DNA of 64,000 nucleotides from Deltaproteobacteria bacterium. GTDB lineage: Bacteria; Desulfobacterota; Syntrophobacteria; BM002. Within the stretch, counting starts at the first letter, position 1; each line of letters opens with the position of its first letter. This document shows, in pieces, positions 1 to 64,000 of this stretch. The stretch lies in contig JAFDGZ010000006.1 in the NCBI GenBank assembly GCA_019309045.1, forward strand, positions 2,066 to 66,065, read 5' to 3'. The position numbers were made by a program, and so were the translations under genes. The notes below the pieces were generated by a model. It did no database searches. It saw only the letters and a program-made list of their open reading frames with translations, and had not been told where the DNA came from.

Positions 1-512
1 ATGTGATCCATACCGCCGGGTGCAGAACCGCCGGCAAAAGTCACCGACTTGGGGTCCGCCTTCAATGCCTTGACCAGATCAGCAAGCGTCTTGAACTTTG
101 AGTCGGCCCGTACCACATAGCCTCCGAATTCGCTTGCCACCTGTGCCAGCGGCGTAATGTCATCGTAGGTGTAGGGAGTTCTCTTGATGGCCATGCTGAA
201 GGTGAGCGCATTCGAGGCTGCTACCAGCAAATTGTTGTCTCCCCGCCGTTTCTTTACCACATAGGCAATGGCAACTGAACCGCTGCCCCCTGGCATATTG
301 GCAACATAGGCCGGCTGTTTGATCAAGGCTGTCTTTTGCAGCACTCGGGCTGATGTTCGACAAATAGTATCCCAACCGCCTCCTGGATTGGCAGGGGCGA
401 TAAATTCAATGGCCTCTTTGGGCTCCCAGGCAACAGCGAGTGATGCTTGCACTGCCACCAAAAAGCCGATCAACACCGCCACAAACACTGTCAGCAAGGC
501 AACTCGTTTCAT
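1..512 (-). CDS. Bug/TctC-family tripartite tricarboxylate transporter substrate-binding protein (N-terminal ~170 aa; gene runs off the left edge)
   Basis: Own minus-strand translation from ATG at 510-512 gives MKRVALLTVFVAVLIGFLVAVQASLA (signal peptide), then EFIAPANPGGGWDTICR and NMPGGSGSVAIAY. AGGAGG RBS at about 519-524. Absent from the ORF track because no stop lies inside the window. Confidence 0.7.
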   Translation of the reverse strand, partial: MKRVALLTVFVAVLIGFLVAVQASLAVAWEPKEAIEFIAPANPGGGWDTICRTSARVLQKTALIKQPAYVANMPGGSGSVAIAYVVKKRRGDNNLLVAASNALTFSMAIKRTPYTYDDITPLAQVASEFGGYVVRADSKFKTLADLVKALKADPKSVTFAGGSAPGGMDH

Positions 513-638
513 TTGAAACCTCCTTTCATTCTCAGGTGATGTTTCCTTTACTTCCCTGAACTCCTGCACACGCCACCTTATTACCTCAAGGCGAGGCGAC
601 CACGAGCTCTCCTCGCACCATTTCCACACCACACTCTC

Positions 639-1838
639 TCAGGGCGAAGATACCACCGAACCGTTGACTTTCATACGGTTGATTTCTTCTTCCGATATTC
701 CCAGGGACCTGAGTAAATCCAGGCTTCCCTGCCCCACATCCGGAGGATCGCTGCGCAGACCAAAATCGTATTTGCCTATGCGCAGAGGTATCTTAGGAAG
801 TTTGGCTGTCCTGCCGCCAGGAAGATTTGTCTGCAGCAGGCCGCCACTCTCATTGAGGTGTGGATCATCGAAGAGTTCTTCAGGCCTGGCCACGGGTGCA
901 AAGGGTATTGCAGCTTTCTCGCACATTTGCAAGATTTGTTCATGGTCCATGCCGTTGAACAGCTCCTGCAGTTTGGCGATCAGCATTTGCCTCTGGGCAA
1001 TTCTGTCGTTGTTGGTGGCAAGACTCTCATCATTTTTCAATGAATAGAGTTGAAAGGTCTCACAGAACCGCCTCCACTGTTCATCACTGGTAATGCCCAC
1101 AAATACCTCTTTACCGTCTCTGGACTGAAAGCGATCGTAAACCGCCCAGGAGCTCACTCTCTCAGGCATGGGCGAAGCTGGCTCACCTGTCACTGCTGCA
1201 TAAGCCATATGCTGACCCATGAGAAATGCAGTAGCTTCATAAAGAGAGGCGATAATGAACTGGCCTCGTCCGGTCTTCTCTCTTTCGTAAAGTGCTGTGA
1301 GAATTCCAACCACCCCGTAAGTCCCACCTAGAATATCGGTTACTGAAGCGCCCACCCGAAACGGCCGACCTCCAGGGCCGGTCATATAAGCGAGGCCACT
1401 CATCATTTGCACGACTTCATCGAGAGCAGGGCGATTTTCATAGGGCCCGGGCATGAACCCTTTGAGTGAGCAGTAGATTATGCGGCTGTTGATCTGGGCT
1501 ACCTCTCTGTAGCTGAATCCCAGGCGGTCAACAGCCCCAGGACCAAAGTTTTCGATCAAGACGTCGGAGTGAGCAATCAGTTTTCTCAGGACTTTCTTGC
1601 CGCTGTCTGCTTTGAGATCCAGTGCCAGGCTCTTTTTGTTGCGATTCAAGAACGGGAAAAAACCTCGGCCGAAACCAGTAAGCCTCCGAGTGTTGTCACC
1701 ATTCGGGGCCCTTTCTATCTTGATTACTTCAGCCCCCATATCTGCCAGGATCAAGCCGCAGGTTGGCCCCATAACCGTATGTCCCAGTTCCAGCACGCGT
1801 ATTCCCTCCAGGGGCAGCGCCTTTTGCTCTCGCTTCAT
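639..1838 (-). CDS. Family III CoA-transferase (CaiB/BaiF/formyl-CoA transferase-like)
   Basis: ORF 639..1868. N-terminus PLEGIRVLELGHTVMGPTCGLILADMGAEVIKIERAPNGDNTR is typical of family III CoA-transferases. The track start is TTG at 1868; the in-frame ATG at 1838 (MKREQKALPLEG) is preferred. Confidence 0.85.
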   Translation of the reverse strand: MKREQKALPLEGIRVLELGHTVMGPTCGLILADMGAEVIKIERAPNGDNTRRLTGFGRGFFPFLNRNKKSLALDLKADSGKKVLRKLIAHSDVLIENFGPGAVDRLGFSYREVAQINSRIIYCSLKGFMPGPYENRPALDEVVQMMSGLAYMTGPGGRPFRVGASVTDILGGTYGVVGILTALYEREKTGRGQFIIASLYEATAFLMGQHMAYAAVTGEPASPMPERVSSWAVYDRFQSRDGKEVFVGITSDEQWRRFCETFQLYSLKNDESLATNNDRIAQRQMLIAKLQELFNGMDHEQILQMCEKAAIPFAPVARPEELFDDPHLNESGGLLQTNLPGGRTAKLPKIPLRIGKYDFGLRSDPPDVGQGSLDLLRSLGISEEEINRMKVNGSVVSSP

Positions 1839-1916
1839 GTTACAGTTTCTCTCCTTCCATTTGCCCAAAGGGCCTCCAGGAGCCCAGTTCCCTTTTACAG
1901 CAGCCAGAGCATCAAT

Positions 1917-2699
1917 TTATGGTTTGTACCCCAGTTGGCCAGACAACTGCTGGGCAGCTTTCTTCAGGAGCGCCAGGCTCGTTGCACACTGATTGGCGGA
2001 GAACCGTTGAATTGGCCCCGCTATGGAGAGAGCAGCGCACAGCCGTTTACCATAATCGAAGACAGGCACTGCCAGGGCCGCAACCTCAGATACTCGTTCG
2101 CCAACACTGAAGGCATACCCTCGAGTGCGGATTGTTTGCAGCTCCACGCCCAGTACTTTGGCATCAGTAATGGTATTTGGTGTGAATCTCTCCAGGGAAT
2201 CTTGCCTGAGGACTTCCTGCCTGATTTCTTCGGGTCCAAAAGCAAGCAATACTTTGCCGCTCGCCCCAGCATGGAGCGCCAGCGACTGTCCTACAATCTC
2301 GGAGGCGTAACGTACGGGATGCTGTCCTTCCTCCCGGGCAACGCATCGCCTCTGCCAACCATCCAGCACATAGAGCGCTGAGGTCTCACCTGTGCTGCAA
2401 GCCAGGGCCCGCAAGAGAGGCCTGGCCAAAGAAATCAGAGGATTATGCTTTTCATACGCCTTTGCCAGGGAAAGAACTTTACCACCCAGACTGTATTTTC
2501 CGGTTGCAGAATCATGGGTGAGATACGACTTTGACACCAGCGTACCGCACAGCCGGATGATCCTGCTCTTGTTCAGTCCAGTGAGGGTGCTGATCTCTTT
2601 GAGCGTCAATGAAGCATGGGTTTCGAGACACTCCATGATAGTCAGCGCCTTGACCACAGCTGCAATGTGTCTCTCGGACTCTTTCATTGCCTGTTTCAC
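1917..2699 (-). CDS. IclR-family transcriptional regulator
   Basis: N-terminal winged HTH (LTLKEISTLTGLNKSRIIRLCGTLVSKSYL) plus a C-terminal IclR effector-domain pattern. GTG start at 2699, with an alternative ATG at 2687. Lies 4 nt downstream of the lyase gene stop. Confidence 0.85.
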   Translation of the reverse strand: MKQAMKESERHIAAVVKALTIMECLETHASLTLKEISTLTGLNKSRIIRLCGTLVSKSYLTHDSATGKYSLGGKVLSLAKAYEKHNPLISLARPLLRALACSTGETSALYVLDGWQRRCVAREEGQHPVRYASEIVGQSLALHAGASGKVLLAFGPEEIRQEVLRQDSLERFTPNTITDAKVLGVELQTIRTRGYAFSVGERVSEVAALAVPVFDYGKRLCAALSIAGPIQRFSANQCATSLALLKKAAQQLSGQLGYKP

Positions 2700-2702
2700 T
2701 CG

Positions 2703-3605
2703 TCAGCAGATTTTCTGCATTTTCCTGAGCACCCGGCTCATATGCCCGGCAAGGGGTCTGGCTAACATCTCTTCCAGCAGTTCGCTGAGTCGGCAGATTC
2801 TCTGCAAATCCACCCCTGTGGGAACGCCTGCAGCTTCAAACATATGCACTGCATCTTCAGTAGGCACATTACCGCCAGCCCCATCCACGAAAGGGCAGCC
2901 ACCCAGGCCGCCAACACAGACGTCGAAGAGGCGTATGCCTTCTTCATAGGCAGCCAGAGTGTTTACCAGGCCCAGTCCTCTGGTGTTGTGCAAATGCAGT
3001 GAAATGGTTATCTCAGGAAACTCACCCTGTATCCTGCGCAGCAAGCTTCGAATCTGCCTGGGGCCAGCCATTCCCGTGGTGTCGGCCAGGTTTATCTCGC
3101 TGGCTCCGGAAGCGGCCAGATACTCTGCAGTGGCCAGCACCGTGTCCTCAGAAATCTCGCCCTCATAGACGCAGCCGAAAGCGCACTGTATTCCCGCCCT
3201 CACGCTCAGGCCGGTTTCCCTTGCTTCTCTGATGAGAGCCGTCATTTCTGCCAGTGCAGTCTTCGCTGGCCGGCCAACATTTTTCCTGCTGTGGCTGTCG
3301 CTGGCAGACACTGACATGCTCAGGTGCGCCAGACCACACTTTTGCGCTCTCTCTAGACCTTTTGCATTCAGTACGAGTGCCGTCAGCACCACATCTTCAG
3401 GGACGTTAGTCAACACCCTGACCAGTTCGTCAGTGTTCGCCATTTGCGGCACGAGTCTAGGATGAACGAATGAGCCAACCTGGATTCTTTTTATCCCTGA
3501 ATCAACGAGTTGCCGGAAAATGCGGACTTTTTCGTCCAGCGAAAAAATGCGACTCTCGTTCTGGAGTCCGTCGCGTAGTGTTTCATCTTCTAGGGTGAGC
3601 AGCAT
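2703..3605 (-). CDS. HMG-CoA lyase-like (HMGL family) acyl-CoA lyase
   Basis: N-terminal LEDETLRDGLQNE motif, HLHNTRGLG metal-site motif and TIM-barrel HMGL-like pattern. ATG start at 3605. Confidence 0.85.
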   Translation of the reverse strand: MLLTLEDETLRDGLQNESRIFSLDEKVRIFRQLVDSGIKRIQVGSFVHPRLVPQMANTDELVRVLTNVPEDVVLTALVLNAKGLERAQKCGLAHLSMSVSASDSHSRKNVGRPAKTALAEMTALIREARETGLSVRAGIQCAFGCVYEGEISEDTVLATAEYLAASGASEINLADTTGMAGPRQIRSLLRRIQGEFPEITISLHLHNTRGLGLVNTLAAYEEGIRLFDVCVGGLGGCPFVDGAGGNVPTEDAVHMFEAAGVPTGVDLQRICRLSELLEEMLARPLAGHMSRVLRKMQKIC

Positions 3606-3636
3606 CTGGGGCCTTGTTGTAAGAAGGTTGCATAAA

Positions 3637-3663
3637 ATTCTATTAGATAGAATAATATTCTAT
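3637..3663. promoter_or_regulatory. Candidate operator: ATTCTAT-TAG-ATAGAAT palindrome plus a third ATTCTAT copy, 32-58 nt upstream of the lyase start codon
   Basis: Read directly: perfect 7-3-7 inverted repeat at 3637-3653 and a further direct heptamer at 3657-3663. A TATAAT hexamer on the minus strand lies at 3674-3679, just upstream in the direction of transcription. Confidence 0.35.
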
Positions 3664-3934
3664 CTTGGTTACCATTATAAGGCTCCGATGTCAAGTCGCA
3701 AAGCACTCTCTATAGGAGTCTGTTCAAGGGCCCCGGCCTGCCGCATCCTATCCACCCTGCATCGAGGCGACCCGGCCAAGCTGTCTTTCAGAAAAGCATC
3801 GTTGGGGTCAGTTGGCATTAGACCTTGTTATTGAGGCAATATTCTTAAATAATAGTAGAAAACAATATAAGTAAAACCCGAAAATGATGAACCGACAAGG
3901 TTGGCTTTCCCTTTATGAATCAGGAGGAAAACTC

Positions 3935-4387
3935 ATGCGTGCCACTGTTCTCGCTGTCCTGGTGAGTGTTCTGCTAGCAAGCCCCAGCTTTGCCGCTGAT
4001 GGGGTAGTAAGCCTCAGGAGCAGTTACGATGTCAAGACAACAGCTGATAGATTGGAGAAGATCCTCCAGGAGAAGGGCATGACTGTCTTCATTAGAATTG
4101 ATCATGCCAAGGCGGCAAGCAAGGTGGGCAAAGATCTTCGCCCTACAGAACTCATTATATTTGGCAACCCCAAGGTGGGCACCTCCCTGATGCTTTGCAG
4201 CCAAACAGCTGGCATCGATCTTCCTCTAAAAGCCCTGATCTGGCAGGATCAAATCGGTCAGGTGTGGCTGTCGTACAATGATCCCAATTATCTTGTCTGG
4301 CGCCATCATATGAAAGGCTGCCAGGAGGTGATAAACAAGATAACCTCCGCCTTGCAAAACTTCGCCACTGCCGCTGCCAGTCCTTGA
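3935..4387 (+). CDS. DUF302 domain-containing secreted protein
   Basis: ORF 3884..4387. GGAGG RBS precedes the ATG at 3935. Signal peptide MRATVLAVLVSVLLASPSFA. DUF302-like core (TVFIRIDHAKAA...ELIIFGNPKVGT...DLPLKALIWQD). Confidence 0.75.
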   Translation: MRATVLAVLVSVLLASPSFAADGVVSLRSSYDVKTTADRLEKILQEKGMTVFIRIDHAKAASKVGKDLRPTELIIFGNPKVGTSLMLCSQTAGIDLPLKALIWQDQIGQVWLSYNDPNYLVWRHHMKGCQEVINKITSALQNFATAAASP

Positions 4388-4412
4388 GTCTTCCAGACGA
4401 GTCCTGGCAATA

Positions 4413-5681
4413 TCAGCTGGCGAACCTCAAATCGCTGCTTGCGTCGTAAAAGACATTGGCAGGCTGCTCACCGGCCAGCACAAGGCGATAGCTGTCAACC
4501 ATTATGCCGGCGATGATCTGATTTGTCATAATGACGGAGGGCTCTGGCCGGTATATACACGACTCTCGCAACCGTCTGAATGAAGAGATCTGTCTTTCCG
4601 CAACAATCTCTTGCAGACCCAGAAGCTCAGCAGGGGTACCATCATTGCTGCCGGGGCTGTAGACAATGACCTGGCCTGCAGCCACGTTGCTGCCGCCGCT
4701 CACCAGCATCTTTCCCGTAAGCTGACACAGTTCGCTTATAACAATTCTGCTTTCAAAATTGTCCACACAGTCGAAGACCACATCAAACCCAGAGATGTCA
4801 CTGTCCCTGCTCAGATAGTCCACCACAGCTACCGCCTCTGTGGTGAACATAGAATTGAGTCGCCTGGCAAGGATTTCAGCTTTGTTGGAACCAACGCCGG
4901 CATGCAATAGCACCTGTCTGTTGAGGTTGGTTACTTCCACCACATCGGGATCAATAAAGGTAATGTGTCGAAAACCAGAAAATCCCAGGGCAAGGCCGAC
5001 AAAGTTCCCGAGCGCTCCCGCCCCTACCACACAGATCTTCTTGGTGGCACTGTCGATGACCACCTGCTTGCTCTTGTAAGAAACGACTTCACTGGGTACT
5101 GGCCATCCCAGCAAAACGTTCTTGGTATCTTCCAATGCCAGACCAGCAGCAATTATCCCCAGAATGCCGTCATGCACACATTCTCCCGGCAGCTGTCTGG
5201 CACAGACGATCTCTTCGAGCTCCTGCCACTCGCGCCCTTTCCTGTAGGTGAATACCTTGCAGCCCTGCTCATTGTTTTTCTGGTAGCAGAAGGCCCTGAC
5301 AAGTGGAACGTCATCCTGGTAGGCTCTGTTGAGCATCAGCTTGTTGGCAAGGCCAAACTGACTCAGATCAACTATTAGCTGGCAGTCACGAAAAATATCG
5401 TCCCACATGGGATGCGTGTAGAATCCCTCGACATGCGTCAATCTCAGCTTGGGATTCAGCTGACTTGCCGCGTCTGCGAGCCCCTCGTGCAACCATGGAG
5501 CAATCACCACCAGGTTACAGATGCCAAGAGCTGCAGCGGCCAGCAAGTAGTGAGAGGCGAGGTAGTCGGAATCGCCAACAACACCTATCTTGGCGCGCTC
5601 GAGAACACTCTGATTCCAACCCGGAATCCGCAGCTGTCTGTCCAGTCTATCTTCAAACATGGTTTGTCTTGCCAGCGGCAA
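4413..5681 (-). CDS. E1-like (ThiF/MoeB/HesA superfamily) adenylyltransferase with a degenerate N-terminal and a canonical C-terminal Rossmann domain
   Basis: C-terminal half has KICVVGAGALGNFVGLALGFSGFRHITFIDPDVVEVTNLNRQ and VFDCVDNFESR, the classic ThiF/E1 nucleotide-binding motifs. N-terminal half has the same fold pattern (RQLRIPGWNQSVLERAKIGVVGDSDYLASHYLLAAAALG) but GxGxxG is degenerate and there is no NLNRQ. TTG start at 5681, with an alternative ATG at 5660. Confidence 0.85.
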   Translation of the reverse strand: MPLARQTMFEDRLDRQLRIPGWNQSVLERAKIGVVGDSDYLASHYLLAAAALGICNLVVIAPWLHEGLADAASQLNPKLRLTHVEGFYTHPMWDDIFRDCQLIVDLSQFGLANKLMLNRAYQDDVPLVRAFCYQKNNEQGCKVFTYRKGREWQELEEIVCARQLPGECVHDGILGIIAAGLALEDTKNVLLGWPVPSEVVSYKSKQVVIDSATKKICVVGAGALGNFVGLALGFSGFRHITFIDPDVVEVTNLNRQVLLHAGVGSNKAEILARRLNSMFTTEAVAVVDYLSRDSDISGFDVVFDCVDNFESRIVISELCQLTGKMLVSGGSNVAAGQVIVYSPGSNDGTPAELLGLQEIVAERQISSFRRLRESCIYRPEPSVIMTNQIIAGIMVDSYRLVLAGEQPANVFYDASSDLRFAS

Positions 5682-5717
5682 AATAGATTTCCACTCCAGG
5701 GCCCACTCAAGACTATC

Positions 5718-6518
5718 CTACATCCTTTCAATTAGCTCTGGCGGTGGAGAGGTCACTGGTTTAATTTTCTCCGCTATTTCGCCAGCCAGCGCCCGCACCT
5801 CAGCAGGCGATAGATCCAGGGCGGAGTCCACAACTGTCATCTCGGCCTCCTTGCCTGCAATAGTAACCTCACCAGAAAGTATTCCTCTTTTCTTGTAATA
5901 GATCTCCTGGGAATGCCAGCCTTTGTCCCCAATAACAATACAGTAACAAAAGCTGCCGTAAATGGTCTCCAGGACCATAGCCTCTTCAACAGGCTTGTCC
6001 GTAACTAAACAGACGCTCCCCTGGCGCAAGTCCTCAACACTATAGTGATCTTTGCGCAACAGAACTAGATCCCGAATTACCAACTCTTTCTTGGCCACTG
6101 GTCGCCTTACTAGAGGACTGACATAATCCAGCACTGTGAGATGGTTCTCTCTGTCAATTTCTGAGAACATTTCATACTGCAGTTCCCCATGTGAGTGAAT
6201 CCAGCCGTTCACTATCAAATGCGATGGCAAGCTCTCCAAAAATGCTGCTATACTTTCAGGCTTCAGCTCTGTGTGATCCTGAAAATTAGCCTGATCTCGG
6301 GGCAGTCCCACATCAGTGATCACCTCCGGATTGTCTTTGCTCGCTAGAGTAAAGCCATACCATTCAAAACTGTCTTTGAAGATTTCCTTGATCAGTTCAC
6401 ACGTCCTGTAAGCCTTATTTTTTGCATAGGCGGTGATCTGCACCTTTTCAGGCAGCGAATGCAATGGCAACTCCAGAACGCTCTTCCGTTTCAATTGCGC
6501 TAGACTCTTCAGGCTCAT
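5718..6518 (-). CDS. JAB/MPN (JAMM) metallopeptidase-domain protein with a ~130-aa C-terminal extension
   Basis: JAMM signature read directly: upstream Glu ([10 protein letters not shown]), then [18 protein letters not shown] (HxH...SxxD). The ATG overlaps the stop of the upstream AAA+ gene (ATGA at 6515-6518). Confidence 0.7.
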
Positions 6519-7618
6519 GAAAGCCTCGCTTTCACGTAGCTGCCATTTACCACGAATTCTCCCTGGTGTTTACCCGGCAGCTCGTACATCTTGTCCAGCA
6601 GTACCCTGTGCAGGATGCTCGTCAAGCCTCGCGCCCCAATGCCCTCTTTGGTGGCATGCCGCGCCATTTCGGTCAAGGCCTCATCCGTAACCTTGAGCTC
6701 TATATCCCAGGCCCTCAGATCATTGCTGTAGGCTCGCAAGGGACTATCTTCACTCTTGGTAAGAATCTCTTTCAAATTCTGGGTGGTCAGAGAATTGTAG
6801 ACAACCCTCACCGGAAAGCGGGCCATGAGTTGTCTTTCCATGCCAAAAGAGACCAGGTCTTCGGTGAGGAGGTATTCTTTCCAGTCACCTTTGAGCCCGT
6901 GCTCCTCCATGCGGTTCTTGACAATATCATCGATCTTGTCATATACCCCGCCAGCAATGAACAGCACGTGTCTGGTGGACAACATCAACCTCTCTCTGCC
7001 AAGTTCGATGGTATTTTCTACGCCTTCCACCATTTTGAGGAGCCCTTTCTGTACTCCTTTGCCGGAGACATCCTTGTAAGCCGCCTGTTCAGTGGCTATC
7101 TTGTCAAGCTCATCCAGATAGACAATTCCCATCTGGGCCACTTGTGAATTGCCTCCTCCTGCTATGAGAAGATCTACCAGGATATCGCTGGTGTTTTGCC
7201 CCACATATCCTACCTCACTGAATTTGGTCATGTCCTCCACCACAAAAGGCACACCAACCAGTGCCGAGGCGGTCTCCCCGGTGTAGGTCTTGCCGCAACC
7301 AGTGGGACCTATCATCAATATGTTCGCCTTCGGCGTCCTGGTTTGCCTCAGTGCTCTGTCAATATCTTGACCATTCTCTACCATGGCCTCCTTCAGTGCG
7401 TGCCCCAGCCTGCGATAATGGTACGCAATTGCCGTAGCAATAACCCTCTTGCCCTTCTCCTGGCCAATAATGAACCTGTCCATTTCTGCTTTGAGCTCTG
7501 CCGGGGTCTTGTCAAACTCCACAATATGTTCCACCGTTTCATTGGCCTGCAGCTCCCGAAGCTTATCTATCTTTTCTTGAATCCTTCTGCGGCTTTCACG
7601 TGATATACTCTCATACAT
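6515..7618 (-). CDS. ClpX-like AAA+ ATPase (unfoldase) lacking the zinc-binding domain and the IGF loop
   Basis: Present: [23 protein letters not shown], Walker A GPTGCGKT, pore-1 GYVG, Walker [11 protein letters not shown], and GARGL. The track ORF starts at GTG 7657 with no RBS. ATG at 7618 (MYESISR) has a GAGG about 10 nt upstream and is preferred. Confidence 0.85.
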
Positions 7619-7777
7619 ATCAGGCAACCTCGTTTCTACTGGTTGGCCACCAGCCACTGCTGATCATAATTGCCCAAAATACTAAGGTCTTCTCCTGCTG
7701 TTGCAACTACATGGGCCCCGCTGCCGCCATCAAGACCACACCCCAGTCGGTATGACCGCCTTGATGGCTAGCGTCCT

Positions 7778-8218
7778 TCAAGCTCGCTTCGACCCGTTGG
7801 CATACTCTTTCGACAAAAGCACGCAGAAATGCAGCGATGACAGCTGGTGCTCATCGAGTCTGGCGTTCTGTTGATAAAGCCGGCAGGCAAGAAGGAGTTC
7901 TTCCGGTGAATTTGCAAATTGGACATAAGGATTATCCACTATGTCCAATATTGCTTCAGTAAGGCGATATGTTTTTTCTGACACAAGAGAAAACAATGGA
8001 AGATCCATTGACTCTTTTTCCACCGTGCTCAATTTCTCTACAGATCCGTCGTGCTCCATAGACCGTTCGAGGTCTCGGATAAATGTTTCATCGAGTCCGT
8101 ACTTTTCCACAACTGCGCTTACCCTGGAAAATGGCGTTCTGCGAAACACCTGCTTCTGCCTTTTGCGGGCCCTTGTGCTGATAATTCCTTGCAAAAGGTG
8201 TTTCTCAGAGGTACTCAT
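7778..8218 (-). CDS. Hypothetical 146-aa protein (predicted mostly helical, basic N-terminus), member of the Ubl-like operon
   Basis: ORF with ATG at 8218 preceded by GAGGTGGA. Overlaps the upstream gene by 14 nt. I recognised no family motif. Confidence 0.55.
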   Translation of the reverse strand: MSTSEKHLLQGIISTRARKRQKQVFRRTPFSRVSAVVEKYGLDETFIRDLERSMEHDGSVEKLSTVEKESMDLPLFSLVSEKTYRLTEAILDIVDNPYVQFANSPEELLLACRLYQQNARLDEHQLSSLHFCVLLSKEYANGSKRA

Positions 8219-9359
8219 TTTTTACTTCCACCTCACCCGAGATAATTTTCGGATGATCGGCCGGAATGCGGTAGTCGTCAAAATTGACTATCCTTACATA
8301 GGTGGTAACCCTGTCGAGGCTGTGATAACCGTTTCGCCTTCTGGGGTTGTAGCCATGGTAGAGGGCAAGCAGCCCCAATTCCAGGGAGCGTATCACGTTT
8401 TGGGCAGAAAATTCTGTTGCCGGTGTAAACTGTTTCATACAAATTTCCTGCTTGGCAGCATGTCGGAAAAGAAAAGGGTGTTTGTACCTGTCGAGCACAT
8501 ACGGTCTAGGGGTACCGCTGGTGGATACTGCCACCCGGCAATCAGGAAACAGGTAGAGACGGCCATAATAGTCCTTGAGGGCGTATTCACCCGTATGCAC
8601 GTATACGTGATAATCTCCAGCACGTCCTTCTCTGAACAAGCCAAAGTCATCTAGACTGCAAGAACCCTTATCTGCTATGTACAACAGCAGCGCGACATAC
8701 TTCTTGTCCAATTTCGCCAGCTTTTCCCTCTCTGCCACCTCCTTCTGCAGACGATATTTCTCGGCGACCCTGAACTGCACTTTTGACGCCGCCTCCAGCC
8801 AGTCCTGTAATTCTTTTGCCTCCATAAGGCCGTCTGCAGGGTAGTGATCCTGCGAATACGTATCAGCAAAACTCTCGAGCAGTGTCTGAAGTGAATTGTC
8901 ATCGCGATACCTTTCCGCCTCGCGGTAATAGGAAGCTGGCACGCTCAGCCTTTCCGCCAGTAGAGCCAGGATTTCCTCGCTGTTCAAGGTGCGTCGGTGC
9001 AGACCTTTGCGCCTCCCTACAAAGTGAGGCATTATCTGAAAAATAATAGTCTGCAATTTGTCATCAGGCCCAAAGGCGTCTCTAACCCAGGAGTTTACCT
9101 TGCTGTCGAGCAATCCCGTCCGCAGTCTATGGTAGGAATCCGGGTAGAGCCGGCCATACTGACGCACCAGTGACTCGAGTGTCACCGACCTCACAAAGAG
9201 CTGCCCTGCAACCTGGAGAACGACAGGAAGAGATTCTTCAGAGCCACTTTCTGCCAATACAGTGGCCTCTTTTTGCACCTCAGGATCGAAGAGCAATGGC
9301 ACATAGAGCACCCCTTGCTGTACGACAAAGGGACCATTATTCGCAAGTAGTTTAGCCAT
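8205..9359 (-). CDS. Hypothetical protein with a candidate UBC/E2-like C-terminal domain
   Basis: ORF 8205..9362 (TTG), with ATG at 9359 lying 3 nt after the stop of the upstream small gene. The C-terminal region PRPYVLDRYKHPFLFRHAAKQEICMKQFTPATEFSAQNVIRSLELGLLALYHGYNP aligns by eye to the E2 core ([26 protein letters not shown]...[15 protein letters not shown]). Confidence 0.5.
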   Translation of the reverse strand: MAKLLANNGPFVVQQGVLYVPLLFDPEVQKEATVLAESGSEESLPVVLQVAGQLFVRSVTLESLVRQYGRLYPDSYHRLRTGLLDSKVNSWVRDAFGPDDKLQTIIFQIMPHFVGRRKGLHRRTLNSEEILALLAERLSVPASYYREAERYRDDNSLQTLLESFADTYSQDHYPADGLMEAKELQDWLEAASKVQFRVAEKYRLQKEVAEREKLAKLDKKYVALLLYIADKGSCSLDDFGLFREGRAGDYHVYVHTGEYALKDYYGRLYLFPDCRVAVSTSGTPRPYVLDRYKHPFLFRHAAKQEICMKQFTPATEFSAQNVIRSLELGLLALYHGYNPRRRNGYHSLDRVTTYVRIVNFDDYRIPADHPKIISGEVEVKNEYL

Positions 9360-9362
9360 CAA

Positions 9363-9737
9363 CTACCAATCTCCGCCTTCCTGAGGCTTGATCGCCCGGA
9401 TGGGCACATAAAGATAGTTCTCACCAATTTCAGTCTGCTGTCTCTCCACATAATTAAGCGCCCTATCGTCGATCTCCTTGCCTCTGCTGAGTAGTTTGCC
9501 TCCCTTGAGCTGCCGACGAATCTCTTCTACTATTTGCCGCTCTTCAATGCTCAGGTCTTCCCTGGCCAATGTCTGCTCGCACAGTTGCCTCAGGCTCTTG
9601 CCCTCATATGTACCAGGCTCGTAAATATCAACCAGCCCTTCCCTTGCCTGCCCAGCCATTATCTCTACTACCAGTGGCAGCAGCCTCTCTTCTTTTGCCC
9701 GCCTTGCCACATCCTGGTCCAGCTCTACATCAGCCAT
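9363..9737 (-). CDS. Small protein with a ubiquitin-like C-terminal half ending in GG-DW (candidate modifier precursor)
   Basis: ORF 9363..9752. ATG at 9737 sits 6 nt after GGAGGAG. The C-terminus is KLLSRGKEIDDRALNYVERQQTEIGENYLYVPIRAIKPQEGGDW. It resembles ubiquitin 43-76 and has a diglycine two residues before the stop. Confidence 0.55.
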   Translation of the reverse strand: MADVELDQDVARRAKEERLLPLVVEIMAGQAREGLVDIYEPGTYEGKSLRQLCEQTLAREDLSIEERQIVEEIRRQLKGGKLLSRGKEIDDRALNYVERQQTEIGENYLYVPIRAIKPQEGGDW

Positions 9738-9981
9738 GCTACTCTCCTCCATGCATTTCTTTCGCCAATTTTCATTATTTTAACTCATGGGAAACACAAA
9801 AGGTAAGCAGCGAACATGTCAGTGTCGATCAAGGCGTCACCCGAGGACGGGAGATGATATGTATCTCCAGGGCATTGGACCACTGATGGTTTGCTATCTC
9901 CTTTTCTAGTCATCATCTCCCAGAGGCAGCATTGCCATTCATAGAAAAGAACACCCGTCAAATGGCTCATGCCAAATGGAG

Positions 9982-10683
9982 TCAATCTTTGCACACAGTT
10001 TCACGGGTAAAATCACGAGCCGCGGCGACTCCTTCCTTTTCGGCAAATAGCTGAATCCACTCCTGCACTCGCGCTTCACCGTAAGCATCTTTCCAGGCAG
10101 CCACTATAAGGTCCACTGGAACGTCTGCAAAGGTACCGTGGTGGGCAACGTATTCCATGAAGCGGTTGTTCTGCGCGTCGTAAGGGTGGAAGAGGGAGTC
10201 ATGCCGCCCATCAAACTCCAGAGGCGGCACTCCGTGCCGCTCGCAAAGCTCTCGATTGAAAGTAGGCGTGGCCTTCACCCATTTGCCTTCTAGATAGAAC
10301 TCGACGAAGCCGTGATACACAAAGAGGTTGCTGCCCAGAAAATCAAGAAGCTGCTTTGTGGCCAGATGATTGCGTACCGTGGCAAATCCGAGCCGCGTCG
10401 GGATGCCACAGGCGCGGGCCAGAGCGCACAACAATGACGCCTTGGGAACGCAGAAGCCCCTGCCCTTTGCCAGTACTTTGCTTGCCTGGTAGTGGACCGG
10501 CAGGTGAAAGGCGCAGTATGGATCGTAGCGGATACCATCTCGCACAGCCAGATATAGTCTCACTGCCTGTTCAACCTGATCGTAGCAGCCAGCGACTGTT
10601 TGTTTCGCATACCTTTCCACAGGTAGCTGATCGCTGTCTATGATTGCCGTAGGCTGTAGATAGATTGCCCTGCTCTCTTTCAT
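9982..10683 (-). CDS. Transglutaminase-like cysteine peptidase-fold protein
   Basis: Transglutaminase-core pattern: GRGFCVPKASLLCALARACGIPTR (Cys), then VYHGFVEFYLEGKWVKATP (His), with downstream Asp. ATG at 10683. Confidence 0.8.
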   Translation of the reverse strand: MKESRAIYLQPTAIIDSDQLPVERYAKQTVAGCYDQVEQAVRLYLAVRDGIRYDPYCAFHLPVHYQASKVLAKGRGFCVPKASLLCALARACGIPTRLGFATVRNHLATKQLLDFLGSNLFVYHGFVEFYLEGKWVKATPTFNRELCERHGVPPLEFDGRHDSLFHPYDAQNNRFMEYVAHHGTFADVPVDLIVAAWKDAYGEARVQEWIQLFAEKEGVAAARDFTRETVCKD

Positions 10684-10734
10684 TGTCCTTCACATCCGTC
10701 TGTACCAGGCGCAGCCTGCACCGTAGCGCTCGGA

Positions 10735-11283
10735 CTACGGCAGATTTTTCTGCCACTCTTTGGCAAAGATCTTTGCTACTTTGTTGGTCTGGGAAGGATC
10801 TATCTTCAGTGCTTTGGCAACTTCCGCATATAATCTTTTACGATCGCGGTTTTCGGCATCCACCAGAGTCTGCAAATCTCTCTTTTCTTTTAGCCCCAAG
10901 CCCTTGGTATGGGCCACTGACACATAGCCATCCTGGCCTTCTTTGAGGTTGCCATTCTGGTAATAGGGCTTCGTGAGACTATAGCGGGCTTTCATCTCCT
11001 TCTTCAACGCCCGTATGGTCGGGTTGGAAACTGTGGTCACTTCGCCAGCCCACGCCTCGAGAGCGGTCAGATGAAATAGCTCATATTGCAGTAGCGATTC
11101 TTGGTCCTTCTTGGGGGACTGCTCTTTTTCTTCTGTATTCTTGCCTCGAATGTCACTGACAATCTCCCCGGCAACTGATTCCACCTCTTTTTCAGGGAAA
11201 TAGATGTTGATAGTTACGCAGGCAAATACTGTGAGTATACCGAAAACAACCAAAACTTTCGCCGTCTTCCGAGAACCTTTCAT
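10735..11283 (-). CDS. YdbL-like (DUF1318) periplasmic protein
   Basis: N-terminal TM/signal segment. C-terminal GQDGYVSV...LVDAENRDRKRLYAEVAKAL matches the DUF1318/YdbL pattern. ATG at 11283 lies 5 nt after GGAGAGG; the track start is GTG 11289. Confidence 0.7.
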   Translation of the reverse strand: MKGSRKTAKVLVVFGILTVFACVTINIYFPEKEVESVAGEIVSDIRGKNTEEKEQSPKKDQESLLQYELFHLTALEAWAGEVTTVSNPTIRALKKEMKARYSLTKPYYQNGNLKEGQDGYVSVAHTKGLGLKEKRDLQTLVDAENRDRKRLYAEVAKALKIDPSQTNKVAKIFAKEWQKNLP

Positions 11284-11405
11284 TTCCACCTCTCCCCTTG
11301 TCCCCCGGTTAACACCACATTACTCTAATCTGCATCCATCGGGCTGGCAAGTCGGGGCATCAGCAGAACAACCCCCACTTCCCAGAACAGACTGGCGCAT
11401 TGGGG

Positions 11406-14400
11406 CTATTTTATCACTGGCCCAGTGCTGTCAGCGGTGATCCGTTTCAGGCGTCCCACCATATCTTTGAAACTTACTCGATTATCGACGTTTTGGTTGA
11501 TGACATCAACTCCCGTAAGTCCAGCTCTTCGTACCAGATATTCCTTGCCCCCTTCTTTGACAATACCGTTCACCTTAAAGATATCATTCTGCAAAGAAGC
11601 TCGCACCCCCATTTTTCTATAGGAAAAATGCTTGAAAAAGGGAGTGAGAAGTCTGGCTGCCCCCATGAAGGGACTCTGAGCCCCGCCTAGTTGGGCAATG
11701 TGGTCTATGGCCTTCAGGCTGATTTTCTGCCTGACCCCTTTCTTTTTTACAGTCTGTAGCAACAGGTCAAAACTCTGCGGTTGCCCGTCCACAATCTCCA
11801 GATCGTTGACATAGCCGCTGAGAATTCCCTGAACTCTGCCGAAACCGGTTCCTCTAGTGGCAAGGTCGAGATTCAGGTCCTTTACTTTCACATTGCACCT
11901 GAGAAGGGGGGCGGGAGAATAGATGGCGCTCGCACCTAAATCCGAGATGAGCAGTTCACCGTCGAAAACGTGCACAGTCACGTGCCCCGAAGTGGTAATG
12001 GTGTCTTTTTCGACTACAATCGGTGCCAGTCGGCCTGTCACATCCCCATTGATGGGCCGAGGCCACATATCGTGCAGCAATGGCTGCAGCTCTTTGATGT
12101 CGATAGCCATACTGGTCTGTAAATGGGGCCGTCCGCTGTAGGGATTGCGCACCTCGATCCGGCCTAGACTCACTTTTCCCCCTGGCAGGAAAAGCTCAAC
12201 TCCATTCTTCACTCTCAGGGTATTACCCACGCTTTCGAGGTTCAAATGGAGCGGCTGTTCCGAGAAAAGCGGCAGTTTCAGAATCTCCACGGCTAGAAAC
12301 CCATTTACTGCCTTGCCTGCTGTACCCTTTGAACCACTTTGATAGCTGATGGGAAAATCGACTTTTATTCCCTCTATTCCTATTTTCTTCTCCGGCACCA
12401 CCAGACTCCCATCTCTCCAGCGAAGGTGACCTGTTCCCTGCTTTTGAGACCCATTGCTAGATAAGGAAAACTCCCCGGATACTGTGCCGCTCACCTGCAA
12501 TGCTGGAAGCAAGGCATTTTCACTCTTGAATGGCTCCACCAAGAAGTGCTGAAAGATGGGCCTCAGCGGAGCTCTGCCGAGAGAAAGCCGCGCATGCACG
12601 GGGCGGCCCTGGCGCTGCAGCTGCATAGAGCCAGTGCCTTCAACAGTCAACAGATTTTTTAGATCCACAACCATTCTCCCCATCTTTAACGACTCTGCCG
12701 CCAGGTCGTAGGTGGCCTCGGTCCGTGCAGAGAAAGCGTTCTCACCAAGGTTCAGATAGAATCTGTCATAAAGCATCTCACCCGCAGGGACCTGCAGGGA
12801 AATGGTGGCCTCCACAGCAGGTTCTTTGAATTTCTTGCGCCCCTTCGCTTCCGCAGTCAAGGAGAGCCCCTCTGCCACAATGCTCTGTTCTTTGTTTTGC
12901 AAGGCCACCTTCTCCAGGACAATTCTCCCCCAGAAAGTCGTCTCTCGCCCAGGCCTCACCGTGGATTCTATCCGAATAGAATCTACTCCCTCCACCTGCC
13001 AATCGCTGGGAAGCAGTCCCAGGGCCGCAAGAGCTTCGAAAAGATGGGTACGCTCACCCCGGAGGCTCAAGTGCGCTTGTTGATCTCGAACATCCAGGGC
13101 AAGCTGAAGGTTCTTCAGGATTGAAGAGTGGAAGCGGAGATGAGGGATTGACACAGATTTCTCGGAGATATCCACGGTACCCTCTGCTGCTCTGAGATGT
13201 ACATCGCTGAACAGCTTCTTCCCTGGACCTAGAGGTAGTCGCACTACAGGCAACTCAGCCGTCACCTCTTCTATGAGAAAGCGAGGATACCTCCCACTGA
13301 GAGAAAATCCCGCCTCAAAAGACTGCAGCTCTATTCCGCCGACAGCTGCCAGAGCTTTATCTATGGTCATCGACAAGAATAGTTGTGGAAAGGGCAGCTT
13401 TCCTCTGGCTGAAATGCGGCCATTCAGAGTGGCAGCCACTCTGGCCCTCTCAGTGGAGTAAGAAAACACGTTGTTCTCCAGGCGCCCCCGCAAATCAGTA
13501 TCCCAGAGCCAACCGGCCGCCGTTTTCGCAGCACGGATCAAGCCGTCTCCTTTGATAATTCCTGTCAAAGCCACTGCACGCAGCTTCTTCTTCGTATCAC
13601 CCGGGAGCAGCCAGGCGATACCAGCGGGAATCACGCTTGCCTCTCTGATTTCCACATATACCTTGGGTTGAGCGCCAAAGTTTCCCTTCAGTGCCCCTTG
13701 CAATTGGGCCAGTCCTTCCACTGTCAACTGAAATACTGGTACGGAGAAACTCTCCTCTCTGAGGTCGAGGCTACCATTCGCACTCACATGCGTCATGATT
13801 GGTGTACGGCTGCTAGCCGCGAGCCTGCGCATGGAAGCCCTGCGAGCGTCCACGATAATGGATCCAAAGTCGAGCCGCTTCGTGTTCAGGTGATACTTGA
13901 ACCGCGCTCTCACCTCCATGGCTTCCACCGATGCCTCTGGACTGTGCAATACTCCCCCCCGGAGAGTGACAAGACACTCTATATTCGGTTTCAGTAGTGA
14001 GACCACTCCTTCAGTAAGCAGATGGATATCTGAGCTGCTGAAGCTGATCTCTTCGGAAGGCAAGCTGAAGTTGGCTGTCGAAGATACTTCCAGACGACCA
14101 TCACTGTGCAAAGAAGCGTGCACCTGTTCGAACTGGATTACTGCCTGGGGAAGCTGCGCAGTAATTCTGCTGTTGACTACCTCCGCCCCTTCAAGCCTTA
14201 TCTCTTTGAAAAGGAAAAAAGCCACCAGCTTCTTTATTATTCTCGAGGTCAGCGACCATTGCTGTTTTTCTCCCTGGCGGCTCTGCTTGGTCAGCACAGG
14301 CTGTCCAGATACGTTGATGCTCAGACCATGCATTAAGAGTTTCTCGAAAACAAGAGACCTCTCACCGAGCCCCCCCACCAGCCGCATGTCCGCCTCGAAC

Positions 14401-14660
14401 TCTTCCAAACTAAGGAGAAATTTGCCCCCAGTCGGAGATGATCTCACCGTTATATGGCCAGCCTTCAAATGCAAGGGGGAAATAGAATACTCCAATGTGC
14501 CAATGTTGACCACAGCTTTGCTTCGCTGAGCAAACGAATTTTCCAGTAGATTTTTGACGCGCCAGGGATGAGTGTAGTAATAATAGGTGAGGCCGGCAAT
14601 CGCTCCCATAAGAAGCAATGAGAGCACGATGACGACAAGAAGTAGTCTCTTGATTTTCAT
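11406..14660 (-). CDS. YdbH/AsmA-like large envelope protein (1084 aa, N-terminal TM anchor)
   Basis: N-terminal anchor MKIKRLLLVVIVLSLLLMGAIAGL, then a long beta-rich repetitive body. It sits directly upstream of a YdbL-like gene, as in the E. coli ydbH-ynbE-ydbL locus. Confidence 0.65.
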   Translation of the reverse strand: MKIKRLLLVVIVLSLLLMGAIAGLTYYYYTHPWRVKNLLENSFAQRSKAVVNIGTLEYSISPLHLKAGHITVRSSPTGGKFLLSLEEFEADMRLVGGLGERSLVFEKLLMHGLSINVSGQPVLTKQSRQGEKQQWSLTSRIIKKLVAFFLFKEIRLEGAEVVNSRITAQLPQAVIQFEQVHASLHSDGRLEVSSTANFSLPSEEISFSSSDIHLLTEGVVSLLKPNIECLVTLRGGVLHSPEASVEAMEVRARFKYHLNTKRLDFGSIIVDARRASMRRLAASSRTPIMTHVSANGSLDLREESFSVPVFQLTVEGLAQLQGALKGNFGAQPKVYVEIREASVIPAGIAWLLPGDTKKKLRAVALTGIIKGDGLIRAAKTAAGWLWDTDLRGRLENNVFSYSTERARVAATLNGRISARGKLPFPQLFLSMTIDKALAAVGGIELQSFEAGFSLSGRYPRFLIEEVTAELPVVRLPLGPGKKLFSDVHLRAAEGTVDISEKSVSIPHLRFHSSILKNLQLALDVRDQQAHLSLRGERTHLFEALAALGLLPSDWQVEGVDSIRIESTVRPGRETTFWGRIVLEKVALQNKEQSIVAEGLSLTAEAKGRKKFKEPAVEATISLQVPAGEMLYDRFYLNLGENAFSARTEATYDLAAESLKMGRMVVDLKNLLTVEGTGSMQLQRQGRPVHARLSLGRAPLRPIFQHFLVEPFKSENALLPALQVSGTVSGEFSLSSNGSQKQGTGHLRWRDGSLVVPEKKIGIEGIKVDFPISYQSGSKGTAGKAVNGFLAVEILKLPLFSEQPLHLNLESVGNTLRVKNGVELFLPGGKVSLGRIEVRNPYSGRPHLQTSMAIDIKELQPLLHDMWPRPINGDVTGRLAPIVVEKDTITTSGHVTVHVFDGELLISDLGASAIYSPAPLLRCNVKVKDLNLDLATRGTGFGRVQGILSGYVNDLEIVDGQPQSFDLLLQTVKKKGVRQKISLKAIDHIAQLGGAQSPFMGAARLLTPFFKHFSYRKMGVRASLQNDIFKVNGIVKEGGKEYLVRRAGLTGVDVINQNVDNRVSFKDMVGRLKRITADSTGPVIK

Positions 14661-15074
14661 TTGATTACAGCCCTGGCGCCGATTTTCGGCTGTCAGCCAG
14701 CCAAAATGACGGCACTCATTATAGCGGTGCTAGCCTGCAGTTGCTATGAATAATTGAGGGCCTTGACAGCAGCCAACGATAAAGCTGCGGGCAGTGAAGA
14801 GAACATCTGGTGGATCAGGACAAGGCAAGGCTATTGGGGTAACAGCGGGCTCTTGGCAACAAACTCTCTCTTGCCTGCCCTTTGGCAGTAAGTGTCAGCA
14901 GTACTTTCAGCAAAGAACTGCGACCATTACACGAGACCACAGGCGTGGACCAGGCTATTCCAGACTGGTCACCCGAACTGGTTGCCTCCGGGAGAAGAAA
15001 AGACAAATGGTTGGTCGCAGAAAAAAACTATCTTTTCCTGCTGACCTGACCTCTGCCACTGATGCCAATCCTTG

Positions 15075-16433
15075 TTAGCGTGAAAACATATAGGTAAACT
15101 GGCGTCCCGCATTGCTTTCCATCTCCTGCCATTGTGCCAGCCCCTCCCAGGCCACATCATAGGCATTGCCGGCACTCCAGAGCAGCCAGCCTCGTGATTT
15201 CGACTCCTTCAATGCCAAGAGCTGTTGAACCACGTACTCTCCGTTGAACTTCTTGGTCCCGAAGGGAAAGGCCTGAATCCACGGACGCACAGTCACCCTG
15301 CTGCCTTTGAGCAGCGCTGCAAACCGGGCACACGTCTTGGAAACCAATAAGAAGGGGGCATCGCCTGGATTGGCCAGGCCGTGAAATCGGTTGTAGAAAT
15401 GCGATGGATAAATCATCGGAGATATCACGTCGCAATGTGCTGCCAGGGCTGCTATGTTCTGGCCGGTCATGGCCACATCTTCCACACGATCCCAGGCTGT
15501 TATGCCAAAGACATCAATGGATAGCAGCACTTTGTACGGTTGCAGCTCTCGATAGGCCCTGGCAAGAAACCTGGTTATAATTTCATCCCTGCTGATTTTT
15601 CCTGGCTCATCATCACGGGCATCACCCTCGCCCAGGGCAACTGTGGGAAAGCGAATATAGTCGAACTGTATCTCGTCAACACCCATGGCAGCCACTTCTT
15701 TTGCAATCTCTATGCAGTAGTCCTGCACCTCCACTCTGGCTGGATCGACCCAGGCGATTTTGCCGTTGTCCATTACTGGTGCCCCATTCACTGATGAACG
15801 CAGGGCGAATTCAGGCCGCTTTCTGGCCAGAAGTGGATCGTAGAAGAGCACCAGCCTGACACCGATGTGCAATCCTTTCTGATGTAGATAGTGAAATAGC
15901 TTTGCTGGATCACTGACTGCTGCACAGTTGCTGGCCCCAATGGACCTGGCCAGAGGGACCTTTGAAGTGTACGACAGTTTTCCCGACATATCCTTGCCGT
16001 CCAGGATGACCGTATTGCCGCCATTGGCAAGCAGAGTATCGGCCAGCCTGGTGATCTTCTGGCAGGCCATGGAATAGCGGTTCACATAAATGCCTTTTGC
16101 GAGGAAATCTCTCTGCTTGGCAATGGTCTTGGCTTTCAGCGGCGTTGATCTCACCAAAGGTACAATGAGCTGTTGTTTCGGGTGGATAAGAGACCCTTTG
16201 AGGTGGTTGAGTTTCTTGATCTGCTCAGTGAGATCGCTCGTAGTAAGTGACTCTGTCAAAGGCAGATACTGGCGAGCTATTCTGTCGAGCGTCTCACCAG
16301 TGGCTACCACATGAACAAATCTGCCATGAGAATGATCTTCCTTGCCGCCAGCCTCCGCAGCCAAGCACAACAGCGTCATTATTCCCATGGCCAGGGCACA
16401 AACCTTTTTCCTGTACAATAGTTTCCAGGCCAA
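15075..16433 (-). CDS. Secreted LysM-domain protein with a putative glycoside hydrolase (DUF4015-like TIM barrel) domain
   Basis: Signal peptide. LysM-like HVVATGETLDRIARQYL. KGIYVNRYS...GGNTVILDGKDMSGKLSY and DEIQFDYIRFP resemble the DUF4015 putative glycosyl hydrolase family. TTG start at 16433 with GGAGGT 8 nt upstream. Confidence 0.65.
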   Translation of the reverse strand: MAWKLLYRKKVCALAMGIMTLLCLAAEAGGKEDHSHGRFVHVVATGETLDRIARQYLPLTESLTTSDLTEQIKKLNHLKGSLIHPKQQLIVPLVRSTPLKAKTIAKQRDFLAKGIYVNRYSMACQKITRLADTLLANGGNTVILDGKDMSGKLSYTSKVPLARSIGASNCAAVSDPAKLFHYLHQKGLHIGVRLVLFYDPLLARKRPEFALRSSVNGAPVMDNGKIAWVDPARVEVQDYCIEIAKEVAAMGVDEIQFDYIRFPTVALGEGDARDDEPGKISRDEIITRFLARAYRELQPYKVLLSIDVFGITAWDRVEDVAMTGQNIAALAAHCDVISPMIYPSHFYNRFHGLANPGDAPFLLVSKTCARFAALLKGSRVTVRPWIQAFPFGTKKFNGEYVVQQLLALKESKSRGWLLWSAGNAYDVAWEGLAQWQEMESNAGRQFTYMFSR

Positions 16434-16726
16434 TCCACCATACCTCCAGCTCGCCTGACTCGTTTTTCTTTGCTGTGGTGGAGATGGATAGCAAGAAGCG
16501 TGCTCAAAATTATACTATTATGAAACGATTTAAAAATAGGTATGATTAAAGGTAGGTTATTGTATACATTTTTTTCTAGATACAGACTTTTGAGGAAATT
16601 ATAAACCTTATATTATCTTTTAGAACACTCTATGCGGGTTTCTGCGGCAAATAGTACATAAGAGGGCACGGCCATGAAATCACGGAGCCCCACAGCCGAC
16701 ACTGATGAATTACCTTTTGTCAGCCT

Positions 16727-17482
16727 CTAATGCGCCAGGAAACCACCGTCAACAGCTAGAGTATGGCCAGTCACGTAAGAAGCAGCGTCGGAACAAAGCC
16801 AGACCACAGCCTCAGCCACTTCCTCCGGCTCTGCCATTCGGCCCATAGGCTGCTGAGCCAAAATCAGCTGCTCAACTTTTTGCTCCCCCTGCGTGAAAGC
16901 CGCAGCCATGGGTGTGCCCACAATACTTGGACAGACAGCATTGATACGGATGTTGTCTCTGGCATATTCAAGAGCTGCCGCTTTTGTCAGACCCACGACG
17001 CCGTGTTTGCTGGCCACATAGGGCGACCAGCCCCAGAGCCCTACCAGACCTGCCACTGAAGAGGTGTTGACAATGACGCCTCCACCCTGAGCCCTCATTG
17101 CCGGAATTTCGTATTTCATGCACAGCCAGACTCCCTTGAGATTGGTTTGCATGACCTCATCCCAGAGCTCTTCAGCACAGTCAGCGGTCAGGCCTTGAAC
17201 TCCAGCAATGCCGGCATTGTTGTGGGCACAATCAATCCTGCCGTACTTTTCCACTACCGTAGTCACCGCTGCCTTTACCTGTATCCCCTTTGTCACATCA
17301 GTGTGCACGAACAAAGCATCTCCACCCATGGAGCGGACCATTTCCACAGTTTCTTCCCCACCGGCAACATTTAAATCAGCAATGACCACGCCGGCGCCTT
17401 CTCTTGCCAGAGCAATGGCCACGGCTCTGCCAATGCCAGACGCCCCACCAGTAACAAGTGCTGTTTTTCCAGCAAGTCTCAT
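16727..17482 (-). CDS. Short-chain dehydrogenase/reductase (SDR) family oxidoreductase
   Basis: TGGASGIGRA cofactor motif, NNAGI, and catalytic YVASKHGVVGLTK. Confidence 0.9.
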   Translation of the reverse strand: MRLAGKTALVTGGASGIGRAVAIALAREGAGVVIADLNVAGGEETVEMVRSMGGDALFVHTDVTKGIQVKAAVTTVVEKYGRIDCAHNNAGIAGVQGLTADCAEELWDEVMQTNLKGVWLCMKYEIPAMRAQGGGVIVNTSSVAGLVGLWGWSPYVASKHGVVGLTKAAALEYARDNIRINAVCPSIVGTPMAAAFTQGEQKVEQLILAQQPMGRMAEPEEVAEAVVWLCSDAASYVTGHTLAVDGGFLAH

Positions 17483-17638
17483 CACCTCACCTCTCCTTCC
17501 ACCCCAGCAACCACTGGGACCAGGAGTTTTTCCACCTCTTGCATTTATAGTGGCCGCACCTTGAGAGCAGACCCTCCCCTACAACTCTTCTTTGGGATAT
17601 CTCTCCTGGGTCGCGCCATTAAATACCTGGGCGATTTC

Positions 17639-18730
17639 TCATGTCAGGTTTCTCTTTAGAATCACCAGGAAGTCCTGGATATTTGTCACTATTGAGGTCA
17701 CTCCCAGGGTTCCTCTGTCTCGCAGCTTGTTTACCGCAAATTCAGAGACATCAACAGCATAGATATACACGGGTCTGACTTGACCGTTTACCACCTGATA
17801 GCATGGAGTCATATTGCCGGCAGCAATGGAATGCAGTTGAGTGGCAAGGCCAATCAAGGTAGTGGCTCTCGAGGTGTGCACCCTCATGGCGTCCTGGGCC
17901 TCGGTTGCGCTCACAATGACCCCAGGCAGCGGGCCATCATCGCGGATAGAGCCAGCCAAGACCACAGGGACCTTGTTCCGGCTGCACGCCCAGAGCACGC
18001 CATTTGCCAGCTTTTCCCTTGCTAACAACTCTTCTATGGATCCGCTGGCGCGAGCCCGATTCAGTACATCCAGGTGGTTGTAGTGCCCATTGGCGACCGG
18101 AGCCTGAGTATAAATATCCTGCCCTAGAGCAGTACGAAACATGGCAGCCTCCAGGTCATGGGTAGCCAGAGCGTTGCCAGCCAGGACAGCGTGCACATAG
18201 CCATGCTCTATCAAAGCTACCATGGCCTCTCGAGAATCTGAATCGAACACCACCGCCGGCCCCAGCACCCAGACGATGTAGCCCTGTTGTCGGTCGTGTC
18301 TGAGCAGGTCGTAGAGCACGTCATAGTCCCGCGAATAAGAAGTCTCTCGCGTTCTGCCTTTCCGAAAGGCAAATTTCTCACCTACCTTCGCCTGCTCTTG
18401 AAAACCACTGTCGTGGACGTAGATGCCCTCTTCACCACTTTCACTTCTGCCTAGCACAACTCTATCACCAGGTCTGAGCCGCCGCTGCTCCAGCACCCGA
18501 ATATTCTTCTCGTTCTCTTCACCGAGCACCACCACACAGTCCATTCTGCTCTGCTGAGCCAGAACCCATTCCCCTTTAATCTTAAAATACTCTGGAAATA
18601 CCGTGGTTGCGTGAAAATTCTCTGGTGCCACCCCTGCTTGGCGAACCACCCCACTCCGCACATCCGGTGCTTCTCTAAACTCTGTCCGGCTGAAATCAGG
18701 TGGCAGGTAGTGTGGTATTTCAAAGCCCAT
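17639..18730 (-). CDS. TIGR00300 / LOR-SDH-domain-like family protein (possibly archaeal-type ornithine cyclodeaminase-like); function uncertain
   Basis: ORF 17639..18871. ATG at 18730 (MGFEIPHY) has GGGAGAG 6 nt upstream. The family call rests on remembered resemblance only (HAVLAGNALATHDLE region). Confidence 0.45.
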   Translation of the reverse strand: MGFEIPHYLPPDFSRTEFREAPDVRSGVVRQAGVAPENFHATTVFPEYFKIKGEWVLAQQSRMDCVVVLGEENEKNIRVLEQRRLRPGDRVVLGRSESGEEGIYVHDSGFQEQAKVGEKFAFRKGRTRETSYSRDYDVLYDLLRHDRQQGYIVWVLGPAVVFDSDSREAMVALIEHGYVHAVLAGNALATHDLEAAMFRTALGQDIYTQAPVANGHYNHLDVLNRARASGSIEELLAREKLANGVLWACSRNKVPVVLAGSIRDDGPLPGVIVSATEAQDAMRVHTSRATTLIGLATQLHSIAAGNMTPCYQVVNGQVRPVYIYAVDVSEFAVNKLRDRGTLGVTSIVTNIQDFLVILKRNLT

Positions 18731-18879
18731 AAGACGCTCTCCCTTCTCACCCAACTTGACGGCCATCCTTGGTTGGACACTGTCCAACAATGCAGAATCT
18801 GGATGTTCTGCAGCGGTGACTCGCCTGGGCACCCCAGCTTTCACTCTGTCAGCTGGGCAGCAAGCCATCACCTACCAGC

Positions 18880-19866
18880 CTATTGCAGGCGTAGGACAAT
18901 CTTGCCGATATTTTCATTCCGTTCCATGCGCAGGGTGGCTGCATGCAACTCGGTAAATGGGTAGACAGAGTCCACCACTGCTTTGAGCTTTCCTGTCTTG
19001 AAGTGCGGCAAAACTTCCCGAGCAAACCTCTGCGTCACCGCTATTTTCTCTTCCAGGGGCCTTGCCCGCAGCGTGCTGCCCACAAGGCGAAGACGTTTGC
19101 TGAGAATCATTGCCAGTGGCGTCTCAGCCTTAGCGCCGCCCAATAATCCCAGCAGCACCAACCTGCCGCCATCTCTCAGAACTGCCAAGTTCTTCTGCCA
19201 ATAGCCGGCTCCTATTGTGTCCAGGACAATGTCAACACTGTCCTGGCCAAATTTGCTTACCACTACTTCCAGGAAATCTTCTTTGCGATAATTTATGCCG
19301 GTAAAAGGAGCAAGGGCTTGCACTTCAGCCAGTTTCTCGTCACTGCCAGCAGTGCCGATGCTCTTCCCTCCCAGAAGGTGTACGAGTTGCACCGCCGCAG
19401 TACCTATGCCTCCAGCGACAGCGTGAATCAGGACCACACTGCCAGATCTGAACTCTGCCTGCGATACCAGGGCATCGTAGGCTACCATAAATGCTTCGGG
19501 TACTGCCGCCGCTTCCACATCGTCCAGTTCTTCTGGCACAACCACCACGAGGCGCTGATGGCTTACAACCTGCTCAGCGTATCCTCCCCCTGCCACCACA
19601 CCGAAAACGCGCTCGCCCCCCTGCCATTCGGTCACCCGTTCACCTATTTGATCGATAGTACCGACGAATTCCAACCCAGGAACATCCTGCGGCGCACCAA
19701 CGGGAGCCGGGTAAAGCCCTCGACGTTGCAGAAGGTCTGCCCTGTTGAGTGAAGTAGCTGTTACCCTGATACGAACAAACTCACCCGATGCCTCCAGATC
19801 TGGTCGTTGTTGAATTACCAGGTTGTTCACCTCTCTGCCGAATTTTTCTATTACAGCACACTTCAT
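18880..19866 (-). CDS. NAD(P)H:quinone oxidoreductase (zinc-independent MDR, PIG3/Qor-like)
   Basis: MKCAVIEKFG start region, SLNRADLLQRRGLYPAP motif and AVAGGIGTAAVQL nucleotide-binding motif. The track ORF extends to GTG 19926. Confidence 0.85.
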   Translation of the reverse strand: MKCAVIEKFGREVNNLVIQQRPDLEASGEFVRIRVTATSLNRADLLQRRGLYPAPVGAPQDVPGLEFVGTIDQIGERVTEWQGGERVFGVVAGGGYAEQVVSHQRLVVVVPEELDDVEAAAVPEAFMVAYDALVSQAEFRSGSVVLIHAVAGGIGTAAVQLVHLLGGKSIGTAGSDEKLAEVQALAPFTGINYRKEDFLEVVVSKFGQDSVDIVLDTIGAGYWQKNLAVLRDGGRLVLLGLLGGAKAETPLAMILSKRLRLVGSTLRARPLEEKIAVTQRFAREVLPHFKTGKLKAVVDSVYPFTELHAATLRMERNENIGKIVLRLQ

Positions 19867-20038
19867 ATTATCTCTCGGAAAAGGTTTTCCTGCTCCCGCC
19901 GCTGATTCCTTGGCTTTCTTTACCACAGGCGACTTTCACAGGTGACAGCCATGCCCAGTGTGAGTATTATACCTTGTCTGTTACTCTCTTGCCGCCCAAC
20001 AGGGCCAAGGTTCTCCGTGTCTCAGGCGGACATTTGTA

Positions 20039-20980
20039 ATGAAGGACGGCATTGCCATGTCACGGACAACTCTTTACTTGCTGATGGCCGCACACGTGCT
20101 GCTCGCCGCAGGCACCTATGTATTTGGCAAAGCAGCTGCCGTGGGCTTCCCTGACGCAGGCAGCCTCACCTTGGCGAGATCTCTGGGAGCAGCCCTCATT
20201 CTCTTGGTCATCTCAGGTTGGCTGCTGCCAAAGCCCTCATTCAGCCGAGGGGAATGGCTGAAACTGGTTGGCTTCGGCATCCTCCTGGTGCCCATGAACC
20301 AGTATGCCTTCCTGCAGGGACTCCGACATACAGTTCCCAGCCATCCAGCCCTGTTCTATGCCCTGACACCTCTGGGAGTGCTGCTGCTGAGCAGTGCCGT
20401 CAAACTCAACCTGCCCTCGGCGAGAACTTGCAGTGGGGTGATAATGGCCCTTGCCGGTGTCCTCTGTATTCTCAGACCTTGGACCCAAGGAGAATTTGTC
20501 CGCCAACTCAGAACTGGTGATCTCTGGGTTATATGCGCAGTTCTCGCCTGGGTAGTCTACACAGTGGCCGCCTCCAGGACATGCCAGAACCACGATCCAC
20601 GGGTTGTCACTTCCTGGAGCCTCATTTTCGGAGCCCTGGCAATGATACCCATATCAGGACGTACCCTTCTGACCATGGATTATAACTCAATCAGCAGTGA
20701 AGCCTGGCTTGGTCTCCTGTGGCTGGTGATCATGACAAGCGTGCTGATGATGCTGGCCTGGAATCTGCTGCTCCGCCACTTGACTCCGGTGCAGGTGGCT
20801 GTATGTACCAATGCCCAGCCCCCCACTACGGTCGCCCTCTCAGTTTTTCTGGCTGCTCTAGGCTTCCTGCCAGGCAAGCAGGATCTCGGTCTTTTCTTCT
20901 GGCTGGGTATGCTCCTCACCCTCATCGGGGTTTTCCTGGTGCAGGCCAGCTCACCAACTGTGCCAGCCACTCCCAGGTAA
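20039..20980 (+). CDS. EamA/DMT-family transporter
   Basis: About ten predicted TM helices in two EamA-like halves. The start could alternatively be the ATG at 20057. Confidence 0.8.
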   Translation: MKDGIAMSRTTLYLLMAAHVLLAAGTYVFGKAAAVGFPDAGSLTLARSLGAALILLVISGWLLPKPSFSRGEWLKLVGFGILLVPMNQYAFLQGLRHTVPSHPALFYALTPLGVLLLSSAVKLNLPSARTCSGVIMALAGVLCILRPWTQGEFVRQLRTGDLWVICAVLAWVVYTVAASRTCQNHDPRVVTSWSLIFGALAMIPISGRTLLTMDYNSISSEAWLGLLWLVIMTSVLMMLAWNLLLRHLTPVQVAVCTNAQPPTTVALSVFLAALGFLPGKQDLGLFFWLGMLLTLIGVFLVQASSPTVPATPR

Positions 20981-21012
20981 CCAGCTTGCAGGTAGGCCTG
21001 TTGCCTAAATTA

Positions 21013-22398
21013 TCAATAGTCAGGCGGACTCTCTTCATCGAACAACTCCCTCAAGGCATCGTGCAGCGAAGCAGTCCCCCGAATTTCCATATCGGCAACA
21101 TCCTGCAAGCCTTCCGCGCTACCTCTGGGAACAAGGCAGCGGCTAAACCCCAATCTGGCAGCCTCCTTCACCCTGATGGCAACCCGGCTGACGCCCCGTA
21201 CTTCTCCTGTCAAACCAATCTCACCCAGGACAACCGTCCCAGGGTCTATGGGTTTTTCAAGAAAGCTCGAAGCCACTGCCGCGGCAATGGCCAGATCCAC
21301 CGCTGGCTCATCCACCCTCACTCCTCCAGCAGCATTCACGAAAATATCTTGCTGGGCCAGCGAGTAGCCTACCTTCTTTTCCAGGACCGCCAGCAGCAAG
21401 GCCAGCCTGTTATGGTCAACTCCCATAGTGGTGCGGCGCGGAATGGCCAGACTTGAAGGGCTCACCAGTGCCTGCACCTCCACCAGCAGTGGTCTGCTGC
21501 CCTCAATTGCTGCTGTAATTGCAGAGCCGGCAACACCAAGCGGTCTTTCAGCAAGAAAGAGTTCAGATGGATTCATTACCTGGCACAACCCTTTTTCACT
21601 CATCTCGAAAACACCAATCTCATTGGTGGATCCATAGCGATTTTTTATAGCTCGCAGGATGCGGAAGCTGTGCCCCCTGTCGCCTTCGAAATAGAGAACC
21701 GTATCCACCATGTGTTCCAGTACCCGTGGTCCTGCAATGGCACCTTCCTTAGTCACATGCCCCACGAGGAAAGTTGGACGGTTTGCCTTCTTGGCCTCCA
21801 GAATCACTCGGCTGGCGCAGTGGCGAACCTGACTCACACTTCCGGGAGCAGATTCCAGCTGGTTGCTATAGACTGTTTGTACTGAATCAATGGCAAGGAC
21901 GTCAGGATCGAGTTTTTCCGTGAGGCCCAGAATATTTTCCAGCAAAGAATCTGCCACCACGTAAAGCCATGGAGAACTGATACCCACCCGCCTCGAACGC
22001 AGCCTGATCTGATCGGCTGACTCCTCCCCGGAGGCATAGAGCAGTGTTTTCCCCCCCGTAGAAACACCATGCAAGGCTTGCAGCAGCAGAGTAGACTTGC
22101 CGATGCCGGGCTCGCCGCCAATGAGCACTACCGAACCAGCCACAACTCCACCGCCCAGCACCCGGTCGAGTTCGTCAATGCCAGTTGACAAACGCCGAGG
22201 TCCCTGACCGGCAGTTCTGCCGTCGAGAGGCTCTGCCTCTACAGTGGCTGCTGGCAACAGCTGTGCAGGATGTTGGGCGTCAATTTTTTCTTCCAGCAAA
22301 GAATTCCATTGACTGCAGCCTGGACAGCGACCCAGCCATTTCGGGCTGCGAAAACCACATTCCTGACAAACATATTGTGTACTTGGTTCTTTAGCCAT
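21013..22398 (-). CDS. radA: DNA repair protein RadA/Sms
   Basis: Zinc finger CQECGFRSPKWLGRCPGCSQWNS, Walker A GGEPGIGKSTLLLQ, KNRYG motif and a Lon-like C-terminal domain. Confidence 0.95.
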   Translation of the reverse strand: MAKEPSTQYVCQECGFRSPKWLGRCPGCSQWNSLLEEKIDAQHPAQLLPAATVEAEPLDGRTAGQGPRRLSTGIDELDRVLGGGVVAGSVVLIGGEPGIGKSTLLLQALHGVSTGGKTLLYASGEESADQIRLRSRRVGISSPWLYVVADSLLENILGLTEKLDPDVLAIDSVQTVYSNQLESAPGSVSQVRHCASRVILEAKKANRPTFLVGHVTKEGAIAGPRVLEHMVDTVLYFEGDRGHSFRILRAIKNRYGSTNEIGVFEMSEKGLCQVMNPSELFLAERPLGVAGSAITAAIEGSRPLLVEVQALVSPSSLAIPRRTTMGVDHNRLALLLAVLEKKVGYSLAQQDIFVNAAGGVRVDEPAVDLAIAAAVASSFLEKPIDPGTVVLGEIGLTGEVRGVSRVAIRVKEAARLGFSRCLVPRGSAEGLQDVADMEIRGTASLHDALRELFDEESPPDY

Positions 22399-22731
22399 AG
22401 AATCTCACTCGGATTGCTGCCTGAAACACTGCTTCCATAATGAAGCCATGTCCATGTTCTGCATACAGACTCCCTCTTTGTGTCATGCAGCATTTTTATT
22501 GTCAAGAGTGCCAACCACCGAGCTCTTCATGAATTAGATCTGCCCCCACTGCATCAAACGGTCGCAGCAGGCCTGGCTGGATTCATGGCTTCTTTATCAC
22601 ACCCGGCTGCTGGTGGTCATTCCGATGGGATCAACACCTTCACTTTCTGCCTCATTTGTAAAAGACGAGCGCAGGGCTAGGAAATGTTCTGCCGAGCTCG
22701 ACAAAAGATGAAACTTGTTTGTCCTCGCAGG

Positions 22732-22760
22732 TTGACAAAGCTCTGTCCCTGTGCTTATAT
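22732..22760 (+). promoter_or_regulatory. Candidate sigma70-type promoter for trxA (TTGACA-17 nt-TTATAT)
   Basis: Hexamers read directly, 83 nt upstream of the trxA ATG. Confidence 0.4.
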
Positions 22761-22842
22761 GACAACTCGGCTCTTGCTGCAGGTGAGAGCTTTTCATTGA
22801 GACCAAACAAAATCATGCAGTGAACATTTGAGGAGAAATGTG

Positions 22843-23172
22843 ATGGCAGGGAAAAATGTTTTCGAGGTAACTGACGAAGGTTTCGAAGGTGACGTACTCA
22901 AATCCGACATGCCAGTGCTCGTCGATTTCTGGGCTCCATGGTGTGGTCCATGCAGGGCTATTGCTCCAGTAGTCGAGGAGCTGGCAGTTGAATATGACGG
23001 CAAATTGAAGGTTGGCAAGTGTAATGTGGACGAGAATCCAAAAACACCAGGGCAGTTTGGCATCAGGGCCATACCCACACTGATTCTTTTCAAAGAGGGC
23101 AAAGTTACCGAGCAAATCACTGGAGCTGTATCAAAGTCGCAGATCGATGCTGCCATCAAGAAAGTAATGTAG
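22843..23172 (+). CDS. trxA: Thioredoxin
   Basis: WAPWCGPCR active site. ATG at 22843 follows an AGGAGA RBS; the track start is TTG 22828. Confidence 0.95.
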   Translation: MAGKNVFEVTDEGFEGDVLKSDMPVLVDFWAPWCGPCRAIAPVVEELAVEYDGKLKVGKCNVDENPKTPGQFGIRAIPTLILFKEGKVTEQITGAVSKSQIDAAIKKVM

Positions 23173-23368
23173 ATGTTGATTCACTGGTGGGTTTTCTAGA
23201 TAAAATCCTGCTCTTCTCCTGACCAGTTGCCTCTATTGCTTCATACGGAACCTGTCGATCCCACCAAATAACCCGGCACCTTCTCCGGCAGAATATAATT
23301 ATGAAGGCATCTGCCAGGCCCAGGGGGGAGACCTTTACATCTCTCCAGCGGGCAAAGGTGTGAGAGCA

Positions 23369-24079
23369 ATGGATAGACGCTTTACTGGACGCTTCCAGGC
23401 CGCCATAATACTATTAACCTTTGTCGCTTCCAGTGCTGTGGGCTGTGCCTGGTTCCAGAGCCAACGTGAAAAGAGCGCCAGGGAATTGGCAACCGAGGGC
23501 ATGGCGGAATATGAAGACGGCGATTACCTGGACGCAATTAAGATATTCACCACTCTTAAAGAGCATTACCCCTACAGCCGCTATGCTGTCTTGGCAGAGT
23601 TAAAACTGGCAGACGCCCATTTCTACCGAGAAGATTATGAAGAAGCCATAGCAGCCTATGATCAGTTTGCTCGCCTCCACCCGAAAAACGAAGCAATTCC
23701 CTATGTTCTTTATCAAATAGGCGAATCGTATTTCCGGCAAATTTATACTTTTGACAGGGACCAGACACCAACTCACCAGTCCATTCAGGCCTTTGAGCGC
23801 CTGTTGAGTGCTTTTCCGGAAAGCGCTTATGATGCAAAGGCGAGGGAAAAGATCCACAAATGCCGCCTTGAGCTGGCAGACCACGAGATTTATGTGGGCA
23901 ATTTCTATCTCAAATCCAAGAAGTATCGAGCGGCACTGGCTCGATTCGAGGGAGCACTGAAACAGTACGCCGACGTTCTGGAGGGTGCCAAACGGCAGAA
24001 GGTGGAACAATCCATCAAGCTATGCAAGGAAAAGCTTGCTCTGCAGGAGTCGGCCATGACTGAAACGCCCAAGAAGTGA
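23369..24079 (+). CDS. bamD: Outer membrane protein assembly factor BamD (TPR lipoprotein)
   Basis: Lipobox (SSAVGC). TPR/YfiO-like pattern (YPYSRYA...AELKLADAHF...FARLHP...AYDA). Confidence 0.85.
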   Translation: MDRRFTGRFQAAIILLTFVASSAVGCAWFQSQREKSARELATEGMAEYEDGDYLDAIKIFTTLKEHYPYSRYAVLAELKLADAHFYREDYEEAIAAYDQFARLHPKNEAIPYVLYQIGESYFRQIYTFDRDQTPTHQSIQAFERLLSAFPESAYDAKAREKIHKCRLELADHEIYVGNFYLKSKKYRAALARFEGALKQYADVLEGAKRQKVEQSIKLCKEKLALQESAMTETPKK

Positions 24080-24544
24080 GGATGCCCTGCTGGCACTCCA
24101 GACAGACAGGCGCCCGGAGCGATTTTGCCCACCTCGAAGTAGCGGACGCTGTGACAAATTTGCCATGGCTGCCAACTCTGGTGCAGAACAATAGAAGCCT
24201 CAATCTATCTAATATTTGGTTGGCGAGTGATTTGCCTTTTGCCCAATGCCTGTTCTCCTGCGGGCGGGCGAACTGTTGGCCTGACAACTTTCTGTGTCGA
24301 TTGTGTCTCATCCGTGAAAACAGAGACATTTGAGTCCAAAATGGGCAAGCTGATGAGCTCAGCACTGGAGCCGGCGACTGGCTGAGCCGCCCGTTTTCTG
24401 AAGCCACTCGGTGCGCTCAGGTGACAGCCAGTGGGTCCGTCGCGGCCTATACTGCGACAATCGGTTGTAACCAAAGGGGGAGGGAGATGTTGTGCCTCTA
24501 GCAAAAATAATATTGCTGAAAATGATGCACCACTTCAAAATCGC

Positions 24545-24573
24545 TTGACATGGCTAATTTTATTTCTTATATT
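24545..24573 (+). promoter_or_regulatory. Candidate sigma70-type promoter for rho (TTGACA-17 nt-TATATT)
   Basis: Consensus hexamers read directly. Implies a leader of about 440 nt before the rho ATG at 25022. Confidence 0.4.
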
Positions 24574-25021
24574 TTTAGCGTCGACAACGGTGATAGTTAA
24601 CTTTATTATGTACTTGACCTGCCTTAGGTATTTCCCAGCAAGAGAACCCCGAACAGTGTGCTCGACAGGCACAAATCGGCCCCTGCATGGTCTCTAGTTC
24701 CGACTCTGTGAGGTACACAGCCATTGCTACAGACCCGACCATTTTCGACATGGCACAAGGTGCCGCCTCTGCTGGGTAATGTGCGAGCCTGATCAGGCCG
24801 CAGGCCTTTCAGGCAAGGAAAAAGTCTCTTCTCTCGAGAGCTCTCTAATCGAGCAGATCCTGTCACAATACGAAGTATGCCGACCCAACTATGGTAGGAT
24901 TTTGATGAGTCACCAGCCAAGCTTCCAAATGGACTTCTGGTGTCTATAACAATATGACCCACGACAATAACTAGGAAAGGAGGAAAACCCGCCAGGCCCA
25001 ATGACCTGACGGGGAAAAACC

Positions 25022-26269
25022 ATGAATCTAGTAGACTTGAAAGAAAAGAATATCAAAGAATTGATAGAGATGGCCAAAGACTATAATATCGACGGCATCA
25101 GCACCATGCGCAAGCAGGAGTTGATATTTGCTCTTTTGCAGGCCCAGACAGAAAAGAATGGCCTGATCTATGCTGAGGGTGTTCTGGAGACCCTGCCAGA
25201 TGGCTTTGGATTCCTCAGGGCGCAAAATTACAATTACTTGCCAGGACCAGACGACATTTATGTATCGCCGTCGCAGATCAGGCGCTTTGGTCTCAGAACA
25301 GGAGATACCGTCTCTGGACAGATTCGTCCACCGAAGGACGGTGAGCGTTATTTTGCCTTGCTCAAAGTGGAGGCTGTGAATTTTGAAGATCCCGAGGGAA
25401 CGCGCGACAAGATACTGTTTGACAATCTGGTACCGCTCTACCCCCAGGAACGGATTCGCCTGGAAACAGATCCGAAAAACTACTCCACCCGAATTATGGA
25501 TCTGCTTACTCCCATTGGCAAAGGGCAGAGAGGCCTTATCGTTGCCTCTCCCCGCACCGGCAAGACAATGTTATTGCAACACATTGCCAACAGCATCAGC
25601 ATCAATCACAAGAACATATATCTGATTGTGCTGCTTATTGATGAAAGGCCTGAAGAGGTCACCGATATGCAACGGTCGGTGAAGGCTGAAGTGGTAAGCT
25701 CAACATTTGATGAACCGGCTCAACGCCATGTCCAGGTAGCGGAAATGGTAATCGAAAAGGCCAAGCGCTTGGTAGAACACAAACGGGACGTGGTTATTCT
25801 GCTCGACAGCATTACCCGTCTTGCCAGGGCCTACAATGCGGTAGTGCCTCCAAGTGGCAAGATTCTTTCTGGTGGGGTCGACTCTAACGCTCTGCACCGA
25901 CCCAAGCGGTTTTTTGGTGCAGCACGGAACATTGAGGGAGGCGGTAGTCTTACCATAATAGCCACTGCCCTGATCGACACTGGCAGTCGCATGGACGAGG
26001 TAATCTTCGAAGAATTCAAAGGTACAGGCAATATGGAAATTCACCTGGACCGCAAGTTGGCAGACCGCCGTATTTTCCCGGCAATCGATATCAATCGGTC
26101 TGGAACCCGCAAAGAGGAATTACTCCTGCCACCCGAGGATCTGAATCGGGTATGGATCCTGCGAAAACTGCTCTCCCCATTGAATACTGTGGATGCCATG
26201 GAATTCTTGCTGGACAAGATGGAAGGTACGGCAAGCAATGCGGACTTCCTGGACTCTATGAATGCCTAG
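25022..26269 (+). CDS. rho: Transcription termination factor Rho
   Basis: N-terminal [22 protein letters not shown]-binding domain (RFGLRTGD), P-loop ASPRTGKT, and full-length Rho architecture. Confidence 0.97.
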
Positions 26270-26339
26270 TAGTTCGACAGAACGGTAGCTGGTCTTCCGT
26301 GTGGTGGGAGAGCTGACAAAGAGTTGTCAAAGAAAGTAC

Positions 26340-26368
26340 TTGCCAGTATTATCTTCTGTCATTATATT
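26340..26368 (+). promoter_or_regulatory. Candidate sigma70-type promoter for rpmE (TTGCCA-17 nt-TATATT)
   Basis: Hexamers read directly, about 105 nt upstream of the rpmE ATG. Confidence 0.35.
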
Positions 26369-26472
26369 AGTAAGTTTGAAACGTCTGATGTTAGCTTAAG
26401 CGACGGCTGGTTCACTCTTGGCTTCGAGTTGGGCAAGCAATAGATCTGCCCGGTAAAATGAGGTATAGACGC

Positions 26473-26697
26473 ATGAAGAAGGGTATACATCCTGAATATT
26501 ACCAGACAACGATACGCTGCCATTGTGGTAACGAGTTTTCTACAGGCTCGACCAAAAAGAACATCAGCGTTGAGATCTGTTCACGCTGCCATCCGTTCTA
26601 TACGGGCAAACAGAAACTTGTGGACTCTGCTGGGCGAATAGAACGCTTCCGCAGGAAGTACGAAAAATTTAGCGGCACCAATAATAAAGAGTCTTGA
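26473..26697 (+). CDS. rpmE: 50S ribosomal protein L31
   Basis: [10 protein letters not shown]...CHCG...[13 protein letters not shown] at 26473 lies inside track ORF 26458..26697. Confidence 0.95.
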
Positions 26698-26944
26698 TCT
26701 GGTTGTTGCCTTGCTGTATAAGACGGGCCCGGCCGAGACTGGATGAGCCACGGACATCGAGGCATCATAGCCTAGGCGCTCACCTTGAAACTGGCAAAGT
26801 AGTTTTCCCCATACCCTCGGAGTGCTGCTTTCGCTGCCATGGTTTCACGTCAGCAAAACTCTTCCAGGTGGACAGCCGCAAAGGAACACAGTTTGTCGAA
26901 GTGTCTGCAGGAAAATGCTCGGTGGCGAAGGACGGTGAGTGAGA

Positions 26945-28024
26945 ATGTTGAAAGGGCTCGAGAAATTAGAAGATATCGAACGCAGATACCTTGAACTTGA
27001 AAAAGCCTTGAGCGACCCTGGCATCCTCTCCAATCGCCAGGAGTATCTTTCACTCACAAAGGAACACGCCAATCTCCAACCCTGCGTCAACGCCCTGAGA
27101 AAATATCGCAGTATTTCCCAACAGATCGAAGAAAACAAAGAGCTGCTGGCCGACCCGGACCCCGACATTCGTGATCTCGCTCGTGAGGAGAACCGCAAAC
27201 TCCTGGAGCAGTTGGCTACAGTGGAGGTTGAACTCAGAACTCTTCTCATCCCCAGCGATCCCAATGACGGCAAGAATGTAATTCTTGAGATTAGAGCGGG
27301 CACTGGCGGTGATGAGGCTGCTCTCTTTGCCGCTGATCTTTTTCGCATGTATGCAAAATACGCTGAACTGCAGGGTTGGAAGATGGAAGTGCTCAACAGT
27401 CATCCCACTGGAATTGGCGGCTTCAAGGAAATAGTCTTACTGATCTCTGGAAATAGGGCTTACAGTCGGCTCAAGTACGAAAGCGGCGTCCACCGTGTGC
27501 AACGGGTTCCCACCACAGAGTCCCAGGGACGCATCCACACCTCTGCTGTGACAGTTGCCGTCCTTCCCGAAGCCGAGGAACTCGAGGTGAACATCGAGCC
27601 CAATGACCTGAGGATCGACGTGTTTCGCTCCTCCGGCCCTGGTGGTCAGAGCGTCAATACGACTGACTCAGCAGTCCGCATAACACATCTGCCCACAGGT
27701 TTAGTAGTGACATGCCAGGACGAAAAGTCGCAACACAAGAACAAGGCCAAGGCTCTCAAAGTCCTCCGGGCCAGACTACTCGACATGTGGGCCCAGGAGC
27801 AGCATGCCAAGACAGCCCAGGACCGTAGAAATCAAGTGGGTACCGGCGATCGCAGCGAGCGCGTCCGCACGTACAACTTCCCGCAAAATAGGGTCACAGA
27901 CCACCGCATCAATCTTACCCTCTATAAACTGAGTGAAATTCTGCAGGGCGAGCTCGACAATCTGATCAATCCTCTGATTACCTACTTCCAAACTGAATCT
28001 CTTGGGCAAATGGATTATGCCTGA
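26945..28024 (+). CDS. prfA: Peptide chain release factor 1
   Basis: GGQ motif ([11 protein letters not shown]), RF1 PxT region and full-length RF1 similarity. ATG at 26945. Confidence 0.97.
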
Positions 28025-28898
28025 GGCACCATGGACCATTCTGAAACTATTGCGCTGGACAACAGCCTATTTTGATGAACGTGGCGTAGCCGAACCGCGG
28101 GCTTCCGCTGAACTGCTGTTGGCTCACGTACTGTCTCTAGATCGCCTATCCCTTTATCTCAATTACGACCGCCCACTATTGCCTGCAGAATTGTCGGAAT
28201 TCAAGAAGTGTATCAAACGCCGTTTGCGCGGCGAGCCGGTGCAGTATATTACCGGCACCCAAGAGTTCTGGTCCATGCTCCTGCATGTCAGCCCGGATGT
28301 GTTGATTCCGAGACCTGAAACAGAAGTGCTGGTGCAAACCGCTCTGGATCATTTGCATTCTACCTGGCCGCAAGAATCTACTTTCAGCATCCTTGATGTG
28401 GGTACAGGCTCTGGCGCCGTTGCCATCTCGCTTGCCCGAGAACTCAGCAAGGCTCGCATTGTTGCTCTCGACGTCTCTTTCAATGCCCTGCAGCTGGCAA
28501 GAAAAAATAGTCTGCACCAGGGGGTGAGCGGCCGGCTTCTGCTGGTCTGTTCTGATCTTCTTACAAGCATCAACAAGGAAACCGCCAAGTTCCACCTGGT
28601 GGTGAGCAATCCACCCTATATACGCAGTGAAGAGCTGCCGTTGCTTCCCAGAGAGATTAGCGCTCATGAACCTAGAAGTGCTCTCGATGGTGGGCCTGAC
28701 GGTCTCGCTGTCATAAGGAGAATTGTGGCCCAAGCTGCCGAGGTGCTGTTGCCTCGGGGGGCCCTTGCAGTGGAAATAGGCGCTGACCAGGCGGAAGGAG
28801 CCTTGCAACTGGTCAGTGCTGATTGTCGTTATAACAAAGTCCGTGTGGATAAAGACTACAGTGGCATGGACCGAATCCTGCTAGCCCAGGTGGCCTGA
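28017..28898 (+). CDS. prmC: Release factor glutamine N5-methyltransferase PrmC (HemK)
   Basis: SAM motif DVGTGSGAV and NPPY catalytic motif. ATG at 28017 overlaps the prfA stop by 8 nt; the track start is TTG 28002. Confidence 0.9.
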
Positions 28899-29054
28899 GC
28901 ACCGAGATGGCAGCGAGGTTCCAATATTCTTTGCCCGGCAGGGGGCCTCCCTGGTGCCGTGCCTGCTGCGACACAGCTGCCATGGTGCCGGATGCGTGCC
29001 TGAGCGCTCGCGGAAACATCTGAGCTACTTCAATTTTCGCTGGTGAGGTGATCC

Positions 29055-30305
29055 ATGGAGAAACTTATAATCAGAGGAGGCAGCCCCCTCAAGGGTACTG
29101 TGCAGATTAGCGGCGCCAAGAATGCTGCCCTGCCCATTCTGGCTGCCACTTTGCTCACAGGGGGAGTGCACCATCTTTCTCGGTTGCCAACATTGCGAGA
29201 CATCCGAACCACCAAAACTCTGCTGTACCATCTAGGCGCCACCTTCGACGAAGGCGAGCCTCTGCGCATTCACAGTGAAAACATTGACGGTTACGAGGCC
29301 CCCTATGACCTGGTGAAGACCATGCGGGCTTCTGTTCTGGTGCTAGGTCCTCTGGTAGCTCGAATGAAGCGGGCTCGCGTCTCACTCCCTGGCGGCTGTG
29401 CTATCGGTGCCCGTCCCATTAATCTTCATCTCTATGGTCTCGAGCGTTTGGGAGTCTCAATAGAACTCCGACATGGCTACGTGGAAGCCTCCGCCAGGAA
29501 ACTTATCGGCAATCACATTTACCTTGATATCCCCACAGTGACTGGCACCGAGAACCTCATGATGGCTGCAGTGCTGGCCGAAGGCGAAACTATCCTGGAA
29601 AATGCTGCTCGAGAACCCGAGGTTGTGGACCTGGCTGTTTGTCTCAACAGCATGGGAGCCCGCATTACAGGGGCCGGGACTTCTCTGATCAAGATCGAGG
29701 GAGTAAAAGAATTGCGCCCCATGAATCACGCTATAATGCCAGACCGCATCGAAGCGGGAACATACCTTGTTGCTGCTGCGATTACCCGTGGGGATATCAC
29801 CATCCAACCTTGCAGACCTCAGCATCTCGAGGCGGTCATCCGGAAACTAGAACAGGCAGGCGTCCAATTCCATATTGCAAGCGAGAGCATAAGGGCCATT
29901 GGTGGAGAGGTTGTCCGCCATGCTGATGTGAAAACCATGCCCTTTCCTGGATTTCCCACAGACATGCAGGCACAATTTATGGCGCTTATGAGCATTGCAG
30001 ACGGGCAGAGCACTATCACCGAAAGGATCTTTGAGAATCGCTTCATGCATGTCAGTGAACTTCGCAGGATGGGTGCAGATATCACTGTGGAAGGCAATAC
30101 TGCCATTGTTCGAGGCCGCGCCAATCTCCAGGGAGCACCGGTCATGGCCACCGACCTGCGCGCCAGTGCCTCTCTCGTGCTAGCGGGACTTGCCGCCAAT
30201 GGGGTAACTGAAGTCTCCCGAGTGTACCATCTAGACAGAGGCTACGAGAAAATAGAAACCAAACTTACAGGCCTGGGAGCTAACATTGAGCGAGTTGCAG
30301 AATGA
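29055..30305 (+). CDS. murA: UDP-N-acetylglucosamine 1-carboxyvinyltransferase
   Basis: [10 protein letters not shown], active-site [10 protein letters not shown], and full-length MurA similarity. Confidence 0.97.
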
Positions 30306-30679
30306 CTGCCCCCAGTAAACAAACAGCCAGTGGCAGTAAAGCTTCTGGACATTGAGCTCCTGCCAGAGCCATGCCACGCCCCCATCCTTGTCCGCAATCG
30401 ACTAATCTGCTATATTCATTCTGCTGCTTTAAATCAGTTTGCCACAGATTCTGGGCGCACCAGGAAACACCGCTATAAACTGGGGCAAACCATTATTCGG
30501 GGCACAGGGCATCAGGCAACAAACTTCTGCAAGCAAACGCCTTAGAGACTGCTGGAGTGTGGCAGCATACCTGTTCGAGTTCGGCAGATTCTCTCACCTT
30601 TATCCCGAGCCTCACCGTTGCAGCAGGTACGAGGAACCCTGTCTTCCCCGTTTGCTTTACCTTCTTTTGGCAGGCACTC

Positions 30680-33139
30680 ATGGGACAGCCACATCATCGC
30701 CCTCTAATCCCGCTGTTCGTCTGCTTCTCCTCTGGGATAGCCCTGGGCCATCATCTGCCGCTCACCACCCTGACCATTGCAGTTCTTATTGCTGTTCTTC
30801 TAGGCCTACTCATTCTATGGAATGTTCGCTGCCAGCACACCTATCTGGCTCCCTTACTCCTTTTTCTCTTGATTGGCATGCTCTTCGCTCGCAGAATCCC
30901 TGATCCCGGCCATCCTCCAGCTGGAATAAAATTATTGCTCCAGCAGCGGCAGACCTTCCTCATTGGCTACATTGCGGGACCTCCAAAAAGACGGCTAGAC
31001 AGGATGGAGCTTGTCGTCGACATTGATTCATTTCGACATGAGGATAAACTCATATCCACACATGCTCGCATGCTGCTTCGCCTCGGGACATGTTCTAGGT
31101 CCTGGCAAATGGGGCAATGGCTGGCCGGACAGGTAAATGTCAGGCCAATCCGCAACTTCAATAATCCCGGAGGCTTCGACTACCGGCAATATCTGGCGGA
31201 TCAGAATATCTGGCTCAAAGGATATCTCAGCTCTGACGCATCCCTTCTTCCTCTGGCTGAGCCTCGCGGCTCACCATGGACAAGGCTGCTGGTGAGAATC
31301 CGCAGCAACAGCCGTTCCTTTTTTGAAGCATGGCTCCCGCAGAACGAGTCAGCCCTGTACCGGGCCCTCCTGCTTGGCGAGCGCTATGCTCTGAGTTCCA
31401 GAGTGCGAGAGCAGCTGTATGCAGCAGGTGTAGGACATTTGCTGGCAATCTCTGGGCTTCACCTTGGCATGATTGCCGGCATAGTATTTCTCATATGCCG
31501 CACCATTGTTGTCCGTATCCCACAGCTAGTTGGCCGCTGGGGTGCTTCACCTGTTGCAGCGCTTGCTGCCCTTCCCATCAGCCTGGGGTATGCATCCCTT
31601 ACTGGGATGGGATTGCCAATTGTCCGAGCAGCTATAATGTTGGCCTGTGTCACCTTCGCACTGGTCAACCGCAGAAAGATAGATCTGGGCAACACATTGA
31701 TTGTTGCTGCCTTCATCATTCTGACAGGTTCTCCCCAGGCCCTGTTCAGCCCATCATTTCAGCTCTCTTTCATCGCCGTCGGGGCTCTGGTGTGGCTGGT
31801 TCCCCGAATACCCCTGCCAGGCTGCCTCACAGGGAGCAGCAGTGGGCCCATCAACTGGCGAGGACATGCAAGATGGCTCTGGCAGCTGCTCTTGGTCTCT
31901 GTGGTCATTTCAGTAGCCACAGCTCCTGCAGTAGTACATCATTTCCATCGCTTCAGTCCGGCAGCATTCATAGCCAATCCCTTGATAGTGCCCATTGTCG
32001 GCTTCCTCGTACTGCCCGCAGGCCTTTTTTCCCTTACCTTTCTTCCACTAAACACGCAACTTGCCGGCTTCATCCTCAGCATGGGCGCCCTTGGACTCGA
32101 CTGGATACTGGAGTTCACCCACTTCATTTGCCAGTTGCCATGGGCCACCATCTGGCTGGGAGAGCTGTCATCCTGGCAGATGGCCCTGCTCTACCTTGTT
32201 CTTCTGGTGCCATGGCTGCCTCTTCGCCGCCTGTATCGATCTTTGCTCGGTGCTGCTGTTTTAGTCATCCTGGTGCTCAACTGGATGCTGGCTGGCCTGG
32301 TTGCTGCTCGGCCAACTGAACTTCGCGTCACTTATCTCGATGTGGGCCAGGGGAGTTCAGCCGTGGTTGAATTTCCTGGAAAACAGGTGATGCTTATTGA
32401 TGGCGGCGGTTTTCAAAAAAGCAGTTTTGACCTGGGCAGGCATGTTGTGGCGCCCTTCTTGTGGCGCCGTCACATACGTCGACTGGACTACATCGTCTTG
32501 AGCCATCCTCACCCTGATCATTTCCGCGGACTGCTTTTCCTGGCATCTCATTTTCCGGTAGGGGAGTTTTGGTACAACGGCATGCTGACAAACGATCAGC
32601 AACTGCTTGAACTTTTTCGCTGTCTGCAAACCAGGAGCATCCCCTGCGTGCCGCCTCCTCGCCTCGGTTCGCCAAGAAATATTCAGGGAGTCTCTGTCCA
32701 GGTCTTTCATCCCTTTCATGGTCACCCCGGTAAGATCACCAGCCACGACCCTCACCAAGTAAACAATCTTTCTCTGGTGCTCAGAATATCCTATAAGGAA
32801 TGTTCTTTTCTTTTTCCAGGCGACATAGAGCTTGCAGCAGAACAACGACTCTGTCTGTTGCCTACATTGGGAACAACCTCCGTTCTCCTGGTACCGCACC
32901 ATGGCAGCCGAACTTCGAGCTCCCGGCAATTGTTGCAAAAGCTAAAACCTCGCATTGCTGTTTTCTCAGTGGGATTCCAGAACCGTTTCCACTTGCCTGC
33001 GCGCCGTGTCTGGGAACGATATCATCGCTTGGGTATTCGTACTTTCCGAACAGATCGGCACGGTGCTGTGACCGTCTGCACCGATGGTCACAACCTTAGA
33101 GTGGCTACCTTCTTGGGGAATAATAGGGAAGGGGGATAG
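30680..33139 (+). CDS. comEC: ComEC/Rec2 DNA internalization competence protein with a C-terminal metallo-beta-lactamase domain
   Basis: Polytopic membrane core with the GVGHLLAISGLHLG motif. C-terminal VLSHPHPDHFRGL MBL motif. ATG at 30680 is preferred over track start 30557. Confidence 0.85.
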   Translation: MGQPHHRPLIPLFVCFSSGIALGHHLPLTTLTIAVLIAVLLGLLILWNVRCQHTYLAPLLLFLLIGMLFARRIPDPGHPPAGIKLLLQQRQTFLIGYIAGPPKRRLDRMELVVDIDSFRHEDKLISTHARMLLRLGTCSRSWQMGQWLAGQVNVRPIRNFNNPGGFDYRQYLADQNIWLKGYLSSDASLLPLAEPRGSPWTRLLVRIRSNSRSFFEAWLPQNESALYRALLLGERYALSSRVREQLYAAGVGHLLAISGLHLGMIAGIVFLICRTIVVRIPQLVGRWGASPVAALAALPISLGYASLTGMGLPIVRAAIMLACVTFALVNRRKIDLGNTLIVAAFIILTGSPQALFSPSFQLSFIAVGALVWLVPRIPLPGCLTGSSSGPINWRGHARWLWQLLLVSVVISVATAPAVVHHFHRFSPAAFIANPLIVPIVGFLVLPAGLFSLTFLPLNTQLAGFILSMGALGLDWILEFTHFICQLPWATIWLGELSSWQMALLYLVLLVPWLPLRRLYRSLLGAAVLVILVLNWMLAGLVAARPTELRVTYLDVGQGSSAVVEFPGKQVMLIDGGGFQKSSFDLGRHVVAPFLWRRHIRRLDYIVLSHPHPDHFRGLLFLASHFPVGEFWYNGMLTNDQQLLELFRCLQTRSIPCVPPPRLGSPRNIQGVSVQVFHPFHGHPGKITSHDPHQVNNLSLVLRISYKECSFLFPGDIELAAEQRLCLLPTLGTTSVLLVPHHGSRTSSSRQLLQKLKPRIAVFSVGFQNRFHLPARRVWERYHRLGIRTFRTDRHGAVTVCTDGHNLRVATFLGNNREGG

Positions 33140-33480
33140 GTTTGGCGCCTCGAGGGAGATGTCTGGGTATCTCTTTCTTCCAGCGAGAGCAGTGCTGCGT
33201 CTCCAGCAAGCTGTCAGGAGCACGGCAAGGACCTCTAAGCGCCAATCAGGACAGCGGCAATGCATCTAGCAGCACGGCAACGGTCCTAGTCGGCCAACCA
33301 TGCAGATCTTGCAAAAGAAACTGCACCTGATTGTCTTCTCCTGCGAAGCAGCATTTTGCAGCCATTGATAGATGCAAGATGTCGGGATCAGGGTGGCCAG
33401 CCATATTGCTGCCATGTCCCGACACTCCCAGGGCGGAGAAGGGCACTGTGCGGCAAGAGAGCTGGACCTACGAAAGCGCC

Positions 33481-34419
33481 TTATTGCAATTGCGCCAATT
33501 TCCGCTGGGCAATCTGTGCCTGGTCTGTCTTGGGGTAATCTTTGACTATCTTCCTGAGGAGAATTCTGGCCGCTGTCTTGTCTCCTAATTCGAGAAATGC
33601 CATACTCTGCTTGAGCAAGGCACTGCTGACTTTGTCACTCTTGGGATACTGCTTTATTACCTTCTCGTAAGCAGTTATAGCTTCCCGGTATTTCCCCTCG
33701 CCATAATAACATTCTCCCAACCAGAATTGGGCGTTGTCGGCAAGATCTGTATGGGGATACTGCTCGAGGTAGCGGCGAAATCCTGCCCTTGCCTGCTCAA
33801 AATTGCCGCCCTGAAATAACCGAAAAGACTCTGCATATAGCTCCTCTGGACTTTTTACCCCGTGGCCTGCTGCTCTGGTTTCGGGCCTGGCAGTCTGTGG
33901 CTGAAGCTTGGCTGGCCCTCCTCTTTCTGGCTGGCTCGGAGTTGGTGTAACCAGCTCAGCAAGCCCCATAGAGCGAGCAACGATATTCAGTTGACTGCGA
34001 AGCTCTGCAAGACCTTTCTGCACTTCCAGCATGGAAGTCATCTGGCTCTGTTCAATTTCGTTGATTCTCTCCTCCTGCCGCTTGCTCCTGGCAGCACTCT
34101 CTTCGAGTTCACCCGACAACCTTCCAAGCTCGACTTCCATACGGTCCAGCTGCGCTCCCACCTGGGCCTGAGTCTTTCGCAACGGTTGACTGGCAGTCTC
34201 GAGACGTTGATCATACTCCTGCAGCTTCTCGTCCAGCTGTTTCTGCAACTGGGCCATTTGTGAGGTCACTTTTTCCAGATCACGACGGTTTGTCCACACC
34301 TGTCTCTGCAGCACATCTATGTCCTGCTGTGATGCACAGCCGCTAAAAATGAGGAGCACAACCAGGTACTCTATCAGGTGGACTGCCCTCCAGCTTTTCC
34401 CCTTCTCGGTAATCAACAT
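33481..34419 (-). CDS. cpoB: Tol-Pal system protein CpoB/YbgF (coiled coil plus TPR)
   Basis: N-terminal anchor or lipoprotein-like segment, coiled coil, and C-terminal TPR (AQFWLGECYYGEGKYREAITAYEKVIKQYP). Lies directly downstream of pal. Confidence 0.8.
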   Translation of the reverse strand: MLITEKGKSWRAVHLIEYLVVLLIFSGCASQQDIDVLQRQVWTNRRDLEKVTSQMAQLQKQLDEKLQEYDQRLETASQPLRKTQAQVGAQLDRMEVELGRLSGELEESAARSKRQEERINEIEQSQMTSMLEVQKGLAELRSQLNIVARSMGLAELVTPTPSQPERGGPAKLQPQTARPETRAAGHGVKSPEELYAESFRLFQGGNFEQARAGFRRYLEQYPHTDLADNAQFWLGECYYGEGKYREAITAYEKVIKQYPKSDKVSSALLKQSMAFLELGDKTAARILLRKIVKDYPKTDQAQIAQRKLAQLQ

Positions 34420-34644
34420 GACCACCTTTCCTCTGTAAAGCCTTTGGCGCCTGAAGTGATTATATTTTCACCCAGTATAGTTTCTTTTAGGAATACAACA
34501 TTATAACTTGCATATAAAAAAGTGCACCACTTATTCGGCTAATCTCTGTTGGTTCAAAGTAAATCGCCGGCTCTGGTTCCCATCAAGGGAGAGCGAGCCG
34601 GCGTCTGTTTCCAAAACTACTTTTCAGTCAACGCAAACATGCCA

Positions 34645-35238
34645 TTACCTTATGACAAAGTGAGCCCGCCTGTTTTTCCACCAGCAACTTTCCGTATGTT
34701 GCGTACAGAGCGGCCGTTCCTCACCATAGGAGATGGTGACAATGCGCTTCTCGGCAATCCCTGCCCTCACCAAGTAGTTCTTAGCGCTGTTGGCTCGACG
34801 ATCACCGAGTGCAAGGTTGTACTCATTGCTGCCGCGTTCATCACAATGTCCCTCGATAAGCACGCGTACATCAGGATGCTCACGCATATACGCGGCCTTT
34901 TCGTCAAGGATCTGGATAGCTGCAGGTTTGAGCACATACTGATCAAAATCAAAATGAATGTCCTGTTCCTCGAAGGCCCGTCTTTTGGCAGCCTCACTCT
35001 CTTTGGCAGCCTCAGCTTCCTTGGCCTGTTGCTCGCGAAGCCGCTGTGCTTCCAACAAAGCTTGCTGACGCGCAGCTGCTTCTGCGGCCTCCTGCTGGGC
35101 TTTCGCCTGCTCCTCGGCGGAAACCTGCTCACCCGGCTCAGGCCCAACGCCCACAACCCTCTTCTGGCAAGAGACTGCGAAGACCAACAACACGATCAGG
35201 AAAATAGATCCCACAATCCATGTAGTTCTCTTCCCCAT
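34645..35238 (-). CDS. pal: Peptidoglycan-associated lipoprotein Pal (OmpA family)
   Basis: Lipobox (FAVSC). OmpA-like C-terminal domain (IEGHCDERGSNEYNLALGDRRA...NRRAHF). Confidence 0.9.
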   Translation of the reverse strand: MGKRTTWIVGSIFLIVLLVFAVSCQKRVVGVGPEPGEQVSAEEQAKAQQEAAEAAARQQALLEAQRLREQQAKEAEAAKESEAAKRRAFEEQDIHFDFDQYVLKPAAIQILDEKAAYMREHPDVRVLIEGHCDERGSNEYNLALGDRRANSAKNYLVRAGIAEKRIVTISYGEERPLCTQHTESCWWKNRRAHFVIR

Positions 35239-35373
35239 GCCTGATTCACCTCCTCTCCCTGGTTACATCTGTCACCGATTATGCAAAAACCCCACCAGTC
35301 TCGAGCGACCGGGCAGCCCGGAATATTTTTCCCTTGCTCTGCCCATCACCCCCTTTTCGAATCTCTTATACTA

Positions 35374-36726
35374 TTAAGGACCGGTCAAGGTCAATCGTGG
35401 AGACCAGGCTGGCTCCGTATGACTCCCCCCAATAGTTAAATTGATTCGCCGCTGATCACTGCCGTTGGCCAGCATCACCCAGAGAGTGGCTTTTCCCTGG
35501 CGATCGGATTGAAAGAGAATCAACCTGCCATCCGGCGACCAGCTCGGGCTTTCATTGTTGCCGCTGCCTCCTGTGAGCTGACGCAAATCAGTGCCGTCCG
35601 GTCTGATGAGGTACAGATCAAAGCGACCGTCACGAGAGCCAGCATAGGCAATCCAGTCTCCCCGAGGAGACCAGGCTGGCGAGGTATTGTAGGCTCCGTC
35701 GAAAGTGAGCCTTCTGGTAAGCCCGCTCTGAAGGTCCAGGATGTATATCTGCGGCTTCCCGCCTCTGTTGGAAACATAAGCCACTTTGCTGCCATCGGGA
35801 CACCATGATGGCGACACGTCTATGGCCCAGTTCTTGGTCAGTTGTTTCAAAATTCTGCCAGTATCGTCCAGAAGATAAATCTCGGGGTTGCCGTCGATAG
35901 TCAAGGTGACAGCTATCTTGTTCTCCCTGGGATGCCAGGCCGGAGCCATGTTCAGACCACTGCGTCTGCTAATTTTCTTGGCAATCCCTGTCATGAGGTC
36001 TACCACATAGAGCTCCTGCTGATCGCTCTTGTAGCTTACGTAGCTGATGCGCTTGCCATCTGCAGACCACGCTGGCTGCAAGTCTATGTTGTTGTCATGC
36101 GTGAGCCGTACAATGTGACTGCCATCGAAATCCGCAAAGTAGATCTCTTTATGTCCCGTCGCGTCACCCACAAAGGCAATCTTGCTGGTAAATATACCTG
36201 GCTCTCCGGTGAGATAACTCATCATGTCGTCACCAAACCGCAGAGCCATTTGTCTGGCAGCGCCAATGTCACCCTCGTATGCCTTGGTCAACAACAGCTT
36301 CTGATGAACCACGTCAAAGAGCGAACCGCTCATTTCCAACAGATTTCCTCTGATACGATAGGTGCCGCGCACTAGCAAATCAGCGCCGAGAAAACTCCAT
36401 TCGGCAAACTTGATCTCGCCAAGCGTGGTTCCCATCACCTGAGGATCCTCCAGGAACATTGCCTTGCTGAGCACTTCGAAAAGACCGCTGAATGCCAGAG
36501 CACGGCCGAGAGTGTCGGCCAGCCTCTCTGCCAGTGGCAGGCCAGCACTGTCTCCACCCTCATGGCGAAAGGCGGGAATGGCTATGGGAATCTTTTTCTG
36601 CAGAGGTGAGTTGATGTCGATATAAATCCTGCCAGCCACTGGAGACGCCTGCCAGAAAAGCACAAATGTGAGCAGCAACAACAGGTGCAGTGACTTGGAA
36701 TATGCTCTGGAAACACAGCGGGGCAT
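35374..36726 (-). CDS. tolB: Tol-Pal system beta-propeller protein TolB
   Basis: TolB N-terminal domain followed by repeated PAWSPDG/PSWSPDG propeller motifs. Confidence 0.93.
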   Translation of the reverse strand: MPRCVSRAYSKSLHLLLLLTFVLFWQASPVAGRIYIDINSPLQKKIPIAIPAFRHEGGDSAGLPLAERLADTLGRALAFSGLFEVLSKAMFLEDPQVMGTTLGEIKFAEWSFLGADLLVRGTYRIRGNLLEMSGSLFDVVHQKLLLTKAYEGDIGAARQMALRFGDDMMSYLTGEPGIFTSKIAFVGDATGHKEIYFADFDGSHIVRLTHDNNIDLQPAWSADGKRISYVSYKSDQQELYVVDLMTGIAKKISRRSGLNMAPAWHPRENKIAVTLTIDGNPEIYLLDDTGRILKQLTKNWAIDVSPSWCPDGSKVAYVSNRGGKPQIYILDLQSGLTRRLTFDGAYNTSPAWSPRGDWIAYAGSRDGRFDLYLIRPDGTDLRQLTGGSGNNESPSWSPDGRLILFQSDRQGKATLWVMLANGSDQRRINLTIGGSHTEPAWSPRLTLTGP

Positions 36727-36734
36727 AGTGTTCT

Positions 36735-37538
36735 TCAGCTCCCATTCTCAGGTGAAAATCGCAAGACAATCTCTTCTTCTCTCGGACTATAGATGTCTGG
36801 AAATGGTGGAAAAGGCTTTGATTTCAGTACTGCTTTCAGCACCGAGTCGTCAAAGTAAGGATCACCCGATTTCTTTTCGAATCTGATCTGCGTGACAGTA
36901 CCATCGCGCTTCACTCTCACAACTACTACAGCCTCCAGATGGTCTTTGCCTGCCACCAACCGCTCCGGCAGCACCCAATTGCTCTCAACTTTGTCATAGA
37001 CAAGCGCCCGGTATAGACCCAGGGCCTGACTCAGGTCTTCTCCCTTCATGCCGCCTATATTGACAAGGGAAACCTTCTTCTTGCCAGCTTGCACACCGGG
37101 GGATCTGGCGGCATTCTCTCTAGGCCTAGCAGTGGGGGCTGGTGGCTTCTGCGGCAGCTTTTTCACCCTGCTCTCCACAACCTTCCTCTCCGGCAACTTC
37201 TGCAGAGGTGGTTGCGTTTTCATCTTTTGCAAAACTGGCTTCTGCTGTTTCGCCCGAAAACGAGGCAAAGGCAAAGCTCTCTGTTTCGAAGCCGCTCTGC
37301 TCGCCCGCTGAACAGCGGTGGTTCTTCTTGGCGCCCGCACCTCCATCTCCGGCAGACTCACCAGTTCTACGGAATAGACAGGGCCAAAACTCCTTCTGGA
37401 GGGAAACAAGTCCGGCCATGCTGTCCCGCCGATAATCACTGCGCTGTGTATCAACAGTGACAGGCCGATCATATAGACCCACTGCCGCCTGTCTGTGCGC
37501 AAGCGAAGCTGTGACCTGGCAACTGCGTCTGCAATCAT
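36735..37538 (-). CDS. TolA/TonB-like energy transducer (TM anchor, Pro/Lys-rich linker, TonB_C-like domain)
   Basis: Sits between tolR and tolB. N-terminal TM segment, proline/lysine-rich linker and a C-terminal TonB/TolA-like domain. The ATG overlaps the tolR stop (ATGA). Confidence 0.7.
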   Translation of the reverse strand: MIADAVARSQLRLRTDRRQWVYMIGLSLLIHSAVIIGGTAWPDLFPSRRSFGPVYSVELVSLPEMEVRAPRRTTAVQRASRAASKQRALPLPRFRAKQQKPVLQKMKTQPPLQKLPERKVVESRVKKLPQKPPAPTARPRENAARSPGVQAGKKKVSLVNIGGMKGEDLSQALGLYRALVYDKVESNWVLPERLVAGKDHLEAVVVVRVKRDGTVTQIRFEKKSGDPYFDDSVLKAVLKSKPFPPFPDIYSPREEEIVLRFSPENGS

Positions 37539-37951
37539 GATTTTTCTGGCAGCGGCTCGGTAACCATGCCTATGCGCTGGATACCGCTGCGGCGAACCGC
37601 AGCCATTACCTGCACCACATCCCCATATGGCACACTACGGTCTGCCCGCAGGAAAACCGCCTTCTCTTTCCTGTTCTGAAAGATACTCTTTAGCTTGCGT
37701 TCCAGAGAATCTAGAGAAATCTTGTATTCATTGAGGTAAATCTCGTGATTGGCCTTCACGGTGATCACCAGACGCTCTTCTTCCGTGTGTATAGGTCCCG
37801 TGGTGGTTTTCGGTAAATTCACATCCACGCCTTGCATCATCATAGGCGCTGTGACCATGAAAATAATGAGCAACACCAACATGACGTCCACCAGGGGCGT
37901 CACATTGATATCTGCAAGGAGTTTCCTGTTGCCGCCACTTCCCACATCCAT
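37535..37951 (-). CDS. tolR: Biopolymer transport protein TolR/ExbD
   Basis: ExbD/TolR pattern (INVTPLVDVMLVLLIIFMV). ATG at 37951 lies 6 nt after GGGAGGG; the track start is TTG 37969. Confidence 0.85.
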   Translation of the reverse strand: MDVGSGGNRKLLADINVTPLVDVMLVLLIIFMVTAPMMMQGVDVNLPKTTTGPIHTEEERLVITVKANHEIYLNEYKISLDSLERKLKSIFQNRKEKAVFLRADRSVPYGDVVQVMAAVRRSGIQRIGMVTEPLPEKS

Positions 37952-38023
37952 TGAGCACCCTCCCGGCAATCCACAGCTGCCAGCCGAGCATCTGCTGCTG
38001 CCTTCTGCAAAATAGCCAGATCT

Positions 38024-38824
38024 TTACCTCTGAGTGCCGCTGGCTCGCGCCAACTCCTGGACCTCTTTCTGGCTGGCGCGGCGCAGTAAATCCCTCTTCA
38101 CCAGGTTAATGAAATCATTGGCAAAATTCATCATCTCAGTTTCCATGCCGCGCAGCTTGTTGGCAAAATGATTGTAAGCGATTACTGCAGGTATGGCAGC
38201 AGCCAACCCTACAGCCGTGGCTATGAGTGCCTCTGAGATTCCCGGGGCAACCACGGCCAGGGTGGCTGATCCTTTCAGCCCGATGCCCTGAAAGGACATC
38301 ATTATGCCCCAGACCGTGCCGAACAGGCCAATGAAGGGCGCTGCATTGCCGGTAGTTGCCAGCAGGGAAAGGCCTTTTTCCAATCTCTGAACTTCACCTG
38401 CTGCAGCGCTGCGCAGAGCCCTCTCCATATTGTCTATCCAGGACATGGGCATCTCCACATCCTGGCTCCGCACCGCCCTTTCCGCTTCACTAAATCTAGT
38501 CAAGCGTCCGAGCTCCAGATATCCCACCCGAAATACTTCGGCCAGATGGCTGTCTCGCATTTTCTTGGCTTCTCGAAACACCGCAGCCAGACTCTTGCTC
38601 TCCCAGAAGACAGTCAAGAATCTGGAGCTTTCTTTGTTGGCCCGACCAAACACCCGTTGCTTTACCAGAATAACAGCCCAGCAGGCAATGGAGAGCACGG
38701 ACAAAATGATGAGGACGCACTTTACCACCACGTCAGCCCCGAGCACCATCTCGAGGACGCTCCCTTGGCCGCCCAGGGCAGCTGCCCATACAGGAGGTGG
38801 AGAGACAAAGAGAATGGTTTCCAT
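38024..38824 (-). CDS. tolQ: MotA/TolQ/ExbB proton channel protein TolQ
   Basis: Three TM segments and the conserved ATTGNAAPFIGLFGTVWGIM motif. Confidence 0.88.
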   Translation of the reverse strand: METILFVSPPPVWAAALGGQGSVLEMVLGADVVVKCVLIILSVLSIACWAVILVKQRVFGRANKESSRFLTVFWESKSLAAVFREAKKMRDSHLAEVFRVGYLELGRLTRFSEAERAVRSQDVEMPMSWIDNMERALRSAAAGEVQRLEKGLSLLATTGNAAPFIGLFGTVWGIMMSFQGIGLKGSATLAVVAPGISEALIATAVGLAAAIPAVIAYNHFANKLRGMETEMMNFANDFINLVKRDLLRRASQKEVQELARASGTQR

Positions 38825-39042
38825 AGCTTATTGACCTTTCCTAATCTGAGCCAGGCGTGAAGTTGCCAAGCATCTGCGCAAGAGCCGTGCTGCTGTGGCT
38901 CTTGCTTTCACTGTGGCCAACTTGAATCAACACCTAAATCCTGATAAAATCTCTTTTATTTTAAAGGCCTTATTGCATTCAAGGCAAGCTATCACCGCCC
39001 TGATACTGTGTCAAGAGAATTTGTTGTCCCATACCATGTGCA

Positions 39043-39768
39043 ATGAGGAGAGTCATGCAAAGCTGGTCGAAGGCAGCCAGTGCGGGTCTGGGATACCTGG
39101 TGGCAGGCCCCCTCGGAGCCGTTGCAGGTTACTTGCTCGGTCGTAAAGTTACCACCAGAACCTCTCGCGAAAGAGACCAACTGCTGCTTGCCGGCCTCCT
39201 TGGCTGCGTGACCGTCCTCAGCAAGGTTGCCGGCACCACCACGGAAGAGAGGCTCTATATTGTCCATTTCCTGGGCCGGCTTCTCTGTCTCGAGGCGGCA
39301 GAGGAAAACAATCTGGAGGATCTTTTCCAGCACCTTTACTCTCTGGAGCTCGATCTGGAGACGATGTGCCGGAGTATCAGCCGTCATACCAATAAATCTA
39401 TGCGGCGGCATTTGCTGGAGATTCTTTTTCTCGTCTGCAGACTGCAGGGTGATATCAGCCGTGCTCAGCTGACCGTTCTTCGCCGCATAGCCACAATCGT
39501 CAAGCTGGACGAGCATGTCTGGCAAACGCTCTGCACACGTTATCATTCAGGAACTCCCTCCCTTGATGACGCCGTGTGCTATGCCTTGCTTGAGCTCGAA
39601 ACAGGGGCACCCTTGCCAGCGGTAAAAAAGGCCTACCGTCGTCTCGCCAAACAGCATCATCCTGACCGGCTGGCTCGGCAGGAGCCAACCTGCCGCAAGA
39701 GAGCCAGTGGCCGGATGGCCATGATCAATCACGCCTACCAAACAATTCTCCAGCAGAACACAGGATAA
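39043..39768 (+). CDS. DjlA-like co-chaperone (N-terminal TM, TerB-like region, C-terminal J domain)
   Basis: C-terminal J domain YALLELETGAPLPAVKKAYRRLAKQHHPDRL with the HPD tripeptide. The start could be the ATG at 39055. Confidence 0.7.
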   Translation: MRRVMQSWSKAASAGLGYLVAGPLGAVAGYLLGRKVTTRTSRERDQLLLAGLLGCVTVLSKVAGTTTEERLYIVHFLGRLLCLEAAEENNLEDLFQHLYSLELDLETMCRSISRHTNKSMRRHLLEILFLVCRLQGDISRAQLTVLRRIATIVKLDEHVWQTLCTRYHSGTPSLDDAVCYALLELETGAPLPAVKKAYRRLAKQHHPDRLARQEPTCRKRASGRMAMINHAYQTILQQNTG

Positions 39769-39796
39769 GATCGACCAGCCAACCTGCATTCACGGC

Positions 39797-40213
39797 TCAG
39801 CAACAGATCTCCAGGTCGCTAAAAAAGTAGCCGATCTCAAAGGCAGCTGTTTCTGTACTGTCTGAACCGTGAACAATATTCTTCTCTATATCAGTAGCAT
39901 AGTCCCGCCGAATGGTTCCTTCTGCCGCCTCTCGATAGTCTGTGGCACCCATTAACTCACGATTGGCCTTGATGGCCTCTTCACCCTCGAGAACCATCAC
40001 TACAACTGGTCCTGAACTCATAAAATCAGTAAGACTGTCAAAAAACGGTCTTTGCCGGTGCACTTGGTAAAAGCCTTCCGCCTGTTCTTTGGTCAAGCGT
40101 AACATCTTCATAGCCACTACCTTGAGACCTCTACGCTCGAATCTGCCAATCACTTCACCTATAAGTCCCCGTTCCACCCCGTCAGGCTTGATAATGGATA
40201 GTGTCCGCTCCAT
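39797..40213 (-). CDS. ndk: Nucleoside diphosphate kinase
   Basis: [13 protein letters not shown]..., active site NIVHGSDS, and an AAGGAGG RBS. Confidence 0.97.
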
Positions 40214-40447
40214 ACGACCTCCTTAACTTCCCAAGCTCTCCTCGTAAGCAGCAAGCAATCCGGACTGAAGAATTATCGCTTTAGTGCTTTATTGATAGTT
40301 GCCCACTCATCCTTGTCAAGGAAAATCTTTGTTTGTCCCTCTGTTCTAGATGCAGTGCACCGAGGAAAACCGGTTAGGATGCGAAGGTTCGATACGCAAA
40401 GAAATGTAAGTCCGAGGAAGCAGCAACGAGAACTGTGCTAACTAATC

Positions 40448-40476
40448 TTGACAGTTAGTGGCCGAGTGGCTAGTTT
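40448..40476 (+). promoter_or_regulatory. Candidate promoter for the TPR gene (TTGACA-17 nt-TAGTTT)
   Basis: Hexamers read directly. The -10 is weak. Confidence 0.3.
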
Positions 40477-40592
40477 GGTTGATACAAAATGAAACTCATT
40501 TTTAATTGAGAGTCAACGTCATATGTCCAGAGAATGAAACAACAATATGGTGCCAGATGGAGGCGCCACGTGCAGATACAGGAGAAGATAAA

Positions 40593-41111
40593 ATGAGTGA
40601 GAACATCACTGCAGTAGAAATGTTCCCCAAAGGCGCCTCTGCTCTTGCCGAGTTCAATTATATCCAGAGCATCACCGACTTGAATCGGGCAATTCGGCTC
40701 GATAAAGATTTTTCTCTTGCCTACCTGAGCCGTGGCGTAGGGAACTTGAAACTGCGAAATACTTAGAAGGCTGTGGAGGATTTCACCAGATTCGTCGACT
40801 TGAACCCCCAGGATCCAAAGGCATACCACATCAGTGGTTTGGCACGGCTGGATTGTCAAGATCCTGAGTGTGCCATTCGGGATTTTGACAAGGCAATCGA
40901 GCTTGACCCCACCTACATTGCGGCCTACCTCAGTCGGGGAACAGCTCACGCCGAAGCAGGAACCAATGACAAGGCCCAGGAGGACCTCTCTATTGCCACC
41001 ACAATGGCCGAGAGGGTCGCCTTTGACTTCATGATGAAGTACAACATCTCATGGCGGGGTTATGTGGATGATGTAGAAGGAGAGGACATATTTGCCGGCT
41101 CGGGCGAGTGA
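40593..41111 (+). pseudogene. TPR-repeat protein gene interrupted by one in-frame TAG (40764-40766)
   Basis: Track ORFs 40506..40766 and 40773..41111 share one frame. TPR repeats continue across the stop (AYLSRGVGNLKLRNT*KAVEDFTRFVDLNPQDPKAYH...). AGGAG RBS precedes the ATG at 40593. Confidence 0.55.
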
Positions 41112-41396
41112 GATGTATCTCAATTCGTAGCTCTAACCCGTTACAAGAATACGGCTTTTCAGAACATCAAGTCACTGAAACTGGAAGGCAGAAACTAGCT
41201 ACATCCCACTTTCATTTTTGCGGCCAGTCAGAGGAAATTTGGCAGGCGCAGGACATGACCAAAACTGAAATTCCCCTTCAGGCAGAGTTACGTAGATGGG
41301 AGCAACACTTTATCCTTGGGCCTCGCATGTCGAAGTTCCTAGGGGAAGTATATTTTTAATAATCAGCAGTGTAACTAATTGATCCCGGAGGATTAA

Positions 41397-41750
41397 ATGC
41401 CTGACCAAGATTTGCCTCAAGCCAGTTCCAAAGAGAGGATCCTTGCCACCATAGCCAACAAGAAAGACCCTACACAATTGGTGGAAATAGTCCACCTCCC
41501 TGACAAGCAGCTCTTTGTCACCCGGGGAATTTCCCATAATTTCCACATCAAGGAAATCGCCATTCCCCAAGGTCACATGCTTGCTGAGATTCACGTGGTC
41601 ACTAAACTCCTCTCCTATCTCCTGGAGCGCATTGCCGACGCAGCAGACTTCAACCTACTTTTTCGCTACAGTAACGATTTCGAATTTGACAATCGTAGAT
41701 ACCACTTCCAAGAAATTGACGATTACCTGCTCCTGCTTGCCGTAGACTAG
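41397..41750 (+). CDS. Hypothetical protein (117 aa)
   Basis: ORF preceded by a GGAGG RBS. No family recognised. Confidence 0.5.
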   Translation: MPDQDLPQASSKERILATIANKKDPTQLVEIVHLPDKQLFVTRGISHNFHIKEIAIPQGHMLAEIHVVTKLLSYLLERIADAADFNLLFRYSNDFEFDNRRYHFQEIDDYLLLLAVD

Positions 41751-41922
41751 CGATTCCGATCATGGACGCTCGGCGAGCTCCATCCACCCCTCCCTTGGCG
41801 ACTACCACCCAACTTGGCTGTTGCAGTCCTCCAATTCCCCATGAAGACATGACCGCAGCGCCGTTTCGGAAGTGTAAGCATTGTCATTGGCCGCAACAGA
41901 TTCACAGTCTTTGCAAAAGCAT

Positions 41923-41979
41923 GCACACGGAAAAAAGAGATCCGGCACTTGGGTGCCGGATCTCTTTTTTTCCGTGTGC
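41923..41979. terminator. Bidirectional intrinsic terminator between the hypothetical gene (+) and qmoC (-)
   Basis: Near-perfect long palindrome GCACACGGAAAAAAGAGATCCGGCAC-TTGG-GTGCCGGATCTCTTTTTTTCCGTGTGC. It has a GC-rich core stem flanked by A-run and T-run, 9 nt beyond the qmoC stop. Confidence 0.8.
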
Positions 41980-41987
41980 TTCAAACC

Positions 41988-43370
41988 TTATTCTTTCTGA
42001 CTTTCCTCCTGTGCAGGTGCTGTCTGAGCATCCACTTCATCCCCCACCGCTTCCGCCTCGGCCTTTGCCAAGGTCTCCCCCGATGGTATTCCCTCAGGAG
42101 CAGGGACTGCTACCGAACTGTTCACCTCAATGCCAAAAGGTCTATCAATATAGGCTGCATAGCCCATGGCTGCAGTTCGGTAGACCAGATGAGCGAGCTT
42201 GCTGTACGGAAGATAAGCAATGATATAGAAAACGCAGACCAGATGAATAAAGTACATGGGATAGGCAATTCCTGCAAGCCCCGACAAACGTGATAGCCAT
42301 GAGAGGAACCCTGTGATTGCTACTACCAGGATGGCTATGATCAGAGACCAATCTAGGTATGTTGTGGTACTCTCCGCCGTCTTCGGCTTCCGCCTGTTGG
42401 CAATCACCAAAATAATACCCGACAGCAAAGATACGCCTGACGCCAAGGCAAATAGCTTTATCGGATTAAAAAATGGGTAGGGAGGGGCCAGAAAATCGCT
42501 CCGGACGATGTAAAGCCCAAGAAATCCTATGCTGGTGACAATAAAAAGCCCCACGAAGCCATAAAGAGTCAAAAGGTGGGCCCAATAGCGATCCCGATTG
42601 GTGGTGCAGAGCTTGAACTTGCTGTGCAATAGAATAGTCGGTATTACCGAGACCAGACTCTTGAGGTAGTCATTTATCACCAGCGGCTTATCTTCGGCAT
42701 AGCCCTCGCGAATTGCATTGCTGTGAATTCCCTGAATAAAATTATTGAGTCCAAAGCCAAAGGAAACCATGGCAAGAGTACTCATGACAATAAAGATGCT
42801 GTCAACAAGGTAGTGAGGAAAAAAGCGGGCAAACTCTATTTCACCCTCCGGTATGTGGAGATGTCCTGTCAGCGACAGCAAGAACAAGAAAAGCAGTACA
42901 GGAATTCCCAGCATGACTGGGAGGTACTTGGCTTCACCCACAACCTTGCCCATGAAACTGGGAAAAGCAAAGTACCTGAAACTGAGGGCGCGAATGGCAC
43001 GCAACACATCGCCAGGTCTGGCGCCCCTAGGACAGTAAGTGGAGCAGTCATTACAATAGTGACAGAGCCAAATATCCACATCGTTCAGCAACCTGTCTCT
43101 AAGGCCCCACTGGGAGTAGATCATCTCTTTACGGGGATACGGTTTTTCATCCGGAGACAGGGCGCAGACTACTGAGCAGGTGGCACATTGAAAGCACTTT
43201 TTCAGAGTGTCTCCGCCCGCTTTCTTCACCTCGCGAATAAATTCGAGATCGGGTTCTAACAAGGTCACTGGCCTTTTTTCAACCGCTGCCTCGCCTTCCC
43301 TCACCGTCTCGCTCTCCACCGCAGCCTTGATCCCTTCTTGCACCGCGGACTCTTCTGCCATTTGTTCCAC
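41988..43370 (-). CDS. qmoC: Quinone-interacting membrane-bound oxidoreductase subunit QmoC
   Basis: N-terminal HdrC-like FeS motifs (CFQCATCSVVC, CHYCNDCSTYCPRGARP) followed by HdrE-like TM helices. Lies downstream of qmoAB and aprBA. Confidence 0.85.
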   Translation of the reverse strand: MEQMAEESAVQEGIKAAVESETVREGEAAVEKRPVTLLEPDLEFIREVKKAGGDTLKKCFQCATCSVVCALSPDEKPYPRKEMIYSQWGLRDRLLNDVDIWLCHYCNDCSTYCPRGARPGDVLRAIRALSFRYFAFPSFMGKVVGEAKYLPVMLGIPVLLFLFLLSLTGHLHIPEGEIEFARFFPHYLVDSIFIVMSTLAMVSFGFGLNNFIQGIHSNAIREGYAEDKPLVINDYLKSLVSVIPTILLHSKFKLCTTNRDRYWAHLLTLYGFVGLFIVTSIGFLGLYIVRSDFLAPPYPFFNPIKLFALASGVSLLSGIILVIANRRKPKTAESTTTYLDWSLIIAILVVAITGFLSWLSRLSGLAGIAYPMYFIHLVCVFYIIAYLPYSKLAHLVYRTAAMGYAAYIDRPFGIEVNSSVAVPAPEGIPSGETLAKAEAEAVGDEVDAQTAPAQEESQKE

Positions 43371-43481
43371 CTCCTCGTGCTCTGCCTCGCAAGTGGGTCG
43401 TTGTAAAGTGTCAGCTTTTTCTCATTGTTCAACAGCAGTCCTGAAGAGATAACTTCTGCAAAAAATTCATAATTCGAGCAA

Positions 43482-45815
43482 CTAGAATCCCTTAAATGGG
43501 TTCGGGCCGATCTCTTCCATGGTTTCCATAAACTCAGCTATCATCCCTGGAAGCTTATCGTATTCGTCTATAGCGATTTCTTTTTGTTGTACACGCTCCT
43601 TTTCGAGAGCCAAGCTCTTCAAGGCCTCACCGATCTTGTCCATGCGGATATCCGCCAATTCACTCCCCTTGATCATGTGGCACTGATAGTCGTCACCATA
43701 TTTGCAACCGATCATCAAAATGCCGTCAATCCCCTTAGCGAGTGAATCTTTGATCCAGACCACATTCACCGACCCAAGGCACCGTACAGGAATGACCCTA
43801 ACATAGGGCGAGTAGGTCAAGCCATTCAAACCGCAAATATCCAGGGCCGGGTAGGCGTCATTCTCACAAGCCAGGACAAGAATCCGGGGTTTCTCATCAT
43901 ACTCTTCTGGAACCTCGATAGCCTTAATCATGGATGAGATATTGTCAATGCTATAATCGGCAAAGTTGATGATCCGCTCCGGACAGGCCCCCATGCAGAT
44001 ACCGCATCTACGGCAACGCGTCGGATTGGGAAGCGGGGTTCCTTTCTCATCATCATCTAGGGCTCCAAATGGACATTCCTCGGTGCAGCGCTTGCACTGG
44101 GTACACCTCTGAAAGTAAAAATCAGGATAGGTCATATCCCCAGATCTCGGGTGAACGGCCACACCTCGGTTGGCGGATTCTAGACACTGGATGGCCTTGA
44201 GCGCCGCCCCGGCCGCATCCTCCATGCATTCAGGGATGCTCATGGACCTCCTGACCGTACCCACCGTATAGATACCGGTTCTACGGGTTTCATATGGGAA
44301 ACAGATGAAGTTCGAATCCGCATAGCCCTCAAATAAATCTAGATCCCTAAACCCCGGTCCTTGGCGGTAGGCAAGTTGCATTATCGGATCATCCCTAGTC
44401 GTAGGCACCATACCTGTGCCCAGAACCACCATATCTACATTTACCTTGATTCTTTCTCCCAGGAGAGTATCATTGGCCTCCAATTCTAGCGTACCATCGC
44501 CATTGCCAGACACACTTACCACATCTCCTTTGGTGAGAAAAACCCCTTCATCGTCTTGGGCACTCTTGTAAAAGTACTCATTCAGGCCAAGCGTACGCAT
44601 ATGTTGGTAGAAAATATAAGCCTTAGCCTCTTTGTTATCTTCCCGCACATATTTGGCCTGCTTCAGGGCCACAAGGCTGGTAACGGCGGCAGCATAGGGA
44701 AAATCTGCATCACTTCCCTGCCCTGGGGATTGGATGAAGGCGATGCTCTGTACAGGTTTTCCATCAGAGGGGCGGACGATCTTGCCTTTGGCAGCCATCT
44801 CTTCCAGAGCCACGTTGGTCACCACATTGGGCGACTTGCCGAACCCCAGATGTTCGAATTCACCCTCTGCCGGCTCATACGGTTTCCAACCCGTGGCTAG
44901 AACTACTGCGCCAAAACGCTCGGCCTCGGGATTCTGAAGCAGGATATTGCACGGGTTGTCAGGGGTTGCTTCTTCAATACTAGCTGCCCCGGCCTCGGGT
45001 ATTTCTTCACCCTTTGCTTCCAACTCGGCTTTCTCCTCTTCCGACAAGTCTTGAGGTATATCCCAGACGCTCTTGGTCCCCGCTTTCTTCAAAGTAACAT
45101 CGAAAAGACCAGGGGCCCCCGCTATCCGCGCCACCTCCACGCCGGTACGAATGGTAATCTTCTCATGGGCCTCGGCTTCTTTTATAATCTTATCTATAAT
45201 AGGGTCTTGTAGTGACTCGTACGGTGCAGACCACGGGACTTGTTTCCGCAATTTGGCAGCGTAGCCACCCAAAGCTTCTGACTTCTCAATAACCGTTGTC
45301 TCATAGCCCGCCCTGGCCGCTTCGAGTGCAGCGCTCAAACCTGAAACTCCACCTCCCAGCACGAGGATTTTCTTGGTAATCTCAGCCTCGTAGGGTTCAG
45401 GCGGCACCGTCCTCTGAGCCTTGGCTATACCCATGCGCAGATAGTCCTCAGCCATTTCCTGGATCAGTTCATAGGGATCCTCCACATCTGGTGGTGCTTC
45501 CTCACCTTCCTCGATAGGTTTGTGGCTCCAGACAACACCTTCCCTTAGGTTGACACGTTCCACCACAATGCCATGGCCGAAGTTGAACACATCGTAAAGC
45601 ACACGTCGTGAGCAGGCGGCGATGACAACGGTGTTCACTCCTTCGTTCTCAAGATCCTGCTTTATGAGATCTACACCTTCTGGTGAGCACATGGTAGGAT
45701 GCACCCTGCAGGGCTCTATGTTCATGTCGGCGGCAACCCCCTCCAGGCCGTCTATCTTGAGAGCCTCTCCAAGCCCACAACCTTGGCAGATATAAACACC
45801 TAACTTGTTTTCCAT
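43482..45815 (-). CDS. qmoB: Quinone-interacting membrane-bound oxidoreductase subunit QmoB
   Basis: HdrA-like FAD motif (ILVLGGGVSGLSAALEAARAG), two ferredoxin motifs (CTQCKRCTEECP, CRRCGICMGACP) and an MvhD-like C-terminus. ATG at 45815 follows GGAGG; the track start 45917 is an upstream extension overlapping qmoA. Confidence 0.9.
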   Translation of the reverse strand: MENKLGVYICQGCGLGEALKIDGLEGVAADMNIEPCRVHPTMCSPEGVDLIKQDLENEGVNTVVIAACSRRVLYDVFNFGHGIVVERVNLREGVVWSHKPIEEGEEAPPDVEDPYELIQEMAEDYLRMGIAKAQRTVPPEPYEAEITKKILVLGGGVSGLSAALEAARAGYETTVIEKSEALGGYAAKLRKQVPWSAPYESLQDPIIDKIIKEAEAHEKITIRTGVEVARIAGAPGLFDVTLKKAGTKSVWDIPQDLSEEEKAELEAKGEEIPEAGAASIEEATPDNPCNILLQNPEAERFGAVVLATGWKPYEPAEGEFEHLGFGKSPNVVTNVALEEMAAKGKIVRPSDGKPVQSIAFIQSPGQGSDADFPYAAAVTSLVALKQAKYVREDNKEAKAYIFYQHMRTLGLNEYFYKSAQDDEGVFLTKGDVVSVSGNGDGTLELEANDTLLGERIKVNVDMVVLGTGMVPTTRDDPIMQLAYRQGPGFRDLDLFEGYADSNFICFPYETRRTGIYTVGTVRRSMSIPECMEDAAGAALKAIQCLESANRGVAVHPRSGDMTYPDFYFQRCTQCKRCTEECPFGALDDDEKGTPLPNPTRCRRCGICMGACPERIINFADYSIDNISSMIKAIEVPEEYDEKPRILVLACENDAYPALDICGLNGLTYSPYVRVIPVRCLGSVNVVWIKDSLAKGIDGILMIGCKYGDDYQCHMIKGSELADIRMDKIGEALKSLALEKERVQQKEIAIDEYDKLPGMIAEFMETMEEIGPNPFKGF

Positions 45816-45826
45816 TTGGCTACCTC

Positions 45827-47110
45827 CTACCCGCTCACTATTGTCTGAATAGCCTTCAGGGCCATCCCGGTGGCATGCTGATTGGACGAGACCACATCCA
45901 GCGGTTTCACGGCGCAACCTGTGGCAAACATGCCACCTTTTTCGAGATCAGAGATTACAAAACCATCAGGGTCGTACGCCACATCACACGGCAGTTTGGT
46001 CTCCGCGGTGTTGGGCTCCATCCCAGTGGCGAGTACAGCCATGTCCACCTGCTGCTCGATCTTGGCCCCGGTGACCGCGTTTTCCGCCACCACAGTAATA
46101 TTCTTGCTTCCGGTCTCTTCCCGAACCTCGGCTACCTTGCCCTTAATGAGGAAGATGTTTTCGTCTTCTTTGATCCTCCGATAAAACTTTTCGTAGCGAT
46201 GCCCAGGCGCCCTGATATCAATGTAAAAAACATAGACCTTGGCCTCTGGATATTGTTCTCTCACGTAAAGGGCCTGCTTGAGAGATGCCATGCAGCATAT
46301 ATAAGAGCAGTACGGCAGGTGGTTCTCATCTCGTGAACCGGCACATTGTACGAAGGCAATACTGGATATTTCGGCGTTGTCTGACGGGCGCACGATTTTC
46401 CCATTAGTGGGGCCATTAGGAGCGGCCAATCGTTCCATCATCATATTAGTAATCACGTTATCGTACTCGAAGCCAAGATTGTCTATCTTAGCCGCATCGT
46501 AAGGTCTCCAGCCTGTTGCCCAAATGATGGCAGCTACTTTCAAAGTGATGCTCTTAGGCTGCATATCGAGGTCAATCGCATCGTACTTGCACGCCTCCAG
46601 ACACCGTTGGGCGTCTTCGGTGCCGATAATCTCACGAGAAAGTACATACCGCATGGGAAACGCCATTTCATGGGGAAGATATGCCGCTTTCCGATTATCC
46701 ATGCCAAAATTGAATTCATTGGAGACTTCCATGGTGCACGCCTTGGCGCACTCACCGCAACAAGTACACTTTTCGTTTACGTAACGGGGATTCAATCTTA
46801 TCTTGACATCGTAGTTGCCGGGTCGGCCGGCAACGCTCTCCACCTCTGCCAGGGTAAAGAACTTGATCCTGGGATTATCCTTGATCCTGCGAAAATTGAT
46901 TTCGAGCCCACAGGTGGGAGGACATAGCTTGGGAAAATAATGGCGTAGCTGCGCGACCCTGCCGCCCAGATAGGGATTCTTCTCCACTAGAAACACCTCG
47001 TAGCCCACCTCCGCAGCTTCGAGGGTGGCAGTCAAGCCACTAATGCCTCCCCCCACAACCAAGATGCTCCCCATCTTAGCTGCATCCTCCGGTCTCTGTG
47101 CCTCTGCCAT
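45827..47110 (-). CDS. qmoA: Quinone-interacting membrane-bound oxidoreductase subunit QmoA
   Basis: HdrA-like flavoprotein (ILVVGGGISGLTATLEAAEVG). ATG at 47110 follows GGGAGG; the track start is 47176. Confidence 0.9.
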   Translation of the reverse strand: MAEAQRPEDAAKMGSILVVGGGISGLTATLEAAEVGYEVFLVEKNPYLGGRVAQLRHYFPKLCPPTCGLEINFRRIKDNPRIKFFTLAEVESVAGRPGNYDVKIRLNPRYVNEKCTCCGECAKACTMEVSNEFNFGMDNRKAAYLPHEMAFPMRYVLSREIIGTEDAQRCLEACKYDAIDLDMQPKSITLKVAAIIWATGWRPYDAAKIDNLGFEYDNVITNMMMERLAAPNGPTNGKIVRPSDNAEISSIAFVQCAGSRDENHLPYCSYICCMASLKQALYVREQYPEAKVYVFYIDIRAPGHRYEKFYRRIKEDENIFLIKGKVAEVREETGSKNITVVAENAVTGAKIEQQVDMAVLATGMEPNTAETKLPCDVAYDPDGFVISDLEKGGMFATGCAVKPLDVVSSNQHATGMALKAIQTIVSG

Positions 47111-47128
47111 GCTATTCCTCCCTGTCGC

Positions 47129-47163
47129 AAAAAATCTCCAGACGCCGCGTACGGCGTCTGGAG
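47129..47163 (-). terminator. Intrinsic terminator/attenuator between aprA and qmoA
   Basis: On the minus strand: 12-bp GC-rich stem CTCCAGACGCCG-TACG-CGGCGTCTGGAG followed by ATTTTTTG. Located in the 74-nt aprA-qmoA spacer. Confidence 0.65.
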
Positions 47164-47184
47164 GGTTGACATCCACTTACGAGG

Positions 47185-49137
47185 CTACATACCTACGACT
47201 TCTTTAATATCCACTAGGTGGATGATGGGTCTGGTGAGCATGGTGAACTCGTCCTTCTCTGCATCGTAAACCGAGTTCACGAACACTTTGCCCCATTTCT
47301 CTTCATCCATCTTGGGGAAATCTCTGCGGTAGTAATAGCCCGGCCACCTGGTTTCCTCGCGGTACAGTTTATGCCTAGTATGGGCCTCCGCAAGTAAGGT
47401 GCGATGGACATTCTCCCAGCACCGCATGAGCTCATGGAGGTTGCGAGCCGCCAGCTTACTGAGATCCTCCTTGAGCAACTGTAGCAGATCCAGGGCGATG
47501 TTCAACGTCGTGGCAGTACAATTGTACTGGGAACCCCAGCCGGCCACATACTCGTCCATGATCTTGTTCAGGCGAAAGATGGCCATCTTGGGGGTAATGT
47601 AGTAAGGATTCACCTCTTCCACCGGAAGGTCGTACTTTTTATTGGTAGTTCCCAGGGTTGTGTATGCTTTATGTTCTTCATAAATCTTCAGCGGTTGAAT
47701 AATCTTTTCCTTGAGCTTGGCAACCTCCGCCTCATCAATCTCTGGCATCTCCGGGTTCTCCACGATGTATTTGACCGCCGCCTTGGCTGCGATCCGTCCC
47801 TCAGTGAAGGAACCGGAAGAAAACTTGTGGCTGGAGTTGCCCACACCGTCCCCGGCCGAGAAAAGACCATTGATTGTGGTCATACGGTTATAACCCCAAA
47901 AGTACTCGCTCTTGGATTCCGCGGTCTGCAGATCCTCTGGCCCGCTCACCCAGGCCCCAGAGGCTCCGGAATGGGAACCGATAAAATAGGGCTCAGATGG
48001 CATGATCTCCGAAGGTCCCTTTTCAGGGAACACATCCCTGGCAGCCCAAAGTACGGCCTGGCTGATGGTCATATCCAAGAAATCCTCCCAGGCCTCGGCC
48101 TCGAGTTCCTTCAGTCTCTTTTTCCTGGTTCTCTCATCCGGCGCTTCATCAGCGATCTTGGCAATGGCCTTGTCCGTGTGGATGAGAATGGGGCCATTGC
48201 CTTTCTCAAACATTTCGATCATCATAAGATGATTCCTGAGACAGGTGGGAATCGGTTTCACCTTCCCATAAGGAGGCCAATTGTGCAGTTCTCCTCCTTC
48301 AGCCAGACCTTCGCCCATATAATTGAAGCCATCGGCCGCAGTTGCCGTAGCCTTGAAGAGCAGGAACCACGCGCCAACCGGACCATAGCCGTCCTTGAAC
48401 CTGGCAGGAACGAATATCACCTCTTGGGAGCTCATCTCAGCGCCTGCCATGGTGGTCAGATAGGAGGATGAGCCAGCATTCCAGGGCGGATACCAGGCCC
48501 GGCCCAGACCTTCACCCGTCGAACGCGGCCTGAAGATGTGTACAGCACCGCCGGCGACCACAAGGCAGGCCTTGAATTTAAACACATAGATCTTTGGCTC
48601 CCTGACGCTGAAGCCGATGGCGCCGGCCACCCTCTTCTTATCGTTCTTGTCCAGAAGAAGCTGAACCACAAAAACGCGCTCGATAATATTGTCCATGCCG
48701 ATGGCGTTCTTCCCGGCCTCGGCAACTATGGCCTTGTAGGACTCGCCATTGATCATGAGCTGCCAACGGCCCTCATGCACATAGTTCCCTTGCTCATCTT
48801 TCCAGATGGGCAGTCCGAAACCTTCGTACATATGCACAGTGCCGTTTACGTGCCTGGAAATATCCATGACCAGGTCGTCACGGCAGAGACCCATGAGGTC
48901 CTGTCGAACGTAGCTGAGGTAATCAACAGGCGTGTTCTCACCCTGGTACTGGTTGATGGCGGAAAGACCCATTGCCACAGCACCGCTGCGCTCCATGGCC
49001 GCCTTGTCTACCACCGTGACCTGCACATTGTTCTGCTTGGCCCAGTAGCCGGCCTCCACGCAAGCACCTGAGCCCGCCATGCCAGCACCGATGATCAGTA
49101 GATCAGTGGTGACCTCTACAGTTTCGAAAGCTTGCAT
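47185..49137 (-). CDS. aprA: Adenylylsulfate (APS) reductase alpha subunit
   Basis: FAD motif DLLIIGAGMAGSGACVEA. Full-length AprA-like flavoprotein directly downstream of aprB and upstream of qmoABC. Confidence 0.95.
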   Translation of the reverse strand: MQAFETVEVTTDLLIIGAGMAGSGACVEAGYWAKQNNVQVTVVDKAAMERSGAVAMGLSAINQYQGENTPVDYLSYVRQDLMGLCRDDLVMDISRHVNGTVHMYEGFGLPIWKDEQGNYVHEGRWQLMINGESYKAIVAEAGKNAIGMDNIIERVFVVQLLLDKNDKKRVAGAIGFSVREPKIYVFKFKACLVVAGGAVHIFRPRSTGEGLGRAWYPPWNAGSSSYLTTMAGAEMSSQEVIFVPARFKDGYGPVGAWFLLFKATATAADGFNYMGEGLAEGGELHNWPPYGKVKPIPTCLRNHLMMIEMFEKGNGPILIHTDKAIAKIADEAPDERTRKKRLKELEAEAWEDFLDMTISQAVLWAARDVFPEKGPSEIMPSEPYFIGSHSGASGAWVSGPEDLQTAESKSEYFWGYNRMTTINGLFSAGDGVGNSSHKFSSGSFTEGRIAAKAAVKYIVENPEMPEIDEAEVAKLKEKIIQPLKIYEEHKAYTTLGTTNKKYDLPVEEVNPYYITPKMAIFRLNKIMDEYVAGWGSQYNCTATTLNIALDLLQLLKEDLSKLAARNLHELMRCWENVHRTLLAEAHTRHKLYREETRWPGYYYRRDFPKMDEEKWGKVFVNSVYDAEKDEFTMLTRPIIHLVDIKEVVGM

Positions 49138-49152
49138 ATCTCCTCCCCTCCT

Positions 49153-49596
49153 TTAAGCACCAAGTGTCCACAGTTTGTCAGTCCTCAGGGAAGCGGGCTC
49201 CGTAGCGAGGAGCTGATCGTCCAGAGTACCCGGCCCATACCCGAAGCCACCATCTGGTTTAGCGCTCCCTTCTGGTGTGGTCCTTATAGGAAACTTGAAG
49301 CGTTTAATGGTGCCACCTCTGAACTTGATCGTCCACATGATGTCCTCGGTTCCTCTCATGGGCACAACACTGGCGCCCAGCGGGCAGAAATCCGCATAGC
49401 CTCTGACCTCAATGGCCTGGGTCGGGCATATTTTTACACAGTTGTAACACTCCCAGCACATATCAGGTTCCATGTTGTACGCCTTCATGCGCTCCTCATC
49501 CAACACCATGAGATCATTAGGACAGATGTACATGCAAGCGGTCTTTTCTCCTCCCTTGCAACCGTCGCATTTTTCATCAATGACAAAACTCGGCAT
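49153..49596 (-). CDS. aprB: Adenylylsulfate (APS) reductase beta subunit
   Basis: MPSFVIDEKCDGCKGGEKTACMYICPNDLM and CWECYNCVKICPTQAI (two 4Fe-4S motifs). Typical AprB C-terminal tail. Confidence 0.95.
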   Translation of the reverse strand: MPSFVIDEKCDGCKGGEKTACMYICPNDLMVLDEERMKAYNMEPDMCWECYNCVKICPTQAIEVRGYADFCPLGASVVPMRGTEDIMWTIKFRGGTIKRFKFPIRTTPEGSAKPDGGFGYGPGTLDDQLLATEPASLRTDKLWTLGA

Positions 49597-50204
49597 TATT
49601 TCCCTCCTTGTAGTTAAATTTTAAACTGCCGTTCACAAACTAGCTTTCTTCACCTCCCTTCGCCGGGTATATCTGCAGGAATTTTTTCCTCTCCTGAGTT
49701 TGCCATACCAGAACCGACCCTTGAATTGCTTTTCCTGACTGCGGTCAAGCCATTCATTCAGATTTCCCCGGAAAGAATCGCTGCTCTGCAGGCAGTCGCC
49801 CGGCTTTCATCACCGGGGTCAGTGCGTTCCCCAGCCACTCGCTTTCGCCTCCAATGTAGTAAGCGAGAACCTCCCTACATCAGCACACCACACGTTCTTG
49901 CGGCTCAGGGACAGCGATACGCCTGCCGCAAATCCTCAAAAGCGCAAAAGTCGCGCCTCTAGGGACGGCAGCGGCTTACCATAACAGTAAATGCAGCTCG
50001 TACCCATGGTGTACTTAGCCACTAAGCCTTTGTTCATCTTGTAGTAACTTTTTTGCCGTCGGTTTTTTGAATGATGGTCCCGACAAACTCATTAGGGTTG
50101 GTCCAAAAGAATTTTGCTAGCTTTCAGGCATCAGCAAAGGCGCCATTCCTTGTTCGCAGGCGCCAAGTAAGTACACTTTGCTAATAAATTCACGATGTAT
50201 TTTT

Positions 50205-50233
50205 CTTTATATCTTCCCCTTGGCGCTTTGTCA
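50205..50233 (-). promoter_or_regulatory. Candidate sigma70-type promoter for aprBA (TTGACA-17 nt-TATAAA on the minus strand)
   Basis: Hexamers read directly in the 1.15-kb gene-free region upstream of aprB. Implies a leader of about 600 nt. Proximal promoters cannot be excluded. Confidence 0.35.
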
Positions 50234-50752
50234 AGCCTTTTTAGTTGTCTATCCATAGCAAGACCTGGAATGACATCTTTGCCGCTGACTCAAGAATTCT
50301 CCTGAACTCATGTTAGTGTAAAATCTAGCCGCACTACAGTTCAAAGAAGCCCTTGATTTGGCTTGCCCAAGCGACTCGTCGGTCACCACCCTCCTGCTCT
50401 GCTCCGCTGCTCACTTCATCTCTCACAGCGAGATGGCCTCTCCTGCTCCACGCCAACATTCGCTGCTCACATTCTTTCAGAGCCCCTAGTCAATGCTGCC
50501 AGGCTTTTTCATCTCTGTCGGCAAAGCCAGACAAGTATACCCGGTTAGGGGAATACTACAACATCTACAACTGCCCCTGGATCTATACTGCTGCCTGCTC
50601 AAGGACTCTGCCAACTGGAAACAGCAAGCGACTTCCACTTCACTAGCTTCCGGCTTTGCTTAAAAAACTGGTCGAAAAGAGATTGACCCGACAGGTGCGG
50701 TGGGATAGGATTACGGCCGCAAACCTAGGGACTACAACGTCTAACTGATAAT

Positions 50753-51577
50753 ATGAAGAAAGGGACAACCATGAAGAATGGAAACACAACTCCAAAGAAG
50801 GGTGGTTTGACCGTGCTTAGGCCAGAAAGTAAGTTCCGGTTCTCCTGTCACCCTGGCATCGAGTGCTTTACCAGATGTTGCCGCGATATCATGATATTCC
50901 TTACGCCCTACGACATCATCCGCATGAAAAATGGCCTCAACATGTCCTCGGAAGACTTTCTGGAGGCCTATACCGTTTGCCTGGTCAGCAAAGAATCAGG
51001 CTTGCCAGTGGTAGCCCTGAAAATGAACGACGACGAAGAAAAAAATTGCCCCTTTGTCACTTCCGAAGGATGCACAATCTACCAGCATCGCCCCTGGTCC
51101 TGTCGCATCTATCCCTTGCAGCCCGAAAGTACCAAAATAACAGAAAAAAAGGGGAAAGAGTACTACTCGGTCATGGATGTCCCTTTTTGTCGAGGGCTTG
51201 CCGAGAATAGGACTGCCACGGTAACTGAGTGGATAGAGGAGCAGGGCATCCCCATCTATAAGGAAATGGAAACTCACTTCAAGAAAATCACCTTGAACCC
51301 CGCCCTTGCCGCTCACAAGATAACCAATAAAAGGCTTCAAGAGATGTTCTACATGGCCTGTTATGACCTAGATCGTTTCAGGCGCTTTGTGTTCGAAAGC
51401 AAATTTTTGCAAATGTTCGACGTGGAACCGGAAACCCTTGAAAAAATACAAAACGACGATGTTGAACTGTTCAAATTCGCCCTGAGATGGCTGGAATACG
51501 GCCTGATCGGCCAACACGTCCTCAAAGTGAGGCCGGAAGTAATGAAAGTCAAGAAACAGGAGTTCGGCATCAAATGA
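50753..51577 (+). CDS. YkgJ/UPF0153-family Cys-cluster (CxxCxxCC-type) protein, paralog 1
   Basis: FSCHPGIECFTRCC...LTPYDIIRMK and CPFVTSEGCTIYQHRPWSCRIYP match the putative zinc/iron-chelating YkgJ (FliB-like) family. Confidence 0.75.
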   Translation: MKKGTTMKNGNTTPKKGGLTVLRPESKFRFSCHPGIECFTRCCRDIMIFLTPYDIIRMKNGLNMSSEDFLEAYTVCLVSKESGLPVVALKMNDDEEKNCPFVTSEGCTIYQHRPWSCRIYPLQPESTKITEKKGKEYYSVMDVPFCRGLAENRTATVTEWIEEQGIPIYKEMETHFKKITLNPALAAHKITNKRLQEMFYMACYDLDRFRRFVFESKFLQMFDVEPETLEKIQNDDVELFKFALRWLEYGLIGQHVLKVRPEVMKVKKQEFGIK

Positions 51578-52356
51578 TAGACCAAGCACTGATGCACCCC
51601 ATACCGGGCGGACGGTTCAACTTCGCCTGTCACCATACAATACCCTGCTTTACGAAATGTTGTGCCAAGCTCGATTTGATCCTCACGCCGTACGACGTAA
51701 TTCGTCTGAAAACCAGGCTCAATCTCTCATCAAAGGTTTTCCTCCGTCGTTACACCACCTCTTATGTGGCTGAGGAATATGGAGCCCCACTCGTCAAGCT
51801 CAAGATGAACGAAGACAAGGATCGCAAGTGTCCTTTTGTAGGGCCACAAGGCTGCTCCGTCTATGAAGATCGACCCGGAGCCTGTCGCATGTACCCAGTA
51901 GGACGGGCCGCCTCAAAGATTCCCGGAATGGCCAAGGCGGGAGAATATTATTTCCTGGTAAAAGAAGCACACTGCCTCGGCTTCCAGCAAAAGAAGGAAT
52001 GGACCATTGATGAATGGCTCGAAGATCAGGGCTTGTCTATCTACAATACCATGAATGATCTTTTTCTGGATGTCACTGCAGGCATACAGCCAAATATTAT
52101 GAAGAGTCTCAACGAAAAGCAAATAGGGATGTTCTATATGGCCTGTTACAACCTGGATGAATTCAGGAAGTTCATATTCTCCACCACATTCCTCGATCGC
52201 TTTGATGTTGAGCCCGATGTGGTTACCCGCATTAAAACGGACGACATCGAATTGTTGCGCTTTGCCTGCAGCTGGCTGCGCTTCGCCCTTTTCGGGGAAA
52301 ATACTATTGCAACCAAGCCGGACTTGAGTCCACAACCGGCTCGTACTAGTCGATAA
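51574..52356 (+). CDS. YkgJ/UPF0153-family Cys-cluster protein, paralog 2
   Basis: FACHHTIPCFTKCC...LTPYDVIRLK and CPFVGPQGCSVYEDRPGACRMYP. ATG at 51574 overlaps the paralog-1 stop (ATGA). The track start 51487 is an upstream extension. Confidence 0.75.
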   Translation: MIDQALMHPIPGGRFNFACHHTIPCFTKCCAKLDLILTPYDVIRLKTRLNLSSKVFLRRYTTSYVAEEYGAPLVKLKMNEDKDRKCPFVGPQGCSVYEDRPGACRMYPVGRAASKIPGMAKAGEYYFLVKEAHCLGFQQKKEWTIDEWLEDQGLSIYNTMNDLFLDVTAGIQPNIMKSLNEKQIGMFYMACYNLDEFRKFIFSTTFLDRFDVEPDVVTRIKTDDIELLRFACSWLRFALFGENTIATKPDLSPQPARTSR

Positions 52357-52612
52357 TATTGTCTTTCAGGGCCTCGTACGACCAAACCGGAATCGGATCA
52401 CATTTGCCGGTGTCTGGATCCAGCTTACACCGATACGAGGCCTTTGTTTGTTGTTGTTCCCACATGATTTCCCAGCCCCGAACAAAATAAGGGCATTCGT
52501 CATTGAAGCATACATAAAAAAACTCATTGGGCCAGGTAGATTGCAGGGGAACTCTCCATTTTTTCATCTCCTGCCCACAATGGGGGCACACAGGAGTTTT
52601 TCCTTTTGCCAC
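52346..52612 (-). CDS. Small zinc-ribbon-like protein (88 aa)
   Basis: GTG start 7 nt after AAAGGAGAG. CPHCGQ...(x)...CFNDECPY Cys pairs. The 3' end overlaps the convergent YkgJ paralog by 11 nt. Confidence 0.55.
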   Translation of the reverse strand: MAKGKTPVCPHCGQEMKKWRVPLQSTWPNEFFYVCFNDECPYFVRGWEIMWEQQQTKASYRCKLDPDTGKCDPIPVWSYEALKDNIID

Positions 52613-52771
52613 TTTCTGCTCTCCTTTCGCAACCAGATGATCCTGTAGTTTTTACTATAAGGCTTTACTAGGATAATTCAACACGAAAAACCTTGGTTGA
52701 CTCTGACAAAGCAGGGATTATAGTATTGGGCATTGTTATCTCTACGACACTGTTCTTGGGAAGGATAGAAC

Positions 52772-53029
52772 ATGACGAAGATAGTCGAAGAAAAGCGGCC
52801 TCGCGACCACTACAAAGCATCACTGGAAAATGGTTCTTTGGTGATGAAACCCTACTGCGCCTGCGGTAATCCCCTTGACGAAGATTACTTCTGCGAAAAG
52901 TGCGACAGACGCTGCCATTGCAACGACATAATTTGCGACAGCGAGGCCACCCTGGACTTGGTGAAGGGCTATATCAAGAGATCGGGGCAGTTTGCAGCAT
53001 TCAGGGCAAAACTCGCGACTGAAGCCTAG
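52772..53029 (+). CDS. Small Cys-rich protein (85 aa)
   Basis: ATG with a GGAAGGA-like RBS. CACG...CEKCDRRCHCNDIIC cysteine cluster. No family recognised. Confidence 0.45.
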   Translation: MTKIVEEKRPRDHYKASLENGSLVMKPYCACGNPLDEDYFCEKCDRRCHCNDIICDSEATLDLVKGYIKRSGQFAAFRAKLATEA

Positions 53030-53118
53030 GGGCCAATCTGCCGAAAGCCAAATTAGATAGTGTGCAGACGGCACCAAAAGCAGACCAATAACGATTTCTT
53101 CCTACTCCCTGCTGCCGC

Positions 53119-54435
53119 CTATGACAAGGCTTGAAGTTCTTCGAGCTTTTCAATAGCTCTGTCAAGCATTTTTTCGCCGCCGATTCTCTCCTGTGCGGCC
53201 AGCAAACGGGGTAGAGCCTCAACCTTGCCGAATTTCCCCAAGGCACCTCCGGCCCAATTGACAATATGGTGACTTTCGTGTTCCAGTAACTCCAGGAGCA
53301 AATCGTAAGAGCTGGAGACCTGGAGGTTCCCGAGCACGGAAACGATACCGGTCTTGATGGGATCAAAGGTCTTGTCCCTGCTAAACGCCTCCTTTATGTA
53401 AGGTATGACCTCCTCTCCAAGCTGCTCCAGATAATGAAGGCTGGCCCCGGAAGAATACGCATAGCCGAACATCGATATGTCGATGAGGGCACGAATTGCC
53501 AGTTCCGTACGGTAGTGGAAAAGAATTTCCGGCACATAGAGTCCAGCCCAGGAGTAGCGGCAGGCCAGCGGTAACAAATATGGAATAGCTTCCGGCCCCT
53601 GAGCTTTCAGCTCATCCAGGGTTTCCTGGAGAGCATTTTTCCGCACCTCATAACCCTTATCTTTGGTCTGCGGAAATCGCTCACTATCATCAGCACTCTG
53701 TAGCTCCTTCACCAGCGCGAGAATTGCTGCATTCTCTGTCTCGGGATAAAGCGTACGATACTCTTTGAATTTCAGGGCGATCCAATACTTCTGCAACCAG
53801 GTAAGAGGAGGGTAGTAGTAAGACAAAGTCGGCTGCTCCTCAGTTTCTGCATCCCGGTAGCGTCCGTGTTGGATAAAATAAGCCTTTTCCTCCTTGGCCA
53901 CTTCCCAGCGGCGCTTGCAGATTTCTATGGCCTCGTCACAATCATAGGCAAACATACGACTGGTGGAAACAATGTCATACAGTCTGTCTTCATTGGGGTA
54001 GTCGCGCAGAAGCTTAGAAGAAACACGTATTGCTTCACCATACTGCTGCTTGGCAAGTAAACCAAAAGCCTCTTCTATGCTCTTGATAAGTCTTTTTTGC
54101 TCTTTTTCCTTTGCCCGACGTGCAGCTATTTCCTCCTCGCCGATAGTCATTCTGGCCTCTTCGTGTTTTCTCAGACAACAGCGCTTGTATTTTTTCCCTG
54201 AACCGCATGGACATGGATCATTCCTTCCGACTTTCTCCAGTACCACATCCTCTAATGCCGCCTTCTGGGTCTGAGCCTGGGCAAGTAGAGCATCGCGCAT
54301 CTGTAAAAGCCGTTCCCTGGGAATACCGGCCTTTTCAGCAATGGCATCGGGGTCGCCACCCTGAAGCAATTCCAAAACAGGTTGCAGTTCAGACTCCGAT
54401 ATCGCCCCAACTGCAGGTGTGTCAGCACCACTCAT
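53119..54435 (-). CDS. SEC-C motif protein with HEAT-like repeats
   Basis: [20 protein letters not shown] metal-binding motif. Helical-repeat C-terminal half (HEAT/PBS-lyase-like: [22 protein letters not shown]). Confidence 0.7.
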
Positions 54436-54474
54436 TAAGCTATCTCCCTCATGTCAAGTGTTGATCTCTGTGGG

Positions 54475-54729
54475 TTATATTTTCTCGAAATACTCAATAC
54501 ACGCTTTGGCAAAGCCCTTAGTATACGAATGAAAATCAAAATCCTTTTGGCCTAGATGTCTATTCAGTATTTCAGCCCGAAAAATATCCCAGAATTTAGG
54601 TATTCCCCCCGCTCGATAAATGGCAGCAAGTTCATCATAATCGGCTTCGTACCGAGCAAACTCGAGCCCTTTCTCATAACCTGCAGCGAACCACTTCTCG
54701 TTGTAACCAGAATTCACCTCTCCAGTCAT
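54475..54729 (-). CDS. Hypothetical protein (84 aa)
   Basis: ORF co-directional with its neighbours, 39 nt upstream of the SEC-C gene. No motif recognised. Confidence 0.45.
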   Translation of the reverse strand: MTGEVNSGYNEKWFAAGYEKGLEFARYEADYDELAAIYRAGGIPKFWDIFRAEILNRHLGQKDFDFHSYTKGFAKACIEYFEKI

Positions 54730-54940
54730 TTGCCCGCCTTTTCAATTGCAAAGCAGCAGTGCGCTATTCAACTCAAAGGACCTAGTTCCCAGGATCTCAA
54801 TAAATCTCTCTACCTCTTGCCCGTTTTCTATCAGCAAAAGGGATCAAAGTAAAACCCACGGAACAATAAGGTATGAAAAGGCTCAGGTCAAGAAAAATTC
54901 GGGACTTCGTTTTCCCCCTGTCAGGCCCCAGCCAAGGCCA

Positions 54941-55774
54941 TTATTCACTACAATGAGTCCCCGAGCGTTGAGGATTGGCAATTCGGCCGTGCTTCTGCCA
55001 CTGAACAACTTCGCCCCCTAGCCTCTCTTCATCTATAGAACCATACACGCCCTGTATTCTAATAACGCCTCCTCTCATGTCGTCCGCCACCCAATGCCCA
55101 GCATCTCCTTCGATGATTATTTCGCCTGCCGTCATCTTTTTGCCGATGACATCGGCAACATTACCCTTCACTCTGATCTCCCCGCCGCTCATGCGGTAGC
55201 CAATCCAATTGCCAGCGTCACCGTCAATAGTTAATCTTCCGCCGGCCATAAATGTACCAATGTGGCTTCCCACATCTCCCCGAAAAAGAATCTCCCCGCT
55301 TCTCATCTTGACCCCAAGCCAGTATGCCCGACTGCCGACAATTTCAATGTGACCTCTGGTGTGCCGATAGCCAAGTCCTGAAACGCCCCCGCTGTATCTG
55401 GAAAGATTGAGATGGAGTATATCATCTCGCTGGATAACCTTGTCATAAACCCCGGAAATGAAGAACCCCAACAGTGCCCCACGCAGCCGGCGAGGCAAAA
55501 TTTCGTTGAAAAGCCGCTCCACTTCTCTAAGATTTAGATCGTAGTCTTTGGCAACACTTTTCCCAAAACAAAAAACTCTCTCACCTGATTCCAAACGCCA
55601 GCCAGGTATTCTTAGCACCCAACTGCGGTATTGCCTAACGATATCTTCAAGTTTGTTGTAAGTATCTTTAATAAACTGACCATATCTCTCCTTTCTCTGC
55701 CGCTTGTCAGCATCAACACCTTTACATCTCAGCAGCTGAGGATTTTTCTCTAATAGTTTCCTAATTGATTCCAT
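54941..55774 (-). CDS. GXGXG-motif (GltB C-terminal/FwdC-like beta-helix) domain protein
   Basis: Repeated GDVGSHIGTFMAGGRLTIDGDAGNWIGYRMSGGEIRVKGNVADVIGKKMTAGEIIIEGDAGHWVADDMRGGVIRIQG. The ATG overlaps the upstream VWA gene by 14 nt. Confidence 0.75.
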   Translation of the reverse strand: MESIRKLLEKNPQLLRCKGVDADKRQRKERYGQFIKDTYNKLEDIVRQYRSWVLRIPGWRLESGERVFCFGKSVAKDYDLNLREVERLFNEILPRRLRGALLGFFISGVYDKVIQRDDILHLNLSRYSGGVSGLGYRHTRGHIEIVGSRAYWLGVKMRSGEILFRGDVGSHIGTFMAGGRLTIDGDAGNWIGYRMSGGEIRVKGNVADVIGKKMTAGEIIIEGDAGHWVADDMRGGVIRIQGVYGSIDEERLGGEVVQWQKHGRIANPQRSGTHCSE

Positions 55775-57341
55775 AAGATTTACAAATGGTTTTGCCTATA
55801 GCAATCCGTGGGATATCTCGCTCATTTTCAATTTCGACCAATCTTGCTGAAGCAGAGAGTTTCCTTTTTAGGAGTTCGTAGTTCTCTCTGAATCTATAGT
55901 CGCACTGTGTTTCACTTTTTAGCCAGATAATCGTCAACCGTCCTTTGACCGTAGAAAAATAGTCCACGACCCCAAGAATATTGTCAATGCCTGCGTCCGT
56001 TATCAAAATGTAGTCTATCACAATCCCAGCAAGGTTCTGCACATACTGATCAAGGCTATCCACATGCAGGGTGGTTCCATGTCCCTGATATACCTTCAAC
56101 ATTTCATAAACGCGCTGTCTGTCTGCTGTCAGGCCTAGTTCCATATTGACATCGGAGAAATTTATCACTCCCACTTTTGCCCCCAGTTCAAAGTAACTGC
56201 GAGCAACGGAGAAAGCGCCAAGAACTGCATACGAGACCACTTCCTCCGGATTGGGCATACTTCCCGATGAATCTATTATAATAACCGCATCTGGAACCGA
56301 AATTTCCCCATACCTCTCATATTCTGCCAACTCATACTTTCTGGCCAGGGAAGGCAGAACCTTGCCGTAGCTCTCCACGGCACTAAAGGTGTCAATATTG
56401 TCATCAAGGTTGAAGTCTGTTATCTGCTCGGGATAAAGGGAGCCTTTTTTTATAAGAGGTTCAATAAAGATAGAGTAGCTGCGACACTTGCTCCTGTACC
56501 AACCTACGTCCGGTCTGTCTAGAGCTTGTAGTAGGACGTTGTGCCCGGGGCTGATTCCTGTTCCGCCGGAGCGGGGTTCACTCGGAACCATGCCCGCCTC
56601 CTTTAGATTGTTGAGTATCTCCAATGCCATTTCACGGTATTCCTGCGGTGGCAATTCTTGAGCAATGGCAGCCACAGCTCTGCTGATACGCTCCGGGCTA
56701 AAATCCGCAGGGGAAAAGAAAAAGTACGGTAACTCCATACTTTCACCAAGCAAGTCTCCTATTATTTCTGCAAACCGTCTTATATTGCTCCGCAATCGAA
56801 CTCTACTCAAATCAAGAAAATCGATGGAGCAAAGATCTCCTATTCTCTGTTCAAGTGCCGCCTCAACTTCTCCGCCGCCAAAATCAATCCCCGTCACTCT
56901 GAAATAAAATAGCCGCAATAGCCTGTCAACTCTAATAGTAGCTGGTAGTTCACAATAGGCTTGAGCCACTTGTGTTAAACCTCTGTTGATAACGAGGTCC
57001 AGGTTCACTACGACGTCATCGTAAAGATTTCTGATCTCATTTTTTCCAGCTACCTCCCCGAGCCAGTAGTGCTCCAAAATCAAAGTTCCCACATCATAGG
57101 GATGTTTGGCCCAGTGATTGAGTTCATGATGGAAGAGTCCACGCAGGGCTTCCTGACTGAATTTTTCGGTCAGTCCCTCCCCAACCAGTAACTTGAAGCG
57201 AGGGCTACGAAAGGTTATCTCAATTGTTGCATTCCGCACCCGCTCCAACTGCGCAATGGGAGGATAGTAAAGGTCCTTCCTTGCTTGGTCGAAAACCGGC
57301 TTGATTGTATCCAGCCCCTGTTCATACATGAAAGTTTTCAC
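55761..57341 (-). CDS. Putative metallopeptidase-like (HExxH) plus VWA domain protein (DUF2201-like)
   Basis: N-terminal FHHELNHWAKHP (HExxH). C-terminal VWA MIDAS IIIDSSGSM. This architecture typically partners MoxR-class ATPases. GTG start at 57341, with an alternative ATG at 57329. Confidence 0.7.
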   Translation of the reverse strand: MKTFMYEQGLDTIKPVFDQARKDLYYPPIAQLERVRNATIEITFRSPRFKLLVGEGLTEKFSQEALRGLFHHELNHWAKHPYDVGTLILEHYWLGEVAGKNEIRNLYDDVVVNLDLVINRGLTQVAQAYCELPATIRVDRLLRLFYFRVTGIDFGGGEVEAALEQRIGDLCSIDFLDLSRVRLRSNIRRFAEIIGDLLGESMELPYFFFSPADFSPERISRAVAAIAQELPPQEYREMALEILNNLKEAGMVPSEPRSGGTGISPGHNVLLQALDRPDVGWYRSKCRSYSIFIEPLIKKGSLYPEQITDFNLDDNIDTFSAVESYGKVLPSLARKYELAEYERYGEISVPDAVIIIDSSGSMPNPEEVVSYAVLGAFSVARSYFELGAKVGVINFSDVNMELGLTADRQRVYEMLKVYQGHGTTLHVDSLDQYVQNLAGIVIDYILITDAGIDNILGVVDYFSTVKGRLTIIWLKSETQCDYRFRENYELLKRKLSASARLVEIENERDIPRIAIGKTICKSYGIN

Positions 57342-57408
57342 TCACCCAATGCTGACCACTCCCGGCGCCAAAAGCATAGGGCCTAGCCTGGACCCGGCCA
57401 AGCAGGTG

Positions 57409-58755
57409 TTAGCCATTGTTTGACAAAGTCTCTCTCACGAGGCTTTGGAAAAAAGGATGGCCAATGTCGTCTGCCATCTTCTCAAGCGTTTCTGAGTCCC
57501 CATTCTGCAAAGCCACATATGCCTCAATTTGATGATCTCTATGCTCCTCCCATCTCTTTTTCGCTTCCCTGAGAGCGTCGGCAACAGCATACAGGTCGTC
57601 CGAACAGTTTTTCTTCACATCTTTCACTTCACTACGCTTCTTATCGCTCAACCCACTCCGGTGCCATATTACGTAAGGCATGATTGCACTAATATGCTCC
57701 AGGGTCACCTCTTCTTCGCCAGTCATCCACGCGAGAGCTTGACCATATCTCAGCAGGCTTTGCTCTGCCCGCTGAGAGATGCCATACAAGTCAGAACAGA
57801 TATAGTTCCGATAATGGCAACCGTCACACCTGGAAAAATCTTTTTTCAGAGTATATTGACAGCGGACTTCCTCCCCCAGATAGTCAAGAAAAAGTTCTGC
57901 ATCTTCTGTTATTTCCCTTTCTTTCATTTCCTCTCGTATGGTTTTTATTTCCTGCCGTCTCGGAATTTTGAGATCAAGACCCGCCTTGCTGAACCTCGCC
58001 TCAAGTTCTTCCTTGAACCTCTCGGCTCTTAAATTAATGTAAGTCACTGTTGCATCAGCGGATCCGGTTTCATTGTTTTCCAGGACGAAAGTGATCAACT
58101 CTTGACTTGTCTGCCTATCTTTCAAGATTTCCTCGTCGATTCCCCTCCTAATGATTCTTTTTCTTACCGGATGCAAGGGGCCAGTCTCAACCGCCACATC
58201 AAATCTATCCAGAAGTGGAGCAATCAGTCTTGTTGCGCCAACATCTTGATAATTAATGGTCGCAAAGAACGACTTCCCCTCCTGGAATATCAAGGTTTCA
58301 CCTCTATAACTCCATATGTTTCTGTCCACTTCGTTAAGCAGCATGTTCTGCTTGCCAACAGGCAGACGGTTGATCTCATCTATTATAACCACTGGAGGAA
58401 ACGGGATAATTTTCCACTTGACTATCTCCTTCCCTTGTTTTTCCAAGGCGCCAAGATCTATAGTAGCCTTTATTTTTTCTTCAGTTTGCTCTGGATGAGC
58501 ATGTACGGTGGCAGTCTGAATGAACTCCAGGGGCAGTCCAAGAACCAAGCTCGATATTCTTTCGCTTGAGCTAGTTTTTCCACTACCGTATTCTCCAAAG
58601 ACAAGTTCCTTGCCGCTCAAGAGCAGGGTCAAAATCCCGAATAGAGCAACCGGCAAATACTTTCTGTCGCCTATTTCTAGTAACTCATCACCTAGATAAA
58701 AGCAGTCACGAATGAGTTCGTAAAGTCTCTCAACTTTCTCATTGAGCTCCGTCAT
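57409..58755 (-). CDS. MoxR-like AAA+ ATPase with a Cys-containing C-terminal extension
   Basis: Walker A GEYGSGKT, Walker B VVIIDEINRLPVGKQNMLLNEVD, FFATINYQD...LLDRFDV. C-terminal CQYTLKKDFSRCDGCHYRNYIC. Confidence 0.8.
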   Translation of the reverse strand: MTELNEKVERLYELIRDCFYLGDELLEIGDRKYLPVALFGILTLLLSGKELVFGEYGSGKTSSSERISSLVLGLPLEFIQTATVHAHPEQTEEKIKATIDLGALEKQGKEIVKWKIIPFPPVVIIDEINRLPVGKQNMLLNEVDRNIWSYRGETLIFQEGKSFFATINYQDVGATRLIAPLLDRFDVAVETGPLHPVRKRIIRRGIDEEILKDRQTSQELITFVLENNETGSADATVTYINLRAERFKEELEARFSKAGLDLKIPRRQEIKTIREEMKEREITEDAELFLDYLGEEVRCQYTLKKDFSRCDGCHYRNYICSDLYGISQRAEQSLLRYGQALAWMTGEEEVTLEHISAIMPYVIWHRSGLSDKKRSEVKDVKKNCSDDLYAVADALREAKKRWEEHRDHQIEAYVALQNGDSETLEKMADDIGHPFFQSLVRETLSNNG

Positions 58756-59051
58756 CTCCAGTCACCACGAAGAAGGTTTCTGATAACCTGTGAATGACCA
58801 CTATAAACAAATGTAACAGGTCAAAAAGTCCGAAGCAATAAGAACTCCACTTCATTCTTGACAGGTTAGTGGGGTTGGCACCGGAGTCGACCAATCTCGG
58901 CAAACGAAGACGATTTCTTATGCCTGCTTTGTATGTTACACTTTTATTGGTTTGTGCCCTTTTTGCTGGCCTCACTCGGCATTACTAGCAAGCCTCTAGT
59001 GAATAAGCTCGAAACTTAACTTTAAATAGAAGGAAAAAAAGGAGAACAGAT

Positions 59052-59591
59052 ATGGGAGCGCCCTTGATCCTCGGAGAACTCGTTGATTTCATAACAGGCC
59101 GTACTATCACCGATACATTGGATGAACGGTATCGGCAGAGAATCGCCAAGATTCTGGTGGAGGAAAAGGGATATCTGAAAGAAGACATCCAAATCCAACG
59201 GGAACTACCGTTGCTGGTCGATGCGAGCAGTTACCTGTGCAAAATAGACTTCGCCGTTGTCCTGAATGGAAAAACCGTAATGATAGTGCGGTTTGGACCG
59301 GGTTCCATTGTATCACGTGAACGACCTGCTCTTGCAGCCGCGAGGCTCCTGGAACCATATACGGTACCCTTCGCAGTCGTTACCAATGGCAAGGAAGCTC
59401 ACCTTATTGATACTGCTTCTGGCCGGGTTATTGGCAGGAGTCTAGACAGCATCCCCTCAAGAAGCGACTTGCTAGATCGATTTCCGAATATTTTGTTCAC
59501 CTGTCTTGCTGAGAAACGCCTTGAAAAGGAGCGGCGAATCTTATTTGCCTTCGAGGCAATAGGTACGTGCCCACTGGACTCCGAACATTAG
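59052..59591 (+). CDS. HsdR_N-like (restriction-endonuclease-fold) small protein, paralog 1
   Basis: AAAGGAGAA RBS. KIDFAVVLNGKTVMIVRFGPGS...PFAVVTNGKEAHLID resembles the type I restriction HsdR N-terminal domain family. Clearly paralogous to the next gene. Confidence 0.55.
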   Translation: MGAPLILGELVDFITGRTITDTLDERYRQRIAKILVEEKGYLKEDIQIQRELPLLVDASSYLCKIDFAVVLNGKTVMIVRFGPGSIVSRERPALAAARLLEPYTVPFAVVTNGKEAHLIDTASGRVIGRSLDSIPSRSDLLDRFPNILFTCLAEKRLEKERRILFAFEAIGTCPLDSEH

Positions 59592-59809
59592 GAGTACTAT
59601 TGTTAAATTATGGCCCGAGCTCGAAACTGGAAAGCGAAAATCCCGATCACCTGCAACGCAACCTATTGATCTCATTGTCGAGAATGATTATTTAATATGT
59701 CTTCCAGGGACTACAGGTTGCCCAGCTTGTAGCCAACATCAAGACGACGTCTTGAAGGAATTCAATGTGGTCTGTTGGCTGAGAGGCCTTGCCGTCATAT
59801 GGAGGAAGC

Positions 59810-60358
59810 ATGGTAAAAAAAACTAAGCCATATGAAATGATTACTGATTTTATCACAGGAAAGCCAGTTCCCAATATAGGCGCAGAAGAGAATCGCCAGC
59901 GTGTCGAACGCTTCCTGGTGGAAAATAGAGGCTATAGCAAAGCTGACATTGAGGTAGACGCAGACCTCACTTTCACCATTGGTGATACCCAGATCCGCTC
60001 CAATGTGGACTTGGTTGTAAAGCTGGAGGACAAGCGGTTCATGGTGCTCCGGTGCGTGCCCGGTTCTCTGGTCTCAAGACAGCGGGAAACCCTGGCGGCA
60101 GCCAGGCTGCTGGACTGCTATCAGATTCCTTTCGCTGTTGTTACAGATGGCAATGATGCGGACCTGCTCGATACCGTCACTGGTAAGGTGATCGCTCGGG
60201 GCATGGAGGCCATACCCGCAAAAGAAGATGCGTATCAATATCTAACGGTGATCGAACTTCAGCCTTTGCCCGAAAATAGAGTGCAGCGAGAAAGGATCAT
60301 TTTCCGCTCGTTCGATGAAATGAATATTAATGTCCAGCGAAAGCTCGGACAGGTGTGA
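59810..60358 (+). CDS. HsdR_N-like small protein, paralog 2
   Basis: Internal Met of track ORF 59789..60358, preceded by GGAGG. NVDLVVKLEDKRFMVLRCVPGS...PFAVVTDGNDADLLD. Shares DFITG, LAAARLL and PFAVVT blocks with paralog 1. Confidence 0.55.
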   Translation: MVKKTKPYEMITDFITGKPVPNIGAEENRQRVERFLVENRGYSKADIEVDADLTFTIGDTQIRSNVDLVVKLEDKRFMVLRCVPGSLVSRQRETLAAARLLDCYQIPFAVVTDGNDADLLDTVTGKVIARGMEAIPAKEDAYQYLTVIELQPLPENRVQRERIIFRSFDEMNINVQRKLGQV

Positions 60359-60520
60359 GGGGATATCGGCCATTGCCTATCTCGCCCGGCAAATCTCTTG
60401 CTGAGGTGACTGTTCGGCAAACAGCAGCTGCTGCCTATGCAGGGCTCTCTTGGCAGTTCCAAAGGCAATCTCCACTCTAGCCTCGACGCAGCTGAGTGGT
60501 CTCGAAACGACTAAAGTAAA

Positions 60521-61504
60521 ATGCGGTTTCCCCCAGAGTCAGAAGTGTTGTCTACCAGCCGCCGGTTCCCAGGACACGGCTGGTTCGGTCTTGCCGTACT
60601 TGGCGTCGCGCAGATATCTCTGTTTGTCGGCATAGAGGTAGTGAGCTACTGGTTCTACCCTCTAGCCTGGTGGTCGTATATCCTGATTGCGGACGCACTA
60701 GTCTATTACCGCAAAGGAACTTCCTTGCTAACGCATCACTTCCGCGAATTCTTCCTCTTGCTATCCTGGTCCATTTCTTTATGGCTGCTTTTTGAAATGT
60801 TCAACATTAGATTACACAACTGGCATTACACCATGGTCCCCATTAACACCACCGAACGCTGGTTGGGATATATTGTCAGTTACGCCACGGTGCTCCCGGG
60901 ACTCTTTGAAACCATGGAGGTATTTGAGAGCTATGGGCTTTTGCAAAACTGCCGTACTCGGCCGCTAGCCAGCAGCAGCCACTGGTATGCTCCTTTTGTC
61001 TTCATCGGCCTGATCTTCCTGCTCCTTCCCCTTCTCTGGCCGCAGTTTTTTTTCCCGCTGGTCTGGGGCGGCTTCATATTTCTGCTCGAACCCCTGAACC
61101 ATCACTTTGGTGCTCCTTCACTCATGCGCCAATGGCAAGAGGGTAGCCTGCGTACCTTCTATCTGTTGCTCCTGTCCGGAGCAGTCTGCGGCTTGCTCTG
61201 GGAATTTTGGAACTACTGGGCCGCAACCAAATGGGAATACACGGTTCCCTTTGTCGGCAGACTGAAACTTTTTGAAATGCCCTTATTGGGCTTCCTGGGC
61301 TTTCCCCCCTTTGCGGTGCAATGCTATGTCATTATGAACACCATTTCTCTTTGTCGTCATGGCCACGGCTGGCAAAATCCTCAGTCTGGGCGGTTTCGGC
61401 CAATTTCTCTTTATACCATCCTTGCCGTCCCTCTCTTTCTTACCTACTGGATCTTTGCCTTCCACCAAATCGATGTCCACACAGTAGCCAGCTGGCGACC
61501 ATAA
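60521..61504 (+). CDS. Hypothetical polytopic membrane protein (327 aa)
   Basis: Multiple hydrophobic, Trp/Phe-rich TM segments. No family recognised. Confidence 0.55.
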   Translation: MRFPPESEVLSTSRRFPGHGWFGLAVLGVAQISLFVGIEVVSYWFYPLAWWSYILIADALVYYRKGTSLLTHHFREFFLLLSWSISLWLLFEMFNIRLHNWHYTMVPINTTERWLGYIVSYATVLPGLFETMEVFESYGLLQNCRTRPLASSSHWYAPFVFIGLIFLLLPLLWPQFFFPLVWGGFIFLLEPLNHHFGAPSLMRQWQEGSLRTFYLLLLSGAVCGLLWEFWNYWAATKWEYTVPFVGRLKLFEMPLLGFLGFPPFAVQCYVIMNTISLCRHGHGWQNPQSGRFRPISLYTILAVPLFLTYWIFAFHQIDVHTVASWRP

Positions 61505-61600
61505 AGGCTGGCACACGTCTTTTTTGCAGCTCTGTCTGTAGCGCTCACTGGTCGCCATGAAACAGTCTTCTGCTACGCCAGAGCTCCCAGAAATTTCTCC

Positions 61601-61629
61601 TTGACAGAATAGTGAGTTTGTACTAAATT
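61601..61629 (+). promoter_or_regulatory. Candidate sigma70-type promoter for sat (TTGACA-17 nt-TAAATT)
   Basis: Hexamers read directly. Implies a leader of about 660 nt before the sat ATG at 62296. Confidence 0.35.
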
Positions 61630-61705
61630 TAACAATTACTTTTTATGAATTATCTATATGTTTTTACTTGATAATGCTTGATGTCAAATTGAAAGTGCAC
61701 TCTGG

Positions 61706-61721
61706 TAACCAATATTGGTTA
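61706..61721. repeat. Perfect 16-bp palindrome TAACCAATATTGGTTA in the sat upstream region
   Basis: Read directly. Extends imperfectly to about 24 nt (CTGGTAACCAATATTGGTTATCAG). Lies about 80 nt downstream of the candidate promoter. Confidence 0.4.
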
Positions 61722-62295
61722 TCAGAACGTGGCAGAGGATTGGATGCACAGCAACGAGTTGGTAGGCGCAGGCTTTAGCCTGGGTTGCCCTGTGTTGTTA
61801 TCGATTCGGAAAACCAATTGCCACATGGCACCATTGTAATACTGGCCGCAGTCGCAACCTTCAGGTTGCGACTACTGAACGTTCGATAAAAGGAGTGCCC
61901 TTTCATTTTGCCATCAACCGATAATTATGATGAGCGATTCTTCGGGGAAAAATATAGAATACCTCCTTCCTTCTTGGTAGAACGCCATGTTGCGGCGAGC
62001 CAGGGAGATAACTTTTCCGCACCTTTGGTCGCGGCCAGAAAGCTGCTCCTACAGTTGTTTTTAACCTTCGGCTCAAGACCGTGAACACCGGTATCGATCT
62101 AAAGGGGAGCAATTCCCTCACCAATAATTTGGTCACGCCGGTGAGCAATGATAGTACCTGAGTAGAAGAGCACGCAGACAATGTCGAAATTCAAAGAAAG
62201 GAGGAAAGGTTAGGCTGCGTATTAATAATCAATGTGTTTCGCGATGTGCAAGGATATCACTGGAATACACCAGGGTTAGAGAAAGGAGACAGGAC

Positions 62296-63555
62296 ATGGC
62301 TGAAATAGGACATGGCGGCAAGGAGATAGTCGAAAGAATTCTGGAGCCTGCGGAGGCAAAAGAAAAAATCAAAGGCCTTACAGCGGTACCCATCAGGAGT
62401 CAAATCGCCAACGAGGTCATTGATATTGCTTATGGCTTTTTCTCCCCGCTTCAAGGCTTTATGGGCAAGGCAGACCTGGAGTCAGTCTGCAAGAACATGA
62501 GACTGGCAAACGGCGTGGTCTGGAGCATTCCCATACTTTTTGACATGTCGCCTGAAGAGATAGCTGCCAAGGGAATAAAGGAAGGCGACAGTATTCTGCT
62601 CACCTACGACGACAATCCCATGGCAATCCTCGAACTGGAAGAGATTTTCGATTACGACAAGAAAGAAATGTGCCAGGCGGTCTTCGGCACCACTGAGGAC
62701 AAGCATCCAGGCTGCGCCCGTACTTACGAATATCAGGACAAATTTCTCGGGGGCAAGATCACCCTGGTGAATCGCCCCAGAATCAATCCGCCTTTTGAAC
62801 CATACTTTTTGCCACCGCTCGAGATGAGAAAGCGTTTCAGAGAGAAAGGCTGGAAGAGGATCGTTGCCCATCAGACCAGAAACGTGCCCCACACGGGCCA
62901 TGAGTGGCTCATGAAAGGCGCCTGGGCTCAAACCTACGCTGAGCTTCCCATTGAGAAGCCGCTGGTTGGAGTTCTGGTGAATGCAATTATCGGCGCCAAG
63001 CGCAAAGGGGACTACATTGATGAGGCGATCATCCTGTGTCAGGATGAGTTGCGCAAGGCTGGCTACTTCGGGGATCACAATCATCTCACTTCCCTTACCT
63101 TCTGGGATATGCGTTACGCCGGCCCCAGGGAAGCCGTATTTCATGCAGCTCTCAGGGCAAATCTCGGCCTTACCCATCACATGTACGGCCGTGACCACGC
63201 CGGCGTCGGTACATATTACGGCGCCTACGATGCTCATCACCTGCTGGCCAGTGTCCAGGACGACCTCAGCATCACGCCGGTCTATTCCATGAACTGGCTT
63301 TACTGCCCTCACTGTGGCGAGGTCACCTCTGAGGGGCTCTGCAATCACAAAGACGAGTGGCAGAAGTTCAGTGGCACCCTCATCCGCAGTATCGTTCAGG
63401 ACGGGGTCAAACCGCCACGCTTGATTTTCAGGCCGGAAGTATTCGACCTGGTAATGGAATGTGCCGAGAAGTATGGCTTCGGTTCTCCTTTTGTGACCGA
63501 CGAATATCTCGAGAAAAGAACCCCAGTTTTCAGCATCCTGCCCTTGAATGCCTAG
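62296..63555 (+). CDS. sat: Sulfate adenylyltransferase (ATP sulfurylase)
   Basis: HQTRNVPHTGHEWLMK (QTRNxxHxxH motif), GRDHAGVG motif, and AAAGGAGA RBS. Confidence 0.95.
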   Translation: MAEIGHGGKEIVERILEPAEAKEKIKGLTAVPIRSQIANEVIDIAYGFFSPLQGFMGKADLESVCKNMRLANGVVWSIPILFDMSPEEIAAKGIKEGDSILLTYDDNPMAILELEEIFDYDKKEMCQAVFGTTEDKHPGCARTYEYQDKFLGGKITLVNRPRINPPFEPYFLPPLEMRKRFREKGWKRIVAHQTRNVPHTGHEWLMKGAWAQTYAELPIEKPLVGVLVNAIIGAKRKGDYIDEAIILCQDELRKAGYFGDHNHLTSLTFWDMRYAGPREAVFHAALRANLGLTHHMYGRDHAGVGTYYGAYDAHHLLASVQDDLSITPVYSMNWLYCPHCGEVTSEGLCNHKDEWQKFSGTLIRSIVQDGVKPPRLIFRPEVFDLVMECAEKYGFGSPFVTDEYLEKRTPVFSILPLNA

Positions 63556-63569
63556 GAGGAGGTGACACC

Positions 63570-63869
63570 ATGACAGAAGAAAAATTTCCCATCAACATCT
63601 GGGTCAACGAAGAACGATACGAAAAGCTGCGAGATGCAGGTCTGGCAGACATGTGTGAAGAAATGCTCGCCGGGTTGAAGGTAATAAGAGTCTACGCCAA
63701 CGCTGCCCAGAGGGACAAGATATTGCAGGTCTTTCCCACAGCAAAATTCGACTCAGCCACCACAAAAAGCATCGAACTTCTCCCCCGAGACGTCAAGGAC
63801 AAAATCTTTGACAAGGTGATTGAGAGAAAGTCTATAGATATACTAGAGGAATTCTTGCAAGATTATTGA
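63570..63869 (+). CDS. Hypothetical 99-aa protein immediately downstream of sat
   Basis: ATG lies 14 nt after the sat stop and is preceded by AGGAGGAGG. The track ORF 63357..63869 is an upstream extension inside sat. Confidence 0.6.
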   Translation: MTEEKFPINIWVNEERYEKLRDAGLADMCEEMLAGLKVIRVYANAAQRDKILQVFPTAKFDSATTKSIELLPRDVKDKIFDKVIERKSIDILEEFLQDY

Positions 63870-63900
63870 TCGAGCTACACCTGCACATGTAGATTCCAGG

Positions 63901-63931
63901 AGAAGAGGGCCGCTGGGTCCTCTTTTCTTTT
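63901..63931 (+). terminator. Candidate intrinsic terminator after the sat operon
   Basis: Hairpin AGAAGAGGGCC-GCTG-GGTCCTCTTTT (with G-U pairs) followed by CTTTTG. Confidence 0.5.
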
Positions 63932-64000
63932 GCGCCCTGCTCAATTCTGTGCTAACTGTCAATGGCATTGGCGGCTCGTGTGCAGCCGATGCAGTGCTGC

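Follow-up and report, generated by a model that had tools for sequence, protein, structure and literature searches.

A chromosomal operon that joins candidate ubiquitin-like tagging genes to a ClpX-family unfoldase

Six closely packed genes from a Deltaproteobacteria bacterium encode a putative small modifier, a candidate E2-like protein, a small helical protein, a ClpX-family AAA+ ATPase, a predicted JAMM peptidase, and an E1-like enzyme. With moderate confidence, we read this operon as a chromosomal, housekeeping-type ubiquitin-like tagging system that carries its own unfoldase. The genes lie on the minus strand at positions 4413 to 9752 of the window, the whole 64,000-nucleotide stretch of DNA that was analyzed. 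Their inventory and order, first described in an earlier note on this DNA, were both upheld. In transcription order, preceded by the upstream region, they are as follows.

9753-9981, minus strand: upstream intergenic region, 229 nt 5' of g1 (sequence)
9363-9752, minus strand: g1, ORF
8205-9362, minus strand: g2, ORF of 385 aa
7778-8218, minus strand: g3, ORF of 146 aa
6515-7657, minus strand: g4, ORF with Pfam, NCBIfam, and PDB matches
5718-6518, minus strand: g5, ORF of 266 aa
4413-5681, minus strand: g6, ORF with Pfam, PADLOC, and PDB matches

The earlier note had described six minus-strand genes with tight junctions, and each of those junctions was found to be correct when reread from the sequence. 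The g1 stop codon (TAG, 9363-9365) is followed by TTG (9360-9362) and ATG (9357-9359); g2 and g3 share 8205-8218, a 14-nt overlap (..AAAAATGAGTACCTCTGA); g4 and g5 overlap by ATGA at 6515-6518; and a 36-nt gap (5682-5717) separates g5 from g6, given a TTG start for g6. That description did not include the 120 nt (7658-7777) that separate g3 from g4. The operon promoter presumably lies within 9753-9981; a sigma-70 consensus scan of this region gave no convincing site. The setting is core chromosome and not a defense island. Neighbors in the window include RadA, Rho, TolB, and ComEC, no defense genes were found in the operon neighborhood, and no GC anomaly was seen at the operon. Mobile-element genes, which the earlier note had said were lacking from the flanks, were likewise not found among the flanking ORFs scanned with Pfam.

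The motifs and conserved residues of the three enzymes g4, g5, and g6 were located as follows.

7286-7309, minus strand: g4 Walker A motif (translation)
7199-7210, minus strand: g4 GYVG pore loop motif (translation)
within 7100-7129, minus strand: g4 Walker B motif, DELD (translation)
6363-6365, minus strand: g5 E52, invariant (translation)
6153-6197, minus strand: g5 H108-S-H110...S119-x-x-D122, invariant (translation)
5007-5024, minus strand: g6 GAGALG (conservation; coordinates checked)
4557-4559, minus strand: g6 Cys375, 98% conserved

By sequence comparison, g6 was firmly assigned to the ThiF/E1 enzymes, with a degenerate N-terminal and an intact C-terminal adenylation domain. Pfam ThiF matched in two stretches (1.9e-36), PADLOC returned E1-E2 (Cap2) models (1.5e-16), and the PDB matches were Uba1, Uba4, MoeB, and the Cap2 structure 7tsq (1.2e-6). 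The N-terminal adenylation-like domain has VGDSDY for GxGxxG, whereas GAGALG, NLNRQ, and Cys375 lie in the C-terminal domain; this bears out the earlier description of tandem inactive and active adenylation domains. A proposed match to CBASS Cap2/Cap3 held for the E1 similarity seen by PADLOC but not beyond the generic ThiF fold.

The domain matches of g4 firmly identify it as a ClpX-family AAA+ paralogue without the zinc finger and the IGF loop. Pfam returned AAA_2 (2.8e-18) and ClpB_D2-small, NCBIfam ClpX scored 264.5 bits against a cut-off of 359, and the best PDB match was H. pylori ClpX (1um8; 5.5e-55, 190 bits), all in agreement with the ClpX-type assignment made previously. The AAA+ large and small domains and the sensor motifs are present, as in ClpX; the C4 zinc-binding N-domain is absent, the N-terminus being a helical segment of ∼45 aa; and the alignment to 1um8 has a gap at the GIGF/LGF loop. 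HslU was second closest, in an alignment confined to the HslU N-terminal part, and the HslU I-domain is absent from g4. With its IGF loop deleted, g4 cannot work with ClpP in the known way, and ClpP-dependent degradation via g4 appears unlikely.

A JAMM motif (E...HxH...SxxD) that is invariant in the family firmly marks g5 as a predicted JAMM/MPN+ metallopeptidase (JAB), as had been proposed. Pfam Prok-JAB (PF14464) was matched by 11 of 27 g5 members (best E, 5e-4), with the g5 of the window below threshold (E = 0.16), and an alignment to the Rpn11-like structure 6fjv brought the JAMM motifs together (E = 1.1). The 146-aa g3, called an orphan in the earlier note, is helical, has a conserved NPYL.FA.SPEE motif in the family alignment, and shows only weak similarity, to bL20. 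Its gene always travels with the AAA+ gene, which refines that description, and g3 is a candidate adaptor of g4.

The features of the two remaining proteins, g1 and g2, are as follows.

9372-9377, minus strand: invariant Gly-Gly codons (G126-G127) of g1, predicted activation/conjugation site (translation)
9363-9371, minus strand: DW tail and stop codon of g1 (translation)
8439-8480, minus strand: g2 H295-P-F-L-F-R-H-A-A-K-Q-E-I-C308, UBC-like HP...C signature (translation)

Translation of g1 gives 129 aa from the first ATG or 124 aa from the second; a GGAGG box lies upstream of the second ATG, where the public protein record starts. The protein consists of a variable, low-confidence N-terminal helix, a putative beta-grasp body, an invariant RAIKPQEGG segment, and a DW tail that is predicted to be removable, so that its C-terminus in the window reads ..PQEGG-DW. 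In the family alignment (37 and 40 homologues), QEGG is invariant at the end and is followed by a nonconserved tail of 0 to 18 aa; g1 of several species terminates exactly at GG. This arrangement parallels the Bil Ubl precursors, in which a conserved Gly is followed by up to 9 nonconserved residues (PMC10557695). The AF2 model (pLDDT 83.8 overall and 54-65 for residues 1-20) has the order beta-beta-alpha-alpha-beta-beta-beta and suggests a beta-grasp fold. Its best Foldseek matches were SUMO1, GATE-16, Atg8, and LC3 (E at least 0.14; TM 0.3-0.4), with none at E≤0.001, no family in Pfam, NCBIfam, or PADLOC was matched, and a profile search of PDB sequences returned no Ubl family. Of the earlier claim that the C-terminal half of g1 is ubiquitin-like, the GG-plus-tail end stood but the beta-grasp fold did not reach significance (best Foldseek E, 0.14), and the predicted beta-grasp covers most of g1 instead.

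A family-specific N-terminal domain (residues ∼1-215) and a conserved C-terminal domain (∼216-385) make up g2. All 618 homologues are annotated "hypothetical," and none has a Pfam domain. H295-P296 and C308 are invariant in the family alignment and are the sole near-invariant polar residues over the deep g2 superfamily; a second invariant family cysteine, C275 (FPDC; 8538-8549, minus strand), is Ala in a remote homologue (P0346). The motif lacks the Asn of canonical HPN, and a long helix follows it. When the AF2 model (pLDDT 80) was compared with the PDB by Foldseek, E2 enzymes took ranks 1, 2, 4, 5, and 10 (E, 0.4-1.2; TM, 0.31-0.34), with no match at E≤0.001 (best E, 0.41). Profile searches of PDB sequences and Pfam returned no E2 family, and when g2 was compared by hhalign with four E2s, it aligned only locally, around HP..C (E = 0.097). 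The model suggests that the C-terminal domain has a UBC (E2) fold and is a candidate conjugating module, with C308 as the candidate catalytic cysteine. Thus, the HP...C motif of the UBC-like protein in the earlier note was confirmed, but the UBC fold was not (Foldseek E of at least 0.4; no E2 in profile searches).

All six genes occur together in ∼105 species, mostly uncultured, of Desulfobacterota, Binatia, Methylomirabilota, and a few others, so the co-occurrence test proposed in the earlier note came out positive. Relatives of g2 were present in 103 species genomes and relatives of g5 in 108. The complete set, with its order retained, was found in 66 of the 81 related loci with at least 3 kb of flank, a sample that includes some contigs twice; because order and content recur at this frequency, the arrangement is well beyond chance. 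The g1-g2-g3-g4-g5 order is fixed, and the E1 gene lies at either end. In genomes with a split cluster, no part is lost, and g3 and g4 remain together; a few genomes have no AAA+ gene next to the remaining genes (locus L143). Translation of the AAA+ and JAB genes is coupled nearly throughout: of 57 loci, 49 show a 4-nt and 7 a 1-nt overlap between the g4 stop and the g5 start (56 in total), whereas g1-g2 spacing varies from overlap to several hundred nucleotides. Across phyla, identity is 60 to 71% for the AAA+ protein and 50 to 70% for the modifier, and synteny is stable. A remote low-GC variant, probably archaeal, adjoins an archaeal TFB gene and keeps all six genes, with the g3 homologue located 3' of the E1 gene. 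In it, Cys replaces the Walker B Glu and H-Y-F replaces the JAMM HxH, alterations from which this version may be noncatalytic.

The order Ubl, E2-like, JAB, E1, as the earlier note had pointed out, resembles that of BilABCD (Type I/II Bil, "CEHH/6C"), which also shares the conserved Gly and short nonconserved tail of the Ubl precursor and a single-chain E1 with inactive and active adenylation domains and no UFD (PMC10557695). Here, however, g3 and the AAA+ gene are inserted between the E2-like and JAB genes; g2 lacks the CEHH motif and detectable sequence similarity to BilB; the g6 region from the GQ motif to the C-terminal helices, with Cys375, spans ∼35 aa (by eye), unlike a CYS domain of ∼80 aa, and lacks CxxC zinc sites; and the operon is vertically conserved on the core chromosome, whereas Bil lies in defense islands. 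CBASS type II Cap2/Cap3 likewise has a Cap2-like E1 adenylation domain and a JAB as antagonist/processing enzyme, but the operon here has no CD-NTase or effector, its E1 and E2 are unfused, and a separate small modifier is present. All bacterial E1/E2/JAB operons characterized so far act in phage defense (PMC10557695, PMC11601596), and a defense role of the Bil/CBASS/Bub kind, with phage proteins conjugated and the unfoldase dismantling tagged virion parts or replication complexes, would fit the PADLOC Cap2 matches of g6. An MBL-fold gene adjacent in 28 of 80 loci and an NCBIfam 6A-MBL match (2.8e-14) also recall the "6A" operons, E2-E1-JAB+MBL (PMC1779556). We nonetheless regard defense as quite unlikely, since none of g1, g2, g3, and g5 has a PADLOC model, the core-chromosome neighborhood holds no defense or mobile genes, and the high cross-phylum conservation and stable synteny are unlike those of sparse, fast-evolving defense islands. 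CysO/Mec+ and QbsE/QbsD are known to combine a GG-ended small protein with a JAB and an E1; Mec+ trims the C terminus of CysO and QbsD that of QbsE. By this precedent, g1 would be a ThiS/MoaD/CysO-type sulfur carrier, trimmed by the JAB and adenylated by the E1 to yield a thiocarboxylate for a metabolite or tRNA, with g2 as sulfur acceptor and the AAA+ gene incidental. The best named NCBIfam matches of g6 are indeed ThiF and MoeB adenylyltransferases, and the g1 and g2 folds that favor conjugation were not significant; yet every ThiF/MoeB score was far below cut-off, and ThiF and MoeB are homodimers, unlike the single-chain inactive/active pair of g6. Such a pair is a hallmark of conjugating E1s, e.g., BilD and eukaryotic E1s (PMC10557695). 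No rhodanese, cysteine desulfurase, or cofactor-biosynthesis gene lies inside or consistently beside the cluster, and sulfur transfer, which we consider very unlikely, would leave the strictly linked unfoldase and the 385-aa HP...C protein without a role.

Two further alternatives keep the tag and change its handling. The E1 alone might conjugate g1, as in the archaeal SAMP (UbaA) and eukaryotic Urm1 (Uba4) systems, which operate without an E2; g2 would then serve as the chief target of tagging, as a scaffold, or as the receptor that brings substrates to a g3-g4-g5 unfoldase complex. The failure of g2 to match any E2 significantly and the variable g1-g2 spacing beside a fixed g4/g5 overlap are consistent with this arrangement, but it is unlikely, as an HP followed 13 residues on by a Cys and a long helix fits a catalytic thiol and not a scaffold, E2s lead the Foldseek ranking, and g2 follows the Ubl, the E2 position in Bil operons (PMC10557695). 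SAMP/UbaA/HvJAMM1 and the Caldiarchaeum-type E1/E2/RING/Rpn11 operons also combine a prokaryotic Ubl, an E1, and a JAMM protein, and two reports tie such archaeal systems to the AAA+ machines Cdc48 and PAN in proteolysis (PMC4895103, PMC5654768). Their AAA+ genes, however, lie outside the operon, the Caldiarchaeum set includes a canonical UBC E2 as well as a RING E3, and g1 and g2 have no sequence-detectable family. Alternatively, g1 might be a Pup-like degron, with g4 feeding a compartmental protease, ClpP or another, whose gene lies elsewhere. Tag, AAA+ protein, and protease form the logic of Pup/Mpa and the ubiquitin/26S proteasome, and the closest relatives of g4, ClpX and then HslU, are both protease partners. 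Against this, the ClpP-docking loop and the I-domain are missing from g4, and none of >100 loci has a linked protease gene; a degradation tag is highly improbable. Pup-Mpa/ARC-proteasome systems (Actinobacteria, Nitrospirota) likewise pair a bacterial small-protein tag with a dedicated AAA+ unfoldase, but Pup is disordered and is ligated by the glutamine-synthetase-like PafA without E1, E2, or JAB, whereas the operon here has an E1, a JAB, and a folded GG-ended modifier and no linked proteasome genes. The 26S proteasome (Rpt ring/Rpn11) and Cdc48/p97 also unite an AAA+ unfoldase, a ubiquitin-like tag, and a JAMM peptidase (Rpn11). The g4 motor differs in belonging to the ClpX/HslU clade and not to the classical Rpt/Cdc48 one, and in being a single ring with no linked proteolytic core; the likeness is one of logic rather than a demonstrated homology of assembly.

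For the preferred reading, a tagging system with its own unfoldase, we infer a tag-then-unfold logic from the anatomy of the operon. The JAMM peptidase g5 would expose Gly-Gly by trimming the variable tail from the g1 precursor; the active C-terminal domain of g6 would adenylate the g1 glycine, with a thioester on Cys375 probable; and the modifier would move to Cys308 in the UBC-like C-terminal domain of g2, whose large N-terminal domain would pick targets to be tagged on lysine. A g4 hexamer, aided by g3, would recognize the tag and unfold or extract the tagged protein, perhaps beginning on the flexible g1 N terminus, which could be an engagement site comparable to that of Pup. Presumably made in a fixed ratio with g4, g5 would then remove and recycle the tag, like Rpn11 on the proteasome. 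No target, E3, or protease for the tagging system was identified. The earlier note knew of no bacterial Ubl operon with its own ClpX-family unfoldase, and a full-text search of the searchable literature likewise found no description of ubiquitin-like tagging parts together with a ClpX-type unfoldase. A Ubl-tagging operon with a built-in ClpX-type motor is a combination apparently undescribed in that literature, and given the missing IGF loop of g4 and the absence of a linked protease, it would more likely serve unfolding, disassembly, or hand-over of tagged proteins than their ClpP-dependent degradation.

The six ORFs that the earlier note had placed on the minus strand at 4413-9752 were all present there in the DNA of the window, with the following layout:

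9363-9752, minus strand: g1, ORF for a predicted modifier precursor with a Gly-Gly end
8205-9362, minus strand: g2, ORF for a candidate E2-like protein
7778-8218, minus strand: g3, ORF for a small helical protein
6515-7657, minus strand: g4, ORF for a ClpX-family AAA+ protein
5718-6518, minus strand: g5, ORF for a JAMM/JAB peptidase
4413-5681, minus strand: g6, ORF for an E1-like ThiF enzyme

The close packing claimed for these genes was likewise read from the DNA: the g1 stop codon TAG, a TTG, and the ATG of g2 come one after the other, a 14-nt overlap joins g2 to g3, an ATGA overlap joins g4 to g5, and 36 nt separate g5 from g6, counted to the g6 TTG start. The start of g1 is probably the second ATG (giving 124 aa), since GGAGG lies upstream of it and database entry P0121 has the same start. 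Within the window, base composition did not differ between the cluster and its flanks.

Conservation of the cluster was surveyed by scanning one genome per species. Relatives of g2 were detected in 103 species and relatives of g5 in 108. The hosts are mostly metagenome-assembled genomes (MAGs) of Desulfobacterota/Thermodesulfobacteriota; others belong to Binatia, Methylomirabilota, and Acidobacteriota, with single MAGs labelled Acidithiobacillales, Pseudomonadota, and Proteobacteria. Desulfoferrobacter suflitae DRH4 is the sole cultured host strain. Among 81 loci whose contigs extend 3 kb or more past the genes (a set in which some contigs count twice), 66 have all six genes, a co-occurrence on which the reading of the earlier note depended. 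The order g1-g2-g3-g4-g5 does not vary, with the E1 gene placed at one end or the other (following g5 or preceding g1), and cross-phylum identity is 60-71% for the AAA+ protein and 50-70% for the modifier. The distance between g1 and g2 varies widely, from an overlap to several hundred nucleotides. At the g4-g5 junction, compared in 57 loci, stop and start codons overlap by 4 nt in 49 of them and by 1 nt in another 7. This fixed overlap suggests a stoichiometric AAA+-JAMM complex; such an assembly is known for Rpt/Rpn11.

Genuine splits of the cluster were found in two genomes, both of which still contain every part. In a single-cell genome, the genes are divided between two contigs, s93-?-g2-g5 (s93 is a coiled-coil protein) and g1-g3-g4-g6; in the second genome, g3-g4 lies ~200 kb from the remaining cluster genes. 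Both splits keep g3 beside g4, and g3 therefore travels with the AAA+ gene. Two MAGs deposited as "chromosome," CP070689 (bin63; loci L001 and L016/L118) and CP070692 (bin617; L038/L095), have cluster parts far apart. Bin63 (L001/L016) was considered as a counterexample without AAA+, JAB, and E1 genes and was rejected: a 100-N scaffold gap (L001 9451-9550) cuts through g3, indicating an artificial join, and the record contains the missing genes at a different position. Bin617 (L038) shows the same split pattern and was set aside as a presumed scaffolding artefact.

Additional genes recur around the cluster. The s93 gene (~93 aa) is a frequent seventh member (L050 7766-8047, L002 9261-9596, and many of L004-L083); in 24 of the 28 loci in which the E1 gene comes first, it immediately precedes that gene, and elsewhere it sits between g2 and g3 (Binatia, Methylomirabilota) or after the E1 gene. 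A protein of ~400 aa with a metallo-beta-lactamase (MBL) fold and TPR adjoins the cluster in 28 of 80 loci (e.g., L024 3700-4935 and L002 6143-7336), recalling the MBL partner of "6A" E2-E1-JAB operons. Neither gene was found in the window. Other recurrent flanking genes look like lineage synteny, and all of them are absent from the window. A 57-aa ORF was called between g1 and g2 at L002 7792-7965 and L003 1398-1571, two contigs that carry the same g2 protein.

Pfam, NCBIfam, and PADLOC contained no family for g1, g2, g3, or g5. The E1-like g6 belongs to the ThiF superfamily: it matched Pfam ThiF (PF00899) over two stretches (1.9e-36; 125.8 bits, with a cut-off of 28.1), and the adenylation motifs are kept. 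It also matched the PDB structures of Uba1, Uba4, and MoeB, as well as PADLOC Cap2-type E1 models, the latter within the ThiF part only (residues 199-342). Across 48 homologues, the C-terminal domain is intact (GAGALG, DPD, NLNRQ, and DxxDN are conserved), the N-terminal domain is degenerate (VGDSDY at the GxGxxG position), and Cys375, after a GQ motif, is 98% conserved. Judged by these motifs, g6 would be an inactive and an active adenylation domain in one chain, a putative pseudo-dimer with Cys375 as the candidate catalytic Cys. Such a single-chain inactive/active pair has been reported for BilD and eukaryotic E1s (PMC10557695). A large CYS domain is absent from g6, and Cys375 lies on a short segment.

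The g1 homologues (203 relatives) all end in ..RAIKPQEGG, with QEGG invariant, followed by 0 to 18 nonconserved residues. This ending has the C-terminal Gly-Gly of Ubl and sulfur-carrier proteins, and QEGG plus a variable tail is the mark of a modifier precursor. In the AlphaFold (AF2) model (pLDDT 83.8), a flexible N-terminal helix precedes a beta-beta-alpha-alpha-beta-beta-beta body. Foldseek ranked SUMO1 first (E 0.14, prob 0.60), together with GATE-16, Atg8, LC3, and other Ubl domains (TM 0.3 to 0.4), with no match at E≤0.001, and the g1 profile (alignment A6) had no match among PDB sequences. The GG end named in the earlier note thus stood, Ubl proteins held the top structural ranks, and a fold match better than E 0.14 was not obtained.

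The peptidase g5 carries a JAMM signature, with E52, H108-S-H110, and S119-x-x-D122 invariant in 27 sequences; the spacing from the second His to the Ser is 8 residues versus the canonical 7. Prok-JAB was matched by 11 of the 27 homologues (best E, 5e-4), and the g5 of the window itself scored E 0.16, below the cut-off, so that g5 had no Pfam match above threshold. The Rpn11-like structure 6fjv aligned weakly with g5 on the JAMM motif (E 1.1).

The 385-aa g2 has 618 family members, all "hypothetical" and none with a Pfam domain, and a scan of 1.84 billion representatives returned only 204 relatives. Conservation is concentrated in the C-terminal 170 residues (FPDC275RV, YKH295PF, Q.IC308, and GY..RRRNGYHSLD). 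H295-P296-F297 is followed by C308 at a 13-residue spacing; in the canonical HPN motif the Cys lies ~8-10 residues downstream, and the Asn position is Phe in g2 and Ser in P0329. The relatives include a remote tier of 430- to 590-aa proteins that have only the C-terminal domain in common. Near-invariance among polar residues is limited in this tier to the His-Pro pair and the second Cys; the first Cys can be Ala. The C-terminal part of the g2 model (pLDDT 80) consists of a helix, a beta-meander, a long loop, and a long helix, an order compatible with the UBC fold. Foldseek placed E2 enzymes 1st, 2nd, 4th, 5th, and 10th (among them UbcH7, Ube2g2, Ubc15, and Ubc2), all weakly (E 0.4 to 1.2, TM 0.31 to 0.34). 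Profiles of the domain (alignment A3) found no E2 in Pfam or PDB sequences. An hhalign comparison with four human E2 sequences gave a nonsignificant E of 0.097, with an alignment limited to YKHPFL..QEIC plus the next helix against IYHPNI..GSIC plus helix. The HP..C motif behind the UBC-like assignment of the earlier note is thus present, E2 enzymes lead the structural ranks, and no fold or profile match is significant; "E2-like" is best regarded as a well-motivated hypothesis, not a result. Against BFVD, the best viral matches of the g2 model were uncharacterised podovirus and crAss-like phage proteins of 370 to 435 aa (A0A8S5TL76: prob 0.93, 108 columns, rmsd 4.4), and a phage relative of the modeled fold is possible.

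The motor protein g4 falls in the ClpX/HslU clade. It has a conserved Walker A, Walker B (DELD), and GYVG pore-1 loop as well as the sensor/D2-small domain, its Pfam matches are AAA_2 and ClpB_D2-small, and it matched Helicobacter pylori ClpX at 5.5e-55. The ClpX models of NCBIfam (NF003745 and TIGR00382) gave 264.5 bits (cut-off, 359) and 231 (cut-off, 370.75), respectively, both below threshold. In the alignments to ClpX structures, the first aligned residue is 43-51, and a gap coincides with the GIGF/LGF ClpP-docking loop. A single Cys (position 121) occurs in the whole protein, and a C4 zinc site is therefore impossible. In score, N-terminal C4 zinc-binding domain, and IGF loop, g4 thus departs from the ClpX equivalog. 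The g3 protein is helical with few invariant residues (alignment A5). The N-terminal half of the g3 family (approximately residues 10 to 70) weakly resembles the C-terminal helical domain of bL20 (2ghj_A, E 0.0013; Pfam Ribosomal_L20, E 0.019), the only match of the A5 profile among PDB sequences and a marginal one. The match was read as compositional or local helical similarity.

A remote, archaeal-type variant was found on low-GC (33 to 37%) metagenome contigs, with all six genes represented by homologues, arranged as g1-g2-g4-g5-g6-g3 (L151 2057-8224 and L153 2036-8405; four contigs, two distinct sequences). An archaeal TFB gene adjoins the cluster in L151. Since all six genes occur in this variant, their association with the unfoldase is old. 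The AAA+ Walker B reads D-C rather than D-E in both L151 and L153, and in L151 the JAMM HxH reads H-Y-F and the modifier has a 12-aa tail after its ..HELG end; catalysis may be altered in these versions. A single E1 query of genome collections gave no match to further archaeal-type loci. The AAA+ alignment in the same collections recovered nothing but the bacterial cluster and genuine ClpX genes, and one metagenome scan with poor patterns recovered one ClpX, with no further archaeal-type locus in either case.

The window consists of core chromosome. Flanking the operon on one side are CoA-transferase, IclR, HMG-CoA-lyase-like, and DUF302 genes, and on the other are the following:

9982-10683, minus strand: transglutaminase-like gene, directly upstream of the operon, same strand
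10735-11289, minus strand: DUF1318/YdbL-like gene, upstream of the operon, same strand
11406-14660, minus strand: AsmA/YhdP-like gene (1084 aa), upstream of the operon, same strand

The YdbL-like and AsmA/YhdP-like pair resembles the ydbH-ynbE-ydbL envelope operon of E. coli. These upstream genes are not conserved beside the cluster in other genomes. RadA, Rho, ComEC, TolB, and HdrA-like genes lie farther off. The HdrA-like flavoprotein (43482-45917) also includes, by fusion, an MvhD/FlpD domain and 4Fe-4S clusters; fusions of this type are typical of anaerobic Desulfobacterota energy metabolism, and this one fits the taxonomy of the cluster's closest relatives. Integrase, transposase, and defence genes were not seen in the window, in agreement with the earlier claim that mobile elements do not flank the operon.

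BilABCD is the closest known system and has in common with this operon the gene order, a precursor Ubl, and a single-chain inactive/active E1. However, the operon differs from BilABCD in that (i) a g3-AAA+ pair is inserted; (ii) g2 is not a CEHH-type E2, having no CEHH pattern after its Cys; (iii) a short segment with the conserved Cys375 stands in place of the ~80-aa CYS domain of BilD; and (iv) BilABCD lies in defence islands, whereas the distribution here is housekeeping-like and without defence context. The g2 C-terminal profile had no match among PDB sequences, which are assumed to include BilB. With two extra genes, no CEHH-type E2, and no defence setting, the operon is not a BilABCD system, nor is it CBASS type II, as CD-NTase and effector genes are absent from both cluster and flanks. 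Ubiquitin with Rpn11/Rpt or Cdc48 and Pup with Mpa are alike in logic, whereas the motor here is of the ClpX clade. To our knowledge, the only bacterial operons with demonstrated Ubl conjugation are sporadic anti-phage ones (CBASS, Bil, and Bub), and none of them includes an unfoldase. No description of a Ubl/E1/JAB operon with a ClpX-like gene was found in the searchable full-text literature, which lies outside subscription journals and includes PMC1779556, PMC10557695, PMC11601596, and PMC8665760; the novelty asserted in the earlier note holds within that literature.

The best-supported reading of the observed gene set, motifs, and linkage is a ubiquitin-like tagging cycle coupled to an unfoldase, with a chemistry that we infer as follows: g5 would trim g1, g6 would activate the trimmed g1, g2 would conjugate it via Cys308, g4 and g3 would engage and unfold the tagged proteins, and g5 would recycle the tag. 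A role for g1 as a sulfur carrier would share the Gly-Gly end and the ThiF-type enzyme; this reading is disfavoured, the modifier being linked to an unfoldase and to g2 with its conserved HP..C motif. Tagging without an E2, with g2 as a receptor or substrate, would accord with the nonsignificant E2 matches of g2, and it too is disfavoured, given the near-invariant His-Pro pair and second Cys and the leading structural ranks of E2 enzymes.

The other two alternatives concern what the tag is for. Phage defence is the setting of the nearest relatives and is disfavoured here, in a core-chromosomal operon with a housekeeping-like distribution. A degradation tag would suit a ClpX-clade motor and is likewise disfavoured: unfolding, extraction, or hand-over is favoured over ClpP-dependent degradation, which is unlikely via g4, because the IGF loop is absent and no protease is linked. 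The tagging cycle coupled to unfolding is preferred, and the operon may represent a non-defence, unfoldase-coupled ubiquitin-like system. A more specific proposal, which we consider rather less probable than its opposite, is that bacteria and some archaea have a protease-free "mini regulatory particle," in which a ClpX-clade AAA+ ring with a stoichiometric JAMM peptidase and the adaptor g3 would act on proteins marked with a beta-grasp tag by a dedicated E1/E2-like cascade.

In this operon, tagging genes are joined to a ClpX-family motor and a JAMM peptidase and are inherited stably across several phyla. The cultured host D. suflitae DRH4 makes the question testable and the system experimentally tractable. 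If the tag directs proteins to the motor, the cluster would be a third, independently built "mark, then unfold" system, beside ubiquitin-proteasome/Cdc48 and Pup-Mpa, and a bacterial housekeeping use of ubiquitin-like tagging; it would also offer a six-protein system for reconstituting the coupling of deubiquitination to translocation and would give functions to four protein families now without annotation, including g2 and g1. If the mini-regulatory-particle proposal is true, "tag, engage, deubiquitinate while translocating" would exist as a housekeeping process outside eukaryotes and phage defence; it would have arisen independently on the basis of another AAA+ clade, or else it may survive as a relic of an early stage that predates proteasome recruitment.

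Follow-up and report, generated by a model that had tools for sequence, protein, structure and literature searches.

The window analysed here is a stretch of 64,000 nucleotides from a Deltaproteobacteria bacterium (contig JAFDGZ010000006.1). An earlier note on this DNA had drawn attention to a 385-aa open reading frame with a candidate UBC/E2-like core at its C-terminus. The reading frame exists and lies on the minus strand, which the note had not given; the peptide singled out there corresponds to residues 265-340. An ATG one codon past the TTG start, at 9359, yields the 384-aa form present in the protein database. Five partner genes accompany it on the same strand (Table 1), encoding a small modifier, a 146-aa protein (p146), a ClpX-like AAA+ protein, a JAMM-motif protein and a two-domain ThiF-type E1.

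Table 1. Positions of the six genes and of selected features in the window
Feature	Position	Strand	Remarks
Modifier precursor, 129 aa	9363-9752	minus	ends in invariant ...RAIKPQEGG, then Asp-Trp tail
Modifier Gly126-Gly127	9372-9377	minus	before the 2-residue tail
E2-like ORF	8205-9362	minus	385 aa from TTG start; contains the peptide quoted in the earlier note
E2-like N-terminal region, residues 1-217	8712-9362	minus	mostly helical, beta-beta-alpha-beta-beta start
E2-like catalytic domain, residues 218-385	8208-8711	minus	AF2/Foldseek and invariant H, P, C
His295-Pro296	8475-8480	minus	E2-like protein, HP motif
Cys308	8439-8441	minus	E2-like protein, candidate catalytic Cys
GY motif	8349-8354	minus	E2-like catalytic domain
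p146, 146 aa	7778-8218	minus	basic N-terminus, NPY..F..SPEE motif; start overlaps E2-like gene end
ClpX-like AAA+ unfoldase	6515-7657	minus	Walker A GPTGCGKT, pore loop GYVG, Walker B DE intact
ClpX-like pore loop GYVG	7199-7210	minus	
JAMM/MPN+-motif protein, 266 aa	5718-6518	minus	Glu52, His108-x-His110, Ser119-x-x-Asp122
E1-like enzyme, 422 aa	4413-5681	minus	degenerate N-terminal Rossmann-like half (GVVGDSD) and ThiF domain 214-405
E1 loop Cys375	4557-4559	minus	candidate thioester site

Relatives were found at 110 genome loci, of which the best 80 were examined, and the partners were counted by tblastn over 84 loci. In the loci examined, the E2-like gene was clustered with the other five genes on one strand. 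The modifier and p146 were each detected at 78 of the 84 loci, the ClpX-like gene at 70, the E1 at 66 and the JAMM-motif gene at 65, and several of the loci missing a partner lie on contigs that are short or truncated. The gene order takes two forms, differing only in the place of the E1 gene at the end or the start of the cluster. The E2-like gene is one of six in a conserved bacterial operon that combines a ubiquitin-style cascade with a ClpX-type unfoldase. An upstream transglutaminase-like gene lies outside the conserved cluster, which contains no protease gene, and a promoter and terminator scan at the cluster gave hits at chance level only. A phage or defence origin was rejected, as the viral contigs searched contained no relatives of the cluster, its GC content matches that of the flanks and is host-like, and the flanking genes inspected have ordinary metabolic functions. 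Among the hosts there is one named strain, Desulfoferrobacter suflitae DRH4, which is not a metagenome-assembled genome.

The earlier note had placed an HP motif followed by a Cys at the heart of the proposed core and had looked to homologues for conservation of the Cys, and on both points it was borne out. His295, Pro296 and Cys308, with a His-to-Cys spacing of 13 residues, are unchanged in all 30 close homologues, and these three columns, and no others, are invariant across 51 distant representatives (17-27% identity). By a rough estimate, a lone 'HP...C' string would occur by chance in about 3% of proteins of similar size; because this one is conserved across homologues at 17-27% identity, it is not a chance motif. 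In UbcH5 the His-to-Cys spacing is 10 and the Cys-to-helix spacing 14, values to which the 13 and 12 residues found here are close. The residue following His-Pro is Phe in nearly all members and sometimes Ser, Gly, Ala or Tyr, without the Asn of HPN. Other elements named in the note fared less well. The GYNP taken for an NP turn is not conserved, the family pattern being GY[NSD]x, and of the supposed PxP turn P287 is conserved but the rest is not. The C-terminus carries an additional conserved motif, RRRNGYHSLD. Further assignments for the Cys residues were considered and rejected: Cys275 (FPDCRV) is invariant in the close subfamily only and is C, A or M in more distant relatives, which rules it out as the catalytic residue; a zinc site formed by C275, H295, C308 and H347 is likewise not conserved in distant relatives; and a caspase-like QxxC or papain-like dyad was ruled out by the residue spacing and the predicted fold.

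In distant relatives the length of the N-terminal part preceding the conserved domain ranges between about 200 and 410 aa, and its mean column identity is 0.50 vs 0.70 in the C-terminal core. Residues 1-217 gave no PDB sequence or fold match. The suggestion that this region could bind a partner or substrate held up insofar as it is consistent with the length variation across the superfamily, and we regard the N-terminal ~215 residues as possibly a target- or partner-binding module.

AF2 models of the E2-like protein had a pLDDT of 81.5 at full length and of 79 for the domain (residues 218-385). The domain model contains a helix, a beta-meander, the HP...C loop and a long helix, in that order, with Cys308 between the last strand and helix 320-336, so that the beta-meander and the helix after the Cys anticipated in the note both appear in the model. 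Compared with a canonical E2 it has extra strands, and residues 338-357 are of low confidence. When the domain was compared with the PDB by Foldseek, 49 of the 50 top matches were E2 or UEV chains, including Mms2 and Uev1a, and E2s also topped the list obtained with the full-length model. Every single match of the domain was non-significant (E at least 0.035), and the best had an E-value of 0.035 and a probability of 0.77, with a TM-score of about 0.30-0.35 and an rmsd of 7-8 Å. The structural comparison that the note had proposed favours E2s by the composition of the top matches, but not by individual significance or by TM-score (about 0.3). A fold search of BFVD was essentially noise, with E2s accounting for 3 of the 50 top matches.

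Comparison with UBC/E2, Prok-E2 and Cap2 models failed to provide a link by any profile or sequence method. Neither the full protein nor the domain matched Pfam, including UQ_con (PF00179) and Prok-E2_A-E, even at E ≤ 10; no NCBIfam or PADLOC model matched the 385-aa protein, the PADLOC E1-E2 (Cap2) models included; and a scan of the 51 distant relatives against the family libraries gave no family match. Sequence and profile searches of the PDB with the full-length protein, the domain and broadened profiles found no E2, and the profile matches obtained by chance were shikimate dehydrogenase, a phage tube protein and AKT kinases (through 'RHPFL'). With hhalign, six eukaryotic E2 sequences were compared with the family. 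The sole alignment of the narrow profile pairs HP, Cys and helix with HPN, Cys and alpha2 at P = 0.16 only, and broader profiles gave P = 0.38-0.56; we counted this whole range (P = 0.16-0.56) as no sequence evidence.

For the C-terminal ~170 residues the best explanation is an E2/UBC-like catalytic domain in which Cys308 is the candidate active site, on the evidence of the invariant HP...C, the predicted topology and the E2/UEV chains that make up 49 of the 50 top fold matches. The core proposed in the note stands on these three grounds, but the sequence or profile link is missing and the TM-score is only ~0.3. The strongest support for the E2 reading is the genomic context. The family comprises 170 representatives at 50% clustering, without a Pfam, NCBIfam or PADLOC model, and most likely represents a previously unmodelled E2-like ubiquitin-conjugating type. 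The protein is not a member of BilB or UQ_con (BilB chains are absent among the PDB sequence and fold matches listed) and is probably a thioester-forming E2 of a putative new family.

The remark of the note that a Ubl-like gene lies just upstream is supported by the putative modifier precursor, which ends in KPQEGG and the two-residue tail. RAIKPQEGG is invariant in 23 modifier homologues and is followed by variable tails; over the wider family, P[QE]EGG was found in 70 of 71 members with tails of 0-151 aa, some of which are a whole GNAT domain. Such natural modifier-GNAT fusions point towards bacterial co-expression in the manner of ubiquitin fusions. The modifier homologues are 58-77% identical and better conserved than the E2-like protein. 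Comparison by hhalign with ubiquitin/NEDD8 and with ThiS/MoaD was not significant, and the modifier profile found no match in the PDB.

The E1 matched ThiF over residues 214-405 (E 1.9e-36), and its N-terminal half had no Pfam match. Its best PDB matches were Uba1, Uba4, MoeB and UBA3, and the loop Cys375 is retained in 60 of 61 sequences. The PADLOC E1-E2 models matched only the ThiF part of this separate E1 (residues ~205-342). In the JAMM-motif protein, E52, H108, H110, S119 and D122 are all invariant in 63 of 63 sequences, with a spacer of 8 residues between the second His and the Ser vs the usual 7. Pfam Prok-JAB gave a weak match over the motif region (E 0.16), and the profile gave none in the PDB. 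We consider this protein a candidate peptidase that could trim the modifier tail and take the modifier off conjugates. The start of its gene overlaps the stop of the ClpX-like gene (ATGA).

The ClpX-like protein is the best conserved product of the cluster, with 62-75% identity in most loci. It scored 264 bits against the NCBIfam ClpX equivalog, under the cutoff of 359 bits. Aligned to ClpX structures, it begins to match at residue ~43-51 and shows a gap facing GIGF/LGF; no [ILMV]GF was found in the protein, which therefore has no IGF (ClpP-docking) loop, and the zinc-binding N-domain is also missing. Where detected (78 of 84 loci), p146 always lies directly downstream of the E2-like gene. It has no Pfam match and no conserved Cys, and is possibly an adaptor or substrate.

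Two of the more distant members of the superfamily that were examined occur in smaller operons. Locus L085 has the order small protein, E2-like, JAB, E1 and locus L088 the order small protein, E2-like, E1, JAB, and Pfam Prok-JAB identifies the JAB of each. The upstream small proteins of L085, L086 and L087 have GG and a tail at their C-termini, and that of L088 ends in ...SSVGANE without GG. A genome search for near kin of one distant member found none.

It is fairly probable, in our view, that the 385-aa protein serves a ubiquitin-like conjugation pathway of bacteria as its E2-type carrier, and possibly as E2 and E3 in one. The invariant Gly-Gly, the variable tails and the invariant JAMM motif suggest that the JAMM-motif protein would cut the modifier precursor after Gly127 and expose a Gly-Gly end. 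By the expected chemistry, the two-domain E1 would then adenylate the modifier carboxylate and take the modifier onto Cys375 as a thioester, from where transthiolation could transfer it to Cys308, in a loop between the invariant His-Pro and the long helix, as in UBC enzymes. The N-terminal ~215 residues may choose the partner or target, with discharge of the modifier onto a target amine. More speculatively, this cascade might, in the present subfamily, be coupled to p146 and to a hexameric ClpX-type unfoldase unable to dock ClpP in the usual way. Such an unfoldase would most likely recognise tagged proteins and unfold or remodel them, and the JAMM enzyme, translationally coupled to it, would recycle the modifier, in a manner resembling Rpt/Rpn11 in the proteasome or Cdc48.

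A Gly-Gly end with a cleavable tail, a JAB peptidase and a ThiF/MoeB-like E1 together form a known signature of sulfur-carrier operons as well. Operons of this GG-tail/JAB/ThiF type appear in Table rows 4a-e of Iyer 2006 (PMC1779556). A pathway of this kind, modelled on CysO/Mec+ or QbsE/QbsD/QbsC, would comprise JAMM trimming, ThiF adenylation and a thiocarboxylate, with Cys308 as persulfide relay or sulfur acceptor, and the good scores of the E1 on ThiF/MoeB models and the metabolic neighbours would fit it. We consider it quite improbable for this cluster, as no rhodanese domain, cysteine desulfurase or biosynthetic gene is part of the conserved cluster, the E1 shows the duplication (inactive plus active) that is typical of conjugation E1s, the modifier is highly conserved and has a length of about 125 aa, the best fold matches of the 385-aa partner are E2s, and the conserved unfoldase would have no obvious job in sulfur transfer.

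The failure of all sequence-level tests of E2 homology, the TM-scores of only about 0.3 and the large size of the protein with RRRNGYHSLD, a motif unknown in E2s, would also agree with a superficial E2 likeness, Cys308 being used by an E3-like ligase acting on E1~modifier or by a cysteine peptidase/deconjugase. In papain-like dyads the Cys precedes the His, and in caspase-like dyads the two are about 40 residues apart, unlike the 13-residue His-to-Cys spacing found here. In addition, the fold matches were essentially E2/UEV only, with no peptidase or HECT/RBR folds, the peptidase slot is already filled by the JAMM-motif protein, and the minimal distant operons offer no candidate for the E2 slot other than the E2-like protein; such a role is unlikely. 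The UEV chains among the fold matches, on the other hand, raise the question of an inert UEV/RWD-like scaffold that would keep the modifier in place or link the E1 to the unfoldase, leaving conjugation to the E1 alone. E1-only conjugation does exist in archaea (SAMP/UbaA). The invariant Cys and His-Pro, sole invariant residues at 17-27% identity, constitute an active-site signature and make an inert protein very improbable.

For the cluster as a whole, we tentatively propose, as a reading that may well prove wrong, a ubiquitin-like tagging system with a housekeeping and not a defence role, present in Thermodesulfobacteriota and a few further phyla. The 385-aa protein would be the combined E2/E3 of a new E2 family, and conjugation would be mechanistically linked to a ClpX-type unfoldase that works without ClpP and to a deconjugase of the JAMM type. 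The system would be a bacterial counterpart of ubiquitin-Cdc48 or of the 19S particle (Rpt/Rpn11) built on a different AAA+ clade. A literature search on ClpX/AAA+-linked E1/E2/JAB operons found none, and the operon type appears undescribed in the literature searched. In Iyer 2006 (PMC1779556), a ClpS-linked ThiS/JAB operon is the only mention of this sort. Compared with what is on record, the present cluster adds a further, apparently unmodelled E2-like family and an operon type that ties a tagging cascade to an unfoldase and a JAMM-motif protein. Should this coupling prove functional, bacteria would possess, besides the Pup system, a pathway that unfolds or remodels proteins in a tag-dependent way, and the cluster would bear on how ubiquitin signalling joined AAA+ machines. 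Reconstitution is feasible because the six genes are compact and one host is a named strain.

With canonical UBC/E2 enzymes (UbcH5, UbcH7, Ubc13, Rad6) the E2-like protein shares the predicted order of helix, beta-meander, active-site loop and long helix, the invariant His-Pro followed ~13 residues on by an invariant Cys in ...IC[LM]... and then a helix, and the partners, namely an E1, a GG-ending modifier and a JAMM peptidase; such enzymes are also its best and nearly only PDB fold matches. It differs from them in lacking sequence or profile similarity, with a TM-score of only about 0.3, in having HPF for HPN, extra strands and the ~215-aa N-terminal extension, and in the conserved GY..RRRNGYHSLD that replaces the usual C-terminal helices.

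CBASS Cap2, Bil and Bub are true conjugation systems, which was shown only recently, and all three of these bacterial ubiquitination-like pathways are, to our knowledge, linked to phage defence. Bil consists of BilA (Ubl), BilB (E2), BilC (JAB) and BilD (E1); the BilB signature is a Cys followed by His (CEHH), and the first domain of BilD matches Pfam Prok-E2_C (PF14459) and its Cys lies in an inserted zinc-stabilised helical CYS domain (Chambers et al., PMC10557695). Types I and II of Bil share with the present cluster the relative order of modifier, E2, (JAB) and E1 genes, the trimming of a modifier precursor to leave a Gly at the C-terminus, an expected thioester relay, and an E1 made of inactive and active adenylation domains. 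The position after the Ubl-like gene had led the earlier note to think of BilB. This did not hold: the His-Pro precedes the Cys here, and no His after Cys308 is conserved superfamily-wide, in contrast to the CEHH of BilB; the E1 lacks a Prok-E2_C match and carries its Cys in a short loop; and Bil has four genes in defence islands, without AAA+ or p146, whereas six genes, two of them extra and conserved, lie here among metabolic genes. Cap2 of CBASS has its E2 fused to the E1, which are separate genes here. Bub (6E/DUF6527) systems use Ser/Tyr oxyesters, fused Ubl-E2 or E2-E1 proteins and a BubE serine protease (Ye et al., PMC11601596). Like the present cluster, they form a Ubl/E1/E2 cascade in bacteria in which the E2-like proteins are divergent, and in Type I a JAB processes the precursor. 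The present cluster differs in the conserved Cys on both E1 and E2-like protein, the separate genes, the absence of DUF6527 and the presence of an unfoldase.

Finally, the pairing of a covalent tag with an AAA+ unfoldase is shared with Pup-Mpa, archaeal SAMP/JAMM/PAN, the 19S particle (Rpt + Rpn11) and Cdc48, although functional coupling in the present case is inferred from synteny. Pup is attached by glutamine-synthetase-like ligases and not by E1/E2. The archaeal and eukaryotic systems also have a JAMM peptidase in common with the cluster, in which the unfoldase and JAMM-motif genes overlap. The unfoldase described here, which has no ClpP-docking IGF loop and no protease gene in its cluster, belongs to the ClpX/HslU clade, in contrast to the PAN/Rpt/Mpa/Cdc48 clade of these tag-unfoldase systems.

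The open reading frame in which the earlier note saw a candidate UBC/E2-like core (HPF...EIC) was confirmed, with the peptide quoted there at residues 265–340, and lies on the minus strand. It starts with TTG; an alternative ATG one codon downstream gives the 384-aa form of the protein database. Since, on a rough estimate, a few percent of proteins of ~385 aa would contain a lone HP...C string by chance alone, the weight of the site rests on its conservation. The 618 homologues found at E ≤ 0.001, chiefly from Thermodesulfobacteriota and Binatia MAGs, were all annotated as hypothetical, and none carried a Pfam domain. In 30 homologues (41–48% identity) the conserved part was the C-terminal third, with the blocks FPDCRV, YKHPFL, QxIC and GY..RRRNGYHSLD; across 80 genome copies the mean column identity was 0.70 for residues 218–350 against 0.50 for residues 1–217. 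A profile of the C-terminal domain (residues 218–385) retrieved 170 relatives of 400–590 aa from 1.84 billion representative proteins, and in the full-length hits the domain again formed the C-terminal end. In an alignment of 51 relatives taken from the most distant ones (17–27% identity), only the columns of His295, Pro296 and Cys308 were invariant, and a trimmed-domain alignment gave the same outcome. Because these residues stay invariant at such distance, HP...C is, as judged from the alignments, a genuine site under strong constraint. Its cysteine was kept among homologues; the "NP" and "PxP" features described in the earlier note were not conserved. Cys275 was C, A or M in the 51 distant relatives. 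Near the N-terminus, residues 11–61 are predicted to form beta-beta-alpha-beta-beta, the element order of beta-grasp (ubiquitin-like) domains.

Positions of the cluster genes and associated features (window coordinates unless a related locus is named)
Feature	Position	Strand	Remark
Modifier (putative)	9363–9752	minus	129 aa, C-terminus ...KPQEGG-DW
E2-like	8205–9362	minus	385 aa, HP...C
p146	7778–8218	minus	146 aa, overlaps end of E2-like gene
ClpX-like AAA+	6515–7657	minus	below ClpX cutoff; GYVG pore loop kept
JAMM-motif protein	5718–6518	minus	266 aa, start overlaps ClpX-like stop
ThiF E1	4413–5681	minus	422 aa, two-domain, loop Cys375
Transglutaminase-core protein	9982–10683	minus	233 aa
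Alternative ATG, E2-like	9359		
Predicted beta-grasp-like element order, E2-like	9180–9332		
His295-Pro296, E2-like	8475–8480		
Cys308, E2-like	8439–8441		
Second Gly-Gly, modifier	9495–9509		RQLxGGK, residues 82–86
ATGA overlap	6515–6518		
Modifier-GNAT fusion	L001, 7144–7962		
Extra ~110-aa ORF	L003, 9261–9596		between E2-like and p146
57-aa ORF	L003, 7792–7965		precedes E2-like gene
L085 operon	L085, 8229–9890		167-aa protein, E2-like, Prok-JAB, ThiF; position given for the operon beside a Ser/Thr kinase
L088 operon	L088, 7402–9328		141-aa protein, E2-like, ThiF, Prok-JAB; position given for the operon beside a ParE-type toxin gene

AlphaFold2 models of the full-length protein (pLDDT 81.5) and of residues 218–385 alone (pLDDT 79) both predicted a helix, short antiparallel strands, a loop bearing first HP and further on Cys308, and finally a helix of 17 residues. 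E2 or UEV entries, including UbcH7, UbcH5, Ubc13/Mms2, Rad6, Ube2g, Ube2w and Ube2k, made up 49 of the 50 best Foldseek matches of the domain model in the PDB, and E2s likewise topped the search with the full-length model. The statistics of the domain matches were weak (best E 0.035, probability 0.77, TM 0.30–0.35), none reaching E ≤ 0.001, and a BFVD fold search was uninformative. At the sequence level, Pfam (including UQ_con and Prok-E2_A–E), NCBIfam and PADLOC gave no match for the protein, its domain or the distant relatives; PDB profile searches were empty or returned chance matches only, and P was 0.16–0.56 when six eukaryotic E2s were compared by hhalign. A narrow profile yielded one hhalign alignment, pairing YKHPFL..QEIC..helix with YHPNI..GSICL..alpha2 as the earlier note had done, which is consistent with the E2 reading and was not counted as evidence. 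The E2 reading in the earlier note thus finds partial support: an E2-type function of the 385-aa candidate is likely, whereas no profile or sequence test placed it in a known E2 family.

A scan at one genome per species revealed 110 relatives, of which the best 80 loci were kept; together with four fetched before, these 84 loci were searched by tblastn with the six window proteins. The cluster recurred on a single strand in two orders, modifier–E2-like–p146–ClpX-like–JAMM–E1 or with E1 first. The modifier and p146 were each detected at 78 of the 84 loci, the ClpX-like protein at 70, E1 at 66 and the JAMM-motif protein at 65; several loci missing a partner lie on short or truncated contigs. Most hosts belonged to Desulfobacterales, Syntrophobacterales and Desulfobaccales, and some others to Binatia, Methylomirabilota and Acidobacteriota; one, Desulfoferrobacter suflitae DRH4, bears no MAG label. 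The cluster is flanked by metabolic genes of the same GC content, and viral contigs yielded no relatives. The transglutaminase-core gene directly upstream of the cluster was found beside it at none of the 84 related loci. Clusters of the Binatia/Methylomirabilota type (L003, L006, L009, L014) contain two extra small ORFs (see table), and an insertion of ~25 residues is present close to the C-terminus of the E2-like proteins encoded there.

Modifier homologues were 58–77% identical, exceeding the conservation of the E2-like protein. RAIKPQEGG was invariant and the tails beyond it ranged from 0 to 151 residues, which is, in sequence terms, the pattern of a precursor cut after Gly-Gly; comparisons with ubiquitin and ThiS/MoaD sequences gave nothing significant. 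A second invariant Gly-Gly lies mid-protein. At Desulfobacca-type loci (L001, L005, L010, L013) a ~150-aa GNAT acetyltransferase domain is fused right after ...KPQEGG; this looks like a ubiquitin-fusion-style precursor, from which the freed partner could be an enzyme. In the JAMM-motif protein, Glu52, His108, His110, Ser119 and Asp122 were invariant in 63/63 sequences; its Prok-JAB match was weak and located at the motif, and a PDB profile search gave no match. The E1 combines a degenerate N-terminal Rossmann-like half with an active ThiF domain, its closest PDB matches being Uba1, Uba4, MoeB and UBA3, and Cys375, directly preceding a PxPxxxxTN segment, was kept in 60/61 sequences. The AAA+ protein retains Walker A/B but has no zinc-binding N-domain, and its alignment shows a gap exactly where the IGF/LGF loop that docks ClpP would lie; the ATGA overlap of its stop with the JAMM start recurs as a 0–3 nt junction in most related loci. 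Wherever detected, p146 lay between the E2-like and ClpX-like genes, and adaptor, substrate and E3-like factor are candidate roles. It matches no family; its N-terminus is basic, and it carries an NPY..F..SPEE motif.

Two distant members, at loci L085 and L088, belong to operons that are simpler and contain no AAA+ gene. Judging by their make-up, at least some distant relatives fill the E2 slot of modifier/JAB/E1 operons; p146 and the unfoldase are additions of the window's subfamily. At L085 and at two further distant loci, L086 and L087, the small protein encoded upstream terminates in ...[QE][EQ]GG followed by a tail, that of L087 being visibly homologous to the window's modifier; at L088 it ends in ...SSVGANE, without GG. 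The L088 operon adjoins a ParE-type toxin gene and the L085 operon a Ser/Thr kinase. In contrast to the window's subfamily, the broader family might contain systems that are mobile or related to conflict.

We propose that the JAMM-motif protein trims the modifier precursor, which E1 would adenylate and then carry as a thioester on Cys375. Transthiolation would move the modifier to Cys308 of the E2-like protein, from which it would be discharged, E2/E3-like, onto a target picked by the variable N-terminal region. More speculatively, a ring of the ClpX-like protein, possibly with p146 serving as adaptor, might engage tagged proteins, and the translationally coupled JAMM enzyme might then remove the tag, by analogy with Rpn11 on the proteasome. 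Some other Cys-dependent role of the E2-like protein, such as that of a ligase or peptidase, is improbable, and a sulfur-carrier pathway slightly more so; that the protein is an inert E2-fold scaffold appears very improbable.

These results suggest that both the E2-like family and its operon architecture are new, the main interest lying in the conserved coupling of cascade genes to an unfoldase gene. No published description of the six-gene operon was found in the literature searched, the coverage of which was incomplete, and an earlier description is possible. Iyer 2006 (PMC1779556) has only a ClpS-linked ThiS/JAB operon and no AAA+-linked E1/E2/JAB operon among those listed. The E2-like protein appears to act like an E2, yet by any test applied is a member of none of UQ_con, Prok-E2, Cap2 or BilB. 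The likeness to Bil operons drawn in the earlier note holds for gene position and nothing beyond it: the Bil E2 has Cys-then-His (CEHH) and the Bil E1 a Prok-E2_C first domain (PMC10557695). Oxyesters, fused proteins and DUF6527, in turn, are features of Bub (PMC11601596).

Follow-up and report, generated by a model that had tools for sequence, protein, structure and literature searches.

To our knowledge, the ubiquitination-like pathways described so far in bacteria, namely CBASS Cap2/Cap3, Bil and Bub, have all been linked to phage defence, and we know of none that includes an unfoldase. Trimming behind a C-terminal diglycine is also a feature of the sulfur carriers QbsE and CysO, small proteins whose extra C-terminal residue(s) (QbsE ends in GG-CF) are removed by the JAMM enzymes QbsD and Mec+ before adenylation by a ThiF/MoeB-type enzyme. 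In the Type II Bil system (BilABCD, formerly CEHH/6C), the ubiquitin-like protein (Ubl) carries residue(s) past its reactive Gly and is pre-processed by a JAB/JAMM peptidase, a diverged E2 bears the catalytic Cys, the E1 combines an inactive and an active adenylation domain with its Cys on a helical insert, and the core genes follow the order Ubl, E2, DUB, E1 (10.1101/2023.09.26.559546; PMC11601596). Two precedents for JAMM trimming are the processing of pro-Ubl BilA by BilC (10.1101/2023.09.26.559546) and that of Caldiarchaeum pro-ubiquitin, whose 9-residue propeptide past the GG is removed by an Rpn11-like JAMM enzyme that also deconjugates (PMC5654768). Bub systems (6E/DUF6527) likewise consist of Ubl, E1 and E2 sets, and their Ubl may come as a fusion with a domain that follows it, to be released by a JAB peptidase (PMC11601596). 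In the archaeal SAMP/UbaA/HvJAMM1 system with proteasome-Cdc48 and in the eukaryotic 19S Rpt-Rpn11 pair, a GG modifier, an E1 and a JAMM deconjugase are tied functionally to an AAA+ ATPase (PMC4895103, PMC4443979).

In the window analysed here, a stretch of 64,000 nucleotides, we find a six-gene cassette on the minus strand that is headed by the gene of a small diglycine protein (hereafter the modifier), followed by genes for a 385-aa E2-like protein, a 146-aa protein, a ClpX-family AAA+ ATPase, a JAMM-motif protein and an E1-like enzyme. We put at roughly 0.6 the probability that the modifier is a ubiquitin-like precursor and the first gene of a ubiquitination-like cassette acting by the tagging pathway proposed below, and the locus is most likely explained as a ubiquitination pathway that resembles Bil and is linked to an unfoldase. 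Each of the Bil features listed above has a counterpart here, the JAMM pre-processing being predicted and the E2 a candidate. In contrast to Bil, the cassette adds the AAA+ gene (coupled to the JAMM gene) and the 146-aa protein, both conserved, its E2-like protein has a large N-terminal region within its 385 aa, and its modifier ends in PQEGG and is larger by one helix and a floppy N-terminal extension. As judged via matches to PDB sequences, no Bil structures are found among those of the Ubl, E2-like or JAMM proteins, and the cassette lies outside defence islands in Desulfobacterota, Methylomirabilota and Binatia rather than in Rhizobiaceae and similar hosts. The ubiquitin operon of Caldiarchaeum subterraneum (ubiquitin, E1, E2, a small RING E3 and the Rpn11-like JAMM) is a compact prokaryotic cassette as well; however, its ubiquitin, E1 and E2 are eukaryote-like in sequence whereas the proteins here are orphans, and it has a RING E3 and no AAA+, while here there is an AAA+ and no RING E3. 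Bub systems differ in using oxyester (Ser) intermediates and a DUF6527 serine protease, where the present cassette has conserved cysteines and no DUF6527 protein, and in being without an AAA+ ATPase.

The modifier gene occupies positions 9363..9752 on the minus strand, and re-translation of this ORF (9752..9363) gives 129 aa with the last residues KLLSRGKEIDDRALNYVERQQTEIGENYLYVPIRAIKPQEGGDW and a stop, so that the C-terminus reads ...IRAIKPQEGG-DW-stop. The two glycines are encoded at 9377-9375 (G126) and 9374-9372 (G127), the aspartate at 9371-9369, the tryptophan at 9368-9366 and the stop at 9365-9363; G126-G127 (9377-9372) is the predicted mature C-terminus and D128-W129 (9371-9366) the predicted propeptide. 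The first-pass annotation had described a small product ending in GG plus two extra residues (DW), accompanied by a JAMM peptidase and an E1 in the same operon, and all three points are borne out, by the re-translation, by a JAMM-motif protein with a weak family match at 5718-6518, and by a tandem-domain E1. It had also tied its precursor reading to a GG kept among homologues. The diglycine end proves to be the most strongly conserved of all positions, with a tail that is free to vary: among the matches listed, [PA]QEGG is kept in all 120 close homologues, and the tail after the GG is 0-19 residues long and shows no conservation of sequence. Across 39 aligned members, which go down to 22% identity, G126 is the sole invariant column, with E125 and G127 each at least 90% conserved. 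The family comprises 575 clusters at 90% identity, every one of them labelled hypothetical. A GGAG lies within the codons of G126-W129 (9366..9377), 11 nt upstream of the ATG of the next gene (9359), and we considered whether the GG might be kept as the ribosome-binding site of that gene. This was ruled out by variable intergenic distances and by codon diversity, since both Gly positions use all four Gly codons across 81 loci, which places the constraint at the level of the protein and not of a ribosome-binding site within its gene.

Natural in-frame fusions were found in which the Ubl and its GG are followed by a GNAT acetyltransferase domain of 151 aa (L028, L050, L064 and P0121). Occurring in loci that keep the rest of the cassette, the fusions provide independent support for the predicted cleavage after GG, and they parallel the fused, JAB-released Ubl of Bub. 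The nearly invariant Glu-Gly-Gly end with its throw-away tail looks like that of a ubiquitin-like precursor. These tails and fusions bear directly on another reading, in which the GG is not a conjugation site at all and the small protein serves the ClpX-like ATPase as an adaptor or is its substrate, with PQEGG as a degron-like recognition tag and the tail left uncleaved. Such a reading has in its favour that ClpX-family unfoldases recognise tags made of short terminal peptides and that the modifier has no statistically significant homology to any Ubl, yet a degron acting at the terminus would not work if followed by 0-19 random residues or by a GNAT domain of 151 aa. It would also leave unexplained the co-occurring E1 with its intact adenylation motifs and conserved Cys, and one distant cassette (L084) apparently lacks the ATPase; we give it very little credence.

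As regards the fold of the putative Ubl, the AlphaFold (AF2) model (pLDDT 84.3, pTM 0.73) has the element order beta-beta-alpha-alpha-beta-beta-beta over residues 26-127, with the helix split, which agrees with a beta-grasp as far as the order of its elements goes. The N-terminal ~25 residues form a low-confidence extension. The first-pass annotation had taken the N-terminal ~70 residues to be helical, whereas AF2 places strands at 27-33 and 39-44, and the fold as a whole is predicted to be mixed beta/alpha and not all-helical. Ubl domains are prominent in Foldseek searches, accounting for at least 21 of the top 50 PDB matches (SUMO, Atg8/GABARAP, USP7-UBL, doublecortin and others), all at E > 0.01; the best match to PDB has E = 0.07, TM scores are about 0.3-0.4, and Nudix proteins are also among the matches. 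Foldseek against viral structures gave similarly weak matches, no better than those to PDB. The modifier has no match in Pfam, NCBIfam or PADLOC, and HMM searches of PDB sequences with two profiles retrieved no relevant chain. In hhalign comparisons its profile reached a probability of 1.2% against ubiquitin/NEDD8/SUMO and 0.2% against MoaD/SAMP1/Urm1/ThiS, negatives that weigh little because the reference alignments were tiny and typed by hand. Hence the by-eye match to ubiquitin residues 43-59 proposed earlier has no statistical support (that same 1.2%), but hhalign picked the same segment and it fits a predicted strand/turn/strand; similarly, the proposed ubiquitin-like C-terminal segment holds as a predicted Ubl-like domain, although one that extends over ~26-127 and thus beyond the C-terminal half. 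The modifier is most likely a previously unannotated ubiquitin-like protein with a beta-grasp-like domain at ~26-127. It differs from the Pup/UBact tags, which are disordered, ~60-70 aa long and end in GGQ or GGE, in having a confidently folded model, in ending in GG plus a tail and in being paired with an E1 rather than with a PafA/Dop-type ligase.

The E1-like enzyme (4413..5681, minus strand, 422 aa) has an N-terminal half that is a degenerate adenylation domain, predicted to be inactive, and a C-terminal half that is a predicted active ThiF/E1 adenylation domain with the motifs GAGALGN, NLNRQ and D..DN..R. C375, which follows a short helical insert, is present in at least 98% of 59 E1 sequences and also in three distant cassettes. 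The enzyme matches Pfam ThiF at 1.9e-36 over two stretches, and its active domain matches Uba1, Uba4 and MoeB at 1e-14 to 1e-10; BilD is absent from the 56 E1 matches at 1e-5 or better. The best NCBIfam scores of the active domain are to ThiF (6e-27) and MoeB (5e-26), and the conserved Cys stands, in an alignment made by eye, at what we take to be the equivalent of MoeB Cys187. Both facts, together with a GG precursor trimmed by a JAMM enzyme as in QbsE/QbsD and CysO/Mec+, would suit a sulfur carrier of the ThiS/MoaD/CysO/QbsE type, trimmed by the JAMM, adenylated by the ThiF-like enzyme and donating sulfur as a thiocarboxylate to a small molecule or tRNA with no conjugation to protein. We consider this distinctly unlikely. 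Like the E1s of Bil and of eukaryotes, the E1 is a pseudo-dimer of an inactive and an active domain in tandem, and the CxxC zinc motifs found in MoeB/ThiF are missing from it, whereas the E1s of the QbsE and CysO systems are single-domain homodimers; the carriers of those systems are recognisably of the ThiS/MoaD family, while the modifier profile shows no such similarity (hhalign 0.2%, on a tiny reference). Their operons contain biosynthetic and sulfur-transfer enzymes and neither an E2 nor an unfoldase. Here, no rhodanese, cysteine desulfurase, sulfide-using synthase or other biosynthetic enzyme was found among the cassette proteins and conserved neighbours, and the conserved partners are instead the E2-like protein and the AAA+ unfoldase. 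The QbsE-type parallel drawn in the first-pass annotation is thus not favoured by the context, which, with an E2-like protein and an AAA+ present and sulfur-transfer enzymes absent, points to protein conjugation.

For the conjugation pathway that we prefer, the candidate E2 is the 385-aa protein (8205..9362, minus strand, probable start ATG 9359), in which an N-terminal helical region precedes a candidate C-terminal E2 (UBC-like) domain with YKHPF(295-297)...QEIC(308). C308 is conserved in distant cassettes too. UBC E2 enzymes make up 10 of its 17 top PDB Foldseek matches, at E = 0.3-1.2. The sole local alignment returned by hhalign, at a probability of 0.3% against a tiny hand-typed reference alignment of four E2s, paired YKHPFL..QEIC..helix of the 385-aa protein with YHPNV..GSICLDIL..helix of the E2s, and the Asn of the E2 HPN motif corresponds to Phe. 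Neither this protein nor the 146-aa protein has a meaningful match in Pfam, NCBIfam or PADLOC, and an HMM search of PDB sequences with the 385-aa profile returned nothing relevant. The weak fold matches and the motif together suggest that the C-terminal domain may be an E2. The 146-aa protein (7778..8218, minus strand), which carries an NPY..FA.SPEE motif, is the least conserved member of the cassette at about 37% identity.

The ClpX-family AAA+ ATPase (6515..7657, minus strand, 380 aa) has Walker A/B motifs and a GYVG pore loop, present in at least 98% of 56 sequences. It matches ClpX structures at 5.5e-55 and the NCBIfam ClpX model at 1.5e-78, but at 264 bits it falls below the 359-bit equivalog cutoff. 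The N-terminal C4 zinc-binding domain is absent (52 of the 56 members are free of Cys up to residue 60), and in 54 of the 56 the [LIVM]G[FLM] tripeptide is missing from the IGF (ClpP-docking) loop; the stretch from FIAGG to DLV.FG is ~20 residues shorter than in what we take to be the E. coli ClpX sequence. The adjoining 266-aa protein (5718..6518, minus strand) carries E52, H108-S-H110, S119 and D122, and these five residues (E52, H108, H110, S119, D122) are invariant in sets of 18 and of 15 sequences, distant cassettes included. Its spacing in the window, HxHx8Sx2D, is one residue over the canonical x7, which the homologue in L084 has. No Pfam model matched it above threshold (Prok-JAB E = 0.16, 12.3 bits against a cutoff of 25), Prok-JAB is matched weakly by 9 of the 18 homologues (best E = 0.0028), and the sole enzyme that its profile matched in PDB is the Caldiarchaeum Rpn11-like JAMM, at E = 0.2; its identification as a predicted JAMM protein is thus made mainly through the invariant motif. 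In 53 of 54 loci the end of the AAA+ gene reaches 4 nt into the JAMM gene, a constancy that the other junctions do not show, and this translational coupling indicates that the two proteins are probably a working pair, an unfoldase plus JAMM like those of SAMP/Cdc48 and 19S. In contrast to the latter, where the unfoldases belong to the PAN/Rpt/Cdc48 clade, the unfoldase here is of the ClpX/HslU clade, is encoded within the tagging operon, and has neither the ClpP-docking loop nor an evident peptidase partner. The L084 cassette has no AAA+ gene on its 5.8-kb contig, so that the unfoldase may be accessory.

We propose that the JAMM-motif protein would trim the variable tail (here Asp-Trp), exposing ...PQEGG, after which the tandem-domain E1 would adenylate the terminal Gly and load the modifier onto its Cys375. 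The modifier would then move to Cys308 of the 385-aa E2-like domain and on to lysines of target proteins. The ClpX-family AAA+, predicted to be unable to dock ClpP, may engage the tagged proteins, possibly via the modifier's floppy N-terminal extension, and the JAMM paired with it may remove and recycle the tag, in a step akin to that of Rpt/Rpn11 in the proteasome lid or of Cdc48 and its deubiquitinases.

The full six-gene set, in two gene orders, is present in 38 of 45 well-covered loci, whose hosts are Desulfobacterota, Methylomirabilota and Binatia, and the same gene set recurs, rearranged, in the distant cassettes; in nearly all loci of sufficient length the E1 lies next to the Ubl, on its upstream or its downstream side. 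The same chemistry could serve Bil-type anti-phage defence, with the tag put on phage proteins upon infection and the AAA+ as an added effector. The core set and order (Ubl, E2-like, JAB, IAD-AAD E1) mirror BilABCD (10.1101/2023.09.26.559546), the distribution is patchy at phylum scale, and the E1 domain matches the PADLOC E1-E2 (Cap2-type) models at 1e-16. These matches cover the generic ThiF domain alone, however, and the other five proteins match nothing defence-specific except for weak AAA+ matches. Furthermore, the neighbours are metabolic or housekeeping genes with synteny conserved in related genomes, and most genomes show one locus, and protein identities stay uniformly within 50-70% from order to order, a pattern that resembles vertical descent. 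A scan of 2.9 million viral contigs found no relatives, no CapH/CapP or WYL regulators were seen near the cassette, and we regard the defence reading as unlikely. This genomic setting suggests that the proposed tagging pathway serves housekeeping or stress functions and is inherited vertically with the chromosome, and that it is not a mobile defence island. It is possible, and we say so tentatively, that the cassette is a vertically inherited non-defence tagging system in which a ClpP-independent ClpX-type hexamer unfolds tagged proteins while the co-translated JAMM strips and recycles the tag, and that it is an independently assembled bacterial counterpart of 19S Rpt/Rpn11 or Cdc48-DUB.

In the searchable literature we found no paper that connects a Ubl/E1/JAMM operon to a ClpX-like ATPase; an earlier account in Burroughs et al. 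2015 is possible, and Iyer et al. 2006 make no mention of such a cassette. It would add a new sequence-orphan family of GG modifiers, a candidate E2 without detectable sequence relatives and a built-in connection of tagging to an AAA+/JAMM pair, in ordinary chromosomal contexts of abundant, mostly uncultured anaerobic lineages. If the proposal is true, six genes would provide a compact model of how ubiquitin-type tagging came to be coupled to ATP-dependent unfolding and to recycling of the tag, a key event in how the ubiquitin-proteasome system arose, and the variable tails and Ubl-GG-GNAT fusions are natural, ready-made substrates for tail processing.

The neighbouring transglutaminase-like and DUF1318 genes were considered as members of the unit and rejected, as neither has a match in any of 83 related loci, and a promoter/terminator scan of 4200-10100 remained at background level. 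At least one salt-adapted lineage carries the cassette (L089), where an NCBIfam scan of the neighbour genes was uninformative on an archaeal origin. Lastly, translation of the modifier probably begins at M6 (ATG at 9737), for a length of 124 aa: homologues begin at M6, the database copy (P0001) is 124 aa long, and GGAGGAG lies immediately upstream of this ATG.

The comparative signal for a putatively processed diglycine modifier encoded in a fixed six-gene unit is strong, the evidence being wholly computational and the fold assignments of the modifier and of its E2-like partner lying under significance thresholds. The reading frame of the putative ubiquitin-like protein (Ubl) runs from 9752 down to 9363 on the minus strand, and its 129-residue translation ends in ...GENYLYVPIRAIKPQEGGDW followed by a TAG stop, confirming the Gly-Gly-Asp-Trp ending described in the first-pass annotation; the two glycine codons (G126-G127) lie at 9377-9372 and the Asp-Trp tail codons at 9371-9366. 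The true start is probably the second methionine, M6 (ATG at 9737), because the database copy of this protein (P0001) has 124 residues, homologues start at that position and a GGAGGAG lies directly upstream. Five cassette genes follow downstream on the same strand, the first with its ATG at 9359, three bases past the Ubl stop. Within 9357-9377 the codons GGC GGA GAT TGG (G-G-D-W; all residue numbers follow the 129-residue frame) contain a GGAG 11 nt upstream of that ATG, and therefore the short tail doubles as a spacer for the downstream ribosome-binding site in this genome. This is not general, since intergenic distances differ widely in other loci.

Ubl homologues form a small, compact family. 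When 5.8 billion proteins were searched by word index, 203 relatives were returned from Desulfobacterota-type MAGs, every one unnamed or hypothetical; a later profile search gave 575 clusters, and 1.84 billion representatives at 50% identity, searched exhaustively with an HMM, gave 69 and no more. The C-terminal diglycine proved to be kept among homologues: [PA]QEGG occurs in all 120 listed close relatives, and across 39 aligned members, with identities as low as 22%, no column but G126 is invariant, E125 and G127 being conserved at 90% or above. The tail after it varies from 0 to 19 residues among the listed close relatives, with no conserved sequence and almost any residue allowed at its first position, and two members end exactly at GG. 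Across 81 loci both glycine positions use all four glycine codons, and the preceding Q and E use both of theirs, while the distance to the next gene ranges from about 0 to more than 170 nt; conservation therefore acts on the protein, and an embedded Shine-Dalgarno sequence is ruled out as its cause. In three Desulfobacca-type loci (L028:10001-10830, L050 and L064) and one database protein (P0121), the frame continues past PQEGG into a 151-residue GNAT acetyltransferase (Pfam Acetyltransf_1, 6.7e-18), and in the three loci the full cassette follows the fusion gene. These fusions are reminiscent, by analogy, of ubiquitin-ribosomal protein fusions or BubAB. Such freedom in what follows an invariant GG (zero, 2 or 19 residues, or a complete enzyme) would be expected if all beyond GG were cut off. 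It is most improbable that the end serves as an uncleaved recognition tag for the cassette ATPase, a role that fits neither the variable tails nor the GNAT fusions. We put at about 0.8 the probability that the precursor is cut after GG and that the E1 then activates it.

The AlphaFold2 model of the Ubl (35-sequence alignment; pLDDT 84.3, pTM 0.73) predicts a low-confidence helix (6-23), strands at 27-33 and 39-44, helices at 54-62 and 69-82, strands at 86-89 and 103-106, a long strand (112-121) and a flexible tail (122-129, PQEGGDW). The order of these predicted elements is that of a beta-grasp with its helix split in two, so that the five-stranded model is not all-helical. The earlier description of the N-terminal 70 or so residues as helical did not hold, since the model places its first hairpin at residues 27-44; the N-terminal extension comprises only about 25 residues, charged and poorly conserved. 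No PDB match of the model reached E <= 0.001 in Foldseek, and within that limit on significance at least 21 of the top 50 were ubiquitin-type domains, including a SUMO1 fusion (ranks 1, 3 and 4), ten Atg8/GABARAP/LC3 entries, five USP7 UBL entries, doublecortin and an orphan Ubl domain. About ten more were Nudix proteins, whose fold holds a beta-grasp motif according to SCOP. A viral structure library gave similarly weak matches, among which a viral ubiquitin-like protein ranked second. The Ubl matched nothing in Pfam, NCBIfam or PADLOC, nor any PDB sequence with either profile, and hhalign against small reference alignments gave probabilities of 1.2% for ubiquitin/NEDD8/SUMO and 0.2% for MoaD/SAMP1/Urm1/ThiS. 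The single segment picked against ubiquitin (GKLLSRGKEI..DDRALNYVE) is the one that had been aligned with ubiquitin by eye. As it coincides with a predicted strand-turn-strand-short-helix, the by-eye alignment is structurally plausible, and at 1.2% it is without statistical support.

The enzymes encoded with the Ubl keep their diagnostic motifs. The E1 (5681-4413, minus strand; 422 aa) joins a degenerate to an active adenylation domain and matches Pfam ThiF in two stretches (1.9e-36). Residues of about 204-405 form a bona fide adenylation domain, which matches Uba1 (1.4e-14) and also Uba4, TcdA, MoeB and NAE; GAGALGN, NLNRQ and D..DN..R are conserved. The N-terminal half retains the DRQLRI.GW.Q opening, has GVVGD in place of GxGxxG, and on these motifs is presumably a degenerate, inactive domain. 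C375, which follows a short conserved insert (TPAELLGL...), is present in at least 98% of 59 E1 sequences and in all three distant cassettes; aligned by eye, it presumably corresponds to MoeB Cys187. The JAMM peptidase reported earlier in the same operon is indeed there, as a 266-residue protein (6518-5718, minus strand) with an invariant E...HSH...S..D (E52, H108-S-H110, S119 and D122). Its spacing in the window is HxHx8Sx2D; a distant homologue (L084) has the canonical x7. Pfam Prok-JAB is weakly matched by 9 of 18 members (best E = 0.0028; window protein 0.16), and the only enzyme that the profile matched in the PDB was the Caldiarchaeum Rpn11-like JAMM (E = 0.2), with the motifs aligned.

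The ClpX-family AAA+ protein (7657-6515, minus strand) matches PDB ClpX at 5.5e-55 and NCBIfam ClpX at 1.5e-78, the latter under the equivalog cutoff. Its motor is intact, with GPTGCGKT, the DELD Walker B and the GYVG pore loop at least 98% conserved in 56 sequences. The first 60 residues are free of cysteine in 52 of 56 members, and therefore the zinc-binding domain is lacking; the loop that holds the ClpP-docking IGF in ClpX is about 20 residues shorter, and the tripeptide is missing in 54 of 56. These sequence features suggest that the protein unfolds or remodels its substrates without passing them on to ClpP. The stop codon of the AAA+ gene and the start codon of the JAMM gene share a 4-nt overlap (ATGA; 6515-6518 in the window) in 53 of 54 loci while all other junctions vary in length, and we infer from this that the two proteins are translated in a coupled manner, made and used together.

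The 385-residue protein (9362-8205, minus strand) has 618 relatives, hypothetical without exception, and a strongly conserved C-terminal third (...YLFPDCRVAVST...YKHPFL...QEIC...helix...GY..RRRNGYHSLD) that holds the candidate E2 domain. UBC-type E2 enzymes were 10 of the top 17 PDB Foldseek matches of its AlphaFold2 model (pLDDT 82.7), at E = 0.3-1.2 over about 100 columns (UBE2D2, UbcH5B, UBE2E2, UBE2A/Rad6, Ubc2, UBE2G2). A profile HMM search of the PDB found no E2. The sole hhalign local alignment with four E2s, at 0.3% probability, pairs YKHPFL-x-QEIC-helix with YHPNV-x-GSICLDIL-helix. Three distant cassettes retain C308, though not always C275 and H295. We regard the protein as a candidate E2 with C308 as putative catalytic residue. 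The 146-residue protein (8218-7778, minus strand) matches nothing, including Pfam and NCBIfam families; an NPY..FA.SPEE motif is present, and with about 37% identity the protein is conserved less than any other cassette member.

Scanning one genome for each of 185,579 species yielded 127 loci (80 of them fetched), almost all in MAGs of Syntrophobacteria, Desulfobacterales, Desulfobaccales, Methylomirabilota and Binatia. Where flanking sequence sufficed, 38 of 45 loci held all six genes, with E1 first in 22 and last, as in the window, in 16. Mean identities to the window proteins are 66% (AAA+), 62% (Ubl), 54% (E1), 51% (JAMM), 40% (E2-like) and 37% (146-residue protein). Distant Ubl relatives (22-35% identity) lie in rearranged versions of the same gene set. 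One, from a 37%-GC organism (L087), has the order JAMM, E1, E2-like, 146-like. A complete cassette on a 236-kb contig of JGI metagenome 3300010232 (L089:10001-17383) has the order Ubl, two tandem E2-like paralogues (407 and 401 aa), 146-like, AAA+, JAMM, E1, and its organism has a strongly acidic, salt-in halophile-like proteome; its neighbours include a regulator with HVO_A0114/TrmB-type HTH matches, and a ClpX-clade ATPase would be unusual if the host were archaeal. An AT-rich organism (L084:566-5656; Logan SRR34334174) encodes Ubl, a 472-residue E2-like protein, a 98-residue acidic protein, a 466-residue JAMM protein and E1, with no AAA+ on its 5.8-kb contig; the unfoldase may have been added only in certain clades, or its gene may lie beyond the contig. 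Directly upstream of the window Ubl are genes for a transglutaminase-like cysteine-protease-fold protein (9982-10683; Transglut_core 2.2e-19) and, further on, a DUF1318 protein (10735-11289), both on the minus strand. Neither has a match in any of 83 related loci; they were rejected as members and probably lie outside the unit.

Taken together, the invariant GG with its disposable tail, the intact E1, JAMM and ClpX-type motifs, the strict co-occurrence and the AAA+/JAMM coupling are the computed observations from which a pathway may be proposed. The JAMM protein would trim the precursor and probably also deconjugate, as BilC does with BilA (10.1101/2023.09.26.559546) and Caldiarchaeum Rpn11 with pro-ubiquitin (PMC5654768). 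The E1 would adenylate Gly127 and take it up as a thioester at C375; from there the modifier would pass to C308 in the E2-like domain and on to lysines, and protein conjugation through the 385-residue protein is in our judgement fairly probable. More tentatively, the unfoldase would work on conjugates jointly with the JAMM protein, possibly entering through the modifier's flexible N-terminal extension. Mpa enters Pup-tagged substrates similarly, through the flexible part of Pup. A sulfur carrier role for the Ubl is quite unlikely: the locus encodes an E2-like protein and an unfoldase and lacks any sulfurtransferase or biosynthetic partner, the domains of the E1 are arranged in tandem, and no ThiS/MoaD similarity was found.

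The closest known systems to this proposed conjugation cassette are the Bil operons, which share the set of Ubl, E2 (here a candidate), JAB and IAD-AAD E1 and a pre-processing step (here proposed). Unlike them, the cassette includes an unfoldase of its own, of ClpX type, with its gene coupled to that of the JAMM protein, an extra 146-residue protein, a large E2-like protein, components that apart from E1 and AAA+ are all sequence orphans, and a different taxonomic and genomic setting. In the searchable full-text literature, Iyer et al. (2006) included and Burroughs et al. (2015) outside that scope, we found no paper linking a ClpX-like ATPase to such an operon. The same chemistry might serve phage defence, as in Bil; this is unlikely given the metabolic or housekeeping neighbours in the window and other loci, the uniform conservation and the absence of relatives from 2.9 million viral contigs.

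An 89-residue, all-helical, coiled-coil-like protein (L001:8156-8425 and 43 other loci) is possibly a seventh, optional part of the cassette; its gene lies just upstream of E1 in E1-first loci and between the E2-like and 146-residue genes in Methylomirabilota and Binatia, and tblastn found no counterpart in the window. One MAG chromosome holds a full cassette (L016) and, elsewhere (L023; CP070843.1: 88134-108451), another copy of the Ubl that shares 68% identity with the window protein and is followed by only a short E2-like fragment, with the other cassette genes not nearby. In three proteins from separate clusters (P0163, P0174 and P0176), the first 41 or so Ubl residues are joined to the C-terminal part of the 385-residue protein, beginning ...QE[IL]C, with a shared (H)EAG microhomology at the join; they may be genuine alleles with a deletion, or chimeras produced in assembly.
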